Sequence record: OP953026.1
Direction: 5' to 3' (one strand)
Length of the DNA stretch: 64,000 nt
Shown: one piece after another, positions 1 through 64,000 of the stretch
How the letters are laid out: every line of letters starts with the position of its first letter
How positions within the stretch are numbered: position 1 is the first letter of the stretch
Translations under genes and position numbers: made by a program
Notes under the pieces: model-generated
Seen by the model: the letters and a program-made list of their open reading frames with translations, nothing else
What the model was told of the DNA's origin: nothing
Database searches by the model: none

Positions 1-19
1 TGATGATGAGGCCATCTGC

Positions 20-367
20 ATGGGTGAACCCAATTACGATCAATTACGTTTGATCGGTGCAAGGGGTATGTTCGAACAGATCTCTGAAAACATCCTGTCT
101 CGCAATGAACAAATCATGGATGGTGTTCGTGATTTCTTCAAAGATGGTCTCCAGTTGAAAACCAATGTAGATGACATGTTGGTGAGACTGAATTATCAAA
201 CTGTGCATAACGGGACTGATATGGATGAGGTGATCATGGTAAACTTGTTCAAAAAAATTGATGGTGATTATGTGGTTGCTCATAAGTGCACATATGACCC
301 TCAAGATTGGAAACATGCGTTATATTACTTCACCAATGCCTCCATGATCAGTCAAAAACAAAAATAA
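20..367 (+). CDS. hypothetical protein, probably 5'-truncated by the window edge
   Basis: Frame is open from position 2 to TAA at 365-367; 115 aa from the ATG at 20. Confidence 0.75.
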   Translation: MGEPNYDQLRLIGARGMFEQISENILSRNEQIMDGVRDFFKDGLQLKTNVDDMLVRLNYQTVHNGTDMDEVIMVNLFKKIDGDYVVAHKCTYDPQDWKHALYYFTNASMISQKQK

Positions 368-408
368 ATATCATGCATATCCCTTCAGGTAATTTTAGAG
401 AGGTTATT

Positions 409-684
409 ATGAGCAATAAAGATGTATCAATGATCCCAGTTTATGAAAATCACTTTGTCACTACTGGTGCTACTCCACGACATGAAGCAATTGTGGTATG
501 TCGTGAATATGGTATTAATCCATTAGATGATGCACCATTTCGGGGTTCATGGGTGATGCGCTACCGAGAGACTGGCAAATTCATTGATTGTTCCAGGGAT
601 ATTGATGATTTAGCTAAGAAATATAATCTGACCATTCATAAACCAACCATTGAATTATACACCAGCACGTATATTGGTCAATAG
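409..684 (+). CDS. hypothetical protein (MSNKDVSMIPVYENHF...)
   Basis: GAGAGG SD at 398-403 before the ATG at 409 (ORF track starts at 307); a hairpin follows. Confidence 0.75.
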   Translation: MSNKDVSMIPVYENHFVTTGATPRHEAIVVCREYGINPLDDAPFRGSWVMRYRETGKFIDCSRDIDDLAKKYNLTIHKPTIELYTSTYIGQ

Positions 685-689
685 AAAAA

Positions 690-714
690 AAACCACCCTA
701 TATAAGGGTGGTTT
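690..714. terminator. stem-loop AAACCACCCT-ATATA-AGGGTGGTTT
   Basis: Perfect 10-bp inverted repeat just after a stop codon. Confidence 0.65.
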
Positions 715-730
715 ATAAAAGAGGTGAAAT

Positions 731-994
731 ATGCATAAACTTAATCCTGGTTGTTATCCATTAACTATAAATCCTAATGGTAAGTTTCTGAATAAAGACG
801 ATTTACGGAATCTTCCCAATGGGATTTATGTAACTTCTCCGTTACATGGTCCTAGGGTATATAGCCATGATCGACGCGTTATGGTTGATGGTGATTATTG
901 TTATCTAATCACTGCACCGAACATAAAATTCAAGGTAAGTGATTTCTTTAAATATAATGTAGTTTATTATCCGAGCATTTACCTCAAGAGGTAA
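731..994 (+). CDS. hypothetical protein, paralogue of 1350..1577
   Basis: GAGGTG SD; shares NLPxGxYxTxPxHGP...DR motif with 1350..1577. Confidence 0.8.
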   Translation: MHKLNPGCYPLTINPNGKFLNKDDLRNLPNGIYVTSPLHGPRVYSHDRRVMVDGDYCYLITAPNIKFKVSDFFKYNVVYYPSIYLKR

Positions 995-1001
995 TAAATA
1001 A

Positions 1002-1286
1002 ATGGCAAACGAATGCACTCCCGGTGTCTGGGATACACTAGTTGACTCGACAAAAGAAACTGAAAACCTACGTATCCGTTCCCAACTCATGCGGGCTCTC
1101 ACCCGTACTATAAAGGGCTGGGATCTTCCGCAAAAAGACGCTGCTGCTCGCCTACATGTTACGCAACCGAGATTGAATGATCTTCTCAAAGGCAAGATTG
1201 ACAAGTTCTCTCTGGACGCCCTGGTAAACCTACTGGACGCGGCTGATCTGACTCTTGAGATATCAGTGATCCCACGTGCAGTATAA
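1002..1286 (+). CDS. XRE-family HTH protein (HigA/HTH_37 antitoxin-like)
   Basis: VWDTL..ENLRIRSQLM..LPQKDAAARLHVTQPRLNDLLKGKIDKFSLDALVNL matches the typical proteobacterial XRE antitoxin pattern; GAGG SD. Confidence 0.85.
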   Translation: MANECTPGVWDTLVDSTKETENLRIRSQLMRALTRTIKGWDLPQKDAAARLHVTQPRLNDLLKGKIDKFSLDALVNLLDAADLTLEISVIPRAV

Positions 1287-1349
1287 ACCATGGGGACGCA
1301 GCTTGATACGGCCACCGGGTGGTTTCATGACAGCAAGGAAATAAAGAAA

Positions 1350-1577
1350 ATGACAACTGATAAAAAGTTTAGTATTAAAGAACTCGGATGGGAAAAAGCC
1401 ACTAATCTACCCGATGGTGAATACTACACTATTCCTAAACATGGACCACAAAACTGGCGGTATGATCGCAAGATTATCAAAACCAAGAACAGTGTAAAAC
1501 TGGTAAATGAACCAGATTATAGCTGGTCAGCCCCATTCTTTTTCGAGGCAAATAACTTGTTAATCGAAGAACCATGA
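1350..1577 (+). CDS. hypothetical protein, paralogue of 731..994
   Basis: AAGGAA SD before the ATG at 1350 (track starts at 1290); shared HGP..DR motif. Confidence 0.75.
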   Translation: MTTDKKFSIKELGWEKATNLPDGEYYTIPKHGPQNWRYDRKIIKTKNSVKLVNEPDYSWSAPFFFEANNLLIEEP

Positions 1578-1735
1578 CTATGAAACGATCACCAGGTTAT
1601 TTTAAAAGAGTAGTAAAAGAACTAACTGAGCGAGAGAACATTATACATCAGAAAGTTCTTAAATACATCAATGATAATCCGAATATTTCTTATAAAGAAG
1701 CACGTCAGATAGTAACTAAGGAGATTATAAAGTGA
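1574..1735 (+). CDS. small basic hypothetical protein, 53 aa (not in ORF track)
   Basis: MTMKRSPGYFKRVVKELTERE...KEIIK; ATGA overlap with the upstream stop and GTGA overlap with the downstream start. Confidence 0.7.
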   Translation: MTMKRSPGYFKRVVKELTERENIIHQKVLKYINDNPNISYKEARQIVTKEIIK

Positions 1736-1944
1736 CTATTTCAATTCCTGCATCAGTTCGTGGTGAGTTTGGAATTTATTACAAAAATAATAAGAATCTT
1801 CGACTGGGTCAGGCATGGCATAATTACATGCGTCTTGAAAATATCCAAAATGAAATGGATAAAGAATGGGCTGATAAACTCTGGAATGCTTCTGATAAAG
1901 AAGCAGCTGATATGGTTGATGAAGCCACTAATTGGACTATGTAA
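1732..1944 (+). CDS. hypothetical protein
   Basis: GTG start with AAGGAG SD, coupled to the previous stop. Confidence 0.75.
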   Translation: MTISIPASVRGEFGIYYKNNKNLRLGQAWHNYMRLENIQNEMDKEWADKLWNASDKEAADMVDEATNWTM

Positions 1945-1983
1945 CTAAACAATATTTACTATAGTAAATAAGGAGAAATACAA

Positions 1984-2127
1984 ATGACTAATGAAGAAAT
2001 TATCGTAGATGAAAGTAAATGGGCCGATGACAGCGAGATGGTTGGCTGTAAACCAGTTGATCTGTTTATTGATTTTTACTGGGTAGAGCCCACTCATCAT
2101 ACTCAAGAAGGAAAAGAGGATAATTAA
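1984..2127 (+). CDS. small acidic hypothetical protein, 47 aa (not in ORF track)
   Basis: AAGGAG SD; MTNEEIIVDESKWADDSEMVGCKPVDLFIDFYWVEPTHHTQEGKEDN; stop 1 nt before the next ATG. Confidence 0.7.
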   Translation: MTNEEIIVDESKWADDSEMVGCKPVDLFIDFYWVEPTHHTQEGKEDN

Positions 2128-2128
2128 C

Positions 2129-2404
2129 ATGGGTGAATATACACAGAATGGTATTCGTCATTTTCGTCCGGATGATACCGAAGATACCTTTTATATCTTG
2201 GGTGATTGTTATGTAGCCAATACTATCGCCGATATTATCGAGATGGCAACTAAGAAATGGGGTGATGGTATTACTCTTGATATGATTAATATCAGTACTG
2301 AATATATTCATACAAGTTGTCTAGGGTATGATGAGTACGACCCCAGCGATTACAGTAATTATTTATGCATCTCTCGTGTTAGGGAAACATCGCTGGTTAA
2401 ATAA
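2129..2404 (+). CDS. hypothetical protein
   Basis: GAGG SD; hairpin follows the stop. Confidence 0.8.
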   Translation: MGEYTQNGIRHFRPDDTEDTFYILGDCYVANTIADIIEMATKKWGDGITLDMINISTEYIHTSCLGYDEYDPSDYSNYLCISRVRETSLVK

Positions 2405-2417
2405 ATTAACGACATAA

Positions 2418-2439
2418 GCCCTCTCCTTCGGGAGAGGGC
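2418..2439. terminator. GC-rich hairpin GCCCTCTCC-TTCG-GGAGAGGGC
   Basis: 9-bp stem with UUCG loop; CATA just upstream. Confidence 0.8.
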
Positions 2440-2473
2440 ATTTATTCAGTTAAACTTTTAAGAATAAAAGAAT

Positions 2474-2501
2474 TAGCCCTACTGCTGTAACAGTAGGGCT
2501 A
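2474..2501. terminator. hairpin TAGCCCTACTG-CTGTAA-CAGTAGGGCTA
   Basis: 11-bp perfect stem followed by TATG. Confidence 0.55.
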
Positions 2502-2570
2502 TATGCCGTTGAGTAAAAAAATACTCAACATTTTCGCCCAAGTGGGCTTGGATTAACAAGAGGAACAATC

Positions 2571-2876
2571 ATGTTAATTCCAGTTACCGCTAACAATGTT
2601 AGCCCTGACCTGCACAGAATGCAGGAAGTAGGTTTCTTTTTCAAGAGACCCGATGGATCAACCCATAGCATGTCGGTTGCGAAAACGCAAGCCGATAATG
2701 TTATCCAATGTCGAGATCGTAGAGGTAACTTCATTGGTTATTGGGCTGGCCCTACAATAGGATACGTCAACAACGCAGGTTTAGCCGTATCCATCAACCC
2801 CTTCGACAATTTCATAGTAACATACACTGACATGGATCAGAAGAAGTTCTATGTAACCGAAAGGAGAAGCCTATGA
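2571..2876 (+). CDS. hypothetical protein
   Basis: GAGG SD; stand-alone gene bracketed by hairpins. Confidence 0.8.
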   Translation: MLIPVTANNVSPDLHRMQEVGFFFKRPDGSTHSMSVAKTQADNVIQCRDRRGNFIGYWAGPTIGYVNNAGLAVSINPFDNFIVTYTDMDQKKFYVTERRSL

Positions 2877-2884
2877 TAAACAAC

Positions 2885-2904
2885 CCCTCTCCTAAAGGAG
2901 AGGG
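2885..2904 (+). terminator. hairpin CCCTCTCC-TAAA-GGAGAGGG
   Basis: 8-bp stem 8 nt after the stop; T-run downstream. Confidence 0.7.
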
Positions 2905-2929
2905 ACTTATCTGAATTCTTTTTTTTGTT

Positions 2930-3400
2930 TAAGTGAGAGCCGCCCGCTAAAGCGGCTCCCAAGTGGAGTTAAGTCTCCCGCTAAAGAGAAACTCCAGAAT
3001 ACATGGGGTAGCGACTCCTCATGTAGATATCCTAATTAATCTCTTTAGCTAGTAATCAATACCAGTTATCACTCGTTGATAATTGATTTGTTTATTAGCT
3101 AATTTGACTTAATCAGAATGATCAATACATATTGTTAATAATCTAGTATATTATTACCAGTATTACTCAATGATACTGGTAATTAAATATTACTCATGAA
3201 TATTACCTAATGTGGAACTGAGGAATCGGATCGCCCCGTAGGGGCTTTTATTTCATAATAAACTATACCGAAGGTATATCCTTATTCTAATAATAAATAA
3301 TATTAGCATTATTCTAATAGCGTTAGCTAAAACATACTGTCTCCCTAAAAGGAGACACAGTATAGATTATATTTTTTTAATTAAAAATAATAAGTCTAGA
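2930..3400. other. ORF-free structured intergenic region with repeated hairpins (candidate origin or ncRNA)
   Basis: At least 8 inverted repeats. Two have the identical loop CCGCTAAA and three have an A-CTC-N-TG core. Confidence 0.5.
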
Positions 3401-3492
3401 GATAGACTTTCTTTATGCCTTTAATACCTTCTAATTTGCTCTATAATCGATTTTATTCATTATTCACTAGCATATTAGCCATACGACATAAA

Positions 3493-3510
3493 AGCCCTCC
3501 TAAGAGGGCT
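3493..3510 (-). terminator. hairpin ending the minus-strand gp118-gp116 block
   Basis: AGCCCTC-CTAA-GAGGGCT; A-run on the plus strand is a U-tract on the minus strand. Confidence 0.7.
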
Positions 3511-3518
3511 AAAATGCT

Positions 3519-3755
3519 TTATTTTTCATTAGTTGGATATAGGAGTACAATAGACTCTGCGCATACTTTAATAACTTGGATATTTTCACTGTCATTATTT
3601 TTTGATTGTTTATTTTTAACGCAGTATTCAAATTGTTGGGATTTGAGTTTATATACGTTATTGTTCTCTTCTCCCAGTATTCCTCCAAATACCAATCCTA
3701 GGATAAATATTAATAAACCACCAATAAAGATAATATAAACATTACCATAGTACAT
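3519..3755 (-). CDS. small membrane-anchored protein (phiKZ gp116-like position)
   Basis: N-terminal hydrophobic helix VYIIFIGGLLIFILGLVFGGILG. Confidence 0.75.
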   Translation of the reverse strand: MYYGNVYIIFIGGLLIFILGLVFGGILGEENNNVYKLKSQQFEYCVKNKQSKNNDSENIQVIKVCAESIVLLYPTNEK

Positions 3756-3756
3756 A

Positions 3757-4125
3757 TTACATTAACTCCTTTACATCATCTGGAATAGATTCACACCGAT
3801 CTAAATCCCAGTAGATGTGTGTATAGTGATCTTGGTTTACGATACTGATAAAATCCCCATTAGGATCGGGTAATGGTTTACGGATAATATCAACGTAAAT
3901 AGTGTAATATAAATAAAGATCACTGATGAGTTCATCAATGTTTAAATTATTACCCTCTGCATATTTCCCATATTTAAAATAATGGGCTTCTTCTGCTACA
4001 GCATAACGGATTTTATCGTAATTTTGTGATGCGGCATATACACGTGCAAATAGAGGGCGATTAAACTTTCTACATTCACTAATATTTTTTCTTAAAGTAT
4101 TTACTAAATTATCAATTGCACTCAT
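3757..4125 (-). CDS. hypothetical protein (gp117-like position)
   Basis: 122-aa ORF tightly packed with neighbours. Confidence 0.8.
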   Translation of the reverse strand: MSAIDNLVNTLRKNISECRKFNRPLFARVYAASQNYDKIRYAVAEEAHYFKYGKYAEGNNLNIDELISDLYLYYTIYVDIIRKPLPDPNGDFISIVNQDHYTHIYWDLDRCESIPDDVKELM

Positions 4126-4150
4126 TTAGATTACCTATTAAAATTATAGT

Positions 4151-4170
4151 GCTCTCCCCGAAGGGAGAGC
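4151..4170 (-). terminator. hairpin after helicase gene
   Basis: GCTCTCCC-CGAA-GGGAGAGC (UUCG loop on the minus strand), 9 nt after TAA. Confidence 0.75.
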
Positions 4171-4179
4171 TTTATGTTG

Positions 4180-5727
4180 TTAATATCCCCAGTCATCTCC
4201 ACCAGTGGCTTGCATATTGCTAAGACTTGGTACAAAGTCCATGTAATTGTTTTCTTCTTTATCGATATCCCATCTAATACCACCAATACGGTCTGGATCA
4301 AACGGCATAACAAAATAGTGATGCTTACTATCACTTACAACGTTACGGTGTTTACCACGTTGTACGGTTAGATAATACTTACCACTTACTTTAACAATGT
4401 GGAAGAAGAATTCCAGATCAGGTTCTTGTCCAAGTCGGCGACAACCGTCATAGTAACCTTTGTTAGCAACTTGTTTAACAAAGTCTTCTGGTGGGATATT
4501 ATCCCTGATTAGTTCTAATGCCTGAGAACTTAACTGATGCGGACTAAAGAATGTGATACCACGTGGTGCAGTATAGTTACGCATTCGCCTAAATAGGAGA
4601 CGAACGTCATCACCTGCTACACTGGTCACTAATCCAGTTTTAGGCAACATGTTTAGATAATCTACGCAGAGATATTGTAGTTCATAACCACGTGCTTGAT
4701 ATGTATCTAGGTAGTTAACTAAACCAGCAATCGTAAATTCAGTTGGGTCAAAACGATACATTACTGGTTCAAAACCATTTTCACGGAGACGAGCTGATAC
4801 ATATTCAGCTGCTTCAGCTTTACTAATAGAACTACGATCTACCTTGATACCTGTTTCATTTTCGTAAATATACTCATAAATGAAAATAAGGTTATCCGGA
4901 ATCTCATTCTCAAGAGTAATAAACATTACTAATGGTTTCTTATTGATATCACGCATGTATGGTTTATTAAATAGACACACATGGCAAAATAGACTCATAG
5001 AAACGCCAGATTTATATTGATGTTGTAGGCCACCACCGATAATAAATTCACCACGTTTTAATGCACCCAGATCACCAAGCATCCTGTTAAAACCTTTCCA
5101 TCCAGTACGGAAAGCACCATTTGGGGAAAGAATAGTTTTAGCTTCCTCAAAGAAGCCTTCAATAGAATCTAAATTACCAAAATCAAGTGCACCCATTTCA
5201 GCTGGGTGTTTCTCTTCAGCACGCGCGCGAATATATGGGTCAGCTCTGGTTGCCATTTCATTAATGATTGCCGGAATATCAGCAGAGCCTCTATTGAAAA
5301 GAATTTTTGATGAACATTCTTTTACAATAGCTTTTACCTTCTCATCAGCTAAGTAGCTATTTAGATCACGACGATATGAAGTTACACGCATGGCTAATGC
5401 CATGCCATTTGGAAATTCTTCTTCTACTGCATTTTTAACAGCATCGTATAGATAACTTTCTTCACGACAACATACTTGTAGTGATTGTAATACCTGTTGG
5501 GTAGCTGGGAAATATGCTTTCTGTTTCTTATTTAGATCCACTAGTAGATTACGAAGATCTAAAAATGTTTGTCGACCATGATCTACATCTAATGTACCAC
5601 CCTTATCATTTAGAGTATCAAGAATCTCAGTAACCAATTCATTGGATGGTTCCACTGGAGAATCTTCTCGATTTTCTAAACATAATAGAGTGATACATGA
5701 AACGAGTAATTGTTTTGGACTTGACAT
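4180..5727 (-). CDS. dnaB: DnaB-like replicative helicase (phiKZ gp118)
   Basis: SF4 motifs: TGWKGFNRMLG..LKRGEFIIGG..YKS, FITLEN, LCVDYLNML, FFSPHQLS, VQRGKHR. Confidence 0.9.
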   Translation of the reverse strand: MSSPKQLLVSCITLLCLENREDSPVEPSNELVTEILDTLNDKGGTLDVDHGRQTFLDLRNLLVDLNKKQKAYFPATQQVLQSLQVCCREESYLYDAVKNAVEEEFPNGMALAMRVTSYRRDLNSYLADEKVKAIVKECSSKILFNRGSADIPAIINEMATRADPYIRARAEEKHPAEMGALDFGNLDSIEGFFEEAKTILSPNGAFRTGWKGFNRMLGDLGALKRGEFIIGGGLQHQYKSGVSMSLFCHVCLFNKPYMRDINKKPLVMFITLENEIPDNLIFIYEYIYENETGIKVDRSSISKAEAAEYVSARLRENGFEPVMYRFDPTEFTIAGLVNYLDTYQARGYELQYLCVDYLNMLPKTGLVTSVAGDDVRLLFRRMRNYTAPRGITFFSPHQLSSQALELIRDNIPPEDFVKQVANKGYYDGCRRLGQEPDLEFFFHIVKVSGKYYLTVQRGKHRNVVSDSKHHYFVMPFDPDRIGGIRWDIDKEENNYMDFVPSLSNMQATGGDDWGY

Positions 5728-5816
5728 TTTTATAGATTTCCAATTGTGAAATTAAGAGATGTACAGTGTATCATTTAGATAGCTAGTAATTTTAGTGAAT
5801 GTATTTGCTATATTGC

Positions 5817-5820
5817 TATG
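5817..5820 (+). promoter_or_regulatory. late (nvRNAP) promoter TATG upstream of gp119 (P119L-like)
   Basis: TATG core in TATTGCTATGTAGACAG, 46 nt before the start; matches the phiKZ late consensus and my recall of P119L. Confidence 0.6.
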
Positions 5821-5866
5821 TAGACAGTTCCCAAAAGCCTAAAGTTACAATATAGGTACTTTCACA

Positions 5867-6400
5867 ATGACCCAAGTTCTGGTTATGCCAAAAGCTGTTT
5901 TTGAATCATATAAAACAGCAGGTGTACAATTTAACAAATTGTTAGACACCAACTATATAGTTTCCGAAACCTCCGTAAATGATCTTGCGGAGATACATCA
6001 GGCTTTAACTGCTTTCCCCTTTCTATTACCAGAAAAACTAGATATTAAGTTAGCAGTAAGCCCGATAATCAAAGTTGCTGAGTTAGGTGAAATAGACGGT
6101 CCTGAACAATTTAAGATGAAGGATTTACACAATCGTTTAGAGAGCCGTCTAGCGACTAATGAACTTAGGGATGCAGGTAACCGTAATTTAGTGTACGATT
6201 ATTACCTATATCCTGTAGATGAGAATCTGTGGGTTGCGGTGCAGCAGAGTGCGCACATTGCAAGTAGCGATCCTAGACGTGTCTCAATTCAACTTAACCA
6301 TACTTTCTTTGATAGTATGATAAATGAAATGTTGAACACCCGCCCACGTGAATCCGTGGCGTCAACACAAATTTTTACCTATTATTTGGAGAGCTGCTAG
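5867..6400 (+). CDS. virion head protein (phiKZ gp119)
   Basis: 177 aa directly upstream of the capsid gene; synteny. Confidence 0.8.
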   Translation: MTQVLVMPKAVFESYKTAGVQFNKLLDTNYIVSETSVNDLAEIHQALTAFPFLLPEKLDIKLAVSPIIKVAELGEIDGPEQFKMKDLHNRLESRLATNELRDAGNRNLVYDYYLYPVDENLWVAVQQSAHIASSDPRRVSIQLNHTFFDSMINEMLNTRPRESVASTQIFTYYLESC

Positions 6401-6472
6401 GTTGATTCCGGAAAAGATGCTTAGTAGACCCAAATTTTTAAACCAAAAACTCATCCTACGTAGGAATAAAAA

Positions 6473-8716
6473 ATGAGCGTACATGCCCTAAGAGAACTGT
6501 TTAAACACAAAGGCGAAAAGAATTACGAAGTCTTCTCAATGGAAGATTTCATTGGCCGCCTAGAAAGTGAAATTGGTCTAAATGACAGCGTTGTTAGTCA
6601 AGGTCGTTCCCTTATTAGCAGCATTTCACATGAAAACTTCGGTACCGTGCAAGCTACCGACATTCAAGATGCCGCTGCAATTTATAACAAAATGCAAATG
6701 CTCGTTAACGACTATGGTTTCGAACGAGTAAGTTCCAGTGATCCTCAAGTACGTGCTCGTGAAGAACGTGTCCGTGAGAACCAAATCACTGCTGCTACCA
6801 TGGCTGCTATCGCCTGTGCTGATGAAACTAAATATATCCGTGCACTACGTGGTATTACCAAAGCTAAAGCTTCTAATGAAGATCATGTTAAGGTTGTACA
6901 GCATCAGTTCAATGGCCCTGCTGGTGGCATTCAAGTATTCGAAAATGGTGTTGGCCTAGAGAACTATAACGAGAAGTCACAGCGTGATTTCCGTGTTGTA
7001 ACTATTGGTTATAACCTAGCTGCTAGCCGTCAGGATGAATTCGCTGAGCGTATCTATCCGACCACCGTTATCAACCCGATTGAAGGTGGTGTTGTTCAGG
7101 TTCTTCCTTACATCGCTGTAATGAAAGACGTTTACCACGAAGTATCCGGCGTTAAGATGGATAACGAAGAAGTGAACATGGTAGAAGCCTATCGTGATCC
7201 TTCCATCCTCGACGACGAAAGCATTGCACTAATTCCTGCCCTAGATCCGGCTGGTTCCAATGCTGACTTCTTCGTAGACCCGGCTCTTGTTCCTCCGTAC
7301 ACCATCAAGAACGAGCAGAACCTAACTATCACTACTGCTCCGCTAAAAGCGAACGTACGTCTTGATCTAATGGGTAACTCCAATGCTAACCTACTCATTC
7401 AGCGTGGCATGCTTGAAGTTTCTGACACCATTGATCCGGCTGGTCGTCTAAAGAACCTATTCGTTCTACTCGGCGGTAAAGTTGTTAAGTTCAAGGTTGA
7501 CCGTCTACCTCGCGCTGTGTTCCAGCCCGATCTAGTTGGTGATACCCGGAACGCAGTTATCCGTTTCGATAGCGATGACCTTGTTGTTAGTGGCGATACC
7601 ACTTTCATCGACGGTTCAGCTGATGGCGTTATTAACGACCTTAAGACTGCTAAACTAAGCCTACGTCTAAGCGTTGGTTTTGGTGGTACTATCAGCCTAT
7701 CCAAAGGCGATTCTAAGTTTGGTGCTACCGACACTTACGTCGATAAAGTTCTAAACGAAGATGGCCAGGTAATGGATAATGCTGACCCGGCTGTTAAAGC
7801 TATTCTAGATCAGCTAACTGACCTAGCTGTTATCGGTTTCGAACTAGATACTCGCTTCACCAACACTAACCGTCGTCAGCGTGGTCACCTACTACAGACC
7901 CGTGCACTACAGTTCCGTCATCCGATCCCGATGCACGCTCCTGTAACTCTACCGATGGACACCATGACCGATGAAGGTCCGGGTGAGGTTGTTAAAGCTC
8001 TAACTGTTAACACCAACATCCGTAACAGCAACAACGCTGTTAAGCGCATGCTTAACTACCTTGCTCAACTACGTGAAGTTGTACACAATGGTTACAACCG
8101 TCCGAAGTTTGGTATCATCGAAGGTGCACTATCCGCTGTAATGCGTCCGACCTATCGTTACAAAGAACTAGATCTTGAGAAAGTCATCGACACCATCAAG
8201 TCTAAAGATCGTTGGGACGACGTTTGCGCTGCGATCCTAAACTGTGTTAAAGCTGAGCTATTCCCGGCTCACCGTGATTCCAACATTGAAGCTGCCTTCC
8301 GTGTTATCTCCGGTAACCAGGATGAAACTCCGATGTATCTCTTCTGCTCCGACAAAGAGATTGCTAACTATCTAATGACTAAAGGTGACGACCGTACTCT
8401 AGGTGCTTATCTCAAGTACGATATCGTTTCCACCAACAACCAGCTATTTGATGGTAAGCTAGTTGTAATTCCGACCCGCGCAGTACAACAAGAAAACGAC
8501 ATCCTCTCCTGGGGCCAGTTCTTCTACGTATCTACTGTTATCGCTGACCTACCGATCACTCGTGGTGGTCACCAGGTTACTCGCGAAATCGCGGCCATTC
8601 CGTTCAACCTACACGTCAACAACATTCCGTTCGCGCTAGAGTTCAAGATCACTGGCTTCCAGAAAGTCATGGGCGAAACTCAGTTCAACGGTAAGCTTGC
8701 TGATCTTAAGCCGTGA
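6473..8716 (+). CDS. gp120: major capsid protein (phiKZ gp120)
   Basis: 747 aa; GLE at residues 161-163 fits the known prohead-protease cleavage; highly-expressed codon usage; TGA stop. Confidence 0.95.
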   Translation: MSVHALRELFKHKGEKNYEVFSMEDFIGRLESEIGLNDSVVSQGRSLISSISHENFGTVQATDIQDAAAIYNKMQMLVNDYGFERVSSSDPQVRAREERVRENQITAATMAAIACADETKYIRALRGITKAKASNEDHVKVVQHQFNGPAGGIQVFENGVGLENYNEKSQRDFRVVTIGYNLAASRQDEFAERIYPTTVINPIEGGVVQVLPYIAVMKDVYHEVSGVKMDNEEVNMVEAYRDPSILDDESIALIPALDPAGSNADFFVDPALVPPYTIKNEQNLTITTAPLKANVRLDLMGNSNANLLIQRGMLEVSDTIDPAGRLKNLFVLLGGKVVKFKVDRLPRAVFQPDLVGDTRNAVIRFDSDDLVVSGDTTFIDGSADGVINDLKTAKLSLRLSVGFGGTISLSKGDSKFGATDTYVDKVLNEDGQVMDNADPAVKAILDQLTDLAVIGFELDTRFTNTNRRQRGHLLQTRALQFRHPIPMHAPVTLPMDTMTDEGPGEVVKALTVNTNIRNSNNAVKRMLNYLAQLREVVHNGYNRPKFGIIEGALSAVMRPTYRYKELDLEKVIDTIKSKDRWDDVCAAILNCVKAELFPAHRDSNIEAAFRVISGNQDETPMYLFCSDKEIANYLMTKGDDRTLGAYLKYDIVSTNNQLFDGKLVVIPTRAVQQENDILSWGQFFYVSTVIADLPITRGGHQVTREIAAIPFNLHVNNIPFALEFKITGFQKVMGETQFNGKLADLKP

Positions 8717-8797
8717 GCTGGAAAGGGTTACCGTTATCTAGAAAATGGGACTATCCGTTATTTGGAAGACGGTAATGCCCGGAAGTTAGAAGAGTAA
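8717..8797 (+). other. in-frame 26-codon extension after the capsid TGA (candidate readthrough product)
   Basis: GCT GGA AAG GGT TAC CGT TAT CTA GAA ... GAA GAG TAA = AGKGYRYLENGTIRYLEDGNARKLEE; no start codon before the motif; terminator 9 nt after the TAA. Confidence 0.75.
8732..8761 (+). repeat. 30-nt exact repeat, copy 1 (copy 2 at 34385-34414)
   Basis: CGTTATCTAGAAAATGGGACTATCCGTTAT. Confidence 0.95.
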
Positions 8798-8806
8798 CAG
8801 ACATAG

Positions 8807-8826
8807 GCCCTCCCTTCGGGGAGGGC
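8807..8826 (+). terminator. capsid operon terminator hairpin
   Basis: GCCCTCCC-TTCG-GGGAGGGC flanked by CATA and TATG. Confidence 0.85.
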
Positions 8827-8835
8827 TTTATGTTG

Positions 8836-8871
8836 TATTACATTAAAAAAAGTTTAAGATCTATATTACAG
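8836..8871 (+). promoter_or_regulatory. early (vRNAP) promoter
   Basis: A7-GTTTAAGATC-TATATTAC; phiKZ early consensus TATATTAC; 35/36 nt identical to 60544-60579. Confidence 0.85.
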
Positions 8872-8912
8872 TAATGATCATGATCTTCTAATTTAAAAAT
8901 AGGTTAATTCAA

Positions 8913-9365
8913 ATGAACGTTCAATTATTTCCAGAAGTCATCGAAAGATGGCAAGATGCCCTAAGGGTATCTCTTATAGAAAAAAATACCATGGTAGATA
9001 ATAAGATGTCTACCGTAGATGATGATAAATACATTAATACTTTCTTTGAAGAATTCCATCCTGTTCAGGATGCCTTTATGCCCAAAGGGCTAGAGGACTT
9101 TATTACTGATTATGCCAAGAAAAACATTGAGGAGATCCTTCAAGAAAAACAGTTTAAGCGGGCCACCGAAAAGTTATATTGTTCGAGTGACCCGCATAAA
9201 TGGCAGAAATCAAGTAATAAGGAAAAGAGTGAATCCTTTAAGGGAAGGTCCGTACATCAAACTAAAAAGAGGCTCCCCAACATTGTAGATTTGGAGGCCG
9301 TTGTGATTAAGGTAGATTTCAATGGTAACACTAAAAATTGCGGGGCTTACTCAAGTATCAGTTAA
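8913..9365 (+). CDS. hypothetical early protein (gp121-like position)
   Basis: 150 aa downstream of the early promoter; AGGT SD. Confidence 0.8.
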   Translation: MNVQLFPEVIERWQDALRVSLIEKNTMVDNKMSTVDDDKYINTFFEEFHPVQDAFMPKGLEDFITDYAKKNIEEILQEKQFKRATEKLYCSSDPHKWQKSSNKEKSESFKGRSVHQTKKRLPNIVDLEAVVIKVDFNGNTKNCGAYSSIS

Positions 9366-10404
9366 GCCTACTATCGATCACCCGTATGATAAGAAATCGG
9401 GAACTGCATACACTAAGGGTGATCCATACGCTAATTGGAATCTCCCTGTCTCACGTTTTGTTGAGTATCGGAATGAATCATTTCATCGTATTACTGTAGT
9501 CGATTCATCTGGTCACGCTATCAATATTGGGACATCCCGTAAGTATGTAATGTCTAATAGACTAGTAGTTAAGGTCATTTACCGATGGAGTGGTGATGAT
9601 AGTTTTAACTATGAAGTTATGGCTAAATCTATTCCAGGTTTTACACCTGAGGAAATGTTAGAATATATTCAGTCATTTAGTCGACAGACATTCGATCAGT
9701 TTAATAACCAGCTATCTGAGATTACTATTTGGTATTCAATTGACTTATCAAAACTAGTAGATCAGTATCATGGTGGTTGGATTCAGAGTTTAGGTATCCA
9801 AGTATTTAAAACTGAGTATAGTCAGTATTTTGAATTTTATCCAAATAGAAATATTAGTCCTCCTGGTTACAGCGGACTTAGTCCAGAAGAAGAAGCACTT
9901 TCTAATCAAGTATGGAATGAAACATATTCTTTAACGTATAATACTGACATCAATAAACCAGATAAATTGTTTTATGTAATGGCTGGCAGAATTATGGCCA
10001 TTGAGTCAATCTACAATCCATCATTAGATCCTGGTCTTATTGTTAATATCCGTGGTAAGCATGGATGTATTAGTCATAATGGCGAAAAGAGATATGTAAT
10101 ACCTCCTGAACAGTTCCATGAAAATGGTTTCTTTAGAACACATGAAGAAGCTGCTGCAATGGTTGGAATTAAAGATAAGAAAGTTATTGAACGTCTTAAG
10201 ACTGCACTCTTAACAGCAGCTGATATTAAGGAAAGGGAAGCCCAGGAAAAAGCAGCTGGTACGTTTGATAAAGAATTCAAACCAAAAGATGTTGTATTGA
10301 TTCATGGTCTAAAATGGGGTGATCTAAACTCCATTGCCTCTGATCTAGTATCATCCATTAAAATTGTAGGTTCACTGATGGATTTAATTTTGCCAAAAGT
10401 TTAG
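9322..10404 (+). CDS. hypothetical protein (gp122-like position)
   Basis: 360-aa ORF overlapping the upstream gene by 44 nt. Confidence 0.85.
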   Translation: MVTLKIAGLTQVSVKPTIDHPYDKKSGTAYTKGDPYANWNLPVSRFVEYRNESFHRITVVDSSGHAINIGTSRKYVMSNRLVVKVIYRWSGDDSFNYEVMAKSIPGFTPEEMLEYIQSFSRQTFDQFNNQLSEITIWYSIDLSKLVDQYHGGWIQSLGIQVFKTEYSQYFEFYPNRNISPPGYSGLSPEEEALSNQVWNETYSLTYNTDINKPDKLFYVMAGRIMAIESIYNPSLDPGLIVNIRGKHGCISHNGEKRYVIPPEQFHENGFFRTHEEAAAMVGIKDKKVIERLKTALLTAADIKEREAQEKAAGTFDKEFKPKDVVLIHGLKWGDLNSIASDLVSSIKIVGSLMDLILPKV

Positions 10405-10413
10405 GAGTTTATA

Positions 10414-12045
10414 ATGCCGGATCCATTTCTAATTGAAAAGATTCGTGAAAATACGCCTTGCATGAATCCAACACTAGCAAATGGTATCACAGTCGAACAC
10501 ACCATGACTCGTGATCCAAATACTGGTGTTAATATGACCAGGCGTTATATTGATTCTTTATTTGATATCAGTTCAGTTCTATTTCCCGATGGCTTCAAAT
10601 ATGAAGGCAATCGTGCATGTACACCGCTTAAGCATTTTGAAGAGATTACTCGGGAATATAATGCTAAGCGTATTGCCAATATTGCTCCAACTGACATGTA
10701 CATGATTGACCTAATGTTTAGTTATAAAGGGGAAATGCTTTATCCTCGTCCAATGTTGTTACCAGCTTTTAAGAGAGGCAATATGGTAACTATCAATGGT
10801 GCGAAATATATCGGTTCACCAGTATTAACTGATGTTGGGTTCTCTGTACTTAATGATAGCATCTTCATCCCGTTTCGTCGTACTAAGCTAACCTTTAAAC
10901 AAACTGACCACCATTACATGTGCAATGGTCAGCGTAAAATCATGTATGTGATCTGGTCACAGATTCACAATGAAATGGCTAAGCGTACTAAACGAGATCT
11001 GGATAATCGACCACATATTGAGTCATGTTTAGCTCATTATTTCTTCTGTCAGTTTGGAGTAACTCAAACTTTCAAACAATGGGCTAATGTAGATGTTAAG
11101 TGTGGACTGCTGTCTGATTTTCCTGAAGAAGAATATCCACGTGAAAAGTGGAATATTTATTCCAGTGCAACATTAAAAGGCAAACATCCCACCGGTGAAA
11201 TGGTTCTTGTTATACCTCGTCATCAAGAATCTATTTTTGCCACACGACTTATCGCTGGTTTCTGGTATGTGGTCGATGCATTTCCAATGCGGTTTACTCG
11301 ACCTGAATATGTAGATAGTACCAACTTATGGCGTGTTATCCTAGGTCACATGGTGTTTGGTGATTTTGAGCACCAAGGTAAAGTAGAGGAAAACATTGAT
11401 TCACACCTACACAGTTTCTGTAATTCACTAGACGAAATGACTATTGAAGAACTTAAAACAGTTGGTGTCAATGTAAGTACTATTTGGGAACTTCTTTACG
11501 AGATCATGACTAGTTTGGCTCATCATCTTTATGCTACCGATATTGATGAAACTAGTATGTATGGTAAAAGGTTAACAGTACTACATTACCTGATGTCAGA
11601 GTTTAACTATGCTGTAAGTATGTTTGGCTATATGTTCCAGTCTAGGCGTGATCGTGAATGGACTGTGCAAGAGCTAAATGAAGGTTTAAAACGTTCCTTT
11701 AAACTACAGACAGCTATTAAACGATTAACAGTGGATCATGGTGAACTCGATACAATGAGTAATCCAAACTCCAGTATGTTGATTAAAGGGACATCTATCC
11801 TAGTTACACAGGATCGCGCTAAAACAGCTAAGGCTCATAATAAGTCTCTAATCAATGACTCATCTAGGATTATTCACGCATCTATTGCTGAGGTAGGTCA
11901 ATATAAAAACCAACCTAAGAACAACCCGGATGGTCGAGGTAGGCTTAATATGTATACCAAAGTGGGTCCAACTGGACTAGTTGAACGTCGTGAAGAAGTG
12001 CGTGAAATAATTGACAACGCTCAATTAATGTTCCGTGCAAAATAA
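10414..12045 (+). CDS. gp123: non-virion RNA polymerase beta subunit, N-terminal part (phiKZ gp123)
   Basis: 543 aa; VTINGAKYIGSPVL resembles the RpoB FIINGxERVIVSQL motif; synteny. Confidence 0.88.
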   Translation: MPDPFLIEKIRENTPCMNPTLANGITVEHTMTRDPNTGVNMTRRYIDSLFDISSVLFPDGFKYEGNRACTPLKHFEEITREYNAKRIANIAPTDMYMIDLMFSYKGEMLYPRPMLLPAFKRGNMVTINGAKYIGSPVLTDVGFSVLNDSIFIPFRRTKLTFKQTDHHYMCNGQRKIMYVIWSQIHNEMAKRTKRDLDNRPHIESCLAHYFFCQFGVTQTFKQWANVDVKCGLLSDFPEEEYPREKWNIYSSATLKGKHPTGEMVLVIPRHQESIFATRLIAGFWYVVDAFPMRFTRPEYVDSTNLWRVILGHMVFGDFEHQGKVEENIDSHLHSFCNSLDEMTIEELKTVGVNVSTIWELLYEIMTSLAHHLYATDIDETSMYGKRLTVLHYLMSEFNYAVSMFGYMFQSRRDREWTVQELNEGLKRSFKLQTAIKRLTVDHGELDTMSNPNSSMLIKGTSILVTQDRAKTAKAHNKSLINDSSRIIHASIAEVGQYKNQPKNNPDGRGRLNMYTKVGPTGLVERREEVREIIDNAQLMFRAK

Positions 12046-12080
12046 ATTAAATCTTTAACTACTTAATAGGTATTATTCAC

Positions 12081-14246
12081 ATGAACTATGCACAGTACAA
12101 TCTACCTGTCGATTTTGAGAGTGTAGATACCAGTACTTTCGATCCTAACCTACCTAATGGGAATTATCTGTTTAGCCTACCGCTACAGTTATCACCACAT
12201 CAACAACATCCTCAACTACAACCATATTTCAATGGTGTAATTGGGCTGTTCCGGCTGAATGCTCAAAATGCTGCTACTACCACCCAGCTTCATGCATTTG
12301 CGTATAATCTGCTATCTAGTAATGGTTTTCAGAATAACTATTATCAGCAGTGGGCTCAGAAAGTTATTGACTTTCTAGAGTTTCTATTTATTCATCGTCA
12401 AATGGTGAATAACCCACAGCAGGCAATGCAGCAAGCTGCATCTCTAGTATGGTCTGGTTTTGTTGGTAAATGTGCTCAAACTTTCCCGCAGCTACAAAGT
12501 CTAGTTCAACATCTAATGCCGAATATCCAACAGGCACTTGGTGTAATCGGGCAGATTGAATCAGATATCCAAAAGATGCGTATGGGTGGTAACACCATGA
12601 TGCAGGGTGGATATCAACAACCTGGTGTACAGCCTGGAAGTTTCCCTGGGATGGGTGCAGCAATGGGTCGTCCTGGCATGAGTTCACAACTACCTCCAAT
12701 TAACGCAGGTATCCAACAGACCTATGGTCAACCGGCTACCATGGCTAATCCGCAGCTGAACATTCCAGGGGCATATACACCAACAACTAATCATGACACT
12801 GGTCCATCAATTGCAAATGCTGCATATGACGTACCTGGTTCTTCTCCTTTCCTGGAAAACAAACCAGTCATGCAACCTAAAGACTCTTGGGGTGCCACTG
12901 TTGAAGTATCTCCAAATAGTAGTTATGATACAATCCCTGGTGGAGGTGATGTAATGATTCTACCTGAACTACAACAAAATGCAAATACTGTAACTAATGA
13001 TAATACGGATCTACCCATCCCTCAAGATGTGAAAGAACTCGTATTCGATCCGAACTATTATGTACCCAATGGATTTGTAATTAATAAAGATCGTCCGATG
13101 GATGTTATCTATAATCCAGGTGGCATTGAAATCCGACCTGCTCATCTAGTTGCAGATAAACCTGATTGGGTACGTACTGCTAGTTCAGCTAATCCATACA
13201 GCATCCTAATGGATCCGGCAGTATATTGTCGCTTCCTTGCTAAATGGCCTGATAACACTGTACATGAAGTATATCGTAAGTGGGAGAATCACATGGAAAT
13301 GGATTATCTAAAGCATGAGCTTCAAGATGATCTCCGTCGTCAAGCACATCGTGGTGGTGGTGCGCGTACTGCAACCAGTTATAAGCTATCTACCATTATG
13401 GGTGATGCCAAACCGGTTAAAGAAGTAGCCGAAGAGTTTTCACCAAATGATGCTGGGTTAACTGATAATCGTGAACATGATCCAGTTATCCTAGAAGGTT
13501 ATATTGCTTGTGCAAATAATCTTGAAGCAGAAGCTGGTGCACTCAATGCAGTTCGTGAAGCACTTGAGCTAAGCGAAGATGATGTAGTTCCAGCACATGA
13601 GTATCGCGCAGCATCATCCCATCCATTTGATGCTTCAACTGAAGTCATGTATGAGATCGAGGATATTCGAAAAGAACCCGATCCGCATCTAATTGCAAAG
13701 CGCCTTAAGCAACTAATGCTAGATGGTAAGCTGGCTCAACGCTACTATCGGTTCCTAGTTGAAAGGCTCACCAGTGCAGTTAATGAGTTCCTGGCTGATT
13801 CAATGAGTCAGAAGGTAACCATTGATGACTTCTGTGAAGATATCGGTGACCTTATCGCATATCTGATCGGTAAGAAGGGTAAGTCAGTAGCTGATAAATT
13901 TACCGCTAGTATTCCGTTTATTGTTGGACGGAGTATGTGTGTTAATATTGATCCAGAAGAAGGTAATTCTATTCTAGATCTATCAGTGCGTTTCCAAACT
14001 GGCTGGCGCCTTGAGGAACTATCCTGCCTAAATATTTATACCGAGAAAGCAGTGCTTATCAGTAAACTTACTGAACCTAAGATTACTCAAGTAATCATGG
14101 GAATGGCAAAGCGTCTAAATAGCTCTAAAGATTCAGATGATGCACGTACCCACAAAATGTACATTATCACTGCTGATGGATCTTATCTACAAGTTATTCG
14201 TGGCGCTCTTGTTGATAATGCTGTTCTACTTAAGCTTATCAAATAA
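12081..14246 (+). CDS. conserved hypothetical protein with Q/P/G/M-rich low-complexity region (gp124-like)
   Basis: 721-aa ORF; residues about 160-300 are low complexity. Confidence 0.9.
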   Translation: MNYAQYNLPVDFESVDTSTFDPNLPNGNYLFSLPLQLSPHQQHPQLQPYFNGVIGLFRLNAQNAATTTQLHAFAYNLLSSNGFQNNYYQQWAQKVIDFLEFLFIHRQMVNNPQQAMQQAASLVWSGFVGKCAQTFPQLQSLVQHLMPNIQQALGVIGQIESDIQKMRMGGNTMMQGGYQQPGVQPGSFPGMGAAMGRPGMSSQLPPINAGIQQTYGQPATMANPQLNIPGAYTPTTNHDTGPSIANAAYDVPGSSPFLENKPVMQPKDSWGATVEVSPNSSYDTIPGGGDVMILPELQQNANTVTNDNTDLPIPQDVKELVFDPNYYVPNGFVINKDRPMDVIYNPGGIEIRPAHLVADKPDWVRTASSANPYSILMDPAVYCRFLAKWPDNTVHEVYRKWENHMEMDYLKHELQDDLRRQAHRGGGARTATSYKLSTIMGDAKPVKEVAEEFSPNDAGLTDNREHDPVILEGYIACANNLEAEAGALNAVREALELSEDDVVPAHEYRAASSHPFDASTEVMYEIEDIRKEPDPHLIAKRLKQLMLDGKLAQRYYRFLVERLTSAVNEFLADSMSQKVTIDDFCEDIGDLIAYLIGKKGKSVADKFTASIPFIVGRSMCVNIDPEEGNSILDLSVRFQTGWRLEELSCLNIYTEKAVLISKLTEPKITQVIMGMAKRLNSSKDSDDARTHKMYIITADGSYLQVIRGALVDNAVLLKLIK

Positions 14247-14252
14247 GCATGA

Positions 14253-14274
14253 AAGCCCCTCTTCGGAGGGGCTT
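14253..14274 (+). terminator. hairpin AAGCCCCTC-TTCG-GAGGGGCTT
   Basis: 9-bp stem 6 nt after TAA. Confidence 0.8.
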
Positions 14275-14326
14275 ATTTATGAGTAATGTATAGTTTAATC
14301 AAATATTGTAAAAAAGGAGTAATACA

Positions 14327-14959
14327 ATGCTAGCTAAAATGAATAAATTCTTTAAAGAATTACTAAACAAAAATACGGTGAATATGGCAGGACTATTCGA
14401 TGATGTGGTATTGATGAATAGTTATAGTAACTATAAACCAGATTTTAATGACACTGTAGAAGTAAATACAAAATGTGATCTACCGGCAAATGGTAAAGTT
14501 CTAGTTCTATATGTCGTTCAAGATACAATGGATATGTATATTTGGGATGGCCAACAATATCTTTCTTATAATCCATATTCCACTGAGCAATTAGCACCAA
14601 TGATTGATGACCCATCAGCATTTATTCCATCAACCAAAGCTAATACTTCTCTAAAAGTAACTTATGGTATCTGGGCGCTTAAGAAAGATCTAGAAACTAT
14701 CCAGAAGTATTCAATTGGAATGCACACTCTTCTTGATAAACATTCACTAGCACGAGTTAATGATAAGAATCCTATTAATAAGGTATTCTTCGAAACATGT
14801 CATAAAGCCCTATATACTGCACTTCGTGAATCATACAAAAACAATATGGTTAAACCACAAATCGCAGATGCAGTTACCAAGGAAGGATGTTGGTTTGGGC
14901 GAGATCATCGATCTAATAAACTGTCATTTAAATGCGGTGAATTTAAGGTTGAATGGTAA
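14327..14959 (+). CDS. hypothetical protein (gp125-like position)
   Basis: AAGGAG SD; 210 aa. Confidence 0.85.
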   Translation: MLAKMNKFFKELLNKNTVNMAGLFDDVVLMNSYSNYKPDFNDTVEVNTKCDLPANGKVLVLYVVQDTMDMYIWDGQQYLSYNPYSTEQLAPMIDDPSAFIPSTKANTSLKVTYGIWALKKDLETIQKYSIGMHTLLDKHSLARVNDKNPINKVFFETCHKALYTALRESYKNNMVKPQIADAVTKEGCWFGRDHRSNKLSFKCGEFKVEW

Positions 14960-14979
14960 TAATTAAGTAATGGCATAAA

Positions 14980-15001
14980 CCCCTCTCCGCATGGAGAGGG
15001 G
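14980..15001. terminator. bidirectional hairpin between convergent genes
   Basis: CCCCTCTCC-GCAT-GGAGAGGGG flanked by CATA and TATG; long T-run follows. Confidence 0.8.
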
Positions 15002-15024
15002 CTATGTCTTTATTTTTTTTTTAT

Positions 15025-15468
15025 TTAACTACTTTCAAATTCAAGAGTTACTGGTATTGTTGGTATCCACGACAAGTTATTAAAGTATGGATGTATCGTA
15101 ACCGTATTCCCAGTAATAGGTTGCGGTTGTATCTCATCTATAATAAATGGAATACCGTAAACATCTCTTAATTTTTCAGCTACTTCTAAATTATCAGTAT
15201 AGTCAGTTGGTTTACCCGGTACCTTTATGCCAAGACAGTACTCTGGTAAAGAGCGTCTATTAAAGTAAATAACTGCCTCACCTTTAAAATAAAGTGAACT
15301 GGTCTTCGCTCTCATTGTTGTTTTGGCATTTGTACCAGTTGCTAAGAATGTATCGGTTCCTATGAATTCAACATCATCAACAGTTAAATCCCTAGGCCTA
15401 CCATTATTATCTTTAGGTTTATTAGCCACATTCCAAGCAGCTACCAATTCAGCTCTTGTATCAGCCAT
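15025..15468 (-). CDS. virion structural protein (gp126-like), member of the gp126/127/143/158 paralogue family
   Basis: GAGGTG SD; shared two-lobe motif pattern; synteny. Confidence 0.8.
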   Translation of the reverse strand: MADTRAELVAAWNVANKPKDNNGRPRDLTVDDVEFIGTDTFLATGTNAKTTMRAKTSSLYFKGEAVIYFNRRSLPEYCLGIKVPGKPTDYTDNLEVAEKLRDVYGIPFIIDEIQPQPITGNTVTIHPYFNNLSWIPTIPVTLEFESS

Positions 15469-15476
15469 TACACACC

Positions 15477-16352
<876 letters not shown>

Positions 16353-16359
16353 TCGCTCC

Positions 16360-18540
<2,181 letters not shown>

Positions 18541-18560
18541 TTACTCACTTTAAAATTTAG

Positions 18561-21254
<2,694 letters not shown>

Positions 21255-21271
21255 TTTCTAAACAACATAAT

Positions 21272-21292
21272 GCCCTCCCGTAATGGGAGGGC
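21272..21292. terminator. bidirectional hairpin between convergent genes
   Basis: GCCCTCCC-GTAAT-GGGAGGGC flanked by CATA and TATG. Confidence 0.8.
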
Positions 21293-21300
21293 TTATGACG

Positions 21301-22584
<1,284 letters not shown>

Positions 22585-22616
22585 CTATTAGTCTCCATGG
22601 AATGATTGGACAATCC

Positions 22617-22620
22617 TATG
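22617..22620 (+). promoter_or_regulatory. candidate late promoter TATG for the gp131-135 operon
   Basis: TATG in the divergent intergenic gap, 61 nt before the ATG. Confidence 0.4.
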
Positions 22621-22681
22621 TGAATTTCACATCATTACGCTAACAAATTGCGCAATAGCGTTTTATTAAAGGAGGGCAACC

Positions 22682-24997
22682 ATGGCCCACGGTGAAACTG
22701 GGTTATATCCATTCGACCCCAATGGAACAAATCCCCAGAACTTTATTAAAGGTGAGCGCCAAACTCTCCAGGTACCAGATGGTGATGATTATTATTTCAT
22801 TATACCATTTGCTGCACCTTTCTTTGTAGATTCATTACGACTATTTAACCCACTGACCAATCAGACTTATGTAGAAGGTGTTGATTACCTTATTGGGCAT
22901 TGGTTTATTGAAGCTATGGAATCGATAGGTAGACCTATCGCTGGATCTATACGTATCATGAAGCGTTCGATAAACGCTATGATTGGTATGGATTATCGTA
23001 CAATAGGTGGGCAATGGGGATTTAGTAATCAACAGATCCTGGCTGAGCTTGCACGCAAACAGTATAACCCCTTGATTCGGTCATGGGGTGCAATTGGTCC
23101 ATTACCTGCTTCTTTCCCACCTTTAGAACACAATCAACCTATTGATTCATTAGTAGGTAGTAAAGAGATTCTTGAAGGTATCGAAGGTATTATAGAAGCT
23201 ATCCGTGCTGCGGCTGCCGGTACAACTGACCAACATATTCGTGATTATAACAACCCACACAGGGTAACTAAAGCACAAGTTGGCTTAGCACTAGTTCCAA
23301 ACTATGCGATGGCAACTGATCAACAGCATTTAGATGCTAATCGTAATGATCTATTTACGAACCCACGTGGTACATTAGCATTAGTTAATAAGTTTGCCGT
23401 AAATCCGCTTAATGCTCACATAGCGGCTAGGGGTAACGTACACGATCTAACAGCTGCTGATATTAATTTAGGTAATGTTCCTAACTATCCAGCTGCAACA
23501 CCAACCACTGCGGTAGATGTAACTAATGATTCGGTATTATTAACACCTTATACTGCATCTATTCTCTATAGTCGGATTGGCGATGCTTCTAGAATTAATG
23601 AGCTAGAAGAGAAACTTAATCAACATATTAGTAATGAAAATAACCCACACGTTGTAACTGCCGACCAGGTTAATGCATATACTAAAACACAAGTTGATCA
23701 ACTACTGGCAGGACTAGGTGGTGGCGATGCTTCTACCTTTGGTGGATTAACACCTGAGCAATGGAAAGATGAATTCCCATCATTCGGTGATATTGAAAGG
23801 ATGGCAGCCGGCTATAACGCTAACTGGGATGATGCACAATTAAAGATAGATACATTGCCAGTTATTGTAGATGATACCAGTGAATATGACCGAATGGAAT
23901 TAATTCAAGGTGTCATGGCAGGTTTCCATGCTTATGCTGGATTTAATAGTTGGTGGGATTGTACAATTGTCAGAGATGACCATATAGTTCATCCTAAATC
24001 GCCAGCTAACCCTTATGTAGTTATGCCAGAGCGCTTAGGCTATGCTCAGGAATCTTGGGTATCTCACCGATATGGTCAGTATTGGGTAGAAAATGGTGTA
24101 GCCAAGTCAGCATGTATCGATGAAACTAAAGTCGATGAGATGATACCAATTCCAGTAGAATGGACTGCACCTATAGATGGGAATATCCCTTCAAGTATCT
24201 GGGCAAATAAAACATCTCTGTATATGTTAACAGGTAAGTTTATCTTTAGTTCAACAGGTGAATCAGCTATCTTTGAGCACCAAGATCTTTATCGCTGTGT
24301 TAAAGGTGGTACATCTGAACTATTAGTACCTGCTGCTAATAAACCATGGGCTTTATTTACCAATACTGAAGATACCTATCCTGGTGAAATGACAGTTGTT
24401 GTAAACATAGGTCCAGCTAGCAGTGCTGACTATGTATATACAGCTTATGGTATCCCAAGCTTCGTTAGTGCTTTTAATGATTTTGTTAACAACACAATTA
24501 AACCATTGAATCATGTTATTGATTCAATGTCAATTGGTTGCACCCACATCATCATACATTCAATAGACCCATTAGTTGCCTCTGAAGATTACACATCTGA
24601 ATCTAGTAAAGTACATGTCATGGAAATCATCCGCAATGGTAATGATACATCCTTTACGGTTATCTCGCCATTATGGTTCGATGGACGTGGTAACGATGTA
24701 ACTGCTAATGTATATAGTAACCCAATTGGTGGTGTATCAGGATTATATACACATTACACTGTGATGTATGGTGATGGCCAAATCGCTTTCTTCGGAAATA
24801 ACGATAATGGACAATGTGACGTGGATGATCATGCTGGACCGTATATTCAATTGGCAGCAGGGCATAATTTCACTGTGACAGTAAATACTTTGAATCAAGT
24901 CATGTTTTGGGGAGATTCACCTGATAACTCCTTATTATGGAATGGCAGGGGTACACGTGTGAAACATATTGAACCAACTCCACCCACTGGTCCATAA
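22682..24997 (+). CDS. gp131: baseplate/tail fibre protein with C-terminal RCC1-like beta-propeller (phiKZ gp131)
   Basis: 771 aa; N-terminal YPFDPxGxN domain; three HIxxxxNPHxVT repeats; C-terminal FFGNNDNGQC..QLAAGHNFTV..VMFWG. Confidence 0.9.
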   Translation: MAHGETGLYPFDPNGTNPQNFIKGERQTLQVPDGDDYYFIIPFAAPFFVDSLRLFNPLTNQTYVEGVDYLIGHWFIEAMESIGRPIAGSIRIMKRSINAMIGMDYRTIGGQWGFSNQQILAELARKQYNPLIRSWGAIGPLPASFPPLEHNQPIDSLVGSKEILEGIEGIIEAIRAAAAGTTDQHIRDYNNPHRVTKAQVGLALVPNYAMATDQQHLDANRNDLFTNPRGTLALVNKFAVNPLNAHIAARGNVHDLTAADINLGNVPNYPAATPTTAVDVTNDSVLLTPYTASILYSRIGDASRINELEEKLNQHISNENNPHVVTADQVNAYTKTQVDQLLAGLGGGDASTFGGLTPEQWKDEFPSFGDIERMAAGYNANWDDAQLKIDTLPVIVDDTSEYDRMELIQGVMAGFHAYAGFNSWWDCTIVRDDHIVHPKSPANPYVVMPERLGYAQESWVSHRYGQYWVENGVAKSACIDETKVDEMIPIPVEWTAPIDGNIPSSIWANKTSLYMLTGKFIFSSTGESAIFEHQDLYRCVKGGTSELLVPAANKPWALFTNTEDTYPGEMTVVVNIGPASSADYVYTAYGIPSFVSAFNDFVNNTIKPLNHVIDSMSIGCTHIIIHSIDPLVASEDYTSESSKVHVMEIIRNGNDTSFTVISPLWFDGRGNDVTANVYSNPIGGVSGLYTHYTVMYGDGQIAFFGNNDNGQCDVDDHAGPYIQLAAGHNFTVTVNTLNQVMFWGDSPDNSLLWNGRGTRVKHIEPTPPTGP

Positions 24998-25009
24998 GAG
25001 GATTTAAAA

Positions 25010-25342
25010 ATGGCAGAAGTTACACGTCAAGAGATGGATGCTCAAATAAATGCTTCTATTAGTAATCAAGGCTTATTTACTAAGGCGGTCCTTAATAAAT
25101 TCATAGCCGTTATCAATAGGATCAATGGGCATATTGCAGCTAGAGGTAACCCGCATAATCTGCAACCATCTGATATTGGTCTTGGTAATGTGGCTAACTA
25201 TCGTCCAGCTACTAAGAAGCGTGCACAAGAAGGTTTCAATAACACTACGTACATGACTCCTAAACGGACAGATGATTATAATCGAGTGCACATATACGGT
25301 CCACTTGCGAAATTATTTAATGACGCAGCAGACCGTCTATAA
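25010..25342 (+). CDS. short fibre-family protein (gp132-like)
   Basis: One HIAARGNPHNL..IGLGNVANY repeat. Confidence 0.85.
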   Translation: MAEVTRQEMDAQINASISNQGLFTKAVLNKFIAVINRINGHIAARGNPHNLQPSDIGLGNVANYRPATKKRAQEGFNNTTYMTPKRTDDYNRVHIYGPLAKLFNDAADRL

Positions 25343-25360
25343 ACATCTGACCCGGCATAA

Positions 25361-25385
25361 GAGACACAGCTTTTGGCTGTGTCTC
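25361..25385 (+). terminator. intrinsic terminator
   Basis: GAGACACAGC-TTTTG-GCTGTGTCTC followed by TTTTT. Confidence 0.8.
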
Positions 25386-25416
25386 TTTTTGCTGTTTCAG
25401 TTAAAAGGTATTTCTT

Positions 25417-26805
25417 ATGTATAATCCTATTTTACAATTACCATTTGATCCATTAGGTACAAATCCAGATTGTTTCATTGGTAGTGAACCACATACTCTA
25501 GTTCAGTATCAAGGGTTCGACTATAGAATCATCAAATTATATCATGGTGGATTCTATACAAAAGGGTTAGAAGTTTATGATGGTAAATATAATCGTTTAG
25601 TTAAAGATATCGATTACATTGTTACTTATTATCATAAAGATGCTAGTGCATATGTTGGTCAAGAAATATGCTCAGCAATTGTTTTCTTAAAAACACCTAG
25701 TACACCAATAGTGTATACTTCAGCTCACATGGTTGGTGGTGACCTAGCTTTTAGTTTCACAGTTATTGATGATTATATTAACTGGTGGAAAACAAATGGT
25801 AAACCAAAGCCAAAAGACCTTGACTACACTGGTAATGAACCATACTGGAAAGATGGTGAGTTAGTTGGTGAACGATGGCATCTTGATACATATCAGCCTT
25901 ACAATAATGAGATGGAGTGGATAACACAAGCACTCATGGCTGGCGATACAAATGGTGAAGATGAATATCGTAGTAAAGTTAAAGAGATCTATGATGAATT
26001 CTTAAAGAAATTTAATGATAGGCTAGAAAAACATATTCAAGATAAAGCCAATCCGCACAAGATCACTCCAACTAATGTAGAACTAGGTTTAGTTAATAAC
26101 TTCCCATTGGCTACTCCAGCCATTGCTCAGCTAGGTCAATCTAATGCGCATTATCTGACACCACAATTAGCATATGGTGTATTAGATGAAATAGCTATAA
26201 AACCACTCAATGCTCACATAGCTCGTCGAGATAATCCACATAAAGTCAAAAATACACATGTACAGTCATATTTGAAAAGTGATTTCGATACACGGGTCAC
26301 TGGTAAGTATTTAAAGACTGATACGGTGGCTAATACCAATATGGTTTATTATAAACCTAAAGGGCAACCTACTGCTACTTTAATGGGTTATAGCGATCTT
26401 ATTTGGTGGATGCGCAAGAACTTTGATACCGATGTGAACTTTACAGCTGGTGATGGCCAGAGTAATGTCATCAATATAAATCGGATTGGTTCTGGTACAA
26501 TGGGGCAATGGAAAGCACCGCTCCGTGGGAATGGTATATTTACACATTTTGATCAATTAGCCACAGAGTATTCATTTCCGGTTAAGTTAAAGTTTTATGC
26601 ACTAGGATTACAACCATCCGTGCAGGCAGCATTAGATTTCTGTAGAACTAACTTTACTAATCTAGATACATGGCCTATTGGATCTACTGTATTCTTTACT
26701 ATTAAAGAACAGAAAATCCAGGCAGCTGGTAACGGATTGATTTTCGTTGATTATACTCCTAACTACGTGTGTTTCCGTTCACAAGGTGGCTGGGTAATTC
26801 CATAA
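25417..26805 (+). CDS. fibre/baseplate paralogue (gp133-like)
   Basis: LPFDPLGTN N-terminal domain; two NPH repeats. Confidence 0.88.
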   Translation: MYNPILQLPFDPLGTNPDCFIGSEPHTLVQYQGFDYRIIKLYHGGFYTKGLEVYDGKYNRLVKDIDYIVTYYHKDASAYVGQEICSAIVFLKTPSTPIVYTSAHMVGGDLAFSFTVIDDYINWWKTNGKPKPKDLDYTGNEPYWKDGELVGERWHLDTYQPYNNEMEWITQALMAGDTNGEDEYRSKVKEIYDEFLKKFNDRLEKHIQDKANPHKITPTNVELGLVNNFPLATPAIAQLGQSNAHYLTPQLAYGVLDEIAIKPLNAHIARRDNPHKVKNTHVQSYLKSDFDTRVTGKYLKTDTVANTNMVYYKPKGQPTATLMGYSDLIWWMRKNFDTDVNFTAGDGQSNVININRIGSGTMGQWKAPLRGNGIFTHFDQLATEYSFPVKLKFYALGLQPSVQAALDFCRTNFTNLDTWPIGSTVFFTIKEQKIQAAGNGLIFVDYTPNYVCFRSQGGWVIP

Positions 26806-26816
26806 GGATAGTTTAG

Positions 26817-28190
26817 ATGAATCCATTACTTTTACCTCTTCCATTTGATGAAACTGGAGAGAGTTATAGTAACCGAACAAAGGGTGAATACCATTCACTA
26901 GCAAAACAGAAAGGATTCCCCTATCGCATCATCGTGATGGATAAGGGTTACTTTTATACTAAAGGAATGGTTATCAGAGATGGTAGGCAAAATGAGTTAA
27001 ATCCAGAGATGGATTATCAGTGCACTGGTATTAATCCGGAGGTAATCGAGAAGACTGGACTTGAAGCTTGTTCAGTAATTGTCATTACAAAACAAGATGT
27101 CCACGAGGATATTTACATTGATGCTCAGATGTGCGGTGGTATATACTGTAACCTTGCGCCTTCCATTTCTGAACATGCTAATGCTCTTTTAAATAATACC
27201 CGTAAACCACATTGGTCTAATATCTTAGATATTCCTGACCAATTCAAACCTAATGGACATATGCATGCCTATTGGGAACTTTATGGTTTTACACCTAGAG
27301 TTGTTAAGTTAAAAGAAATAACTGACTTATTAAAGAAAAGCTCATCTGACTCATATGGCTCCATTTTAGATGAGTTTAAATATCAATTAAGTCTAATAGA
27401 AGCTGATCTGAATACAATTGAAGCACGGCTTACTACACACATCAATGATACCACCACCAACCCACACCAAACACGTAAAGGGCAGGTGGCATTAGGTAAT
27501 GTTTATAACGCTGGTATTGCAACTGAAACACAAGCCAAACAACCAAATGGCGCTATCATGAATGTCTATGCTACGCCATGGTCAATGAAGTTATCTGTTG
27601 ATACCAATTATACAGTACAGTATTTAGCCCACGTTAACGATATTACCACTAACCCACACAGGGTAACAGCTGAACAACTAAATACATATACTGTTACCCA
27701 AGCTAATATTTTACTAAATCAAAAATTAGATAAAGGTAAAACAGCTAATACATCTAAACTATTATTTGGTCAAGATGTTTATAGCATGGGTGAAACGGTA
27801 CGTGCTAAAATGCCTTTAAGTGTATTGACGACTGGTCGGCTAGCACCTGGCCGGATCGGTAACTCAGCGACTTGGCCAGGTCGTGATTGGACATTAATGC
27901 CTAATGGCCAATGGACACACTTTGGATTTATATTCAATCGCTTCCAGAAAACAGGGACGATGGTTCACTGGAACAATACTAACTTCAAGTCTATCCAAGA
28001 AGCAATTGCTTTCCATAACACATACTTCTCAGATCCTGACCAATGGTGGCCTGGTTCACTAGCTATCTGCCATTACGAGCAAGAGTTCGTTATTGGGCAT
28101 GGTAATGGTACAACAGCTACTTCCTATAGGAATACTTTATTCTTACGTAAAGTGGGATCAACGTGGACCAATATAGGGGAACCGGCATAA
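26817..28190 (+). CDS. fibre/baseplate paralogue (gp134-like)
   Basis: LPFDETG N-terminal domain; two NPH repeats. Confidence 0.88.
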   Translation: MNPLLLPLPFDETGESYSNRTKGEYHSLAKQKGFPYRIIVMDKGYFYTKGMVIRDGRQNELNPEMDYQCTGINPEVIEKTGLEACSVIVITKQDVHEDIYIDAQMCGGIYCNLAPSISEHANALLNNTRKPHWSNILDIPDQFKPNGHMHAYWELYGFTPRVVKLKEITDLLKKSSSDSYGSILDEFKYQLSLIEADLNTIEARLTTHINDTTTNPHQTRKGQVALGNVYNAGIATETQAKQPNGAIMNVYATPWSMKLSVDTNYTVQYLAHVNDITTNPHRVTAEQLNTYTVTQANILLNQKLDKGKTANTSKLLFGQDVYSMGETVRAKMPLSVLTTGRLAPGRIGNSATWPGRDWTLMPNGQWTHFGFIFNRFQKTGTMVHWNNTNFKSIQEAIAFHNTYFSDPDQWWPGSLAICHYEQEFVIGHGNGTTATSYRNTLFLRKVGSTWTNIGEPA

Positions 28191-29581
28191 TGATTACTTT
28201 TTTACCATTAGATCTAAAAGCTAAATTGGCTTCTAATTACATTGTAGATGAGGAACACACACTCATTCAAGTTGCTAATAAAACACACCGTGTACTGATG
28301 TGTACACATGGTGGTTTCTATACAAAGGACTTTAATCTACGTGATAAGAAGACTGGTTTATCTTTAAACAAAGATCAATATAAAACAACCTACCTTTATT
28401 CACAGTTATCTGAAATGACTGGTTTAGAAGTAATGGGTATTGTTGTAGTAACTGATCCTAAAGTTAGTCCTAATGTCCAAGTTACATATAGAGCAGTTGG
28501 TGGTTTCTTTAGTATTTCAGCATTAGAACTTAAAGCTGTTTTTGATAAACTTGAATTAGATGAATTAAGTTTCACCTGGGATGATATTATTGGTAAACCC
28601 GATGCATATCCACCTGCACCTCATGGCCATGAATATTGGCAGATTTATGGCACAGATACAATGGTAACCGAATTAAACCGAATAGCACATGCTTATCGGG
28701 TCGGTAGAAGTGCTATGGATAATGCTGCTGATGATTATTATAAAGTTTATCTTGCTGATGCAAAAACTGCTGTAGATGATTATAGAGATCGGGTTACAGC
28801 ACACTTAACTGATTATAATAATCCACATGCCGATGATCGGTTCAAGTTAATTCCACCGCTTGATAAGATATCTAACTGGGGTTTTGCTACTGAAGCTGAG
28901 TCAGTTAATAGAAATATAAATAATAAATACATGCCAATTGGTGGTATTTATCGTATTCTTAATATTGATACATTGGCTAAACTTGCATCACATATTAAAA
29001 ACTTTAATAACCCACATGTTGTCACAGCTGACCAAGTTGGATCATATACCAAACCAGTAATGGATTCTAAAATATCTCCATTGTTAGGTATCAATGAACA
29101 AGCAGCTAATGCAACTACTATTGGTGCTACTACCAATAGTCAGGGTTATCCAGTTGCTGGAACAGGTAAGGTATATCAGAATTTCTGGAATGATGTTCGA
29201 AAAGATATTCCAGCTGAAGAGGTAACTAGCGGTGTATTTAAATGGGGTGCATTAGGTAAAGGTAATGCATCAATATTAAATGATCCTGAAAGATATTATC
29301 TCGCAAGCGATGGTACTTGGCAAGACTGGGTTGAAGCTTTTAAAGAGTGGAACAAAGATAAGATTAAAGCTATTACCTTAGGCCAGGTAAATAGTGAAGC
29401 AGAAGCATTAAACACGTTAAATACGATGTTTACCGATAATACCAAATATCCTGAAGGCACTTACGCTGTTGTAGGTGTTAGAACCAATACCCCCTTTGAA
29501 GCCTATTATTACCAGCAATATGTAGCAATTAGAAATAATGGTACATGGCGTTGGATGATTCGAGCTGGAGCACTTGTATAA
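28190..29581 (+). CDS. fibre/baseplate paralogue (gp135-like)
   Basis: TAATG coupling gives the start at 28190; two NPH repeats. Confidence 0.88.
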   Translation: MITFLPLDLKAKLASNYIVDEEHTLIQVANKTHRVLMCTHGGFYTKDFNLRDKKTGLSLNKDQYKTTYLYSQLSEMTGLEVMGIVVVTDPKVSPNVQVTYRAVGGFFSISALELKAVFDKLELDELSFTWDDIIGKPDAYPPAPHGHEYWQIYGTDTMVTELNRIAHAYRVGRSAMDNAADDYYKVYLADAKTAVDDYRDRVTAHLTDYNNPHADDRFKLIPPLDKISNWGFATEAESVNRNINNKYMPIGGIYRILNIDTLAKLASHIKNFNNPHVVTADQVGSYTKPVMDSKISPLLGINEQAANATTIGATTNSQGYPVAGTGKVYQNFWNDVRKDIPAEEVTSGVFKWGALGKGNASILNDPERYYLASDGTWQDWVEAFKEWNKDKIKAITLGQVNSEAEALNTLNTMFTDNTKYPEGTYAVVGVRTNTPFEAYYYQQYVAIRNNGTWRWMIRAGALV

Positions 29582-30183
29582 TGAACAATCCGTTATCACT
29601 CCAAGAACTATCTTTAGCTACTGCACCTACTGAAGATAAAGTAAAAGTACTATTAATGTTTAACCGTACATCTGAGGTATTCCTACAAAGCGTGGGTTAT
29701 CTACCTTTAGATGCATTTGATGCTAAGTCACGTGAGCACACTATTTTTGTTGAAGCAGAAATGGGTACTTATGATGTGGTCGTAAGTAATACACCTGGTA
29801 AACAACCTACACTTTCTGATTGGAAGATTGTTCCTAAAGAAGAAGCACCACAAGTGATTACTGAAGATCACTTAAATAGTAAAGTAGCTTACAAAATTAC
29901 TGAACGCTATCCAGTGACTGAGCAAATCAATATCCTTGCACGTGCAATTAAAAAGCTAGCTGAAAAATATGGTCAAGAGTTAGATGAACTAGAAGAAATG
30001 CTTGATTATATTGATCTTGTTAAACGAACTAATCGTGCGCATAAGGAGGCCCTAATTGAGAGCCCAGACGTTATCTATAAATCCAGGGAAGATCTCGACG
30101 CTGAGAAAGCACATCGATATGCAGGTGGCCTGCATGAGCTTATCGGCCCACGAAAGATCGACCAAGGACGTGTTTTCAGCTGA
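29581..30183 (+). CDS. probable fibre assembly chaperone (gp136-like)
   Basis: TAATG coupling; KITERYPVTEQINIL..YIDLVKR pattern typical of tail-fibre assembly proteins. Confidence 0.6.
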   Translation: MNNPLSLQELSLATAPTEDKVKVLLMFNRTSEVFLQSVGYLPLDAFDAKSREHTIFVEAEMGTYDVVVSNTPGKQPTLSDWKIVPKEEAPQVITEDHLNSKVAYKITERYPVTEQINILARAIKKLAEKYGQELDELEEMLDYIDLVKRTNRAHKEALIESPDVIYKSREDLDAEKAHRYAGGLHELIGPRKIDQGRVFS

Positions 30184-30616
30184 ATTTGCAGCTGACCTTG
30201 TATCTTATCTGGATACACTGGAAGATTCCTGGTGGTTTAATCGGAAAAAAATTAATAGTATCCCAACCAAAGGTATCACTGAATGTGATTATTGGTTTTT
30301 AGGTCATAACCAAATGCCAGTAGAATTACGGGAATTACTATTTCATATTGCACCTAAGGTAGAAGGTGCTTGGTTAGGCGAAGTACTAATCAATCGATAT
30401 GAAATTGGTACAGGTATGCCTGAGCACATCGACCAAGCTGTTTATCGTTACAACATGGTTATTGCATTAAATGACAATGGCGATGGTATAACGATCAATG
30501 GTGAGTTTTATCAGGATGTACCAGGTAGGGCTACTATTTTTCCAATCCGTTCAGAGCCACATGAGGTCCCTCCAGTTAAAAATAAAAGATACGTCCTTAT
30601 ATATCTCTACGAGTAG
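30134..30616 (+). CDS. 2OG-Fe(II) oxygenase (prolyl-hydroxylase-like; gp137-like)
   Basis: INRYEIGTGMPEHID (HxD) ... SEPHEV (distal His) ... KRYVL (Arg); start uncertain, with an AGGTGG SD before the ATG at 30134. Confidence 0.85.
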   Translation: MSLSAHERSTKDVFSAEFAADLVSYLDTLEDSWWFNRKKINSIPTKGITECDYWFLGHNQMPVELRELLFHIAPKVEGAWLGEVLINRYEIGTGMPEHIDQAVYRYNMVIALNDNGDGITINGEFYQDVPGRATIFPIRSEPHEVPPVKNKRYVLIYLYE

Positions 30617-30624
30617 GGTACAAC

Positions 30625-31113
30625 ATGGCAATTAAACTTAAGACTCTATCTAAGACAGAACTAAAAACATTAACAAAGCTTAAAGGTGAAGTTTCATTTA
30701 GAGACTCATATGGCCACCGTATGCGAGTTGGCACTAATGGCCTTAAAGCATGTAGTGTTTATAATACTTCAAAATGGTTTAATTGGACTGCTAAACAGCG
30801 TAAAGAAATTAAACCAATTTTAGGCGAAGAACTATTTAACAAAGCATTACAAGTATGGTTTTTAGATTTCCCCAAAATAGATGGATTTCTAGATGAGATG
30901 AATTATTGGGTAGATAAACCCGAGTCCGGTACTATTCTTGCTTGGAATATTGGACCTGATGCTAAGTTCATTTTAGATGGCGAAGAACTATTAATTGGAA
31001 AAGGTGAAGGATTAGTATTTCATCTATCCCAATTACATGAAGTAAAACGTTCCCATAATGGACAATCATGGATCTGTGTAATGGTACGTGGTGCTCCTGA
31101 AAAATTTGCTTAA
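30625..31113 (+). CDS. degenerate 2OG-Fe(II) oxygenase-like / cupin protein (gp138-like)
   Basis: GEGLVFHLSQLHEVKR keeps the distal His strand, but HxD is absent (FLDEM). Confidence 0.6.
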   Translation: MAIKLKTLSKTELKTLTKLKGEVSFRDSYGHRMRVGTNGLKACSVYNTSKWFNWTAKQRKEIKPILGEELFNKALQVWFLDFPKIDGFLDEMNYWVDKPESGTILAWNIGPDAKFILDGEELLIGKGEGLVFHLSQLHEVKRSHNGQSWICVMVRGAPEKFA

Positions 31114-31122
31114 CAGCATAAA

Positions 31123-31142
31123 TCCCCTCCACATGGAGGGGA
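31123..31142 (+). terminator. hairpin TCCCCTCC-ACAT-GGAGGGGA
   Basis: 8-bp stem after TAACAGCATA. Confidence 0.7.
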
Positions 31143-31178
31143 ACTCTTACAAATTTACTCAATAGTACAGTGTACTAA

Positions 31179-32105
<927 letters not shown>

Positions 32106-32107
32106 AT

Positions 32108-32671
32108 ATGCTTAAGCTTCCAGCGAGTGATGAGCCATTTCGGGTACTAGCATTAGACCCTGGTTCACAAAACCTCGGCATAGCTATTCTGGAAGATAAG
32201 TTGGATGGAAGTAATAAGGTGGTACGTAATGCATTTACTTGCCACCTTAAAGATACAAATCCGGCATATGCTGCCATTTCCGAGGTTCATGGTAGTAGAT
32301 TCACTAGAATGCAGCAAATGAGTGATGTGGTACTAAATATACTGCATACAGAAAAGCCACATGCAGTGATTGTAGAATCTAACTATCTTGGTAAGTTTGC
32401 CCAAAGCTTCGCTGTACTTGTAGAATGTGTAACCTATGTACATAGAGCATTATACGAGTATGATAGATTTATACCTTTATACATGATTGATCCGACCACA
32501 GTTAAGATCAATGCTGGTATGAAAAAAGTAAAGGGTACTACTAAAGACGATGTTAAAGAAGCAATGCGCTCTCGTACTGATATCACATGGAACATCGACA
32601 TAGATAGTCTAGATGATCACTCTATGGATGCTTGTGCGATAGCTTACTACTACCTTACTAGGATTGTTTAA
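32108..32671 (+). CDS. ruvC: RuvC-like Holliday junction resolvase (gp140-like)
   Basis: VLALDPGSQNLGIA, VIVES, PTTVK, DDHSMDACAIA: the four RuvC acidic motifs. Confidence 0.88.
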   Translation: MLKLPASDEPFRVLALDPGSQNLGIAILEDKLDGSNKVVRNAFTCHLKDTNPAYAAISEVHGSRFTRMQQMSDVVLNILHTEKPHAVIVESNYLGKFAQSFAVLVECVTYVHRALYEYDRFIPLYMIDPTTVKINAGMKKVKGTTKDDVKEAMRSRTDITWNIDIDSLDDHSMDACAIAYYYLTRIV

Positions 32672-32686
32672 CAATTCGAGGCAACA

Positions 32687-33193
32687 ATGTTCCTATTAGC
32701 AGGTATACGAAAAATAATTGGTAGTGTGCCATTGCATATATGGTTACTATTAGTTATTCTGATAGGTGCCTTAATTGGTATCATATATTACAAAAATAGT
32801 TATGAGACGGAACTTGTTCGCTCTACAGATTTAATTGGAAAAATTAAATCTTATGAAGCGGCAGAAAAGGTTAGGATTGAATCAGACCGTATCTCCGATA
32901 AAATTCAAGCTGAACTAATTACTAAAAAGAAAGAGATACAAAAAGAGCAGGCGCAATCACGCACTGAGGTGATTGATGAGTACATTAGTTTATCAGGTCG
33001 TGGATATACTCCCCCTGTATGGCCTGAGGTTAAAGCTAAAACAACTAATGGGGAAAGTACCACTACTGAGATTAAACATGAAACTGACACAAAAAAAGAT
33101 AGCATTAATAAGTCTATTAATGTTATTGCTAAACGGATGTACGAGCACTACTGTGCCGCCTCCCGTGAAAATACCAGTTGCAATCCCAAGTAG
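32687..33193 (+). CDS. putative i-spanin (Rz-like)
   Basis: N-terminal TM helix, coiled coil and C-terminal cysteines; overlaps a lipoprotein gene. Confidence 0.75.
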   Translation: MFLLAGIRKIIGSVPLHIWLLLVILIGALIGIIYYKNSYETELVRSTDLIGKIKSYEAAEKVRIESDRISDKIQAELITKKKEIQKEQAQSRTEVIDEYISLSGRGYTPPVWPEVKAKTTNGESTTTEIKHETDTKKDSINKSINVIAKRMYEHYCAASRENTSCNPK

Positions 33194-33440
33194 TTTGCTT
33201 CTCCCTTGTGATGTAGAAGCCCCACCTACAGCTAATGAGATCATCAATGCATTAGATAGATATAAAGCTGTTGGGGTTACTGATGAGAATGAAGCACGTT
33301 TCTTACTTATGACCGAACATTGGCTTTTACAAACTGATGCACTTGGACTATGTAATATCCAAGTAGACAAATTGCGTGAATGGAACGAACGTCAACGTAA
33401 TTTGGAGAATAGTCATGACCCTAGAGGACGTTCTGATTGA
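33078..33440 (+). CDS. putative o-spanin (Rz1-like lipoprotein)
   Basis: MKLTQKKIALISLLMLLLNG-C lipobox; Pro-rich linker; LLLPC...LCNIQVDKLREW; starts in another frame inside the i-spanin gene. Confidence 0.8.
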   Translation: MKLTQKKIALISLLMLLLNGCTSTTVPPPVKIPVAIPSSLLLPCDVEAPPTANEIINALDRYKAVGVTDENEARFLLMTEHWLLQTDALGLCNIQVDKLREWNERQRNLENSHDPRGRSD

Positions 33441-33810
33441 GATCGATGGTAATCCTTTATCTTCTTCTAAAGACTATGGAAAGAAGATACGTACCTATTT
33501 AAATAGTGTATTGGAAAAGGAACAACGTATAAATCTAAGTATAACTGGTGAAGAAGTACTTAGTCGAATTTATGCTATTACCGATTCAGATCTTCAATAT
33601 AAAATTCTCAGCCGGGAAATTGCTGAAGTGAAGGCTAAAGATTCTTACCGTAATGCGGTATTAGTATTAGCTGGTGGTGTTACTCTTATTGGGGCATCAG
33701 TATCTACTATGGTGGTTTTATCTGGTGCACCTATGTCAGAAGAAAGTGCCAATGTGTTAAAGACTATTGTGCAAGGTACCTTTGAATTAATAAAGATGCT
33801 TATGCAATAA
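33415..33810 (+). CDS. membrane protein, holin candidate (gp142-like)
   Basis: GGAG SD before the ATG at 33415; soluble N-domain then hydrophobic AVLVLAGGVTLIGASVSTMVVLSG; lies in the lysis cluster. Confidence 0.6.
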   Translation: MTLEDVLIEIDGNPLSSSKDYGKKIRTYLNSVLEKEQRINLSITGEEVLSRIYAITDSDLQYKILSREIAEVKAKDSYRNAVLVLAGGVTLIGASVSTMVVLSGAPMSEESANVLKTIVQGTFELIKMLMQ

Positions 33811-33820
33811 AAACTATAAT

Positions 33821-33845
33821 AGCCTTCCTCTTGAAGAGGAAGGCT
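33821..33845 (+). terminator. hairpin AGCCTTCCTCT-TGA-AGAGGAAGGCT
   Basis: 11-bp stem after TAA. Confidence 0.7.
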
Positions 33846-33892
33846 TTATAATGCTATGTGGATTAAACATTTTACCACTATAGAGGTTTGAC

Positions 33893-34426
33893 ATGCAGGA
33901 TATCTTTCCGTATGACATGGCATCGAGGGACGCGCTAGTAAAACTTGCGCGGGATGATTTAAAAATAAACTTCAAACCAGAAACAGTTACATTTGAAGAT
34001 ATGTTTTTTAGTCCAACCACGATTGAGCCTGGACGTACATTTATTGAAATGATCGACATTACTACTGACATTAAGTACATGTTAACTTACCGTCGGTTAG
34101 ATTTTGCTGATCCACGAGCTATTGGTGAAGGATCTATCCTTAAGATAGTTGGTACTTTAACACCTAAAGCAATTGCTGAAGAAATCAACCGTTCACGGGG
34201 TTGGAAGCTTGGACCAGATGATGTTTCATTTGATACAACACCAATCAATGCAACTACGGATGTTGTTCCATACACGATAGTAGCTATGTCGAGTAGTTAT
34301 GCTTACTATGGTGAATGTAATATACTAATTCAACGTATTGATGATACATCGGATACTATCCGGCTATTAGAGAATGGCGCAGCACGTTATCTAGAAAATG
34401 GGACTATCCGTTATCTAGAAAGTTAA
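33893..34426 (+). CDS. virion structural protein (gp143-like) ending in a 3x RxLE[N]G tag
   Basis: GAGG SD; gp126/127-type body; C-terminus RLLENGAARYLENGTIRYLES. Confidence 0.88.
   Translation: MQDIFPYDMASRDALVKLARDDLKINFKPETVTFEDMFFSPTTIEPGRTFIEMIDITTDIKYMLTYRRLDFADPRAIGEGSILKIVGTLTPKAIAEEINRSRGWKLGPDDVSFDTTPINATTDVVPYTIVAMSSSYAYYGECNILIQRIDDTSDTIRLLENGAARYLENGTIRYLES
34385..34414 (+). repeat. 30-nt exact repeat, copy 2 (copy 1 at 8732-8761)
   Basis: CGTTATCTAGAAAATGGGACTATCCGTTAT, same peptide frame (RYLENGTIRY). Confidence 0.95.
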
Positions 34427-34448
34427 GTAATACCCTCAATGAACCTAA

Positions 34449-35270
<822 letters not shown>

Positions 35271-35353
35271 GATGTAGCAATAGAATGGAGTCTATGGTAT
35301 CATGTGAAACTTCCCCTCATGATAAACCACATCTTGTGTCAATGTAACTTTTT

Positions 35354-35373
35354 GAGAGTCCTTCGGGACTCTC
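35354..35373 (+). terminator. hairpin GAGAGTCC-TTCG-GGACTCTC
   Basis: 8-bp UUCG stem followed by TTATG. Confidence 0.7.
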
Positions 35374-35475
35374 TTATGTTGTTAAAATATTACTCATTAG
35401 CAATAGTACATTACTGTATGAGTCTTCTTCGAAAGACTAACATGTTAGTGTTTCTTATACAGCAAGGAAATAAAA

Positions 35476-37845
35476 ATGGCAAATGCTACAGACAAAGGCA
35501 AGATCAGTCAACTGCCGGATCTAGCTACTCTTAACGATAGCGAGTATATTGAATTAATTCATACCGATGCAGCTGGTCAAGTCGATAACTATAAGTTTCT
35601 GCTGTCAAAACTACAGACTGGGGCACCCGGTCTTAGTGCGTACGAGATTGCCGTTAAAAATGGTTTCCAGGGAACTGAAACCGAATGGCTTGATTCGCTT
35701 AAAGGTAAATCTTCTTATCAAATCGCAGTCGATCTAGGCTTCGTTGGTACTGAAGAAGAGTTTATAGCATCCCTTAAAGGTGATGCTGGTAAGAGTGCAT
35801 ATGAAGTAGCTGTGGAAAATGGTTTCCAAGGTACTGAACAGGAATGGTTAACATCACTGCATGCAACCATGACTGCTGAACTACTCCAGACACTCTTAAA
35901 TCAACAAGGCTATACAGTTAAAGATGTACTGCGTGTAACTGGTAAGAATGGTGGATTATCATCCAACGCTGCTTTCCATAACTTTGCTTTCCTGTTTGAT
36001 AAGCGTCTAAATCAAGACGACTTAACTGCTGGTGATAAAGTACCTCAGCGTATGATGGAACAAGGTCGTATGGAGGCAGAAGGTTATTCTTATCTAAAGA
36101 ACGCCTCTGCACCCACTACGCAAGGTGCATTACCCGAATTACCTGAGTCTGAAATTCGTATTTATGACAATGGTGAATTCCAGATTGGTAGTTTAACTGA
36201 TTACATTGCATTCAAGAATGACGGCAATATCCGTATTGTTGAAGGCGTTGATGAAACAATTGTTGATCTTAAGAACCTTCCTAAAAACGAAGGTATTAGT
36301 GGCGGTGTATTCGTCAAAGATGTACAAGCAACTGATCCCAGTCAGAACGTAGGTAGTATTGTGCGTACCCCTGATGGACACAGCGTACAGTCATGCCTAT
36401 CGACTACTAGTAATGTTCGGGTTATCGTTGATGCAATAACTGGACATTCTAGTTATGTACCTAGTGTTAAAATCAATAACGTAGATGCAGTTGTAACTCC
36501 TGGCGTTAATCCACCTATGTGGATTGCTACCGCCGATATTGATCTTGGTGCACCTACTACTGAAGGTTATGCTGATATTGTTGTAGAACACGCCGATGGG
36601 GCTAAATTCACTACTAAGGTATTAGCCGATACTCCCGCTAATATTACCAGTGCTGTATTTACTGGCGGTTATCCGTTAGGTCAAACAGAACTTAAAGAAG
36701 ATGACCTTGTTGCAATTAAAGTTGTTACTGATGAAAATATAGTAGCATACGAAATTGCTGACTTTGGTGCACTGAAAGAAAGTAGTGGTACTGTTGCACC
36801 TACTAAAGAACTAGAGGTTACTGGTCTTTACGTAGCTGATCGTGGTAATACTACTAAGGCATATGGTTTCCGTGTACGTGTTCAGAAATCAACTGGATCA
36901 TGGTCAGAATGGTTTACTTCCAGTGATGCTGGTTCCGAAGATAAAATTAACACTATGCAGTTAAACGATCTTCGCCCAGTTGTTAATATTGGTCAAGTAA
37001 CTTATCCGTCTGGTCAAAGTGCTATTAAAGTAGGTGAAACTGCTACTGTAGCCAATACGGTATCTAATGCTGATAGTGTGGTTTATTCCTCACCAAATGA
37101 TCAGCTTACTATAACCAGTGCAAATGAAGCAGAAATTGCTAAGGTAGTTACTTATAAGTCAGGTACTTATAACGACAGCACTAATAACCTATTAATTACT
37201 GCTAAACGTGCAGCTAATGGTAGTGTAGCTACAGCTACTGCTGTTGTGGCTATTGCAAATGCGGCACCTACTGCGATGGTTACCTACCCTGCTGCTCGCC
37301 TTCGTTCAGGTGGTAACTTTGGAACCCAAGTACAAAGTCATGTCATTACTTTAACCTCTACTCAGAAACTAAGTGCAGCTCCGGCCATGAATGCGCCTGG
37401 CGGTAAGTGGGCTACTGAGGATTGGAAATCTGATGCCACTGGTAAGGTATGGACACGTGCATTACTAGTACATGATGATGATCCTAAAGGAACCTACGAT
37501 TTTAACAGTGTGGTTCTAAAAGGTTTAGCTGGTGTTGAAGCTAATAGTGTAAATGGTGGTACTTATGTACTAGGTGGATTTGTATTCCGCACTCTAAGTG
37601 TGGCTGCTTGGCCGAACCGTGAAACTGATATTGGTACTGAAGTAACCAATACTGGTAAACTACGTTGCAGTAACCTATCTAAAGGTTCTACTGGTAGCTT
37701 AAACTTCACTTATAAGGCGGATGATGCAAATCAAGTTGACACCTACACCATCAAGGATGGCAATAAGTGGTATAACTGTGACTCAGCAAACGCTGTGTCC
37801 AACACCACTGGACTGATGAAAATCGAACTTGAGGAAGTAGTATAA
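35476..37845 (+). CDS. virion fibre-associated protein (gp145-like)
   Basis: N-terminal KISQLPDLATL module; 3x SAYxxAVxxGFxGTExEWLxSL repeats; beta-rich Ig-like C-half. Confidence 0.85.
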   Translation: MANATDKGKISQLPDLATLNDSEYIELIHTDAAGQVDNYKFLLSKLQTGAPGLSAYEIAVKNGFQGTETEWLDSLKGKSSYQIAVDLGFVGTEEEFIASLKGDAGKSAYEVAVENGFQGTEQEWLTSLHATMTAELLQTLLNQQGYTVKDVLRVTGKNGGLSSNAAFHNFAFLFDKRLNQDDLTAGDKVPQRMMEQGRMEAEGYSYLKNASAPTTQGALPELPESEIRIYDNGEFQIGSLTDYIAFKNDGNIRIVEGVDETIVDLKNLPKNEGISGGVFVKDVQATDPSQNVGSIVRTPDGHSVQSCLSTTSNVRVIVDAITGHSSYVPSVKINNVDAVVTPGVNPPMWIATADIDLGAPTTEGYADIVVEHADGAKFTTKVLADTPANITSAVFTGGYPLGQTELKEDDLVAIKVVTDENIVAYEIADFGALKESSGTVAPTKELEVTGLYVADRGNTTKAYGFRVRVQKSTGSWSEWFTSSDAGSEDKINTMQLNDLRPVVNIGQVTYPSGQSAIKVGETATVANTVSNADSVVYSSPNDQLTITSANEAEIAKVVTYKSGTYNDSTNNLLITAKRAANGSVATATAVVAIANAAPTAMVTYPAARLRSGGNFGTQVQSHVITLTSTQKLSAAPAMNAPGGKWATEDWKSDATGKVWTRALLVHDDDPKGTYDFNSVVLKGLAGVEANSVNGGTYVLGGFVFRTLSVAAWPNRETDIGTEVTNTGKLRCSNLSKGSTGSLNFTYKADDANQVDTYTIKDGNKWYNCDSANAVSNTTGLMKIELEEVV

Positions 37846-40800
37846 TGGCTTCTGCATTTGAAGATTATGTAAACGGGGAACTCCCCAAACGGGTATCATC
37901 AATTGATGAGCCCACTTCTGTAGTTAATGGACACATCCCGGTTTCTACCGGGGTGGGTCTTAATACTACTTTCGTTGATCCTGTTACTATACCTGGATTA
38001 AAGGGTGAAGATGGTCAGCCGGGTAAAGATGGCGAACAAGGCCCTCCTGGCCCAGTTGGTCCGGCTATTAACATTATCGCTAATGTTGATCTAGCAACAT
38101 TCGAACAAGATATTAAACCATTAGATACGCATAATGTCGGTGATGCTTGGTTCGTTGAAGATCGGCTATGGGTGTGGGAATCACCGCTAGGTAATGAAGA
38201 CCCCCCTGTAAAAGGTCGTTGGGTTGAAACAGGTTCACTTCGTGGTCCAGATGGTACTGGTCTAGTTATCCGTGGTCGTTGGCCTAATAACTTAGAATTA
38301 CCTAAGACTGAAAGTAATAAACCTGGAGATGCTTATTCATGGAATAATCAACTCTGGGCGTGGATGCTTATCTCAGGTAATAATCCGCCAGAGAATCCAA
38401 CTATTGATGACTATGATTGGTTCCCAGTTACACCACAGGGTGAACGTGGACCTGAGGGCCCTGAAGGTCCGCAAGGTAAAGATGGTGAAATTGGTCCTGA
38501 AGGTCCTCAGGGTGAACCAGCAATGCCGTTTACCATTAAGGATTCACTACCATCACCAGCTGATTTACCTGATCCATCTGTAGCTAAAGAATCAGAAGCA
38601 TACTTAGTTACTATGGAAGCTGGTAAACCAGAACATCTATTCATCTTTGTAAAAGGGGCATGGTCAGACCTAGGTACTTTCCAAGGCCCTGAGGGCCCAC
38701 AAGGTAAACCAGGTAATACAGGTGATCCGGGTCCCGATGGTAAACAAGGTGAACCTGGTCCACAAGGTCGTAACTTAGAAGTAGTTAAAGCAGTTGAAAC
38801 TGCTGATGATCTATTAACCACCACTGGTGTAGAACAATACCAAGGTGTTTCAGTACGTTCCACCAATACGGTTTATGTACTGACTGGCCAAGATCCGACT
38901 GTTGATATCTCATGGACAGCCATGGGTTCATTCCGTGGCCCGCAGGGCCCTGAAGGTCCGCAAGGTGAAGATGGCGAACAAGGTCTACCTGGTGAACCAG
39001 GGGCACAAGGTAAATCGGCTTTCCAAGTAGCATTGGACAATGGCTTCACTGGTACTGAGGGTGAATGGTTAATCAGTCTACATGGTAAGAACGTAGTTAT
39101 TACTGGTGCTGTTGCCAATGAGGCAGCCCTGCCGGCAGATGCTCCTGATCAGGCAGCGTACTTCACACAAGACACATCTACCTTATTTGTTAAGATAGAT
39201 GGTAATTGGGTAAATAGTGGTACACATCGAGGTCCTAAAGGTGAAGATGGCGCACCTGGTAAAGACGGTGATCAGGGACCAGAAGGACCCGAGGGACCAG
39301 AAGGCCCACAAGGTCCCGCTGGTGAACCTATCCAGATCATCGCAGCGATTGACACTCCTGAAGATACCCCACCAGAAGCACTTGCCGATAACCAATGGAA
39401 AGCATATACTGTTAAGTCCACGGGCGAAGTATTTGTTAACATGGACGGTAGTCGCTGGACTAGCATTGGTATTATGGCAGGTCCGCAAGGTAAACCGGGT
39501 GAAGGTTTAAACATTAAAGGTGTTTTAACCGATGCTTCACAACTACCAAAGAAAGACACTGATCCTGACTTAGTAACTGGTGATTCATACTGGGTTGAAA
39601 CTAACGAAGGTACAATGCTCTATACTTACCAAGGTCAGGAAATTGATGGCTATATCGGCCCAATTAATCTAAATGGTGAGCAGGGTATCCAGGGTGTCGA
39701 AGGCCCACAAGGTCCTGAAGGTAAACAAGGTGGTGGTCTATTAATTATCTATGTTGGTGATGATGCTGGTAAACCAGTAGCATCTGCTGATAACGTAGGT
39801 AAAGGTATTGCCATTCGCACCAATACTGAAGGACAAGTAGAAGTATTTGTAAGTATCGATACTGAAGGTACATTTACTTGGGAAAGCCTAGGTGTCTTAG
39901 CCATGGGTCCGCAGGGTCCTGAAGGTCCTGAGGGCAAACAAGGTGTTCCAGGTATCCCTGGTAAAACCGGTCAGAAAGGTGAACGTGGATCCTCTTGGGT
40001 AATTCTACCTGAAGGTCAAACTGCACCCACTTCTATCGATGGTAATCGTGGTGACTGGTGTATCGACAAAACTGGTACCGTTTGGTATAAAGATGCTAAC
40101 TGGGTTGTATTCTACAAATTAATGTCAGTTCCAGTTAGTGAAGTCGATCCAGAAGATGTCGATAAGAAAATGGTTCGGTACAAACTCGGTTGGACTGAAC
40201 TACCTGTTGATGAGGTGGTAGATGCTGAAGTAGGTGTCTTCTATGGTCGCCGTAAAGCAACCGCTGACGGGGCTGTTGAATGGACTGCTATTGAATTACC
40301 AACACCTGCCATTGATGCTGTACCTAGTCCAGTTGTTAATGCACAATACGTTCGTAAAGGTATTGCAGGGGGTGAAACTGAATGGGCTACCATTACATTC
40401 CCAGAAATTCCTTCAGATGTAGTACGCGATACTGCACAAGCTACTAAGCCTCAAGGTCGTGTAGCTGGTAACTGGGTTGATGTAGCACCTCTGCAAACCG
40501 ATGATACTCTAATGGGTATGCAAAATGGTGAATGGGTAGCTGTACCAGCCGCAGTTATTGGTGAAGTACCTAGTGAAGGTGCTAATGGCACTAACTATGT
40601 ACGTGAGAAAACAGCTAGTGGTTCTAAATGGACACCTGTAACTATTATAGTTGATCAAGCTGATGCTACTAGTGGACAACTATTCCTACGTAATGCTGCG
40701 GCTAAATCATGGACTCTATTCCAAGGTCCGAATAATGATGTAACCGCTGATGGTGATTGGCTACGTAGCCGTACTGGTACTAATATTACTTGGAAGAAGC

Positions 40801-41126
40801 TAGATAAATCATTCGATGCATATAGCCTAAAATCAAGTACATTCACTGGTACAGCTCTGACTATAACACCTGCTAACCAGCAGTGCTATAGGGTTCAAAC
40901 TGCTGCTAACCAAACCATTACACTAGAGAATGGACCTGTTGATCGCATGATCACAGCTGTTCTTGTATTGCTTGGTAAGGTAGCTATGCCAACACTGTCT
41001 AGTGCAGTGCTACAGTGGAACAATGGTACTCCAGTAATAGTAGATGACCTAGGTGATACTAAAACAGTTCTCACCCTCTTATGGGATGGTACTAACTGGA
41101 TAGTTTCCAAAGGTGCTGTTATTTAA
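37845..41126 (+). CDS. collagen-like fibre protein (gp146-like)
   Basis: Many Gly-X-Y tracts (GPEGPQG) between small globular repeats; foldon-like repeats; C-terminal WDGTNW domain; TAATG coupling. Confidence 0.9.
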   Translation: MASAFEDYVNGELPKRVSSIDEPTSVVNGHIPVSTGVGLNTTFVDPVTIPGLKGEDGQPGKDGEQGPPGPVGPAINIIANVDLATFEQDIKPLDTHNVGDAWFVEDRLWVWESPLGNEDPPVKGRWVETGSLRGPDGTGLVIRGRWPNNLELPKTESNKPGDAYSWNNQLWAWMLISGNNPPENPTIDDYDWFPVTPQGERGPEGPEGPQGKDGEIGPEGPQGEPAMPFTIKDSLPSPADLPDPSVAKESEAYLVTMEAGKPEHLFIFVKGAWSDLGTFQGPEGPQGKPGNTGDPGPDGKQGEPGPQGRNLEVVKAVETADDLLTTTGVEQYQGVSVRSTNTVYVLTGQDPTVDISWTAMGSFRGPQGPEGPQGEDGEQGLPGEPGAQGKSAFQVALDNGFTGTEGEWLISLHGKNVVITGAVANEAALPADAPDQAAYFTQDTSTLFVKIDGNWVNSGTHRGPKGEDGAPGKDGDQGPEGPEGPEGPQGPAGEPIQIIAAIDTPEDTPPEALADNQWKAYTVKSTGEVFVNMDGSRWTSIGIMAGPQGKPGEGLNIKGVLTDASQLPKKDTDPDLVTGDSYWVETNEGTMLYTYQGQEIDGYIGPINLNGEQGIQGVEGPQGPEGKQGGGLLIIYVGDDAGKPVASADNVGKGIAIRTNTEGQVEVFVSIDTEGTFTWESLGVLAMGPQGPEGPEGKQGVPGIPGKTGQKGERGSSWVILPEGQTAPTSIDGNRGDWCIDKTGTVWYKDANWVVFYKLMSVPVSEVDPEDVDKKMVRYKLGWTELPVDEVVDAEVGVFYGRRKATADGAVEWTAIELPTPAIDAVPSPVVNAQYVRKGIAGGETEWATITFPEIPSDVVRDTAQATKPQGRVAGNWVDVAPLQTDDTLMGMQNGEWVAVPAAVIGEVPSEGANGTNYVREKTASGSKWTPVTIIVDQADATSGQLFLRNAAAKSWTLFQGPNNDVTADGDWLRSRTGTNITWKKLDKSFDAYSLKSSTFTGTALTITPANQQCYRVQTAANQTITLENGPVDRMITAVLVLLGKVAMPTLSSAVLQWNNGTPVIVDDLGDTKTVLTLLWDGTNWIVSKGAVI

Positions 41127-41137
41127 AATGACATATT

Positions 41138-41157
41138 GCCCTCCCTTCGGGGAGGGC
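41138..41157 (+). terminator. hairpin GCCCTCCC-TTCG-GGGAGGGC
   Basis: Identical to the 8807-8826 hairpin; T-rich tail. Confidence 0.85.
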
Positions 41158-41225
41158 TTTATTTTGTATTTTAAGATTGATTCATTATTAACCATACCAT
41201 CGTACCAGTTATATCTAAAAAAAGC

Positions 41226-41252
41226 ATAGAAAGCCCTATTAGGGCTTTCTAT
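41226..41252 (-). terminator. hairpin ATAGAAAGCCCT-ATT-AGGGCTTTCTAT
   Basis: 12-bp stem just past the minus-strand stop at 41259. Confidence 0.75.
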
Positions 41253-41258
41253 TGGGTA

Positions 41259-41975
41259 TCATGGCTTAAACATGGAAAAGTATTCAGCATCGATGAAATC
41301 AAAGTCGATATTAAGTTTATGCTTTAACTGGAAATCCATGATAATAAACTGTTTATCTTCAACAGCTAATTCACTTACATCTTTCTCAAATAGTTTTGGA
41401 CCAATAATAGTAAAGTCAGGCATCAACACTTGTCCTAATTCAAGAACATGGGTTTTACACCATTCTCCAAAATTATACATAATCGCCATTGAATAGATAG
41501 AGTTTAATCTAGAACAAGTAAGGTCTGTTAATGGAGTATTAATCAGGGTGATCTGAATATGATCACCAATGTACTTATGTAAGCAGTATAGTAATTCATC
41601 TTGAGCATCTGGTGTCAATTCATATGGCCAGATATTGACTTCAAGACATGTTTCAAAATTAGCATTAACTATACCATCTAATCTATTCAAATCTGATTGG
41701 GCTATTAATTGAATAATAAATGGAATGATACCAGTGAATATAGAACTATTGATAGTGTCAGCAGTATTTTCACCACCACGTTTAGAATAAGCTTCGACAA
41801 ATTGTTCATTAGTTACTAAACCATCTGTTAGTTTAGTCCAATCATCCATTTCCCTATGCCAGTAAATTTGACCATTGGTAACAAGCTTATTAGCTGCATC
41901 TTTATTTAGTAACCTAATGGTTCCTAATCGTGTATCTAATAGTGAGTCAAGATCAATTAAGATTTTACGAAACAT
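41259..41975 (-). CDS. HAD-like protein (gp147-like)
   Basis: N-terminal ILIDLDSLLD (DxD motif I). Confidence 0.65.
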   Translation of the reverse strand: MFRKILIDLDSLLDTRLGTIRLLNKDAANKLVTNGQIYWHREMDDWTKLTDGLVTNEQFVEAYSKRGGENTADTINSSIFTGIIPFIIQLIAQSDLNRLDGIVNANFETCLEVNIWPYELTPDAQDELLYCLHKYIGDHIQITLINTPLTDLTCSRLNSIYSMAIMYNFGEWCKTHVLELGQVLMPDFTIIGPKLFEKDVSELAVEDKQFIIMDFQLKHKLNIDFDFIDAEYFSMFKP

Positions 41976-42471
41976 TATTATTTACCGCCTTCTTTTTAGA
42001 TGGCTTAGCTTGAACTGGGATAGATTCAACTAGATTAGTAATATAACGGATATTTAAACATTGGCAAATAATCCAAACTAACCAATCATTTTGGTATAAA
42101 ATGTCAGTTAATTCTTTTCGTGGAATTAATCGCGCTAACATTTCTTGGTCAACAATAGTTGAATTAGATTGATAAGGATAAATAGAATTAGCTAGTAATT
42201 CCACCACACCATCCCAATCATTAACAGCCATTTTAAATCGACTAACTAAACTTAAGATAGGTTGAAGACGATTACCTTTATTACGGAATAAATTCCAGAT
42301 ATCCCTAATAACTGTTTTATCAGCAATGTGATACCAATGAGTATTGGTACTCCAGTTATTTAGTAAATCCAAAATATCCGCAATGATTTCAGCACTGTAT
42401 CCATTTACTAACTCAGTATTAGATACAATTAAAGCTTCGCACATATCTTCATAAATCTGGCGATTATTCAT
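41965..42471 (-). CDS. hypothetical protein (gp148-like)
   Basis: 168-aa ORF in a packed operon. Confidence 0.8.
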   Translation of the reverse strand: MNNRQIYEDMCEALIVSNTELVNGYSAEIIADILDLLNNWSTNTHWYHIADKTVIRDIWNLFRNKGNRLQPILSLVSRFKMAVNDWDGVVELLANSIYPYQSNSTIVDQEMLARLIPRKELTDILYQNDWLVWIICQCLNIRYITNLVESIPVQAKPSKKKAVNNNVS

Positions 42472-42473
42472 AA

Positions 42474-43148
42474 TTACACCAAGTTATTTTGTAGCATCAT
42501 GCCTTTTAGATAACATGCAAATGTTTTATTAGATTGCACAGTAGTATCATAAGTGGACATGATGGAATCAACAGAAGCACTACCAGTTTCGATAATAGAG
42601 CGGTTCATTGCATTATACGCCTTCTGGTCGCCACCACGCAGTTTCATGAATTCGATCATGGAATAACGGAGACCTTTTGAAGCGTTAACTTGAATCTCTG
42701 GTGCAGACATACGTGATCCTTTAGAATCACCAGTTACCTGCCCTGACCTCTGGTCAATCACGTGACTAGAACCTGGAATACTTTTCTTTTTCTCAAGCAT
42801 TTGTACTTGACGACGAATTGGTATTAAACCAACTAAATGTTTATTAGCAGTTCGATATACCTGGCCAGTACCTGGATCAGTTAAAATGATGTGTTGGAAT
42901 AAATTATGACCAATCGCTTTAGCAACTTTATAATTTTGCTTAATAGTTAATTTAGGCTTAGTGCATAAGTTAGGAGCATATAATGCCAACATCTCTTCAC
43001 CAGAATCTAACTTATTAATCCACTCCTCAAATTCCTCATCATTCATTCGTGCAAACATTTCTTTATAGATATCAACATTACTACTACCAGGTAGAAACAT
43101 GTCAATAATCCATAGGCATTCTTTTTCTACCAATTCTCGTTTAGTCAT
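42474..43148 (-). CDS. gp149: virion RNA polymerase beta subunit, C-terminal fragment (phiKZ gp149)
   Basis: GQVTGDSKGSRMSAPEIQ..MIEFMKLRGGD parallels RpoB QQPLGGKAQFGGQRFGEME..LQEMLTVKSDD. Confidence 0.85.
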   Translation of the reverse strand: MTKRELVEKECLWIIDMFLPGSSNVDIYKEMFARMNDEEFEEWINKLDSGEEMLALYAPNLCTKPKLTIKQNYKVAKAIGHNLFQHIILTDPGTGQVYRTANKHLVGLIPIRRQVQMLEKKKSIPGSSHVIDQRSGQVTGDSKGSRMSAPEIQVNASKGLRYSMIEFMKLRGGDQKAYNAMNRSIIETGSASVDSIMSTYDTTVQSNKTFACYLKGMMLQNNLV

Positions 43149-43180
43149 GGTAATTTCCTCTAAGGTTGTTTAACATACCA

Positions 43181-43501
43181 TTAGCTTGAGCGAGATACCC
43201 CTTGATAGACAGGTATTGAATTCTGGTCAGTACATGGTGGTAACCTATGCCTCTTAAGAATTGGTAATATATTGGCTAGAAAATTAGCATACCATACTTC
43301 AAAGGTGACTGAATCATCAATGGTGGTTCTAGCTGTCAATGTCTGACTAGGGTATTGAGCTAATAGTTGCTGAAAGCAAGCTGATAAAGTGGGTACGTCT
43401 GTACACACTGGTAATCGACGTAATAGATCTTCTGATAGTTCAACATCAAACATTCGTAGACGTTGACAAAGTGTTAAACGATAATCTTCTGTAGTTTTCA
43501 T
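43181..43501 (-). CDS. hypothetical protein (gp150-like)
   Basis: 106 aa; AGGA SD. Confidence 0.75.
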   Translation of the reverse strand: MKTTEDYRLTLCQRLRMFDVELSEDLLRRLPVCTDVPTLSACFQQLLAQYPSQTLTARTTIDDSVTFEVWYANFLANILPILKRHRLPPCTDQNSIPVYQGVSRSS

Positions 43502-43524
43502 TATAGTTCCTTAGGGTCTTTATT

Positions 43525-43875
43525 TTACTTTGATATCTCACCACAGTAAATGACCTCTGTTTTTGTTTCAAGCCATTCTACTAATAAATGCCGGTGACAG
43601 AAATTACCAGCGCGACAATAACAACCTAATGCTACTTCCTCTAATTGGAAGAACCATTTAAAGAATTCTGGATTATCAATCAATGATTGCTCTAATATAC
43701 TGAGATATGCTTCAGTGTATTCATCACTTGATATAATTCCTTTCTTATGTCCCATAACCATTAACCACGTAGGCGCGAGTTGATATGCACCTGATTTAAC
43801 AGTTATGTCTAGCGGTTTTATTCCTTTCTCTATAACTAACTTATATTTAGCTATCTGATAAGTGTAAACATTCAT
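43525..43875 (-). CDS. DUF488/YeaO-like protein (gp151-like)
   Basis: LAPTW..EYTEAY..VALGCYCRAGNFCHRHLLVEWL. Confidence 0.7.
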   Translation of the reverse strand: MNVYTYQIAKYKLVIEKGIKPLDITVKSGAYQLAPTWLMVMGHKKGIISSDEYTEAYLSILEQSLIDNPEFFKWFFQLEEVALGCYCRAGNFCHRHLLVEWLETKTEVIYCGEISK

Positions 43876-43951
43876 ATATCAAACCTGACATAACTAGGGA
43901 TCTTATTGACCCCTAGTTATTTTAAAACTGGCGATAACATCTATACTAACA

Positions 43952-45391
43952 TTAAGCTTTTGCTTTAGCTAGTTCAAGAGGTACAATTTTAGCTTTTTCT
44001 TCGTCAGTCATCCAGTATGGTTTATATTCACTTTTACGCATGCGTAGTAGGTCATACGTTGATAGGAATTTTTTATCACTAAACTGTTCGTCTTCTTCGA
44101 ACATCCAATAGCCACGAGTATTATTAAGAATGATATCCCAATCATAACCCATTACTTTAAGATCAGCATACAGTTCAGCTGGAGTTACTACATAATCTCC
44201 AAGATTCCAACGTTGGAATTGAATTAATTGTAGCATTTCAGATTGGATTTCAACAGCTCGTTGTAGAGCAGGGTTATCCATCAATTTCTTACGAACAGTG
44301 GTTCGGCTTAGTTTGATATCAGGACATAGCTCAACGAAGTAGTTAATGTTATTACCACCAATCCCCCAATCATTTTCACGGCAATAATGGAATTCCGATA
44401 GTGATGGAAGAATACCTTCAGTCTGTGAAACAATGAGATGGAATGGTAGACCAGTAATTCCACCTTTACCACGTAAGTTAATAACTTCTAGAATACGTAG
44501 ATCTGTATCGCCTTCAATAGCAGTTGAATTGTCAATTGGATATAAAGGCATTTTTTCTTTATTGACTAACGGTTTATTAGATTCAATAGAAAACACATTA
44601 TTCGGCAGAGAGTAGAAACCACCTGATACCCCTTTAAGAACCGTATCCTTCTTCATATGCGATAGATTACGTTTATCAGTAGGGTACATCTCAATTTGAA
44701 TAATATCTCCAACGTGTGCAGTGAGAATCATGTATGTACTGGTTTTAGCACAGATCTGCGGCAGTTGGTTAAATAACTGATTCTTGGCTTTACCATTAGT
44801 CATCGCATCAGTGTTTACTTTAGAATCACCGATAGCATTTTTAGCATACATTTCAGACACAGCTGAGACAATGAACTTTGAGAAACTATCAATGAACCCG
44901 CCAGTTGGGTACAGTGCTTTCTTATTATTACCATTCACATCAAGAAATGGGGTAGTACGTAGATAATCTTTTTCAGCCTTTTCTTTTTCAGATAATGCAT
45001 CGCGGAAGATTTTGAACCACTCATCCCCAGTATAACGAGATAAGTCAGTAAACATGTATTGCTCATCATTTTCCCAATCGATAGCAGCTAGCTCAGGATA
45101 AGCTTGTGCTAAAGATGTAAATCGAGCACCTGGGTTTAATGTACCTTCTGTATCGTAAGTCATTGCATGTGCACCGGGGAAAGCACGGCGCATCATTGCC
45201 ATGAGGTAGATACCTAATGCAGTTTTAAAATTGTTAGGTCGTGAAGCAATACCAGTTAGTGATCCCATACCACCATTTAGAATCATTTCACCATGCTTAC
45301 CTTGTTCATACTTACCAGTTGAAATGTCCATAAGGCATCCGATGTTAAGAGCCGGTCGGAAAGCTGGACGTTCGAAATGTTTACCAAACAT
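43952..45391 (-). CDS. uvsX: UvsX/RecA-like recombinase (phiKZ gp152)
   Basis: TGIASRPNNFKT P-loop, YDTEGT, FIDSFS Walker B; GGAG SD. Confidence 0.88.
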   Translation of the reverse strand: MFGKHFERPAFRPALNIGCLMDISTGKYEQGKHGEMILNGGMGSLTGIASRPNNFKTALGIYLMAMMRRAFPGAHAMTYDTEGTLNPGARFTSLAQAYPELAAIDWENDEQYMFTDLSRYTGDEWFKIFRDALSEKEKAEKDYLRTTPFLDVNGNNKKALYPTGGFIDSFSKFIVSAVSEMYAKNAIGDSKVNTDAMTNGKAKNQLFNQLPQICAKTSTYMILTAHVGDIIQIEMYPTDKRNLSHMKKDTVLKGVSGGFYSLPNNVFSIESNKPLVNKEKMPLYPIDNSTAIEGDTDLRILEVINLRGKGGITGLPFHLIVSQTEGILPSLSEFHYCRENDWGIGGNNINYFVELCPDIKLSRTTVRKKLMDNPALQRAVEIQSEMLQLIQFQRWNLGDYVVTPAELYADLKVMGYDWDIILNNTRGYWMFEEDEQFSDKKFLSTYDLLRMRKSEYKPYWMTDEEKAKIVPLELAKAKA

Positions 45392-45488
45392 GTTGACTCC
45401 ATTTTTTAAGTTAAACAGTCAATTAATTGATTTGGAGAGTAATTTTATGTCTACATATTCAACAATCCTTGCGCAAGGAAATTAAGAC

Positions 45489-46403
45489 ATGTTTAACATC
45501 CATAAATACGCTAAAAGTATTTCACTAGAAAATGATTGTCAGGATCTAATTGAATCTGACAATATTGTTAATGATGATATTAGTTTAGTACAAGTTGATC
45601 CAAAACAACAGCTTGTAGATATTACTGAGACTATTTCTCAAGAAGCTAATTTCGCAACAAACGCTATTAACATTATCAATAAACGCGGTGCTAATTTTGC
45701 TATCGCTGCTCGTAATGCATTTACGTCGATGACTAACTGGAGTAATCAAATTATTCCTGAGTTCCATCCAGCGCAGATGCGCCATTTAGTTTCACACATT
45801 GATTATTTAGAAGTAGCAAATACAATCGTGCCACAACCAGTTGGTTTTAATGGTGAGATTCCAGACTATGTTGATTATCTATTAACAGAAGCTAAGGAAA
45901 TGGCCACTATTATTCCAGCGGTATTAGACCCGGTTAAAGCACAACTTGGATATTATCTACAACAGCGTGCTGATCGAATGGATAAGCGTGGCTTTGCTAA
46001 TTCATTTGCAATGGCATCGATCAATGATCTTGCTAAAGATGCTTCTTTCTATGACAGTGACAACCGGTCAAGTACAGCTGAGTTTGGTAAGCTTTACCCA
46101 TCATTAAATTCATTTGTTGACGCAACAAAGAAAATGAACGATATTCGTAGCATTTTATCACGGGTTCGTCCAAATGATGTAAAACGTGCTTCAGAAGCGC
46201 TTAGTCAATTAATTGATAGCTTTATGGAGGATGTTAAGGATAGTAACTCTGACACCTCTCCAGAGCTATTACAGACATTAATTGAAGGGGTTACATGGGC
46301 AGCAGACCATGTTGAACGTTATTCAACACTCTTTACTAAGATTGTTGAGACTGCGAACACAATGAAAGCCACTGAAGATATTCTTCGTGAAATCATTGGA
46401 TAA
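45489..46403 (+). CDS. virion head protein (gp153-like)
   Basis: 304 aa; N-terminal SLE/SQE protease motifs; synteny. Confidence 0.75.
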   Translation: MFNIHKYAKSISLENDCQDLIESDNIVNDDISLVQVDPKQQLVDITETISQEANFATNAINIINKRGANFAIAARNAFTSMTNWSNQIIPEFHPAQMRHLVSHIDYLEVANTIVPQPVGFNGEIPDYVDYLLTEAKEMATIIPAVLDPVKAQLGYYLQQRADRMDKRGFANSFAMASINDLAKDASFYDSDNRSSTAEFGKLYPSLNSFVDATKKMNDIRSILSRVRPNDVKRASEALSQLIDSFMEDVKDSNSDTSPELLQTLIEGVTWAADHVERYSTLFTKIVETANTMKATEDILREIIG

Positions 46404-46411
46404 CAGCATAA

Positions 46412-46434
46412 GCCCTCTCCCAAAAGGAGAGGGC
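46412..46434. terminator. bidirectional hairpin between convergent genes
   Basis: GCCCTCTCC-CAAAA-GGAGAGGGC flanked by CATA and TATG. Confidence 0.8.
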
Positions 46435-46449
46435 ATTATGTCGTACCAA

Positions 46450-46869
46450 TCAATTTGGAATACACTTCTCATGTAAACTTAATTTAAAGAGAGTTTTCAA
46501 ATCCTTTAAAAAAGTTGCATCATCAGCATATTTCATCCAACACGGAGTCTTACGAATAAGCCTCATGAAAAATTGATCAGTGGTTAGATCTGCTTTATCA
46601 ATCTTATCGATTGCTATCACGCCTTTCCATACGTACGGCCCATAATGAATTGGGAGTCGTAAGGCAGCTTCATCGCGTACTAGTTTCATGTTAGAATTCA
46701 AATGAGAGATCTTTTCACACTCATTTGTCTTACACTGTACTATAACGGAGTACAGTGACGCCATGACGCACATCCGCTTTAGTTCGGGATCAGCATAGTC
46801 CCAGAGCTTAATCCAAATTGCCCTGAAACCATTCTTAACCGACTTTTTGAATCTGCTAATAAGGTTCAT
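46450..46869 (-). CDS. hypothetical protein (gp154-like)
   Basis: Likely start is the ATG at 46869, just after the RNase H stop (track starts at 46935). Confidence 0.75.
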   Translation of the reverse strand: MNLISRFKKSVKNGFRAIWIKLWDYADPELKRMCVMASLYSVIVQCKTNECEKISHLNSNMKLVRDEAALRLPIHYGPYVWKGVIAIDKIDKADLTTDQFFMRLIRKTPCWMKYADDATFLKDLKTLFKLSLHEKCIPN

Positions 46870-46879
46870 GGAATACCCA

Positions 46880-48328
46880 CTATTTTGGGAGAATAAATTG
46901 TGTATAGGGTGATTGATAGATAGCTGAACCATCATCCGTCACGAACACAATTGAATATGAATAAGAATATGGGCCTTCAGCTACTACAAGAATTTCCATT
47001 TTAACTTTATTAGCTCCAATACGAGCTAATTGGTTTCTACTTGGAATATCGATATTTAATACAAGCTTTAATTTTATCTTACGATCTTTAAATGTGATCG
47101 GAACTTCTACAAAGCCTGTATTAGATGTAATCGTCTTAAGTAGTTGATAGCCAACTTTCTTACCCTTTGCGACTTCCTCGAAGAAGTGCTCGGTAATATC
47201 AATAATACCAACCGACTCTCCAAGTTTACCAGCCAAGTAATCTTCAAGACGACTGCGCATAACATTAAATGTAGCTACAGCATCATTTGCCATACGTGGT
47301 GGATTAAGAGTCCGACTAATGAGTTCATCTGTTGGCGTCGACAAAACATTGATATCTTTCCATACGACTAGAGCAGGTAGCCCCATGGATTCAATTTTCT
47401 GTCGAATGGTTGCACGATATGCGTTTGCCAAATTGATGATACCCAGTTCTGGATTTTCAGTACCCAGTGCTTCTGTATGCATATTAATTAGTAACTGGAG
47501 ATACTCATCTGGTTCATTTGCCTTATATACACTGAAGGTTGCTTCAGAGATACGACGCCCTAAAATTAAATCAGCTTTAGCTAATTTATCTTTAGCAGTG
47601 TCTTTTGGTTTATGACCATAGTTATGCATACGACCTAAGTTATAGGTGTAATAGAACCCATCTGGTTCTTCTCCAGAGTTAATGGCGAAGAGTAACCTAC
47701 TTTCGAGGATAAGTGGATTAACAACTTGTTTTTTAAGTTTGTTAATTTCCTCGCCTTTAACCGAAACCATCACTGGCTTATCATTATTCTGTCCCGAACC
47801 AAGCTTAGCGTTAGCATCAGCTTTTTCATTACCAATGTCTCCGTTATGTCCACGGACCCATTGGATGCTTAATGGTTTATTAGTTTCTTCCCATTTAGCT
47901 TTTAGTTCGACCATCTGTTTCCATAGGTCCTGGTTTGCTACCGGCGTGCCGTCTGATTTAATCCAATTAGACTTAATCCATTTGGGTAAATATGCGGTCA
48001 TACCTTTTCTAACGTATTCACTATCCATGAGCATCGTTAGTCTAGGAGCATCTGCTTCATGAGCTATTTTGAAAGCCTCAATTGCAGCGGTTAGCTCACC
48101 TGTATTATTAGTAGGGTTATTAGTTACACTACCAAATGCATCAATATAATTTAAAACAGTGCATGTCTCATCTGCACCTACATCTAAGTATCCCTTAGCT
48201 GTTGGTTGCTGTTTGGTGGCTGCTTTAGATTTCATTGCAACATTTTCATAGGTATAACCATGAATACCCCAACCAGCTTTACCCTGTCGGAATGATCCGT
48301 CAGTGTATAAAACCATACCGTCTGCCAT
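46880..48328 (-). CDS. rnhA: ribonuclease HI with C-terminal extension (phiKZ gp155)
   Basis: LYTDGS, TNNTGELTAAIEA, MDSEYV, NQDLWK, WVRGHNGDIGNEKADANA. Confidence 0.92.
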   Translation of the reverse strand: MADGMVLYTDGSFRQGKAGWGIHGYTYENVAMKSKAATKQQPTAKGYLDVGADETCTVLNYIDAFGSVTNNPTNNTGELTAAIEAFKIAHEADAPRLTMLMDSEYVRKGMTAYLPKWIKSNWIKSDGTPVANQDLWKQMVELKAKWEETNKPLSIQWVRGHNGDIGNEKADANAKLGSGQNNDKPVMVSVKGEEINKLKKQVVNPLILESRLLFAINSGEEPDGFYYTYNLGRMHNYGHKPKDTAKDKLAKADLILGRRISEATFSVYKANEPDEYLQLLINMHTEALGTENPELGIINLANAYRATIRQKIESMGLPALVVWKDINVLSTPTDELISRTLNPPRMANDAVATFNVMRSRLEDYLAGKLGESVGIIDITEHFFEEVAKGKKVGYQLLKTITSNTGFVEVPITFKDRKIKLKLVLNIDIPSRNQLARIGANKVKMEILVVAEGPYSYSYSIVFVTDDGSAIYQSPYTQFILPK

Positions 48329-48383
48329 TATTGTTTCCTCATGTGATCGATTACTAAACTAGATAATAATTCTAGCAAGTAAA

Positions 48384-48785
48384 TTACTCATCACACTTTG
48401 CACGCCATTCTTCATATGCTTGCTCAATTTTAGCGCGCTCAGATACAATATGTGACTTTAATTCTTTTATATAGTCAGTCAACAAGATATCGATTTGTTC
48501 CGGAGTTTCTATAAACTCTGTAATAATCGGTGTTGGCGGTACCGGTTTCTTTCTTGGTAGTTCGAAAACCATACACTTCTTACTAGTATCCTTACTATAT
48601 TTTTTAGGTGTAGGCAGAACTTTTTGTATTACCTCTTCTTTAGTTGTAACAACAGATGTATGATCATCTGTAGAAGAGGAGTGTTCATATTGGACCACAG
48701 TCGTGTTGTGCGTGTGGTACTCATGTGGCGTATAAACACAGCCACTTATAAGTGGTAGGAGTATTAGAAAGAACTTTCTTGACAT
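48384..48785 (-). CDS. lipoprotein (gp156-like), o-spanin-like
   Basis: MSRKFFLILLPLISG-C lipobox; Pro-rich segment then helical C-terminus. Confidence 0.7.
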   Translation of the reverse strand: MSRKFFLILLPLISGCVYTPHEYHTHNTTVVQYEHSSSTDDHTSVVTTKEEVIQKVLPTPKKYSKDTSKKCMVFELPRKKPVPPTPIITEFIETPEQIDILLTDYIKELKSHIVSERAKIEQAYEEWRAKCDE

Positions 48786-48805
48786 GTGATCCACCAATTT
48801 GGTAC

Positions 48806-49096
48806 TTACTTTAGCAAGTCATTTAAACGACGGCGGCGCTCAAGCATTTCAGCCTTCTCAGGCGTCATTTTCTTGAGTCGATCCATTTCGGCTTTAACGG
48901 CCCAGTTGCTTGCTTTAACTGACTTCAACTCACTAGTCACTATGAATAAGGTACCTAGTAATATTACAACTAGGATTAACATTGCCGTGACATGTTTGTT
49001 TTCCAGCAACACTTCCTTAATTGTTCTATCACCAAAGATAGCCCTCTTAAGGAATGGCCAAACGAAGAGCAAGGCTTTAATAGTCAAACCGAGCAT
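48806..49096 (-). CDS. membrane protein with coiled-coil tail
   Basis: TM VTAMLILVVILLGTLFIVT then a charged helix; GAGG SD. Confidence 0.7.
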   Translation of the reverse strand: MLGLTIKALLFVWPFLKRAIFGDRTIKEVLLENKHVTAMLILVVILLGTLFIVTSELKSVKASNWAVKAEMDRLKKMTPEKAEMLERRRRLNDLLK

Positions 49097-49271
49097 GATG
49101 ACCTCTGTTAGTACTATGCCTACCCATAAAAGCCAGTATTGGCATTTCTATCAATAGACTGTTACAAGGGTATTACGTAAAGCTCATAATACCAGACTTT
49201 TTATTTTAACACAACTAGAACAGACTGATTTTATAGATGGAAACCCATCGCGCTCTAATTATGAGGATTAA

Positions 49272-50612
<1,341 letters not shown>

Positions 50613-50667
50613 TGCATAAATGAGAGAGGGCAAAGGCCCTCTCTTATATTAATCTAAAGGTGGCGCA

Positions 50668-51618
50668 ATGCGTAGATTCACTCTTAATCTGGCGGATAAC
50701 CCGCGTGGACAAGATCCACGAATAGGTTTCTTCAAAGCAGTTACAACAGCATATCCGGATTTAGGTTTATCTGAAGATAAGTCCATTATCGTAATGGTAA
50801 TGGATAGTGCAACTATCGATGAGCCTAATAGGGCATTTGTTCGTATTCAAAAAGATGCAACTAATAGTGCTGTTTATTACGACTTTCTTTATAATCGTTT
50901 TAATGTTAATGATTATATTAAAAATCCATATTGGACAGCATCGGAAGTAACGGTTGTTCAAGGATTAAAAAATAGCGAAGCTTTAGTTGCGTATGTTGCT
51001 AATAAAGCTAAATTAAATTTTACTGCTAGTGACATATGGTTAGAAATATCTAATATAACGTATACCGGTGGTAAGAAACAACCAAACTTTTTATTTAAAG
51101 CTATTGATTCATCACTATGGTGGAGAGGATGGTTAAATCTATGGTTACATTCAGGTGGTGATGTTGACCCTGATCCGCCGGACCCAGATCCAGATCCTGA
51201 TCCAGAACCAACAGATGGCTATCAGATATTCCCGCAATTGCTTGTACCATTTACAATTACAGTTGATAATGAAACAGGTAAATTTGGTAATTGGATTTGT
51301 CCGCCTTATGATCAAGCTATAGGTAGGCTATTGGTACTAATGCCTAAACCAGATGGTGCTCAAATAGCAGAGTCACCTAAAGGTGTTATACTACCTTCTG
51401 GCAATAGCGAGAAACTTAAGGCTGGTGCTGAATATCGAATACTGAATTTAACTAATGAAGATGTTGATATAGCTACTGCTTATCAACAGAGTATCATTAG
51501 GCCAATGTATACAAGTACTGGTTTCTTACCTAATAATGGCTATACTCGATTTATCTGTTATAATGAAACAACTAAAGCGATGTATACACTTGGTCTGTCA
51601 TGGTGGATGCAATCATGA
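50668..51618 (+). CDS. structural protein: gp126/143-type N-domain, (DP)n linker, separate C-domain (gp158-like)
   Basis: DVDPDPPDPDPDPDPEP linker; YYDFLYNRF and DSSLWWRGWLNL motifs. Confidence 0.8.
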   Translation: MRRFTLNLADNPRGQDPRIGFFKAVTTAYPDLGLSEDKSIIVMVMDSATIDEPNRAFVRIQKDATNSAVYYDFLYNRFNVNDYIKNPYWTASEVTVVQGLKNSEALVAYVANKAKLNFTASDIWLEISNITYTGGKKQPNFLFKAIDSSLWWRGWLNLWLHSGGDVDPDPPDPDPDPDPEPTDGYQIFPQLLVPFTITVDNETGKFGNWICPPYDQAIGRLLVLMPKPDGAQIAESPKGVILPSGNSEKLKAGAEYRILNLTNEDVDIATAYQQSIIRPMYTSTGFLPNNGYTRFICYNETTKAMYTLGLSWWMQS

Positions 51619-52019
51619 GCGAATTCTGTTATATCTACCCACCTATGAAAGTAATTGACACGTCTAAAGCAACTGGACGTAAGTTTGATATTGACTCAAC
51701 TTATCTTAATGCGCACATTATCGTTGAAGATCCTAATTATACTGATAATGATAATTCAGATAGTCCATTTATAGTAAATTTACCAGCTACTGCCTATGAT
51801 ACTAAAAAAGGTAAATATGTATTTACTATTGCTAATAAGACAAATGGATTATTGGTGATTCGTGCTTATGGTAATCGTTTAGTTGGTAACCGTGTATTCA
51901 AAGTTGACTGTCAATTAAACAAAGGTGAGGCATGTGAATATAGAACGGTTTATGATTCATTAGAAAATGAATTATACTGGTCTATCGAAGGACGTGTAAT
52001 GACGGATGTACAGGAGTAA
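51615..52019 (+). CDS. hypothetical protein (gp159-like)
   Basis: ATGA coupling at 51615; resembles the C-domain of the upstream gene. Confidence 0.75.
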   Translation: MSEFCYIYPPMKVIDTSKATGRKFDIDSTYLNAHIIVEDPNYTDNDNSDSPFIVNLPATAYDTKKGKYVFTIANKTNGLLVIRAYGNRLVGNRVFKVDCQLNKGEACEYRTVYDSLENELYWSIEGRVMTDVQE

Positions 52020-52022
52020 ATC

Positions 52023-52496
52023 ATGGCAGATACATCAAAATGTGATAATTTCATTCCTGGTGCATTTTACACAACAATAAATAAATATCCATTAAAAATG
52101 AAACACCCTCTTTATGGAGATGATGTTATTTATAATCTGTTAGATGTTAAAGATTATTTTGATACTAACATTATCTTTAAAGAAGAAGATGGATATGTAT
52201 CATCACCAACAACACCTACATTTATTGGCACTGTTATTAAATATAATACATCATTGCCAAATGGATTTACTTTCGTATTGAGTTTCTATGAAAAAGATCC
52301 TATTAATGGCAAAGAGACTAGGGACTCATTAAGTTTTTGGGCACAAGACAAAGATGGTAAATTAGTTATACCTAGAGGTTTTCCATTTGAAGATGCTTCT
52401 GTGCGCGGTACGGTTGGACAACGATTTATATTAGTCAGACCTAATGGCCAAACAACTGGTGATTATATTTGGGTTTGTCCTGGTCAAGCATTTTAA
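52023..52496 (+). CDS. hypothetical protein (gp160-like)
   Basis: AGGAG SD; 157 aa. Confidence 0.8.
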   Translation: MADTSKCDNFIPGAFYTTINKYPLKMKHPLYGDDVIYNLLDVKDYFDTNIIFKEEDGYVSSPTTPTFIGTVIKYNTSLPNGFTFVLSFYEKDPINGKETRDSLSFWAQDKDGKLVIPRGFPFEDASVRGTVGQRFILVRPNGQTTGDYIWVCPGQAF

Positions 52497-52570
52497 TTTA
52501 AAGCGGATCTGCTTTAAAGTGGATCCGCTATTATTTCGTCTTAAAGTAACTATAGTGCTCAATTGAATGA

Positions 52571-53230
<660 letters not shown>

Positions 53231-53265
53231 CAACCTTATGAACTTTAATACTCCGGAGTTTTAAA

Positions 53266-54834
53266 ATGGCTAAGAAAAAAACAGTTCCCGCAATGGATTT
53301 CTTTGCAAGTCTTGAGCGCGTTTCTGATGCTGAAGATAAGAATGTCAATCTTGATGTTGGTAAAGAATTACCAGAACAATTAAAAGATGATGAAGATGGT
53401 AAAGTAAATCCATGTGATGAAGTTACCAATGTCGTTACCAATACCCCAATTGACGTATGCAAAGGTCCAGATGTTGATGGAACTGCTGATAAGATCAATG
53501 ATAAGAAGATTCATGTTAGTCAAGGGCTAAAAGAATTCCAAGTAGCTAAAGGTGATCGTGTTGAAAACGAAATCACTGAAACAGCTGATGAAATGATCAC
53601 TAAAGTAAGTGATACTAAAGATCTTAATGTTAGTACCAAAAAACCACACCAAATTGCAGATGTCCCATCGAATGAAGACATTTCTATTATGGAAGCCAAT
53701 GAGACTGAGCAGCTAGACCATGGCTATGATGCCACCGCACTACTGGAAACTACTGAAGATATCATCACTGGTGAACTAGATGATCATCTAGAATCATTAT
53801 CAGTTGAAATGTTTACAATTGTAAATGAACTGACTAAAGTAGAATCTGTTCAAACTGCATTAGAAAACTATATTGGTTTAGTTAGTAACCGCCATCATCG
53901 CGGGCATGATGTCGATCATGATCTAGCTAAAGCTATTAGCATCGCGCTAGAGTCATTTGACTATAAATATTTTAATAACACTGTGCCATCAATGGAATCC
54001 TTTATATCACCGCTAACTCGGCCTAAAGCTTCTATTGAAGTATTAGATAATCTACAAGCTAAAGCAAAAGAAGTATCTACTGTTGCATTAGATTTCATTA
54101 AGAAGCTAATTCGCATTGTTGTAGAAACTTATCAACGTATTCGCCAGAATGTCAGTAATCAAATAGAACGCGTTAATAAGATCATGAAACGCGTTAAAGA
54201 GAATGAACTACCCGATGAAGTTCGTACTATCGCAATTCCACGCGATCTGATTCTAGGTGACACTGGTGAGAGTTGGGTTGGTGTAGACCCTGTTCAGGGG
54301 GTTACTGTAATCCGTAATCTATTTGACAGCATTGAAAAGAATGGACTGCGTGCTCTTAAAGCAGCCTTAGCTGGAAAAACAACTGATGATAAAGCACTGG
54401 CTTTAGCTAAAGGTATGTTTGGAACAGCTACCAAAATTAATGCTAATGGTGTCCGATATGCTAGCCCGGTTGTGCCCGGTAATCGTGTTTATACCTTTGG
54501 TAAAGACAAAGCTGCGGTAGACTTCTCCATTCTTGATGCACCGGGTAAACCCAACTATGGAATTACTGTTGAACTATTAGTTGATAAGAATGTTGTTATG
54601 GCTCAGCTAAAAGCAGTTCATAACCTCCTAAATCATCTAAATAATATTCGCGGTATCTCTAAAGAGTCAACTGCTGAAATCATTGCACAGATGACTGATA
54701 AAGAAGCAACCAATGTTGGTAAGGCTTATCTAACTGGCACCACTGAAGCTAGTAATGATCTGTTTAAATGTGTGATGATCTGGATCACCGTACTTGAGAA
54801 ACTAGTTGATAGTGAAATCAAGGAAACTGAATAG
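53266..54834 (+). CDS. internal head protein (phiKZ gp162-like)
   Basis: 522 aa; acidic propeptide with many S/A-x-E protease sites; paralogous to the next gene. Confidence 0.82.
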   Translation: MAKKKTVPAMDFFASLERVSDAEDKNVNLDVGKELPEQLKDDEDGKVNPCDEVTNVVTNTPIDVCKGPDVDGTADKINDKKIHVSQGLKEFQVAKGDRVENEITETADEMITKVSDTKDLNVSTKKPHQIADVPSNEDISIMEANETEQLDHGYDATALLETTEDIITGELDDHLESLSVEMFTIVNELTKVESVQTALENYIGLVSNRHHRGHDVDHDLAKAISIALESFDYKYFNNTVPSMESFISPLTRPKASIEVLDNLQAKAKEVSTVALDFIKKLIRIVVETYQRIRQNVSNQIERVNKIMKRVKENELPDEVRTIAIPRDLILGDTGESWVGVDPVQGVTVIRNLFDSIEKNGLRALKAALAGKTTDDKALALAKGMFGTATKINANGVRYASPVVPGNRVYTFGKDKAAVDFSILDAPGKPNYGITVELLVDKNVVMAQLKAVHNLLNHLNNIRGISKESTAEIIAQMTDKEATNVGKAYLTGTTEASNDLFKCVMIWITVLEKLVDSEIKETE

Positions 54835-54843
54835 GTAAACATA

Positions 54844-56031
54844 ATGTCCACATATGCAGAACTATTAATTACCAATAATGAACTCAAAGAGGCTATTGTT
54901 TCTGTTGAAGCATATCGCCATCGATTAGCTCGTTATCAAGATCTGCTAGATGGACGTGACGTAGCATCTGAAGACCTGTCTAAAGCGATGTCATTTGCTT
55001 TAGAAAGTATCGATCCCGCCTTCTCCATAAAAGAAGGCGGTATAATTACACTACGTGCTTTAAAAGATGCATTAGTTCGAGCTGCTAAGGCTGCACGAGA
55101 TATTGTGCGGATGGTAATCGAAACACTCACGGCATTCTACGTCAAGTTTACTGGCAGTATTTCACATGTGCGTAAAACACAGCAAAAATTATCTAGGCGA
55201 CTTGCAAAACTAGGTAATCGTACGACTAATACTCGATTGACTGTTTCTGGTTTACAGCGATTATCTATTAACGGTGAATTCATTGGTGATCGACCAGATA
55301 ATCTTTTAGATATCAAAGAAGTCACTAATTATATTTTAATGACTTATCCTAAAATGACTTCTAATATTGCTCGAAATATTAGTAGACAAGCATTGAATAT
55401 CTTAGATAATCAAGGCGAAGATACCACTACAGAAATCATTGATGAGTTATTACAATCTTTTGCCGATATAGTGCGTCGTGATTTTAAAGCGCCGCCAGGG
55501 GATGAGCCATTAAAGAAAGGTGAGACTACTTCTACTGGTACCCATAGAAGTTATATTTTACCAGCTAATCGTGCATTTGTTTATACTGATGCTGACCATA
55601 TAGCTACATCAGTTACTAATAAACAATCTGCACTAGAAATGGTTCGCAATACATTTACAATGGAATTTACAGAGTTACAAATCAATGCAATTGATAGCAC
55701 TGAACGAGATATAGAAGTACCTTCTGTAACTACGCTAAGTGATATTGTAACTGGTATTGCTAATATTTTAACGATCGCTGAACGTGCTAAACAAGGCGAA
55801 GTAGAATATAAAACAGTTAAGGTAGTTGTAGATGATTCAATTCGACAGCTAGCTGAACGTAGTGAGTTATTGGGAAGGGCAAATGGCGAGGCAATTAATA
55901 TGCTCGCTGAGATATCCCGAAAATTAGCAGAACCTGTTGGTAACTACACCCATTGGTTAGCAGTAACTCTTAAAGTCTGGTTAACATTTGTTAGTCACTG
56001 CATTACTCATTATGAGAATGAAGGTATTTAA
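54844..56031 (+). CDS. internal head protein (phiKZ gp163-like)
   Basis: 395 aa; DVASEDLSKAMSFALES parallels gp162 DVDHDLAKAISIALES. Confidence 0.82.
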   Translation: MSTYAELLITNNELKEAIVSVEAYRHRLARYQDLLDGRDVASEDLSKAMSFALESIDPAFSIKEGGIITLRALKDALVRAAKAARDIVRMVIETLTAFYVKFTGSISHVRKTQQKLSRRLAKLGNRTTNTRLTVSGLQRLSINGEFIGDRPDNLLDIKEVTNYILMTYPKMTSNIARNISRQALNILDNQGEDTTTEIIDELLQSFADIVRRDFKAPPGDEPLKKGETTSTGTHRSYILPANRAFVYTDADHIATSVTNKQSALEMVRNTFTMEFTELQINAIDSTERDIEVPSVTTLSDIVTGIANILTIAERAKQGEVEYKTVKVVVDDSIRQLAERSELLGRANGEAINMLAEISRKLAEPVGNYTHWLAVTLKVWLTFVSHCITHYENEGI

Positions 56032-56039
56032 CAGCATAA

Positions 56040-56060
56040 GCCCTCCCATAGTGGGAGGGC
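56040..56060. terminator. bidirectional hairpin between convergent genes
   Basis: GCCCTCCCA-TAG-TGGGAGGGC flanked by CATA and TATG. Confidence 0.8.
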
Positions 56061-56070
56061 ATTATGTTCT

Positions 56071-57243
<1,173 letters not shown>

Positions 57244-57292
57244 TTACTAGGGTTATTAACTCTATAGAGTAAGACATTATTAAGGGTTAATC

Positions 57293-59785
57293 ATGCAGAT
57301 CAAGCTACTTAAGCTAATTGGCTATACTAGGTTGATGGCCAATAATACACATTATTTTGAATGGACTCCAAGCAAACAGATGATGGTTATACTTGGTAGT
57401 AATGGTTCTGGCAAATCATCTATTATTAGTGAACTGACACCTGTTGTATCTAGCAGTTCAAACTTCAAGCAAGGTGGCGAGAAACATTTCCATTGTCATG
57501 CAAATGGTAAAGACTATAAATTAATTTCTAAATATAACCGTGGCACTGGACATCATTCCTTTTTATGTAATGATGAAGAATTAAATAGTGGTCATACCTT
57601 TAAAGAACAAGAAGAACTTGTAATGGCGCATTTCGGGTTAAACCGAGAACTGCATGAAATGTTGACAGGTAAGATGCGTTTTACAAAGTTAAAACCTAAT
57701 GAACGTAAAGCATGGTTAACTAGAATGTCTGTAGTTAACCTTGATTATGCATTTAATGTTTATAACAAAGTACGTAAAGAATTATCTAACCAGCAAGGTA
57801 CTGTTAAAACAATTAATAAGCGATTGGTCACAGAACACCATGGGGTATTGAATGATTCAGAAATGACACAGTTGAAAGAAGTGAAACAACGGTTAGTTAG
57901 TCGTATTGATTTACTTTATAAAACACGTGATAAGAAAGGTGTCCTTCATTTTAGAGATGAAACCACTGCACGTAAAGAATTAGATTCTATCTTAGATGAA
58001 GCTCGTTCATTGTTAATGTCATTTCCAATGTTACCTATTCAAGTTAAAGTAGATGGGTATGAATCTTTCTTAGAACTAAATAATAAGAAGATTGAAGAAT
58101 ATAAATCTATACAAGCAGTTATTGCACGTTTAGTTGAAGAATTAGAAGAATTAAAAAGCTCTAATCCGAATACAGCTGAACGTATGTCTCCAGAAGAAAT
58201 ACAAGAACTTAAGGACAGACATGAACATCATACACGCATTGCTGAAGAAGCTATTAGTAAATATAAGAAGTATACCGGTAGATTTCCTTTGGTTGACATT
58301 TCTGTTAACGGTGATCCATCTGGTAAACTTACTGATCTCTCAGATCGTTGGATCAAACTTCTCACTACATTTCCTAATAATGAGAATGGTTACTTAAGTA
58401 AAGAAACTGCTATTAAAAATGCAGAAAGGCTAAAAGAATTAAAAAGTAAATACTCAACCATGGAAGGCATGTATTTACAAATTAATCAACGCCTAAATTC
58501 ATTTAAGGAATGCGCATCTATTACTTGCCCATCATGCACTCATTCATTTAAACCTGGTGTTAGTGAACAAGATATCACAATAGCAGAAGAGCGCAAAGCT
58601 AAGTTAGATGAAGCGATGGATAGCTGTTCAAATGAGATCAAGGTTCTTGAACAGTACATGACTGACTTCAATGAATATGTAAGTTATGTACATGGCTACG
58701 TTCAATTAACGAAAGAGTATAACGAATTTGATACATTATGGAACTATGTAGCTGAACATGTCGTAATGTATCGCACACCAGCAAAATATATAAATGATGC
58801 ATTAGACTGGCGAGATGCAATGCAGCAACTCATTGTCTCTAAGCAAGCTCATGCGGAAGCTACTTTATTAGCTCAACGACTACGTGTTATTGCTGAGATG
58901 GATCAAGATGCATTAGGGTTCATTAAGGCACGTACAACTGCACTAGAAACTGAAATTAATAATAAAACACATGTAGCAGCTGACTTACAAAGAAAAGCAT
59001 CTCATTTCAATAAAGCTGGTAATGCTATTCGTGAATGGGAAGATAAGTATCATTCTTTTATTGAACGATGGGAGCAGTTTATTAAAAAGATAGTGGATAC
59101 AGCTGATAACTTTGTAGATAAGGCATACCAAGCAGAGATTGATGCTGTTAACTTAGAACTATCTAGTGTGCATAGTCGTTTAAGTGAAATGGAACGTCAT
59201 GAAGAACGTATTAAAGTTTTAGAATCAGAAGTTAACCATGCACAACAAATGGCTACTGATTTAGCTATTCTTGAAAAAGCATTATCACCAAAAAGTGGTA
59301 TTCTTGGTCGCTATTTATTAGGTTTCTTACAAGGAGTAGTTAAACTAGTAAATGCATACATCAATGAGATTTGGACTTATAGGTTAGAAGTATTACCTTC
59401 TAATGTTGACAAAGATGGCATGGATTATAAGTTCCCAATGCATATTGCAGGTGGTGACGTTCAGCCACCGGACATTGAATACGGGTCTGACTCACAATTA
59501 GAGATTGTTGATTTTGCTTTTAGAATGGCTATCTTGAAATTTTTACATCTAGATGACATGCCCCTTTTCTTAGATGAATTTAGCAGGACTTTTGATGAAC
59601 AACATCGAGCCAATGCTATTCCATTCATTAACAGGTTAATTGAAAATGGCATTGTTAATCAAGTGTTCTTCATCAGCCACTTTGAATCAACACACGGTGC
59701 ATTTAACCAAGCTGAATTTATTGTACTTGATCCAGCTAATATTAGTACTCCAGAAGTATTTAATAAAAATCTAGTATTAAAATAA
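57293..59785 (+). CDS. sbcC: SbcC/Rad50-like SMC ATPase (phiKZ gp165)
   Basis: GSNGSGKSS Walker A, CPSC zinc hook, LFLDE Walker B, FISH H-loop. Confidence 0.92.
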   Translation: MQIKLLKLIGYTRLMANNTHYFEWTPSKQMMVILGSNGSGKSSIISELTPVVSSSSNFKQGGEKHFHCHANGKDYKLISKYNRGTGHHSFLCNDEELNSGHTFKEQEELVMAHFGLNRELHEMLTGKMRFTKLKPNERKAWLTRMSVVNLDYAFNVYNKVRKELSNQQGTVKTINKRLVTEHHGVLNDSEMTQLKEVKQRLVSRIDLLYKTRDKKGVLHFRDETTARKELDSILDEARSLLMSFPMLPIQVKVDGYESFLELNNKKIEEYKSIQAVIARLVEELEELKSSNPNTAERMSPEEIQELKDRHEHHTRIAEEAISKYKKYTGRFPLVDISVNGDPSGKLTDLSDRWIKLLTTFPNNENGYLSKETAIKNAERLKELKSKYSTMEGMYLQINQRLNSFKECASITCPSCTHSFKPGVSEQDITIAEERKAKLDEAMDSCSNEIKVLEQYMTDFNEYVSYVHGYVQLTKEYNEFDTLWNYVAEHVVMYRTPAKYINDALDWRDAMQQLIVSKQAHAEATLLAQRLRVIAEMDQDALGFIKARTTALETEINNKTHVAADLQRKASHFNKAGNAIREWEDKYHSFIERWEQFIKKIVDTADNFVDKAYQAEIDAVNLELSSVHSRLSEMERHEERIKVLESEVNHAQQMATDLAILEKALSPKSGILGRYLLGFLQGVVKLVNAYINEIWTYRLEVLPSNVDKDGMDYKFPMHIAGGDVQPPDIEYGSDSQLEIVDFAFRMAILKFLHLDDMPLFLDEFSRTFDEQHRANAIPFINRLIENGIVNQVFFISHFESTHGAFNQAEFIVLDPANISTPEVFNKNLVLK

Positions 59786-59800
59786 TTATAAGCAACATAA

Positions 59801-59821
59801 GCCCTCCCGCAATGGGAGGGC
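59801..59821. terminator. bidirectional hairpin
   Basis: GCCCTCCC-GCAAT-GGGAGGGC between sbcC and the convergent small ORF. Confidence 0.8.
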
Positions 59822-59827
59822 ATTATA

Positions 59828-60004
59828 TTAGTAACTATCTTTATAAGTGCTATTAAGTGAAACACTTTCAAAACTCTTTTTATTTTTATCAGCCTCAACA
59901 AAGTCTTTACCAACTGATTGTGGTACACCAACTTTCTTAGCAAACTTCTTATCATTGGCTACAGCAGCCATGAAGTTATGTTGTTTTTTACTTTTACTAG
60001 GCAT
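59828..60004 (-). CDS. small basic protein, 58 aa (not in ORF track)
   Basis: MPSKSKKQHNFMAAVANDKKFAKKVGVPQSVGKDFVEADKNKKSFESVSLNSTYKDSY; GAGG SD; ends at the hairpin. Confidence 0.8.
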   Translation of the reverse strand: MPSKSKKQHNFMAAVANDKKFAKKVGVPQSVGKDFVEADKNKKSFESVSLNSTYKDSY

Positions 60005-60030
60005 CGTATATTCCTCTAAGTTTTCACAAC

Positions 60031-60061
60031 TACACTAAAAAATAATTAAGATATATATTAC
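60031..60061 (+). promoter_or_regulatory. early (vRNAP) promoter
   Basis: TACACTAAAAAATAATTAAGATATATATTAC. Confidence 0.8.
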
Positions 60062-60095
60062 TACTATGCATACAATATCTTAAGAGGTTAATGAC

Positions 60096-60491
60096 ATGTT
60101 TAATCAACAATATAATCCAAATAGTTCAGCTAAGGTAATGGAGACATTACATGCCTGTGCTAAACTTATTAAGGAAATGTTTTATTATAATGATCAATAT
60201 GTTCAAGTAGAATCGGCTTATACAGATGATCCAATCCAAGCATCCATTGAAACAGTAAATGATGGGTATTACAGATTAGTTATTCAAGACACCACACCAG
60301 ATAGTACGTGGCCAGTGTGGGCAGTTGTTTTTATCAGACAACGTGGTGGAGATATTAAGTGTCTCCATATTATCAATCGTATTACTGGAGTATCTGCAAA
60401 TATAGATACGCAATTCAACTGTGATTCTTTTTACTCTGTTATTGATTTACTATTAGATCATTATCGAGTATTAACTTCGATGGAATACTGA
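60096..60491 (+). CDS. hypothetical early protein (gp166-like)
   Basis: GAGG SD; has its own promoter and terminator. Confidence 0.8.
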   Translation: MFNQQYNPNSSAKVMETLHACAKLIKEMFYYNDQYVQVESAYTDDPIQASIETVNDGYYRLVIQDTTPDSTWPVWAVVFIRQRGGDIKCLHIINRITGVSANIDTQFNCDSFYSVIDLLLDHYRVLTSMEY

Positions 60492-60501
60492 TATACATAT
60501 T

Positions 60502-60523
60502 ACCCTCTCCTTCGGGAGGGGGT
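60502..60523 (+). terminator. hairpin ACCCTCTCC-TTCG-GGAGGGGGT
   Basis: UUCG stem after the stop. Confidence 0.75.
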
Positions 60524-60543
60524 TTATATCGCATTAATTTTTT

Positions 60544-60579
60544 TATTACACTAAAAAAAGTTTAAGATCTATATTACAG
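60544..60579 (+). promoter_or_regulatory. early (vRNAP) promoter
   Basis: TATTACACTAAAAAAAGTTTAAGATCTATATTACAG. Confidence 0.85.
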
Positions 60580-60633
60580 ACATGTATCTATATTGGATAC
60601 TTATTAAAACTTAATGATTAGGAAAAATAGAAA

Positions 60634-60840
60634 ATGAAAGTACTAAAGATCGCAGCTGCAATTATCTCAACTGGTGCCCTCGCTGTTGCCGCTATTAATC
60701 TATATAAGGCCGTTTCTAAATCAACCGTTATTGATGACACCGTAGCTGATGATGATACGGTACTAGACAGTGAAGTAGATATTCTAACTGATGAGCTAGA
60801 TAAAATCGATATTGATGATAGTGCTCAACAAGTCGATTAA
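60634..60840 (+). CDS. small early protein, N-terminal hydrophobic helix + acidic tail (gp167-like)
   Basis: IAAAIISTGALAVAAINLYKA then a D-rich tail. Confidence 0.75.
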   Translation: MKVLKIAAAIISTGALAVAAINLYKAVSKSTVIDDTVADDDTVLDSEVDILTDELDKIDIDDSAQQVD

Positions 60841-60858
60841 ATAATAGGGTTATCGCTA

Positions 60859-61287
60859 ATGGCGGCATTCACTTTAGCAAACTTAATGGGTGAGCTAAAG
60901 AAGAGTTCCGTCATTGACTTATTCAACGATGGAAAGGTCAAGGCAGAACTCTATCCAGCTCATATGACATATATGGGTAGTGTGGTTGACTTACATCGTG
61001 TAGGCGATACATTCAGCTTCTATGTTGCAGATGGACATGGAGGCGTCACACGCTATCCATGTAGTAATCAGATTCTTGAATCGATAACATTAGAACCAGA
61101 TGTTTATTATAAGTTAACTGGTAAAAAAGTTATTGAGAAAAGAATTGAATTACCAGCTGTTACAGTACCAATTGAAGAACCCGCTAAGCGCATGCCGCTG
61201 GAAACAATCACATCAGTTGCTGTTATTGGCGGGTTTATTTTGTACGTTGGTACACGGTTTTATAAAGCATGTAAAAAATTAAAATAA
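60859..61287 (+). CDS. early protein with C-terminal membrane anchor (gp168-like)
   Basis: ITSVAVIGGFILYVGTRFYKACKKLK. Confidence 0.8.
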   Translation: MAAFTLANLMGELKKSSVIDLFNDGKVKAELYPAHMTYMGSVVDLHRVGDTFSFYVADGHGGVTRYPCSNQILESITLEPDVYYKLTGKKVIEKRIELPAVTVPIEEPAKRMPLETITSVAVIGGFILYVGTRFYKACKKLK

Positions 61288-61294
61288 TACGGTC

Positions 61295-61993
61295 ATGCAG
61301 TATACTTTAGGTACAATAACCCTAGAGGAAACTGCAATGGCCGTATTAGACCGTCAATTTAATATTCGTTTAAATGGTGCTGATTTAGATAAACAAAAGC
61401 GAATTATTAAAGAAATTTATACCAGGATTGCAAATGTGAATAACACAGTAATCAATGGTACTACTGTAAGACTGATTTTATTTGTTAAAGCTAATGGCCA
61501 AGTGGCTACTGGAAGCGATGCTATTAAACTAATCAACGATGCAGAAACTAATCTACAGGCGTGGGTTCTTTCTAATCGCTTTATCTTTAAATGGATGTTT
61601 AGCCATGCTAGTGATTTTGGTGCAATCTCTTCCAATTTTGAAGAAGTTTCACCAGGTGTTTATGATTGGAGTAAACGCCGTAGCTTTAATAAAGAATTTG
61701 ATGATGAGCTAGCTAAAGCAAAAGAACGAAAACTAATTCGTCAAAATAAACCTACTCTATTTAAAACTATTAAGAAAGTAGGTAAAGCTGCATATGAAAC
61801 TATTTCAGATAACTCAACTGCAATCGTAAGTTTAACTGCTATTGGACTATTAGCTCTTAAAGTAACATCTGATCATAATCAAGTTATTAACCAAATGAAT
61901 GTTATTAAGAAATCAATTGGTAATATTGAGCTACCACCTGTTGAAGTAATCGTAAATACAGTTGGTGATGTATTAGATATCGATTTGTATTAA
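61295..61993 (+). CDS. hypothetical early protein (gp169-like)
   Basis: 232 aa; hydrophobic AIVSLTAIGLLAL segment. Confidence 0.8.
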   Translation: MQYTLGTITLEETAMAVLDRQFNIRLNGADLDKQKRIIKEIYTRIANVNNTVINGTTVRLILFVKANGQVATGSDAIKLINDAETNLQAWVLSNRFIFKWMFSHASDFGAISSNFEEVSPGVYDWSKRRSFNKEFDDELAKAKERKLIRQNKPTLFKTIKKVGKAAYETISDNSTAIVSLTAIGLLALKVTSDHNQVINQMNVIKKSIGNIELPPVEVIVNTVGDVLDIDLY

Positions 61994-62002
61994 GTGCATA
62001 AC

Positions 62003-62023
62003 GCCCTCCCATTACGGGAGGGC
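62003..62023. terminator. bidirectional hairpin between convergent genes
   Basis: GCCCTCCC-ATTAC-GGGAGGGC flanked by CATA and TATG. Confidence 0.8.
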
Positions 62024-62038
62024 TATATGTCGTTAATA

Positions 62039-62554
62039 TCAATCGTTTTCTAATTCTTTTTCTCGTGCAGCATCCATCCGCTCCATAAATGCATTGGATT
62101 CCTCCATGATGATACCGATTTCAGTTTCACCTTCTTCAATAGTGTAATTCTCAAATTCCTCATCAGGAATATCTGGAATCTCACGTGGTGTTGCAGGGAC
62201 ATCATTCGGATCACGTATTAATGGATTACGGTTCATTTGCATCTTAACGAATTCAGCAAAGCCTTCAGCAAGTTCACGGTTAGAGCGTGCACCCTCAGAA
62301 TCAACTTGAATACGACGGTTAGCAATTGTTGTCTTATCCATTGAATCTGTTAATTTAAGAATCATATCAACTGATTCTTTATCAGTAGGTACTTTACCAG
62401 TTGTATTTTCTAATACAGCTTTTAGTACTTTCTCTTTAACTGATTGTGTATACCGTATCTGCTGCTCATATTCTAGATCAGCATATACCTTTTCTTCTGT
62501 AGTTGATGATTTCTTTTCTAAAGGCTCATCAGATAAATCTGCACCATGGAACAT
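62039..62554 (-). CDS. acidic hypothetical protein (gp170-like)
   Basis: GAGG SD; 171 aa. Confidence 0.8.
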   Translation of the reverse strand: MFHGADLSDEPLEKKSSTTEEKVYADLEYEQQIRYTQSVKEKVLKAVLENTTGKVPTDKESVDMILKLTDSMDKTTIANRRIQVDSEGARSNRELAEGFAEFVKMQMNRNPLIRDPNDVPATPREIPDIPDEEFENYTIEEGETEIGIIMEESNAFMERMDAAREKELEND

Positions 62555-62633
62555 TTTATTATCCTCTAATTAGTAATAGTAATACCTAACATACTTACCA
62601 TATGCTAAGTATCTGAAAAATAGGTCCTATATC

Positions 62634-63158
62634 ATGTTTAAGAAACTTATTCAATATTTCCGGGGCTTCCAAAAGGAAGTTGGTAAAGAACAACTTCTAA
62701 CTGAATTAGAACGGATAGATAAAGATATTATTTCAGGTGAAGAACGATTAAAAGCTATTAATAATTTCTGGCAATTAATTAATCTGGATGAATTAAAAAC
62801 TCTGACCATCAGGAAGATGATAGGTGTTCCTGTCTATCTAAGACATTACAGTATTGGTTATTTATTAGATGCTCTAACTAGGTTAAATGATCATATTGCA
62901 AATGAAGATGATCTAAAGATTAGTGAAATGTGTCGTACTGAGTTTATCGACAGGAAATCAATTGACCTTGATGAATATTTTATAAACAGTAATGATAGTT
63001 TTATTGATGTATGTAAATCTATTGAAACTATGCGTGACTTAATTTGGCAACAAACTGAATATCTTGAACAGATTAACCATCAAGCATATCAGCGCCAGAT
63101 GGATAGAATGTACTATGATATTATTGAACTATCAAGAGCAATTATTAAGTTACTATGA
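62634..63158 (+). CDS. hypothetical protein (gp171-like position)
   Basis: 174 aa; AGGT SD. Confidence 0.8.
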   Translation: MFKKLIQYFRGFQKEVGKEQLLTELERIDKDIISGEERLKAINNFWQLINLDELKTLTIRKMIGVPVYLRHYSIGYLLDALTRLNDHIANEDDLKISEMCRTEFIDRKSIDLDEYFINSNDSFIDVCKSIETMRDLIWQQTEYLEQINHQAYQRQMDRMYYDIIELSRAIIKLL

Positions 63159-63229
63159 GGTGCAGACTATACAAGTATAAATTAATATAAAGTGTGTTTA
63201 TTATCAATTCACCGTAGGTGTAAAAAAAG

Positions 63230-63991
63230 ATGGAATCTGTAAAAGACTTATTAAGCGATCCTCAAAAAGGATTAAGGCAGGCAGAAGGGGTTTTGTGTTA
63301 TGTTTTCCGGGAAGTACTACTGTGGCGTAATATGACACAGTTTGCTTGGGATAAACGTTTGAATGCATACTTTCAAAAACCACATAACAAGAATAACCCA
63401 GATAAAGGTAATCTTAATAAAGCACTTAAAGCTGATACAATGAGTTGGGATGGCTTTAAGAAAGCTATTGATTTCTTATCACCTGTTAAAGCAACATTAG
63501 AGGTACGTCTGATTTGGGGTACATCAAAACCTGATTCAGTTTATACGATCAATATCGATCCAACTGAAGATGAGGTAACTTGCTCTGCAAATGATTTCCC
63601 CTATGAAGAATGTGAAATTTTTAAGAATCAAAAACCAGCTACAACTACAATGGCCCATCTGTATAGGCATATTCTCTGGAAAGAAGGAATTAACCAGGAG
63701 AAGTGGGATAAGCTATGGGAAGAGTTTTTAAATAATCCAGTCAACCTTGTAGGATTGGATAAAAAGAAACTTACCTCATTGGCTAATACACAAAGGCGTG
63801 GTTTACTATCACCCAATATGTCTTGGAATACATTAAGACGTGGATTCCTACTACTACGGCCTAAAGAGGAGAGATACACTCTTTCTCTACAATGGACTGA
63901 TGATCCTAATCTTCGAGATAAACTAGAGGACAGTGTGCATATTGTTCCTGTACCTGATCCTCATTGGGTGGAGCCTAATTCAAATGAATAA
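63230..63991 (+). CDS. hypothetical protein with internally duplicated domain (gp172-like position)
   Basis: 253 aa; two copies of W.K....F...P.N...MSW..F.K....L.P...L.W. Confidence 0.8.
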   Translation: MESVKDLLSDPQKGLRQAEGVLCYVFREVLLWRNMTQFAWDKRLNAYFQKPHNKNNPDKGNLNKALKADTMSWDGFKKAIDFLSPVKATLEVRLIWGTSKPDSVYTINIDPTEDEVTCSANDFPYEECEIFKNQKPATTTMAHLYRHILWKEGINQEKWDKLWEEFLNNPVNLVGLDKKKLTSLANTQRRGLLSPNMSWNTLRRGFLLLRPKEERYTLSLQWTDDPNLRDKLEDSVHIVPVPDPHWVEPNSNE

Positions 63992-64000
63992 TCCAGAAAC

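What the first reader, a model, noticed from the sequence alone, without database searches (positions are those of the whole stretch)
8708..8826. Probable programmed UGA readthrough of the major capsid protein adding a 26-aa repeat tag
Seen: after ...AAG CCG TGA the same frame continues as GCT GGA AAG GGT TAC CGT TAT CTA GAA AAT GGG ACT ATC CGT TAT TTG GAA GAC GGT AAT GCC CGG AAG TTA GAA GAG TAA. This encodes AGKGY-RYLENGTI-RYLEDGNA-RKLEE, three 8-residue RxLE[ND]Gxx units behind a small linker. No start codon precedes the motif, so it can only be made as a fusion. The terminator sits 9 nt after this TAA, with the TAA-ca..CATA-hairpin spacing seen after real stops elsewhere, but 90 nt after the TGA. 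Most genes here end in TAA, and TGA mostly appears where it overlaps a downstream start or SD, which is not the case here. Known: capsid C-terminal extensions by recoding exist (T7 10A/10B frameshift; Qbeta coat UGA readthrough). Inference: a minority of capsid subunits (774 aa before processing) carry this tag. I do not recall this being described for phiKZ.
Basis: partly seen in the sequence, partly recalled or inferred. Interest (0 to 1): 0.95.

Follow-up and report, generated by a model that had tools for sequence, protein, structure and literature searches.

The report
Leaky-stop tail on jumbo-phage capsid protein
The phiKZ major capsid gene ends in a UGA stop followed in frame by a short, evolutionarily protected tail. 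That tail copies the C-terminal tail of a virion filament protein, so a share of capsid subunits very probably carries it through stop-codon readthrough, a feature not annotated or described before.

Summary

- **Protein-level conservation.** All 25 distinct phiKZ-clade relatives that carry the tail keep the frame open for 24-30 codons. Indels are multiples of three, pN is below pS, and the invariant R/E/G residues use several synonymous codons.
- **The stop is tied to the tail.** Of 72 distinct chimallivirus MCP ends, 33 have TGA plus a tail and 37 have TAA and no tail, with two exceptions. The base after TGA is never T. The second stop varies freely.
- **The tail is a known protein module.** It matches the conserved C-terminal tail of gp143, a DUF7941 virion protein.
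- **Independent repeat.** In Goslar (MCP 28% identical) the post-UGA tail carries an unrelated motif, yet it again copies that phage's own gp143 counterpart, gp23.

Rival readings (RNA element, separate gene, selenocysteine, dead remnant) fit poorly.

The likely function is a capsid-surface docking peptide for DUF7941 filament proteins. This is inferred, not shown. No peptide or ribosome-footprint evidence exists yet, and I found no prior description.

The parts
6473..8713 (+). Major capsid protein gp120 coding sequence (747 codons)
   Evidence: ORF list and RefSeq annotation. The published cryo-EM model covers residues 164-747. The C-terminal arm 728-747 sits at the capsomer centre and touches the outer decoration protein gp244 at pentons (PMC11297242).
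8714..8716 (+). UGA stop codon, proposed leaky (recoded) stop; the following base is G
   Evidence: TGA in 25 of 25 distinct tail-bearing phiKZ-clade relatives and in 33 of 34 tail-bearing chimallivirus MCP ends. The next base is A, G or C and never T. Tail-less MCPs use TAA.
8717..8794 (+). 26-codon in-frame extension AGKGYRYLENGTIRYLEDGNARKLEE with no start codon of its own
   Evidence: Translation. Frame conserved at 24-30 codons in relatives, indels in multiples of three, pN 0.33 against pS 0.64, invariant R/E/G encoded by 2-5 synonymous codons. Unannotated in every phiKZ-species record listed (47 match at >=99%).
8732..8755 (+). Repeat 1, RYLENGTI
   Evidence: Lies within a 30-nt run (8732-8761) identical to the gp143 tail.
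8756..8779 (+). Repeat 2, RYLEDGNA
8780..8794 (+). Repeat 3, truncated, RKLEE
   Evidence: Eight phiKZ-species isolates match the peptide only over residues 1-25; in the one examined, KEN49, GAG is changed to TAG at the last codon, trimming only the final E.
8795..8797 (+). TAA, the real end of the extended product
   Evidence: In relatives this second stop varies: TAA 16, TGA 5, TAG 4.
8718..8782 (+). Predicted RNA hairpin spanning the extension; a possible readthrough stimulator, status uncertain
   Evidence: MFE -29.6 kcal/mol, z = -3.4. All 21 clade extensions fold better than shuffles, mean z about -2, against -0.65 for MCP coding windows. There is no positionally conserved or covarying structure.
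8805..8828 (+). Intrinsic terminator hairpin of the MCP transcript, downstream of the extension
   Evidence: Terminator scan. Compensatory base changes across genera.
33893..34426 (+). gp143, 177 aa, a DUF7941-type virion protein. Its C-terminal tail (34361-34423, RLLENGAARYLENGTIRYLES) is the paralogous copy of the motif.
   Evidence: BLASTP of the extension against gp143 residues 157-176: 13/20 identical, E = 2e-7. It is the only significant non-self hit in the six-frame window, E = 6e-9. Tail residues R157, E160, R165, E168 and R173 are invariant in 22 family members. In the AF2 model the domain 1-149 is confident and the tail has pLDDT about 72. The only Foldseek hit is a phiKZ baseplate chain, 9xqd.
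15025..16349 (-). gp126 (15025-15468) and gp127 (15477-16349), the other DUF7941 proteins of phiKZ; candidate docking partners
   Evidence: Pfam PF25613: gp127 E = 1e-27, gp126 E = 5e-9. Head-to-tail docking of DUF7941 proteins is predicted in bioRxiv 10.64898/2026.04.21.720040.

Best explanation
A fraction of ribosomes translating the phiKZ MCP mRNA decode the UGA at 8714-8716 instead of terminating. The most likely route is near-cognate tRNA, with Trp as the textbook case in Gram-negative bacteria. These ribosomes continue for 26 codons to the TAA at 8795, giving a 774-aa MCP variant.

The added tail is a short linker followed by three RxLE(N/D)G-type units. It is the same module as the C-terminal tail of the gp143 family, which aligns with the linker that follows the N-terminal domain in full-length DUF7941 proteins. 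The MCP C-terminal arm lies at the capsomer centre and contacts an outer decoration protein at pentons. The tail would therefore protrude from the outside of a minority of capsomers.

Inferred function: it acts as a docking peptide that lets DUF7941 proteins (gp143, possibly gp126 and gp127), or whatever partner binds the gp143 tail, attach to the capsid. A leaky stop sets the dose. No relative has the tail fused through a sense codon, which suggests that putting a tail on every subunit is not tolerated.

Status of each step:
- Shown by sequence comparison: the extension is a protein-coding module selected at the amino-acid level, it is tied to a UGA stop, it lacks its own start, and it is homologous to a real protein tail.
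- Inferred: the recoding mechanism, its efficiency, the outside location, and the docking function.
For: 1. Conservation. The post-stop frame is open for 24-30 codons in all 25 distinct tail-bearing sequences of the Pseudomonas phiKZ clade, which spans 59-100% MCP identity. The other two frames are open for only 1-48 codons. Indels are multiples of three.
2. Selection. pN is 0.33 and pS is 0.64 summed over pairs. HPP-Temi and PS119XW differ by 4 synonymous and 0 non-synonymous changes. Invariant R, E and G are encoded by 2-5 different codons, including CGN and AGR for Arg.
3. The stop. The first stop is TGA in 25 of 25, while the second is TAA 16, TGA 5, TAG 4. Among 68 distinct MCP ends, 32 are TGA with a tail, 34 TAA with none, 1 TAA with a tail and 1 TGA without; Fisher p = 6e-17, uncorrected for phylogeny. 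Four further phages fit the rule. Sister taxa differ in step: L048 has TGA and a tail while L050 has TAA and none; L041 contrasts with L040 and L042 in the same way. The base after the stop is A23/G6/C3/T0 with a tail and T18/G9/C5/A2 without.
4. No in-frame ATG, GTG or TTG among the first codons shown for any of the 25 extensions.
5. Homology to a real protein tail: gp143 family.
6. Independent instance. The Goslar MCP has TGA followed by 28 codons, TTVAASLDDILDDNVADGFIAPDIHPAP. This matches the tail of Goslar gp23 (DUF7941, next to the endolysin, as gp143 is), E = 4e-6, and gp23 is the best non-self hit in 32 kb. The shared DNVADGF is encoded with 4 synonymous differences.
7. Further lineages. 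PCH45 and SPLA10 (48 and 55 codons, 56% identical), 2050HW and RP12 also have TGA followed by a related ..L.GF..P tail.
8. Tails align with the DUF7941 linker. That linker is predicted to dock on the next protomer's N-terminal domain (bioRxiv 10.64898/2026.04.21.720040).
9. The MCP C-terminus lies at the capsomer centre and touches outer protein gp244 (PMC11297242).
10. None of 120 MCP cluster representatives has the tail fused without a stop.
Against: - There is no direct evidence of the product. No MS peptides or ribosome footprints could be examined, and the cryo-EM models stop at residue 747.
- UGA readthrough efficiency in Pseudomonas is unknown.
- No conserved stimulatory RNA structure was found.
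- One relative, L046, has a tail (Big_2 domain plus RxxEDG) behind TAA, not TGA.
- Within the Pseudomonas clade an MCP tail is no more similar to its own phage's gp143 tail than to those of other phages (permutation p = 0.96). Co-variation is therefore seen only between distant clades.
- gp143-like tails also exist in phages whose MCP has no extension.
- gp143 has been reported as a cytoplasmic lysis regulator and as non-essential (PMC12894885; bioRxiv 10.1101/2025.11.23.690004). That does not obviously fit a capsid-fibre role.
- The tree-based test of correlated change has too few independent pairs to reach significance: 3-4 concordant, 0 discordant, p = 0.125.
Confidence: 0.8

Rival explanations
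1. The conserved stretch is an RNA element of the MCP 3' UTR, for example a stabilising or regulatory hairpin or a 3'-derived small RNA. On this view the open frame is incidental.
For: The phiKZ extension folds into a strong hairpin (-29.6 kcal/mol, z = -3.4). All clade extensions fold better than shuffles, with mean z about -2 against -0.65 in coding controls.
Against: There is no consensus structure and almost no covariation across 8 or 22 sequences. By contrast, the neighbouring terminator shows clear compensatory changes. Variation is greatest at third codon positions, conserved residues use multiple codons, and indels are multiples of three. The peptide is homologous to a real protein tail. 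An RNA element would not require TGA in particular. No Rfam family matches.
Confidence: 0.05
2. The extension is translated as a separate micro-protein of about 26 aa, by reinitiation or a non-canonical start after MCP termination, rather than as a fusion.
For: Translational coupling is common in phages. The extension sits inside the highly expressed MCP mRNA.
Against: There is no in-frame ATG, GTG or TTG among the first codons shown for any of the 25 sequences, and no conserved Shine-Dalgarno sequence. The motif frame is always the MCP frame, starting directly after the stop. A separate gene would not need the upstream stop to be TGA, nor would it explain the switch to TAA whenever the tail is lost. 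In gp143 and gp23 the module works as the C-terminal tail of a larger protein.
Confidence: 0.05
3. The UGA is recoded by a dedicated mechanism other than near-cognate readthrough: selenocysteine insertion, a phage-encoded suppressor tRNA, or late-infection reprogramming that makes readthrough efficient. In that case most or all MCP copies would carry the tail.
For: The UGA is strictly conserved. A hairpin starts about 8-12 nt after the UGA in several lineages. The cryo-EM models cannot distinguish the two cases, because a flexible tail would be invisible.
Against: There is no conserved SECIS-like stem-loop. Hosts span Pseudomonas, Escherichia, Serratia, Salmonella and Ralstonia. No tRNA gene lies in the window, although the rest of the genome was not scanned. 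Other phiKZ genes end in TGA. If every subunit needed the tail, a sense codon would be expected in at least some of the 120 relatives, and none has one.
Confidence: 0.08
4. The extension is a decaying remnant: an ancestral MCP C-terminal tail cut off by a nonsense mutation, or a chance copy of the gp143 tail.
For: In phiKZ itself the extension and the gp143 tail share a 30-nt identical run, consistent with recent copying.
Against: The arrangement persists across lineages whose synonymous sites are saturated (pS 0.4-0.9), with pN below pS and an intact frame. It is present in at least five named genera plus metagenomic lineages. A second motif type shows the same architecture in distant phages. 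Remnants do not keep a specific stop codon.
Confidence: 0.02

Closest known systems
Qbeta A1 (readthrough) protein: UGA readthrough of the coat gene of an ssRNA coliphage (from established knowledge)
   Same: A leaky UGA at the end of the major coat gene. An in-frame extension with no start of its own. A minority of coat subunits would carry a C-terminal extension exposed on the virion.
   Different: Qbeta is a small ssRNA phage and its extension is a roughly 195-aa domain needed for infection. Here the host is a 280-kb dsDNA jumbo phage with an HK97-fold capsid, the tail is 24-30 aa (up to 55, or 95-203 with an Ig-like domain in some relatives), and it mimics the tail of another virion protein. 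The product has not been shown experimentally.
Capsid C-terminal extensions made by programmed frameshifting in dsDNA phages: T7/T3 10A/10B; Listeria phages PSA, A118 and A500 (from established knowledge)
   Same: Two forms of the major capsid protein from one gene, the longer one being a minor species carrying a surface-exposed C-terminal addition.
   Different: Those use -1 or +1 frameshifts at slippery sites. Here the extension is in the zero frame directly after a stop codon, so no frameshift is required.
Ig-like domains appended to phage structural proteins by recoding (Fraser et al. 2006, J Mol Biol; from established knowledge)
   Same: In two metagenomic relatives the in-frame post-stop ORF encodes a Big_2 Ig-like domain: L041 behind TGA, 203 aa, Pfam E = 4e-9; L046, 95 aa, E = 5e-7, followed by the RxxEDG tail.
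   Different: phiKZ itself has only the short repeat tail. The described cases use frameshifts, not stop readthrough.
DUF7941 (PF25613) head-to-tail filament proteins of chimalliviruses: Goslar gp22 and gp23; phiKZ gp126, gp127 and gp143 (bioRxiv 10.64898/2026.04.21.720040)
   Same: The MCP tail has the sequence of the gp143 or gp23 tail. [quoted passage not shown]
   Different: The MCP has no DUF7941 globular domain. It would only present the docking peptide. The preprint places the filament anchor at the peripheral baseplate and does not mention the capsid protein or readthrough.
Luteovirus/polerovirus CP-RTD and other plant-virus coat readthrough proteins (from established knowledge; reviewed in PMC3542737)
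   Same: Coat-protein stop readthrough gives a minor virion component that mediates interactions with other partners.
   Different: Those are eukaryotic RNA viruses using UAG or UGA with eukaryotic stimulators and long readthrough domains.

Membership tests
Programmed stop-codon readthrough of a coat gene (Qbeta A1 type) | The coat ORF ends in a leaky stop codon (UGA) in a weak termination context | tested here: met
   TGA in 25 of 25 clade sequences and in 33 of 34 tail-bearing MCP ends. The next base is A, G or C and never T. Tail-less MCPs mostly use TAA followed by T.
Programmed stop-codon readthrough of a coat gene (Qbeta A1 type) | A downstream ORF in the zero frame, with no initiation codon of its own, conserved as coding sequence | tested here: met
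   Frame open for 24-30 codons in all sequences, indels in multiples of three, pN below pS, synonymous codon variation at invariant residues, and no in-frame start among the first codons shown.
Programmed stop-codon readthrough of a coat gene (Qbeta A1 type) | The extended protein is detected, at a defined ratio to the normal product | not testable with these tools
   No proteomic or ribosome-profiling data were accessible. No phiKZ Ribo-seq study turned up in the library.
Programmed stop-codon readthrough of a coat gene (Qbeta A1 type) | A cis-acting stimulator, either sequence context or downstream RNA structure | tested here: inconclusive
   Extension RNAs fold better than shuffles in every lineage, but there is no conserved, covarying structure.
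DUF7941 linker / gp143-type C-terminal tail | Sequence similarity to the conserved tail R-x-[LM]-E-x-G-x-x-R-x-x-E-x-G-x-x-R-x-L-E of gp143-family proteins | tested here: met
   BLASTP 13/20 identical, E = 2e-7. Unique significant six-frame hit. Same invariant R/E/G pattern. Across 50,697 phage records the peptide matches only phiKZ-like Pseudomonas phages, at the MCP extension and/or the gp143-like tail, two places per phiKZ-species genome.
DUF7941 linker / gp143-type C-terminal tail | The tail binds the N-terminal domain of a DUF7941 protomer (head-to-tail docking) | not testable with these tools
   Only single-chain prediction was available. Docking is an AlphaFold prediction in the Goslar preprint. 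In the AF2 monomer of gp143 the tail has moderate confidence, pLDDT about 72.
DUF7941 linker / gp143-type C-terminal tail | The MCP tail tracks the tail of the same phage's short DUF7941 protein | tested here: inconclusive
   Met between distant clades: RxLExG in phiKZ and DNVADGF in Goslar, each matching its own gp143 or gp23. Not met within the Pseudomonas clade (permutation p = 0.96). In PCH45 the tail resembles the C-terminus of a 781-aa protein encoded next to a DUF7941 gene, E = 0.004.
Selenocysteine (SECIS-directed) UGA recoding | A conserved SECIS stem-loop directly 3' of the UGA | tested here: not met
   No conserved stem-loop or covariation. No Rfam hit.
Programmed ribosomal frameshift capsid extension (T7 10B type) | The extension lies in the -1 or +1 frame and is reached from a slippery site | tested here: not met
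   The extension is in the zero frame directly after the stop. The other frames are not conserved.

The most novel reading that the evidence does not exclude
Readthrough MCP subunits are the capsid-side anchors, or seeds, of head-to-tail DUF7941 chains. The tail protruding from a capsomer centre would dock into the N-terminal domain of gp143 (gp23 in Goslar). That protein's identical tail would recruit the next protomer, so the leakiness of one stop codon would set the number of fibres per head. This would explain why Goslar virions carry about 2,100 copies of gp23, more than the MCP copy number, although only six baseplate anchor sites have been proposed. It would also make UGA readthrough a conserved assembly device across several Chimalliviridae genera, with at least two motif dialects.
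Probability: 0.35. Interest if true: 0.9.

Novelty: new variant of a known kind. Interest (0 to 1): 0.85.

Why it matters
phiKZ is the model nucleus-forming jumbo phage, and its capsid has been solved and mass-analysed repeatedly. Even so, this 78-nt coding segment is unannotated in every phiKZ-species record listed (47 match at >=99%).

If confirmed, it would be the first conserved stop-codon readthrough that I could find reported in a capsid gene of a dsDNA tailed phage. It would add a new virion component, MCP with a tail, in at least five Pseudomonas phage genera. Analogous cases appear in Goslar, PCH45, SPLA10, 2050HW and probably RP12.

It also gives a concrete, testable answer to an open question from 2026 structural work, namely where and how the very abundant DUF7941 filament proteins attach to the virion.

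Practical consequences:
- Proteomic search databases and genome annotations for these phages should include the extended form.
- The MCP C-terminus behind a leaky stop is a natural low-copy display site for phage engineering.

Tried and rejected
- **Conserved RNA structure or SECIS.** RNAalifold on 8 and on 22 sequences gave no consensus and negligible covariation. Rfam gave nothing near threshold. Rejected as the primary explanation. Per-sequence folding is nonetheless better than shuffles, so a stimulatory role stays open.
- **Fine-scale co-evolution of the MCP tail with the gp143 tail.** Tested in 13 phages. Own-phage scores were no higher than cross-phage scores, so I dropped that claim.
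- **Natural fusions with TGA replaced by a sense codon.** I looked among 120 MCP cluster representatives and found none.
- **PCH45 184-aa protein as a gp23 homologue.** Neither Pfam nor BLASTP supports this. Only the 781-aa neighbour's C-terminus matches the PCH45 extension, and weakly.
- **Database-wide tblastn with the short Goslar and PCH45 tails.** Too insensitive to find paralogous tails.
- **Phylogenetically corrected test of TGA against tail.** Too few independent contrasts for significance: 3-4 concordant, 0 discordant.
- **Annotated small ORFs overlapping the extension** in HPP-Temi and Viktualia. They lie in other frames, and those frames are not conserved.
- **Supplementary transcript-end tables** of the phiKZ ONT-cappable-seq paper. 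Not held in the library.
- **Pfam on the 26-aa peptide alone.** No hit.
Full report
**1. Observation**

The window is phiKZ: window 8300-8900 equals AF399011 120095-120695 at 100%. [quoted passage not shown] The same frame continues as AGKGYRYLENGTIRYLEDGNARKLEE and then TAA at 8795-8797. A G+C-rich terminator hairpin lies at 8805-8828. The only corrections are spacings: 7 nt from the TAA to the stem and 88 nt from the TGA.

Taken alone, a 26-codon open frame after a stop is unremarkable in this genome, since 26% of 42 genes have one. The motif is not unremarkable. R.[LM]E[NDE]G occurs four times in all six frames of the 64 kb, twice here and twice at the C-terminus of gp143.

**2. Conservation**

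blastn of the region aligned well past the MCP stop in phages only about 73% identical. An alignment of phiKZ with HPP-Temi and PS119XW (Pawinskivirus), Phabio, 201phi2-1 and Psa21 showed three things: an invariant TGA, a post-stop frame that stays open, and indels of 3 nt.

I widened the sample with GenBank records and IMG/VR contigs. This gave 25 distinct extension sequences in the Pseudomonas phiKZ clade, reaching down to Noxifer-like phages at 59-62% MCP identity.

- All have 24-30 codons with the pattern R-x-x-E-(D/N)-G-x-x-R-x-x-E-x-G-x-x-R-x-L-E.
- The other two frames are open for anything from 1 to 48 codons.
- Summed over pairs, pS is 0.64 and pN is 0.33. This is weaker constraint than in the last 100 MCP codons (0.50 and 0.13), but it is clearly purifying.
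- The closest pair differs by 4 synonymous and 0 non-synonymous changes.
- The invariant Arg, Glu and Gly are spelled with 2-5 different codons, including CGN and AGR for Arg.

This is selection on a peptide, not on an RNA.

**3. The stop codon**

The first stop is TGA in 25 of 25 sequences, whereas the stop that ends the extension varies (TAA 16, TGA 5, TAG 4).

Inside the same clade, MCPs that lack the tail end in TAA followed by short random frames. On an MCP tree these cases are interleaved. L048 (TGA, tail) is sister to L050 (TAA, none). L044 (TAA) sits beside the Noxifer group (TGA, tail). L041 (TGA) sits beside L040, L042 and L043 (TAA).

Over 68 distinct MCP 3' ends from across the Chimalliviridae, the counts were:

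| First stop | Tail | No tail |
|---|---|---|
| TGA | 32 | 1 |
| TAA | 1 | 34 |

Fisher p is 6e-17, not corrected for phylogeny. Four further phages obeyed the rule. The paired-contrast test has too few contrasts to reach significance, with 3-4 concordant and 0 discordant.

The base after the stop is A23/G6/C3/T0 when a tail follows and T18/G9/C5/A2 when none does. From established knowledge of E. coli termination, a U after the stop gives the strongest signal and UGA is the leakiest stop.

None of 120 MCP cluster representatives has the tail joined by a sense codon. The stop is therefore kept whenever the tail is kept.

**4. What the tail is**

gp143 (window 33893-34426, 177 aa, annotated as a virion structural protein) ends RLLENGAARYLENGTIRYLES. 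In an alignment of 22 gp143-family proteins, down to 32% identity, the tail residues R157, E160, R165, E168 and R173 are invariant.

The MCP extension aligns to gp143 residues 157-176 with 13 of 20 identities, E = 2e-7. This is the only significant non-self hit among all six-frame segments of the window: E = 6e-9, with the next hit at 0.2. Across 50,697 phage records the peptide matches only phiKZ-like Pseudomonas phages, at the MCP extension and/or the gp143-like tail, with two places per phiKZ-species genome. The extension is unannotated in all 47 phiKZ-species genomes.

gp143 has the DUF7941 N-terminal fold:
- weak Pfam match;
- AF2 model with a confident domain 1-149 and a tail at pLDDT about 72;
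- a single Foldseek hit, a 150-residue chain of the phiKZ outer baseplate, 9xqd.

The tails of gp143 and Goslar gp23 align with the linker that follows the N-terminal domain in the full-length DUF7941 proteins gp127, Goslar gp22 and a PCH45 protein. [quoted passage not shown] It also shows that Goslar gp22 forms filaments, and it estimates about 2,140 copies of gp23 per virion (bioRxiv 10.64898/2026.04.21.720040).

**5. Independent instances**

Goslar's MCP is only 28% identical to gp120 over the compared part. It also ends in TGA, followed by 28 in-frame codons (TTVAASLDDILDDNVADGFIAPDIHPAP), a stop and a terminator. Goslar gp23 lies next to the endolysin, as gp143 does, and ends ..QLATVLADNVADGFVKPTVSVVG. 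The two match with E = 4e-6, and gp23 is the best non-self hit in a 32-kb six-frame scan. The shared DNVADGF is encoded with four synonymous differences, so it is not a recent copy. The same architecture therefore recurs with an unrelated motif.

Further cases:
- PCH45 and SPLA10 have TGA-C followed by 48 and 55 codons that are 56% identical to each other, beginning LSEIFKDEVLDGFALPA.
- 2050HW has TGA followed by TLAEAFEETLPGFDPA.
- RP12 has TGA followed by 15 codons containing DGF.
- The PCH45 tail resembles the C-terminus of a 781-aa protein encoded just upstream of a full DUF7941 gene, but only weakly, E = 0.004.
- In two metagenomic relatives the in-frame post-stop ORF begins with a Big_2 Ig-like domain. 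This recalls the known habit of phages of appending Ig-like domains to structural proteins by recoding.

**6. Rival explanations**

- **RNA element.** The phiKZ extension folds well (z = -3.4). All lineages fold somewhat better than shuffles or coding controls. A stimulatory hairpin remains possible. An RNA-only explanation does not.
- **Separate gene.** There is no start codon and no reason for the upstream stop to be TGA.
- **Selenocysteine or suppressor tRNA.** There is no SECIS-like element, the hosts are very diverse, and no tRNA lies in the window.
- **Remnant.** This is excluded by selection across saturated divergence.

**7. Mechanism proposed**

Shown by comparison: a coding, start-less, zero-frame module that is tied to UGA and homologous to a real protein tail.

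Inferred:
- Near-cognate decoding of UGA gives a minority of 774-aa MCP.
- The tail emerges on the outside. In hexons the C-terminal arms form a six-helix bundle around a 9-Å pore at the hexon centre. In pentons they contact gp244 on the outer surface (PMC11297242).
- There the tail offers the same docking peptide as gp143, so DUF7941 proteins, or the unknown partner of the gp143 tail, can attach to the head.

Confidence is about 0.8 that an extended MCP is made by recoding at this UGA, and about 0.4 for the docking function.

**8. Caveats**

- There is no protein-level evidence.
- L046 carries Big_2 plus the tail behind TAA.
- There is no within-clade co-variation of the MCP and gp143 tails.
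- gp143-like tails exist in phages without an MCP tail.
- gp143 is also reported as a non-essential, holin-binding lysis regulator (PMC12894885; bioRxiv 10.1101/2025.11.23.690004).
- In phiKZ itself the 30-nt identity with gp143 shows recent copying. The phiKZ pair alone would therefore be weak evidence. The case rests on the relatives.

**9. Novelty**

Full-text searches combining phiKZ, jumbo phage or chimallivirus with readthrough, UGA or recoding found no description. The capsid, whole-virion, Goslar and transcriptome papers do not mention it.

Coat-gene readthrough is a known kind of system, as in Qbeta A1 and the plant-virus CP-RT proteins. Capsid extensions in dsDNA phages are known through frameshifting, as in T7 10B. 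This is a new variant: UGA readthrough in an HK97-fold jumbo-phage capsid gene, adding a mimic of another virion protein's tail, conserved over several genera.

Noticed in passing
window 8842-8869: ATTAAAAAAAGTTTAAGATCTATATTAC lies just 3' of the MCP terminator and is nearly invariant across five genera. A similar AAAAAATTTGAC..TTACATTAC follows the Goslar terminator. It looks like the conserved chimallivirus early (virion RNA polymerase) promoter driving gp121.
   Followed up: no
window 8824-8832: GGCTTTATG, directly after the terminator stem, is invariant in all genera compared. The TATG resembles the reported phiKZ late-promoter core, so the terminator may double as a late start site.
   Followed up: no
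window 8732-8761 and the gp143 tail near 34385-34414: A 30-nt identical run, CGTTATCTAGAAAATGGGACTATCCGTTAT, is shared by the MCP extension and the gp143 tail (34 of 36 nt over RYLENGTIRYLE). This indicates recent gene conversion or copying between the two loci in the phiKZ lineage.
   Followed up: partly
L046 1583-1870 (IMGVR_UViG_3300037502_002993): The MCP ends in TAA-C, yet the frame continues for 95 codons: a Big_2 Ig-like domain plus the tail LRLTEDGEMRTTEDGTPRYSEL. There is no convincing start codon. This is an exception to the TGA rule and remains unexplained.
   Followed up: partly
L041 1568-2179 (IMGVR_UViG_3300043122_000192): The MCP TGA is followed in frame by a 203-aa ORF with a Big_2 domain (Pfam E = 4e-9). 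An ATG at codon 3 means a separate decoration gene cannot be excluded.
   Followed up: partly
L001 974-1117 (HPP-Temi XCP73898.1); L015 1387-1485 (Viktualia XYH46012.1): These are annotated 'hypothetical protein' ORFs that overlap the MCP end and extension in other reading frames. Those frames are not conserved, so the calls are probably spurious.
   Followed up: partly
L111 (KEN49) position corresponding to window 8792: Eight phiKZ-species isolates match the extension only over residues 1-25. In the one examined, KEN49, GAG is changed to TAG at the last extension codon, shortening the tail by one residue to ...RKLE, the ending seen in several other genera.
   Followed up: yes
proteins P0084-P0174 (MCP homologues): MCPs that lack the tail often end in low-complexity Thr/Gly/Asp/Pro-rich stretches of 10-30 residues. 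This fits a solvent-exposed, evolvable C-terminus.
   Followed up: no
window 15025 and 33893 versus NC_004629 (L006): Gene coordinates drift by +1 and then -5 nt relative to the RefSeq phiKZ record, and PA7 gp143 reads ..NGQIRYLES where the window has ..NGTIRYLES. The window therefore carries small indels and differences compared with NC_004629.
   Followed up: no
L110 44339-48164 (PCH45): Three adjacent genes stand out. A 781-aa protein ends ..LEQTFQDESLSGFGLND. Next comes a full DUF7941 protein of 289 aa. Then a 184-aa protein ends ..EGTFPGDDLSGFDQPASA. Two of the three therefore carry the L.GF tail motif also found after the PCH45 MCP UGA.
   Followed up: partly

Follow-up and report, generated by a model that had tools for sequence, protein, structure and literature searches.

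The stretch of DNA analyzed here (sequence record OP953026.1; 64,000 nucleotides, hereafter the window) comes from Pseudomonas phage phiKZ. It is 100% identical to NC_004629, with window positions equal to genome positions minus 111,795, and the phiKZ features described below all lie on the + strand. The gene gp120, encoding the major capsid protein (MCP), occupies positions 6473..8716 and comprises 747 codons ending with TGA (100% identity to PHIKZ120 of NC_004629; Pfam PhiKZ_MCP, E = 5e-228). This TGA (8714..8716, next base G) is a candidate leaky stop codon, given its co-occurrence with a downstream tag in relatives. It is followed by a 26-codon in-frame extension (8717..8794) closed by a second stop codon, TAA, at 8795-8797. 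The encoded peptide contains a repeat of 8 residues, x-x-R-x-L-E-(D/N)-G, in three copies. At the RNA level, it contains an 8-nt purine-rich spacer, GCTGGAAA (8717..8724), and a long hairpin (8725-8780). Farther downstream, the capsid transcript would end at an intrinsic terminator (8805..8838) made of a 10-bp GC-rich stem and a T-rich tail, an equivalent of which is kept in all relatives. Beyond the terminator, the motif CTTTATG(Y)(Y)GT is kept in the tag-bearing relatives examined (window 8826-8869), followed farther 3' by ATCTATATTAC or a closely similar sequence (8860-8869 in phiKZ). This second element resembles the phiKZ early-promoter consensus and may be an early promoter ahead of gp121.

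To compare the 3' end of the capsid gene, MCP sequences were gathered from GenBank phages, IMG/VR and metagenomes; the metagenome scan for further relatives returned seven loci only, mostly duplicates. Results showed that the MCP gene ends with TGA and continues for 24-30 in-frame codons carrying the three-repeat motif in all 26 distinct tag-bearing relatives. These belong to at least seven genera of Pseudomonas chimalliviruses and include PhiPA3, PS119XW, Phabio, 201phi2-1, Psa21, RVTF4, Viktualia and Noxifer. Conversely, the 11 distinct relatives lacking the tag all end with TAA, including L037, which is nested within the tag-bearing clade. Frame 0 of the extension is open in 26/26 tag-bearing sequences, while stop codons are present in frames +1 and +2 of nearly all of them. 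The pN/pS ratio is about 0.5 in frame 0 and the residues of the motif survive synonymous changes. The in-frame ORF behind the phiKZ capsid stop codon is thus conserved and selected at the protein level. These data provide strong comparative support for the premise of the first-pass annotation, namely readthrough of the capsid UGA into a tag, and we infer that the extension is very probably produced in this way. Since TGA goes with the tag and TAA with its absence, the hairpin would lie inside a translated readthrough extension.

It could be argued that the extension is never translated and acts purely as an RNA element, its peptide pattern being accidental. We found no proteomic evidence for the tag, and the published model of the phiKZ capsid stops at residue 747 (PMC11297242), as this explanation would expect. 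It is nevertheless very improbable: the three-repeat motif also ends a genuine and widespread protein family (see below), only frame 0 is consistently open, the motif residues are retained through synonymous changes, and the choice of the stop codon tracks the presence of the tag. A full-text search of the literature on phiKZ-like phages found no report of MCP readthrough, the phiKZ structural papers examined do not mention a capsid protein extended by readthrough, and a PDB sequence search with the 26-residue tag or gp143 gave no match. Independent initiation of the extension was also considered, and no start codon was found 3' of the SD-like sequence GGAAAGGG in phiKZ.

Regarding the decoding of the UGA, a phage-encoded opal suppressor was sought in phiKZ 230-280 kb (ARAGORN) and in the window, and was rejected on this basis. 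Seven phiKZ tRNAs were found (Thr, two Asn, Asp, Met, Pro and Leu), none of which has a UCA anticodon, and no tRNA is present in the window; the genome annotation numbers only t01-t07. Decoding of UGA by the near-cognate tRNA-Trp of the host is the default assumption. Since phiKZ appears to encode no suppressor, tryptophan would be the most likely residue inserted.

Sequence variation within the phiKZ species is limited. Over positions 8705-8800, 36 of the 47 records are identical and the few SNPs are uninformative. One synonymous change, in isolate Brmt, disrupts a stem pair of the hairpin. In isolates NK1, fMGyn-Pae01 and W10-2 (L077, L078 and L079), a G-to-T change at the equivalent of window position 8792 converts the last codon of the extension, GAG, to TAG. 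The tag is thereby one residue shorter and terminates in ...LE, as in several other genera.

A similar triple-repeat tag is located at the C-terminus of gp143 (34355..34426), where it is part of an ordinary coding sequence ending with TAA. A 30-nt block of the capsid extension (8732-8761) is identical to positions 34385-34414 in the gp143 gene, and the same small hairpin forms there. As the first-pass annotation had noted, the outer arm is unique to the capsid copy: the gp143 copy shares the inner 30 nt and lacks this arm. In PhiPA3, the capsid and gp143 tags encode clearly different peptides, and the 30-nt identity therefore suggests that gene conversion took place recently in the lineage of phiKZ. 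The gp143 family corresponds to phrog_2935, annotated “virion structural protein”, and to DUF7941. The triple repeat is found at the extreme C-terminus of all 53 full-length homologues of this family, the one exception being a 99-residue fragment, and is therefore a genuine protein module. In the AlphaFold2 model of gp143 (33893-34426; pLDDT 89.5), the tag is predicted to form short beta-bridged turns, and the globular part resembles a chain from the outer peripheral region of the phiKZ baseplate (PDB 9xqd; Foldseek E = 6e-7; TM 0.58-0.67). The 201phi2-1 homologue of gp143 has been detected in virions according to the literature, and gp143 was absent from the phiKZ structural papers examined. 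gp143 was reported to be a holin-specific regulator of lysis (PMC12894885) and was found to be non-essential by TnSeq (bioRxiv 10.1101/2025.11.23.690004).

The structure following the capsid UGA was analyzed by minimum free energy (MFE) folding of positions 8714-8797. The predicted hairpin spans 8725-8780 and starts 8 nt after the TGA. Its outer stem pairs positions 8725-8735 with 8768-8774 and 8777-8780, leaving a 2-nt bulge (8775-8776) in the 3' arm (8768..8780), and consists of GGG/CCC, one U.G pair, a perfect block of 7 bp and another U.G pair. It is followed by a middle stem (8737-8742 with 8761-8766) and an apical stem (8744-8748 with 8755-8759) closed by the loop 8749-8754. Two A.A mismatches, at 8736/8767 and 8743/8760, separate these three stems. 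In total, the hairpin contains 22 pairs (23 when counting a G.U pair closing an ACUA loop), two A.A mismatches and one bulge. The 8-nt spacer and near-continuous hairpin described in the first-pass annotation therefore agree with the MFE fold in their pairs, mismatches and bulge. The energy of the hairpin is about -28 to -30 kcal/mol, with -29.6 for the fold of 8714-8800. Compared with dinucleotide shuffles of 8714-8800 (mean -16.6, sd 2.5), the natural sequence has a z-score of -5.13, and 0/200 shuffles were as stable. The hairpin is a real RNA structure within the in-frame extension, and its position, about 8 nt 3' of the stop codon, is that of the stable structures in known 3'-structure readthrough signals. 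It is followed by GGAAGTTAGAAG and by no T run, which distinguishes it from an intrinsic terminator.

A UGA with a hairpin close behind it, within a coding sequence, is also the layout of a bacterial SECIS element, in which case the hairpin would recruit SelB and selenocysteine would be inserted at the UGA. However, known SECIS elements have a GU-containing loop, which the phiKZ loop GACUAU lacks. The apical stem-loop, the part that SelB would read, is not conserved among relatives, and phiKZ does not show the conserved apical loop or bulge for SelB at a fixed distance that defines bacterial SECIS elements. An Rfam scan of positions 8500-9000 with permissive thresholds gave no SECIS match but only chance-level matches to unrelated families (≤26.5 bits versus gathering cut-offs of 40-137). 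The fact that the relatives infect several different Pseudomonas species also speaks against selenocysteine insertion, which we regard as extremely improbable.

We evaluated the conservation of the fold among the tag-bearing relatives. RNAalifold applied to 24 sequences left nothing beyond a 5-bp core (CCGU/ACGG), in which the first Arg codon pairs with the second Asp-Gly codons. One structure common to all relatives was rejected as a candidate: when the phiKZ hairpin was projected on the family, 71% of the cells were paired and the inner stems were poorly kept. In the phiKZ clade (11 sequences), the RNAalifold consensus structure corresponds to the outer stem, with GGG/CCC and a helix around CCG/CGG, its 5' arm being 8725..8735. 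This stem has 91.7% of its cells paired, versus 44-60% when the 3' partner was slid. It begins (GGG at nt 12-14) exactly 8 nt past the stop codon in 11/11 sequences. The readthrough-type geometry pointed out from the phiKZ sequence, an 8-nt spacer and then a stable helix, is thus exactly kept throughout this clade. Base-pairing probabilities identified the outer stem as the first strongly paired run in 8/11 sequences; phiKZ, L010 and Phabio also have weaker pairs nearer the stop codon. Compensatory changes were found at four pairs, with 12 cells changed on both sides versus 3.6 +/- 1.9 in shuffles. Two more robust measures of covariation are weak in this clade, where the sequences are related (63/500 and 21/500 shuffles reach the observed value). 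Covariation, one of the checks suggested in the first-pass annotation, thus gives a mixed picture: some compensatory changes are present in the outer stem of the phiKZ clade, the robust measures are weak, and no structure is shared across clades. By these comparisons, only phiKZ has the full-length hairpin described in the first-pass annotation, and its outer stem alone is common to the phiKZ clade. The middle and apical stems (8737..8766), which lie in or beside the 30-nt block identical to the gp143 coding sequence, are specific to the phiKZ species.

Other clades carry other structures. The Psa21 clade (11 sequences) has a different, near-invariant fold, in which a CCGG/CCGG helix starting 6 nt past the stop codon encloses CCGUC/GACGG and is followed by a second hairpin; no covariation was detected there. 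In the Noxifer clade and L025, pairing probabilities indicated stable helices 4 nt past the stop codon, and MFE folds of further Noxifer-clade relatives placed the start of the helix 3-5 nt past it.

Synonymous positions were examined in the same clades. Invariant third codon positions are concentrated in the stem in the phiKZ clade (4/9 in the stem vs 0/18 outside) and in the stems of the Psa21 clade (6/10 vs 3/17 elsewhere). In the phiKZ clade, third codon positions of the stem, including those of the 3' arm, are invariant even where the amino acid varies: in 11/11 sequences, Tyr, Phe, Leu or Ser is always encoded by NNC, Ala, Pro or Ser by NCC, Asp or Ser by GAC or AGC, and Lys by AAG (with one Glu, GAG, at that position). 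The spacer behaves similarly, with Gly encoded by GGA in 9/9 cases and Lys by AAG in 10/10 cases, although gp120 itself contains no GGA codon. Synonymous divergence is not lower in the extension than in the capsid gene (pS 0.56 vs 0.41, and 0.39 vs 0.35). Any constraint on the extension is therefore local.

Another possibility is that the hairpin belongs to the 3' end of the transcript. Together with the terminator, it could keep 3' exonucleases or RNase E from degrading the very abundant capsid mRNA, or it could aid termination, decoding being unaffected; as most ribosomes would stop at the UGA, the region would be mostly untranslated. The hairpin is indeed located 25 nt upstream of a canonical intrinsic terminator (8805-8828), and every tag-bearing relative has a stable structure. 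However, tag-less relatives have the terminator alone 3' of their TAA, with no additional hairpin. Moreover, relatives keep the spacing between stop codon and structure (8 nt in the phiKZ clade) but not the spacing between structure and terminator. A role restricted to the 3' end is thus distinctly unlikely.

The first-pass annotation had also proposed a comparison with synonymous shuffles, and its outcome depends on the codon usage chosen. When the codons of the extension were permuted with their exact composition kept, the phiKZ sequence was more stable than expected (z = -2.55, p = 0.007), and 22/24 relatives had negative z-scores (mean -1.37). Recoding with uniform codon usage gave z = -3.45 for phiKZ and negative values for 24/24 relatives (mean about -2.1). 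Recoding with the usage of neighbouring genes gave z = -3.33 for phiKZ and negative values for 19/19 testable relatives (mean about -2.1). In contrast, no excess stability was detected with gp120 usage (-28.3 vs -23.2 +/- 4.5, z = -1.1, p = 0.13), and the mean z-score of this null model across 19 relatives was -0.34. The predicted excess of stability was thus found against permutation (p = 0.007) and ordinary or uniform usage (z about -3.3) and not against gp120 usage (z = -1.1). Recodings with gp120 usage are as stable as the natural fold because the Arg codon CGU is complementary to the Asp-Gly codons GAC-GGU. We consider this null model too lenient, as the extension does not use gp120-type codons and is described worst by this usage: its codons match the usage of neighbouring genes better than that of the MCP gene in 19/19 relatives, and GGA, GGG, CGG, AAT, TTG and TTA, which are used in the extension (8717-8794), are absent or rare in gp120 (6473-8713). 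This abrupt switch of codon usage at the UGA fits a far lower rate of translation past the stop codon, selection for base-pairing, or both.

The gp143 tags serve as a control, since they carry the same motif in an ordinary coding context. In 26 distinct genes of the gp143 family, the final 84 nt show no fold beyond shuffles (mean z -0.38; -0.24 kcal/mol per nt), whereas the 24 MCP extensions subjected to the same test all have negative z-scores (mean -1.90; -0.32 kcal/mol per nt). The two sets differ by Mann-Whitney tests not corrected for relatedness (p = 3e-7 and 3e-5).

These results bear on the simplest alternative, in which the UGA would be leaky by its context alone and the hairpin would be a by-product, without influence on readthrough, of the coding of the R-x-L-E-D-G repeats and of a recent gene conversion with the gp143 tag. 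Coding for the repeats can create pairs, as the Arg codon CGU pairs with the Asp-Gly codons GAC-GG and CTAGA is palindromic. In line with this explanation, the gp120-usage recodings fold as stably as the natural sequence, the pairs common to all clades are those set by the conserved Arg and Asp-Gly codons, the 30-nt block is found unchanged in the gp143 coding sequence, where nothing is read through, and synonymous conservation shows no overall excess. Yet the gp143-family tags, with the same motif, are unfolded, and the codons assumed by the gp120-usage model are not those of the extension. The natural sequence also beats permutations of its own codons and ordinary-usage recodings in nearly all relatives, and invariant synonymous positions cluster in the stems and the spacer even where the encoded residue changes. 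A by-product of coding is therefore possible but doubtful; it keeps some weight because of the gp120-usage null model, the lack of a cross-clade structure and the weak covariation. Selection for a helix just past the leaky stop codon is favoured by the permutation and ordinary-usage null models, by the contrast with the gp143 tags and by the location of the invariant synonymous positions. We thus tentatively prefer a selected helix that modulates readthrough, with confidence just short of even.

Under this preferred reading, the capsid gene would end with a leaky UGA at which most ribosomes terminate. A minority of ribosomes would insert an amino acid, most likely Trp through the host near-cognate tRNA, and would thereby extend the capsid protein at its C-terminus by a 26-residue tag, built of three short beta-turn repeats. 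Established ribosome geometry places a helix that begins 8 nt past a stop codon at the mRNA entrance when the UGA occupies the A site, and the base of the phiKZ helix would be positioned there. Selection would maintain the spacer and the outer stem in the phiKZ clade, while the other clades would keep a different stable helix 4-6 nt past the UGA. The most likely task of the stem-loop would be to tune the frequency of UGA readthrough, and hence the ratio of tagged to untagged capsid protein. That the stem-loop stimulates readthrough is plausible and has partial support from the comparison of relatives. In bacteria, readthrough stimulated by a hairpin is not known outside SECIS elements.

Several known systems resemble parts of this arrangement. 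The pseudoknot of MuLV gag-pol and the UGA with an extended stem-loop of alphaviruses and coltiviruses also combine a leaky stop codon, a spacer of about 8 nt and a stable structure in the downstream coding sequence, and the product of these eukaryotic viral signals is, as predicted here from sequence comparisons, a minority protein with a C-terminal extension. However, the MuLV and alphavirus signals act on eukaryotic ribosomes and eRF1, whereas phiKZ would rely on a bacterial ribosome and RF2. In addition, the phiKZ structure is a plain hairpin with no pseudoknot and is not common to all tag-bearing clades. The coat/A1 system of phage Q-beta would be similar in that a phage capsid gene has a leaky UGA, decoded by a near-cognate tRNA to give a minor extended subunit. 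Its genomic signature, a capsid gene ending with UGA followed by an in-frame extension, is present in phiKZ, where a minor extended subunit is predicted. The extension of Q-beta, a small ssRNA phage, is roughly 200 residues long, whereas phiKZ is a 280-kb dsDNA jumbo phage with a 26-residue tag. Q-beta is not known to have a dedicated 3' hairpin, while phiKZ has a structure after the stop codon. In other dsDNA phages (T7 10A/10B, Listeria phage PSA, and Ig-like domains appended by frameshifting), recoding at the capsid gene 3' end likewise yields a sub-stoichiometric extended subunit. These extensions arise by frameshifting, unlike the in-frame readthrough proposed for phiKZ, which has no slippery site. 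The phiKZ locus is best described as a probable leaky-stop capsid extension of the Q-beta kind which, in a dsDNA jumbo phage, is combined with a 3' helix at the spacing of eukaryotic viral readthrough signals.

The position of the MCP C-terminus suggests where the tag could be exposed. In the 2024 capsid structure, the C-terminal arms (residues 728-747) form a six-helix bundle with a pore of ~9 Å at each hexamer centre, and at pentamers the arm contacts the external decoration protein gp244 (PMC11297242). As the MCP C-terminus lies at the centre of each capsomer, a readthrough tag would emerge there. The capsid of phiKZ, the model for nucleus-forming jumbo phages, is known at near-atomic resolution. 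All capsid models would miss a minority subunit carrying a tag at capsomer centres if the extension is made, and a tag present in sub-stoichiometric amounts would be averaged out in icosahedral maps. In that case, the same module would be found in the capsid and in the lysis regulator gp143. As the same tag ends both, a shared docking partner is possible, through which head assembly could be coupled to the timing of lysis or to a common site in the virion. If the hairpin tunes readthrough, a mechanism of eukaryotic viruses would be brought to bacterial translation. It would be, outside SECIS elements, the first structure-assisted readthrough signal in a dsDNA phage, and, as a compact natural sequence, would allow protein ratios to be set in Pseudomonas. 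In its most complete form, this proposal would make the UGA, the 8-nt spacer and the helix a structure-assisted readthrough signal acting on the bacterial ribosome and metering a sub-stoichiometric beta-repeat tag at the capsomer centres of nucleus-forming jumbo phages, with a docking partner that the capsid and gp143 may share; that all of these elements hold together is speculative and unlikely.

Other open frames after the capsid stop codon were also observed. In Escherichia phage Goslar, a distant chimallivirus (L044, 1086-1175), the capsid TGA is followed by 28 open in-frame codons with no repeat motif, which could be due to chance. In the metagenomic sequence L027 (2128-2742; = L100), the capsid TGA is followed by an in-frame ORF of 203 codons encoding an Ig-like domain (Pfam Big_2, E = 4e-9), with an ATG at codon 3. 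In another metagenomic sequence, L113 (from position 890), a TAA is followed by at least 95 in-frame codons, Big_2-like by eye, with no ATG in the first 60 translated codons past the TAA. These Big_2 ORFs may reflect readthrough or another form of recoding into a decoration domain, or they may be separate genes.

Follow-up and report, generated by a model that had tools for sequence, protein, structure and literature searches.

Recoding at the end of a coat protein gene is known from other phages. In ssRNA phages of the Qbeta type the coat gene ends in a leaky UGA codon, readthrough of which gives rise to A1, a minor extended protein that makes up a few per cent of the capsid. In T7 a -1 frameshift at the end of the capsid gene produces the 10B protein, whose extra stretch is surface exposed and dispensable; we know of no partner-mimicking peptide in 10B. 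The outside of HK97-fold shells can also be occupied by decoration proteins that recognise the assembled lattice, for example Hoc and Soc of T4 and gpD of lambda. A different family of accessory proteins, DUF7941, is encoded by phiKZ and Goslar, model nucleus-forming jumbo phages whose virions have recently been solved at near-atomic detail. The virion of Goslar contains ~2,140 copies of the DUF7941 protein gp23, purified gp22 forms filaments, and AlphaFold models predict a head-to-tail assembly in which the disordered tail or linker of one subunit adds a strand to the N-domain beta-sheet of the next; the filament anchors were put at six baseplate sites, from which a filament length of nearly 3 micrometres was computed (PMC13742148). 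The phiKZ members of the family are gp126, gp127 and gp143 (PMC13742148), and gp127 has been assigned to the periphery of the baseplate (PMC13250141).

Our analysis concerns a window of 64 kb from sequence record OP953026.1, which derives from a phiKZ-type Pseudomonas jumbo phage: the last 417 nt of its major capsid protein gene gp120 and the downstream spacer are 100% identical to phiKZ, whilst across the gp143 region the identity is 100% with, for example, strains Churi and NK1 and 97-99% with other strains of the phiKZ type. The capsid gene ends with TGA and is followed by an open in-frame stretch whose translation resembles the C-terminus of gp143 (Table 1). As with A1 of Qbeta, a leaky coat-gene UGA would yield a minor, C-terminally extended coat protein, but the setting here is a dsDNA phage of 280 kb whose capsid protein has the HK97 fold, the readthrough is a prediction from sequence, and the extension (15-48 residues in the lineages that carry one) copies the tail of a virion protein from the same genome and forms no independent domain. 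The likeness to T7 10A/10B lies in a dsDNA phage making a minor extended capsid protein by end-of-gene recoding; a frameshift-type extension was not found, however, since the gp120 extension is in the zero frame, directly 3' of the stop codon. As with Hoc, Soc and gpD, accessory proteins would be held outside an HK97-fold shell, although here the shell itself would offer the docking strand, and on rare read-through subunits only. There is also a relationship to the DUF7941 filaments, as gp143 shares their N-domain fold and its tail corresponds to the “disordered linker” for which docking is predicted; the published anchors are at the six baseplate sites only (PMC13742148), whereas a capsid anchor is proposed here, and the threefold R-x-L-E-[DN]-G form is specific to the Pseudomonas clade when compared with other DUF7941 tails. 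The kind of mechanism is already known from Qbeta A1 and T7 10B, and what is new is the setting, the partner-mimicking tail and its co-variation. Full-text literature searches and the key structural and genetic papers gave no earlier description of readthrough in the capsid gene, and the text of PMC13742148 does not mention the capsid gene stop, readthrough or an extension.

Table 1. Positions of the features discussed, numbered along the 64-kb window
Feature	Position	Strand	Basis or remark
Major capsid protein gene gp120, 747 codons, ending in TGA	6473-8716	+	Pfam PhiKZ_MCP, E 5e-228
Proposed leaky UGA stop, preceded by a Pro codon and followed by G	8714-8716	+	TGA in 23/23 distinct extension-bearing relatives
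In-frame extension: 26 open codons (8717-8794) and own stop TAA (8795-8797)	8717-8797	+	ORF reading; relatives
Three 8-residue units of R-x-L-E-[DN]-G type	8732-8755, 8756-8779, 8780-8794	+	Post-stop frame
Predicted RNA hairpin, ~20 bp, starting 10 nt after the UGA	8727-8776	+	-29.6 kcal/mol, z -5.1
Terminator-like hairpin just 3' of the extension stop	8805-8828	+	Same layout in relatives
Copy A of the 30-nt exact identity	8732-8761	+	Direct comparison; repeat search
Copy B of the 30-nt exact identity	34385-34414	+	Holds the 4-nt conversion patch relative to reference phiKZ
gp143, 177 aa: DUF7941-type N-domain (residues 1-150) and C-terminal tail	33893-34426	+	AF2, Foldseek, Pfam
Three-unit R-x-L-E tag at the C-terminus of gp143 (residues 157-177)	34361-34423	+	37 orthologues
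gp126, short untagged paralogue in the DUF7941 family; candidate docking partner	15025-15468	-	PF25613, E 5e-9
gp127, full-length untagged paralogue in the DUF7941 family; candidate docking partner	15477-16349	-	PF25613, E 1e-27

The tag units of the capsid gene lie in frame behind the TGA and are not preceded by a start codon, so that readthrough of the stop is the only route by which this stretch could be made, as the original prediction had proposed. The terminator-like hairpin that follows the extension's own stop places the extension within the capsid mRNA. To extend these observations we gathered the 3' ends of capsid genes from GenBank phages and IMG/VR contigs. All 23 distinct phiKZ-clade sequences that possess the stretch (capsid identity 52-100%) end the capsid gene with TGA, and in each the extension is in frame, comprises 25-31 codons with three units and terminates shortly before the terminator. 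TGA accounts for only ~14% of phiKZ gene stops (TAA 21, TAG 4, TGA 4), and its invariable use at the end of the capsid gene thus exceeds background usage. The extension's own stop is not restricted in this way (TAA 15, TGA 4, TAG 4; n = 23). The base after the TGA is A in 16 sequences, G in 6, C in 1 and T in none, and the residue before it is A in 10, P in 9, G in 3 and V in 1. The 23 extensions together contain no in-frame stop, whereas 33 and 27 stops occur in the two alternative frames. The Arg, Glu and Gly columns of the first unit are each conserved in 23/23 sequences, and those of the second in 22/23, 22/23 and 23/23 respectively, yet the codons used in these columns include five for Arg (of both the CGN and AGR types), two for Glu and four for Gly, the full set in the last two cases. 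The pN/pS of the extension taken as a whole is 0.62, a value that is uninformative because constraint is confined to a few motif columns and synonymous sites are saturated; codon counts per column were therefore used in its place.

Beyond this clade the same association between stop codon and extension is observed. Taking all lineages together, TGA ends 27/27 capsid genes with an extension (the 23 above plus Goslar, RP31, PCH45 and Moabite) and TAA ends 12/12 capsid genes without one, with no exception, although the lineages in this tally are not phylogenetically independent. The 12 comprise two members of the phiKZ clade and ten further lineages (LucasX, Ea35-70, DT01, EarlPhillipIV, pVa-21, OBP, SPFM17, KpLz-2_45, RSL2 and phiEaH2). 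A weak UGA at the end of the coat gene, followed by an open in-frame reading frame under amino acid constraint, is what would be expected of programmed readthrough. The extension is missing from two clade members and from many chimalliviruses and is thus accessory. The two clade members, IMG/VR contigs L027 (233 kb) and L030 (284 kb), have the only phiKZ-clade capsid genes found without the stretch, and their TAA stops suggest that the stop becomes tighter where the tail is lost. None of the annotated GenBank records examined annotates the conserved in-frame extension, so that it is missed in every one of these records as a source for genome and proteomic databases of this phage family. The records of HPP-Temi (L002, 1274-1417) and Viktualia (L007, 1501-1599) list small “hypothetical proteins” that overlap the capsid gene terminus and are read in another frame.

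The second tag site is the end of gp143, which is followed by the gene for the endolysin gp144. Direct comparison of the two copies confirmed what had first been noted about them. gp143 does end with three R-x-L-E units, although the tag had been placed one base early, at 34360, the first Arg codon being at 34361. The two genes share exactly 30 nt, with the identity bounded by 8731/34384 on one side and 8762/34415 on the other, and directly 3' of it TTGGAA in the capsid copy faces CTAGAA in gp143, a synonymous difference that leaves Leu-Glu in both. A repeat search of the window scored the pair as a 36-nt family of 94% identity, and by our own arithmetic the chance expectation of an exact 30-nt repeat in 64 kb is ~1e-9. 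The absence of the tag from gp126 and gp127 was confirmed on both window ORFs. A scan for the motif that included post-stop frames had also been suggested: in all six frames of the window, at least two R-x-L-E units at 8-residue spacing occur at these two sites only, and in each complete genome of the phiKZ type tblastn with the tag hits two sites and no others.

The three-unit end is retained in 37/37 gp143 orthologues (34-98% identity), amongst which R157, E160, R165, E168 and R173 are invariant. The AF2 monomer model of gp143 has a mean pLDDT of 87 and a confident N-domain, whereas the tail is modelled at pLDDT 66-75 with isolated beta bridges every 8 residues. With this model Foldseek returned a sole significant match, the N-domain of phiKZ gp127 in the solved structure of the baseplate periphery (9xqd chain 0, E 2.5e-6, TM 0.59/0.68), and a profile search with gp143 also recovered PHIKZ127, although weakly. 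The window gp143 itself scores 18.3 bits against PF25613 (DUF7941), under the 27-bit cut-off, but the family is matched by 31/37 orthologues at E <= 0.01 (best 4e-12). gp143 is thus a short member of the DUF7941 filament family with the fold of a solved family member, and the view of the original prediction that the tag was appended to an unrelated scaffold has to be abandoned. Since gp143 belongs to DUF7941 and the published model joins tail to N-domain, the binding partner shared by both tags is, by analogy, likely to be the DUF7941 N-domain itself.

A variation on this arrangement, with a different peptide, is observed in more distant chimalliviruses. In Goslar, PCH45, RP31 and Moabite the capsid gene likewise ends with TGA and is followed by an open in-frame stretch that runs to a terminator (28, 48, 15 and 16 codons respectively), but all four extensions contain an x-G-F motif and none contains R-x-L-E units. 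Amongst all ORFs of the 36-64 kb loci, the capsid extension finds its best match in the C-terminal tail of the short DUF7941-type protein in phiKZ (E 2.6e-9), Goslar (E 2.7e-4, 36-kb locus) and RP31 (E 1e-3). In Goslar this protein is gp23, the positional counterpart of gp143, which also adjoins an endolysin-type gene, and 9 of 13 aligned residues are identical between extension and tail; in RP31 the extension matches residues 168-181 of the 184 in ORF066, and direct tail alignment pairs the Moabite extension with its own short DUF7941 protein, gp136. When extensions were scored against tails in a matrix, the own-genome pair was highest in 4/5 lineages. The exception is PCH45, whose extension matches its own tail only weakly and obtains a better score with the tail of Goslar. 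The extensions of Goslar relatives differ by 3 and 1 synonymous changes with no amino acid change. Goslar gp23 aligns to the DUF7941 Pfam profile through residue 175 of 180, which places the x-G-F tails within the linker part of the family. The gp143-family HMM did not recover the short DUF7941 proteins of RP31, PCH45 and SPFM17, which were located by tail match together with weak Pfam matches.

Judged from these alignments, the extension peptide appears to be kept equivalent to the tail of the short DUF7941 protein of each genome. Two further claims of the original prediction can be assessed at this point. Selection on the peptide is borne out by the frame being open in 23/23 sequences, by the Arg, Glu and Gly columns being kept through varied codons and by the presence of the tag in all gp143 orthologues; that the tag is modular agrees with the finding that in Goslar, RP31 and Moabite the corresponding pair of proteins has a different peptide in common. 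x-G-F tails are carried as well by the SPFM17, PCH45 and Moabite homologues of gp128, a baseplate protein, from which it follows that the tail is a portable C-terminal anchor module. These homologues are encoded at L064 10629-12809, L066 11840-14182 and L071 8544-11114, and several copies are present in Moabite. For phiKZ gp128 (16360-18534, minus strand) the alignment with the homologues stops ~80-110 residues before the C-terminus and no such tail is evident.

We propose that the UGA of gp120 is a programmed leaky stop that a small share of ribosomes would read through, probably via a near-cognate tRNA; tRNA genes were not found in the 64-kb window. Readthrough would add the 26-residue tail to a minority of the ~1,600 capsid subunits. 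This tail would be the same module as the end of gp143, mimicking the tail of a filament subunit at capsomer centres. On the head, the read-through subunits would serve to anchor or nucleate gp143, other DUF7941 proteins or both. We put the probability of this reading as a whole, that a leaky UGA gives rare capsid subunits which anchor DUF7941 proteins, at roughly 0.55. Its parts differ in strength. Translation of the post-stop extension in a minority of subunits is strongly favoured by the comparative evidence; for the predicted docking of the capsid tail on the DUF7941 N-domain the balance tips only slightly in favour. A few capsid subunits per head thus probably display a docking peptide for the DUF7941 family. 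A broader suggestion, that chimallivirus heads are not bare and that read-through subunits, a few per cent of the total, initiate filaments of DUF7941 proteins, gp143 in the case of phiKZ and gp23 in that of Goslar, over the whole capsid, is more tentative, and we would place it somewhat short of even odds.

The C-terminal arm of the capsid protein forms the centre of each hexon, and its contacts in pentons include gp244, an external protein (PMC11297242). On the proposed reading the tail would be exposed outside the capsid and would point outward in hexons as well. The 3.5-A capsid maps of phiKZ and Goslar report nothing at hexon centres, which is expected at low occupancy yet lends no support to the extension. 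Several points count against anchoring on the head: in the published model it is the baseplate to which DUF7941 filaments are attached, and gp143 is missing from the structural atlas of phiKZ, has been reported as a holin-binding regulator of lysis in the cytoplasm and was dispensable in a transposon screen. The screen gives per-gene counts only and is thus silent on insertions in the extension.

If the anchoring reading is correct, the capsid would be linked to the DUF7941 filament family and the puzzling copy number of the latter would have a simple answer. It would represent a natural case in which the number of attachment points on a shell is tuned by the leakiness of a stop codon. Under the broader suggestion of filaments over the whole capsid, ~2,000+ copies per virion could be accommodated without micrometre-long filaments on six baseplate sites, and no programmed readthrough would previously have been described for the capsid gene of any tailed dsDNA phage; the recoded peptide would co-evolve with its partner family. 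A virion component encoded in the most abundant structural gene would then have been invisible both to symmetry-averaged maps and to standard proteome searches.

The most serious alternative is that the extension is translated but that the tag does something other than dock on the DUF7941 N-domain, and all of the evidence for translation applies to it equally. The 8-residue units could, for example, self-associate, forming a small trimeric beta structure that joins the tails of capsid and gp143, as the regularly spaced beta bridges of the AF2 monomer tail might indicate; alternatively the partner of the tag could be a different protein of the virion or phage, or a component of the host surface, or the tag could steer the capsid within the cell. 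The lack of the tag in gp126 and gp127 and the holin-related role reported for gp143 also fit such a function. On the other hand, the x-G-F tails align to the DUF7941 linker, which published predictions place on the next N-domain (PMC13742148), and we consider a different role of the tag unlikely, if still a contender.

It is considerably less probable that the post-stop stretch is untranslated and represents a conserved RNA element at the 3' end of the capsid mRNA, acting in stability, termination or regulation, with the likeness to the gp143 peptide a by-product. The strong hairpin that begins 10 nt past the UGA (z -5.1) would be in keeping with such an element, as would the post-UGA folds of the relatives, whose z-scores range from -0.4 to -2.9; z is below zero in 18/18 sequences tested, and pairing within a sequence exceeded that of permuted arms in all but 3 of 2000 trials. 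The structure itself is poorly conserved, however: the RNAalifold consensus of the extension contains 5 pairs only (-2 kcal/mol), the pairs that recur in the hairpin are those imposed by the Arg and Asp-Gly codons, and a search of positions 8400-9000 against Rfam at E <= 1 returned no family and no SECIS-type match. Nor does an RNA element explain why the frame is open in 23/23 sequences with residues kept through synonymous and CGN/AGR changes, why the division between TGA and TAA is strict, or why the extension matches a protein tail of the same genome where the peptide is a different one. Structure as the main signal was thus found unsupported after RNAalifold, single-sequence folds, a count over register, slide and permutation, and Rfam, although the hairpin could help readthrough. 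It is highly improbable that the UGA is read as selenocysteine under the direction of this hairpin, despite its location ~10 nt downstream, as there is no SECIS-type Rfam match at E up to 1, the hairpin structure is not conserved and the downstream sequences are unrelated in phages of Pseudomonas, Escherichia, Serratia and Ralstonia.

Equally little weight can be given to the suggestion that the two tags resemble each other merely through a recent neutral duplication or gene conversion between the two sites. This does account for the 30-nt identity. At four adjacent bases inside the gp143 copy the window departs from reference phiKZ and strain PA7 (JX233784-type) and has the bases of the capsid copy, and in no other genus is there a long nucleotide identity between the two tags: in eleven genomes from other genera the longest exact match between a genome's own two tags is 5-9 nt. 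From these comparisons the exact identity is a short, strain-level patch of gene conversion. The tag peptide is nevertheless present at both sites in all these genomes without nucleotide identity, so that the R-x-L-E peptide is old and the exact nucleotide identity young. A recent neutral duplication, named at the outset as a finding that would undo the prediction, therefore holds for the 30-nt identity but fails for the peptide, which is kept across genera. As a full explanation neutral duplication is ruled out by conservation of the tag in gp143 orthologues and in capsid relatives.

Other repeated elements were encountered in the window. The hairpin after the capsid gene is one of a family of GC-rich, terminator-like hairpins followed by a string of T-T-T-A-T-G type with no plain T-run (8805-8839, 4151-4183 and 41138-41170, with further members at 56041-56073, 60503-60535 and 62004-62036); the copies at 8807-8839 and 41138-41170 are 97% identical. 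Distant relatives, Goslar and Noxifer amongst them, also have hairpin and string 3' of the capsid gene; the combination may join a terminator to the start signal of the gene that follows. A 44-nt AT-rich element, probably a promoter region, lies downstream of such hairpins at 8833-8876, 60541-60584 (91% identical) and 60025-60068. Together the terminator family and the 44-nt element probably explain the extra places that blastn finds within a record for the 3' end of the capsid gene. Dense direct repeats of a collagen-like Gly-X-Y type (families D1-D3) occupy positions 37992-39972, in the gene downstream of 35476-37845, which corresponds to the tail fiber protein gp146 in the phiKZ annotation.

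Follow-up and report, generated by a model that had tools for sequence, protein, structure and literature searches.

The window analysed here, a stretch of 64,000 nucleotides from sequence record OP953026.1, shares 99-100% identity with phiKZ-like Pseudomonas aeruginosa jumbo phages. Because one of its reading frames corresponds to the phiKZ-type endolysin gp144, the designations gp143, gp145 and gp146 were taken from phiKZ, and the features of interest are collected in Table 1. The original prediction proposed that the N-terminus of gp145 is the receptor for a repeated tag at the end of gp143, and it described gp145 as lying two genes downstream of gp143 and as translationally coupled to gp146. 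The N-terminal sequence quoted for gp145 matches this reading frame exactly, with positions 35476-35620 corresponding to codons 1-48, and the gene for gp144 is indeed the one that lies between gp143 and gp145. At the downstream junction, the gp145 stop codon TAA (37843-37845) overlaps the gp146 start codon ATG (37845-37847) as TAATG. In gp146, the collagen triple-helix repeat (PF01391) was detected at 87.6 bits against a gathering cut-off of 27.2, and the protein contains six G-x-y stretches.

For gp145, no Pfam family was matched. Apart from its own phrog_15433, the PHROGs that match gp145 begin only at residue 47 and all represent fibre-type repeats; repeats of this S-A-Y-E...W-L-x-S-L-K-G kind are common in phage fibres. 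Many GenBank records, like phrog_15433, label gp145 a tail sheath, but this label is not supported, given the lack of any Pfam match and the literature, in which the phiKZ sheath is gp29. A published Tn-seq study of phiKZ, which calls gp145 a putative tail fibre, reported five insertions in orf143 and none in gp145 or gp146. Given that gp143 tolerates insertions and that gp145 and gp146 have none, the essential role of gp145 cannot depend on gp143, which cannot therefore be the one anchor that is required. Although essential in phiKZ, gp145 and gp146 were not placed in the published structural atlas of this phage.

Table 1. Positions of genes and sequence features in the window.
Feature	Position	Strand	Description
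Capsid gene (PhiKZ_MCP)	6473..8716	+	Ends in TGA 8714-8716
Capsid-gene TGA and in-frame extension	8714..8797	+	26 codons (8717-8794) with second three-unit tag, then TAA
DUF7941 protein gp126	15477..16349	-	PF25613, 97.5 bits
gp143	33893..34426	+	177 aa; short DUF7941-like virion protein; tag carrier; TAA stop
gp143 C-terminal tag	34361..34423	+	Residues 157-177; three 8-residue units
gp144 endolysin	34488..35270	+	PG_binding_1 plus SLT; between tag gene and KIS gene
Terminator-like hairpin	35354..35373	+	Separates gp144 from gp145
gp145	35476..37845	+	789 aa; virion/fibre-associated protein
gp145 N-terminal KIS module	35476..35616	+	Residues 1-47; extended arm with K-I-S-Q-L-P, then beta-hairpin
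gp145 helix-turn-helix repeats	35614..35883	+	Residues 47-136; three short repeats of the S-A-Y-E...W-L-x-S-L-K-G kind
gp146	37845..41126	+	1093 aa; collagen-like fibre protein
Second terminator-like hairpin	41138-41157		Closes the gp145-gp146 unit, 3' of gp146

The N-terminal module of gp145

Across 12 chimallivirus copies of the KIS module, the residues S11, E23, E26, G34, N38, Y39 and K45 are invariant. A profile of these copies, when compared with 1.84 billion proteins, returned 48 matches, of which those comprising a single stretch all start at residues 1-13, and the weakest of which grade into a broader form, K-I-S-E-h ... G-x-E .... The KISQLP motif of the original prediction was drawn too narrowly, as its Pro varies among relatives. 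The module core takes the form [KR]-[ILV]-[ST]-x-h followed by E-x-x-[E/P]-h-h, which gp145 fits with K9-I10-S11-Q-L and E23-Y-I-E26-L-I. In most members of the module the core is followed by Gln-x-Gly, whereas the chimalliviruses have a longer hairpin at this place.

Within IMG/VR, the motif of most module genes is offset from the N-terminus by 1-5 residues, and in relatives the ~47 N-terminal residues recur on 2-3 paralogues per genome, which range from 200 to 1500 aa. The occurrence of quite different distal parts behind one N-terminal module is a hallmark of a shared anchor. The proteins that bear the module are fibre-like, with collagen, S-A-Y-E repeats, or membership of minor tail or head-decoration families.

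To place gp145 relative to more distant members, we used an HMM derived from 18 modules that are not from chimalliviruses. This HMM matched residues 8-35 of gp145 with an E value of 9e-7, and the next-best reading frame of the window scored an E value of 1.6, which indicates that the module of gp145 is more than a chance resemblance. The same HMM did not detect a module at the N-terminus of gp146, and within the window K-I-S-x-L-P occurs in gp145 alone. An AF2 model of gp145 residues 1-110 predicts an arm (residues 8-22), a beta-hairpin (24-30/36-42) and then the helix-turn-helix repeats, with pLDDT values of 80-87 over residues 20-40, a range that includes the hairpin.

Searches for a described relative were negative within their respective scopes. 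Foldseek with the model of residues 1-110 returned nothing below an E value of 0.28, all scores from a part-search of the ESM Atlas were below 0.9, and profile searches of the PDB with the module and the tag gave noise only, in the form of leucine-rich repeats and of a designed beta-trefoil that has R-I-L-P-D-G as a unit. A word-based protein search with gp145 residues 1-50 returned only gp145 itself, and among isolate phages tblastn with the module picked up Pseudomonas chimalliviruses only, plus one chance match to a tail gene of an Anoxybacillus phage. Neither the module nor the tag is present in Pfam, the PDB or the literature searched by motif strings, which returned unrelated text only. 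Judged from these sequence comparisons, the KIS module appears to be a widespread and undescribed N-terminal module to which residues 1-47 of gp145 belong.

The three-unit tag of gp143 and the capsid gene

The C-terminus of gp143 consists of three R-x-L-E-[NS]-(G) units followed directly by the stop codon, and the general form of the tag is three 8-residue units of R-x-L-E-[DN]-G-x-x. Among 6 homologues of gp143, the invariant residues of the tag are R157, L159, E160, G162, R165, E168, G170, R173 and E176. In a monomer model of gp143, for which overall confidence is low, the tag is disordered, with pLDDT below 40 for residues 151-177. Elsewhere in the window the tag occurs only in the extension of the capsid gene, when it is read past the stop codon, and a 30-nt stretch of this extension is identical to the gp143 tag.

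The gp143 protein matches phrog_2935 over its full length. Its match to DUF7941 (PF25613) scores 18.3 bits, which is below the cut-off of 27, and covers profile positions 68-153 only. Tagged homologues of gp143 are found in 69 records of Pseudomonas phages, and their annotation is that of a virion structural protein, as in the phiKZ, PhiPA3, 201phi2-1, Phabio and Noxifer records.

A published role of gp143 in lysis offers one reading of the tail in which its likeness to fibre-linked tags is irrelevant for phiKZ. Lysis comes about 15 min later when gene 143 is deleted, and gp143 is described as a cytoplasmic regulator that shifts the triggering time of the holin gp142, with which AF3 predicts a complex. 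If gp143 were such a regulator only, then its tail would serve holin control. However, the predicted contact with the holin is made through gp143's first globular domain rather than the tail, homologues of gp143 are annotated as virion structural, and the tag is also found after the capsid gene. We therefore regard an exclusive role of gp143 and its tail in lysis as very improbable.

Pairing of tag and module across phages

The original prediction stated that KIS-type modules often occur together with RLLE-type repeats, and adjacency within IMG/VR bears out this statement in both directions. Scanning from tag to module with a DNA pattern for the three-unit tag yielded 90 stretches, in which the tag is nearly always 0-4 residues from the stop of proteins that are 60 to 680 aa in length and encoded mostly on contigs of ordinary size. 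In many of these cases, the next gene is on the same strand, 0-27 nt away, and features a KIS module at its start. Among the non-redundant non-jumbo cases, the simple N-terminal KIS motif was present in 15 of 26 next genes and 13 of 1157 other ORFs (p 3e-20), and a module HMM built from chimalliviruses alone detected 7 of the 26 and 1 of the 1157 (p 8e-12), counts that overstate independence due to the relatedness of IMG/VR contigs to each other.

Scanning from module to tag used a module pattern that is blind to the tag and yielded 87 stretches, in which, with redundancy removed, 72 module genes have an ORF upstream of them. The upstream protein ends in the tag, scored as a tail with Glu at a period of 8 residues, for 49 of these 72 genes (about 70%), against a background of 0.3% of random 36-residue windows that match a loose expression for the tag. 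A recognisable upstream tail is missing for about 30% of the KIS genes. The median distance from the stop of the tag gene to the start of the module gene is about 3 nt; in Erythrobacter phage R6L, for example, the tag is at the end of gp79 (916 aa), and the next base begins gp78, which has the module at its start. Tails usually have three units, including a weaker third, and the tag-blind sets contain none with more than four. As a counter-example, one family of tagged, major-tail-protein-like proteins of 165 aa precedes a gene without the module. Fusion of tag and module within one chain was not found among the proteins scanned.

At the phiKZ locus, the gene directly preceding gp145 is gp144 and the tag gene is two genes upstream, such that gp145 lacks a tag-bearing immediate neighbour. 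Pseudomonas chimalliviruses have gp144 inserted between the two genes in this way; in RAY and L025, the tag gene adjoins the KIS gene and the endolysin gp144 is missing from that position.

With their tails removed, the upstream carriers form 28 clusters that are unrelated by BLASTP, which indicates at least 28 carrier families. Tag carriers include Phage-tail_3 (J-like) proteins, DUF2612 proteins, which the literature calls baseplate wedge, DUF7941 proteins, and major-tail-protein-like and baseplate-like proteins.

We also compared the tails that precede different types of module. A scan for modules in which Pro replaces the second Glu (G-x-E-x-x-P-h-h-Q) yielded at least 118 stretches. An upstream tail with at least two Glu residues spaced 8 residues apart was found for 45 of 57 non-redundant genes with Glu-type modules and for 69 of 105 with Pro-type modules. 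Three residues before the tail Glu, tails upstream of Glu-type modules have Arg at 106 of 117 positions, and those upstream of Pro-type modules have Ile, Leu or Val at 151 of 162 positions and Arg at none of the 162. This switch, Arg with Glu and a hydrophobic residue with Pro, is the pattern that a shared interface predicts, and for gp145 it points to a contact between the tag Arg and E26. Both matched types are found within one carrier family in two cases, a family of 519-921 aa that includes Phage-tail_3-positive proteins and a family of 162-178 aa. They are also both found within the chimalliviruses, as phiKZ has the Arg/Glu type (E23...E26) and RAY the Leu/Pro type: a short DUF7941 protein of RAY has Leu-type units, and 60 nt further on is a collagen fibre gene whose module has Pro. 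One clade has tags that end in Cys, and for 7 of 8 of these the module contains a matching Cys. The covariation may stem from few evolutionary switches, or from gene junctions having been transferred whole.

Such transfer would accommodate a reading in which there is no contact between tag and module. The two could share a third partner, such as an assembly chaperone or a baseplate pocket, or the junction could be kept for swapping of fibre genes or coupled expression. The evidence for the pairing is all genomic, the genes are tightly coupled, being separated by the short median gap given above or overlapping, and co-transfer of the junction would likewise yield matched types. Nevertheless, conservation is at the level of protein across very diverse DNA, and the tag is also found at some N-termini and away from KIS genes, as in the capsid extension and in gp143, from which gp145 is separated by gp144. 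Taken with the residue-specific nature of the switch between Arg/Glu and hydrophobic/Pro, these features lead us to consider pairing without contact rather improbable.

Among the chimalliviruses, tag and module are present or absent together. A nearly complete phiKZ-like genome contains the tag pattern at two places only, gp143 and the capsid extension, and one KIS module, in gp145. Noxifer has two tags and a module, and Erwinia phage RAY has one tag-like tail and a module, with a capsid gene that ends in TAA and has no extension. The Goslar genome, when searched, revealed neither the tag nor a KIS module. Goslar, too, has TGA at the end of its capsid gene, and the 28-codon extension that follows is a copy of the tail of gp23, a short DUF7941 protein, with DNA differences that are synonymous; the sequence of the gp23 tail differs from the phiKZ-type tag.

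Work on Goslar also suggests another reading of the tag, as a peptide through which members of the DUF7941 filament family dock. The Goslar structure paper (PMC13742148) predicts head-to-tail oligomers of DUF7941 proteins, in which a disordered tail docks on the N-terminal domain of the next protomer. The same study shows filaments of gp22, fits a phiKZ gp126-gp127 dimer into the outer baseplate density, and names phiKZ gp126, gp127 and gp143 as DUF7941 chain proteins (PMC13742148). Furthermore, the Goslar capsid extension copies the gp23 tail although the genome has no KIS module. On the Goslar evidence, we initially preferred the N-domain of DUF7941 as the tag receptor. We downgraded this reading for the phiKZ-type tag, as it is outweighed by the covariation of tag and KIS module and by the carriers, since many of the at least 28 unrelated families upstream of KIS genes are other than DUF7941. 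In addition, gp126 has no tag and gp127 only one tag-like unit, and the Goslar tail is another sequence in a phage that lacks the tag. We thus consider it unlikely that the phiKZ-type tag is a DUF7941 docking peptide, and the two modes of attachment can be combined: the N-domain of gp143 could sit on a DUF7941 chain or the baseplate while its tail holds gp145.

A proposed tag-and-socket attachment of fibres

Based on adjacency in both directions, joint presence or absence in four chimallivirus genera and residue covariation, the tag and the N-terminal module of gp145 behave as the matched pair of the original prediction. We propose, with a probability of roughly two in three, that the ~47 N-terminal residues of gp145 represent, in phiKZ, a widespread fibre attachment module and that the tag is its cognate partner, which would fasten gp145. 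The module would be built from an arm (K-I-S-x-h), the segment G-x-E-x-x-E-h-h and a beta-hairpin, and the tag would reside on a platform protein of the virion whose gene normally lies immediately upstream of the module gene. In phiKZ-type phages, gp143 would bear the tail, as would those few capsid subunits that result from putative read-through of TGA, and the sole module to match it would be that of gp145. The disordered tail is predicted to fold onto the arm and hairpin of gp145, probably by adding strands, such that the Arg of each unit would face the invariant E26. In this way gp145 would be held on gp143 and on rare capsid subunits, and gp146 would presumably come along, riding on gp145, as suggested by the overlap of their genes. 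It is a matter of speculation that the three units match the three chains of a trimeric fibre, with one unit per chain.

A broader form of the proposal, for which we see the odds as even, is that tailed phages possess a general and portable tag-and-socket system. A three-unit tail could be grafted onto any virion protein and would recruit any fibre that starts with a KIS module. Specificity would fall into at least two classes (Arg/Glu and hydrophobic/Pro) in which both partners switch jointly, and the tail would perhaps fold into a single pseudo-threefold turn by which a monomeric carrier is fitted to a trimeric fibre. The targets of grafting named in this broader form are the capsid, through stop read-through, the tail tube, the J-like tip, the baseplate wedge and DUF7941.

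If the pairing of tag and module holds, then a simple rule would predict, for uncultured phages, the protein to which each fibre is attached, and the conserved read-through tail of the phiKZ capsid gene would be explained. The pair would also provide phage engineering with a compact natural means of attaching or swapping receptor-binding proteins, and the predicted contact between the tag Arg and E26 of gp145 makes the idea directly testable. The general system, if true, would be the equivalent of cohesin-dockerin in phages and would provide a natural handle by which receptor-binding fibres could be exchanged.

Fibres and tailspikes are known to be anchored through their N-termini in several phages, with gp17 of T7 attached to the gp11/gp12 adaptor-nozzle, gp34 of T4 attached to gp9, and gp63.1 and gp66 of G7C assembled into branched tailspikes. 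As in those systems, an N-terminal part would fasten a trimeric fibre whose variable distal parts are exchanged, and relatives of phiKZ have 2-3 paralogues of this kind. In contrast to those systems, the partner here is apparently a peptide of roughly 22 residues in three units, which is portable between the capsid, J-like tip, baseplate and DUF7941 proteins. Minority structural subunits that arise from recoding also have a precedent, as phage SPP1 produces the tail tube protein gp17.1* by frameshift. The phiKZ capsid resembles that example in that a minor fraction of a main structural protein would gain a C-terminal addition with an extra function through putative read-through. It differs in that the addition follows a TGA stop and is the same putative docking tag that ends gp143.

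Docking of DUF7941 proteins in Goslar (PMC13742148) is similar to our proposal in that a small virion protein is proposed to dock through its disordered C-terminal tail and thereby build host-recognition fibres, and in phiKZ, too, the putative read-through extension of the capsid copies such a tail. The two differ in the receptor, which for Goslar is proposed to be the N-domain of DUF7941 (PMC13742148), in a phage that has neither the tag nor a KIS module. Finally, cohesin-dockerin and SpyTag-SpyCatcher provide an analogy, and an analogy only, for a short portable peptide that is found on many carriers, pairs with one receptor module and has specificity classes that switch together. The phage pair is unlike them in that it is unrelated to either in sequence or fold, and a covalent linkage is hinted at only by the clade in which Cys is paired with Cys.

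Genes and labels around the proposed tag-module pair

In Pseudomonas chimalliviruses, the gene for the endolysin gp144 lies exactly between the gene for gp143, which carries the C-terminal R-x-L-E-[DN]-G-x-x tag, and that for gp145, which begins with the KIS module, the proposed partner of the tag. According to the phiKZ atlas, gp144 is also part of the virion, present in six copies that act as wedges holding the neck whiskers (gp34) to the sheath. Many GenBank and RefSeq records, together with phrog_15433, label gp145 'tail sheath' or 'tail assembly protein', for which we found no support; the sheath of phiKZ is gp29.

Features discussed, with their locations
Feature	Location	Strand	Remarks
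gp144	window 34488-35270		endolysin
gp145	window 35476-37845		KIS protein
DUF7941 protein	L120:6561-7088	-	176 aa; 39.6 bits, passes Pfam cut-off; contig 55.7 kb
Small protein between KIS paralogues	~5260-5870 in L005, L006, L007		201phi2-1/Psa21-like phages
Tail and module, Ralstonia phage RsoM2USA	L183:3092-4193		degenerate tail before Tyr-type module
Goslar capsid extension and gp23, first range	L011:33290-33442	-	NC_048170
Goslar capsid extension and gp23, second range	L011:6863-7405	+	NC_048170

Variation in tag, module and carrier

The three-unit tag is N-terminal rather than C-terminal in some IMG/VR proteins (L014, L020, L049, L055, L059, L073, L089), and in L020 the gene immediately upstream of the protein so tagged is KIS-like. 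One clade has a tag that terminates in I-E-C or I-V-C (IMG/VR stretches L103, L112, L113, L114, L116, L124, L133, L137, L167), and in seven of the eight pairs listed for this clade the downstream module carries a Cys just behind S-[KR]-x. The two cysteines could form a disulfide between tag and module. The degenerate tail of RsoM2USA keeps an 8-residue period but neither Arg nor Glu, and in Aeromonas phage ZPAH14 (L182) a Pro-type module follows a small protein, annotated as a tail fibre, that has no tail; the rule that pairs tag with module therefore has weak or lost instances.

The three-unit tag also ends a family of proteins of ~165 aa that look like a major tail protein (phrog_1407) in eight IMG/VR stretches (L030, L033, L052, L058, L061, L074, L078, L084). 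The gene that follows has no KIS module; L084 has a KIS gene 7.5 kb beyond. If these proteins are indeed tail-tube subunits, their tags would suggest fibres along the tube. The small protein between KIS paralogues has an N-terminus (Q-V-K-R-G-T-T-A ...) that we take to resemble an Mtd-type fibre start, which, if real, would add another type of fibre N-terminus to the cluster that holds these paralogues.

DUF7941 proteins and the Goslar capsid

The DUF7941 family has been published as confined to chimalliviruses. The DUF7941 protein of L120 carries a tag at its end, and the next gene is a KIS gene, which indicates either that this contig is a jumbo-phage fragment or that DUF7941 extends beyond chimalliviruses. 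Goslar lacks both the R-x-L-E tag and the KIS module. Its major capsid gene, like that of phiKZ, stops at TGA, and the 28-codon in-frame extension past this stop is a copy of the C-terminal tail of gp23, a short DUF7941 protein; both contain the core D-N-V-A-D-G-F, with synonymous differences in the DNA. Goslar and phiKZ are alike in the logic of the capsid extension but differ in the peptide.
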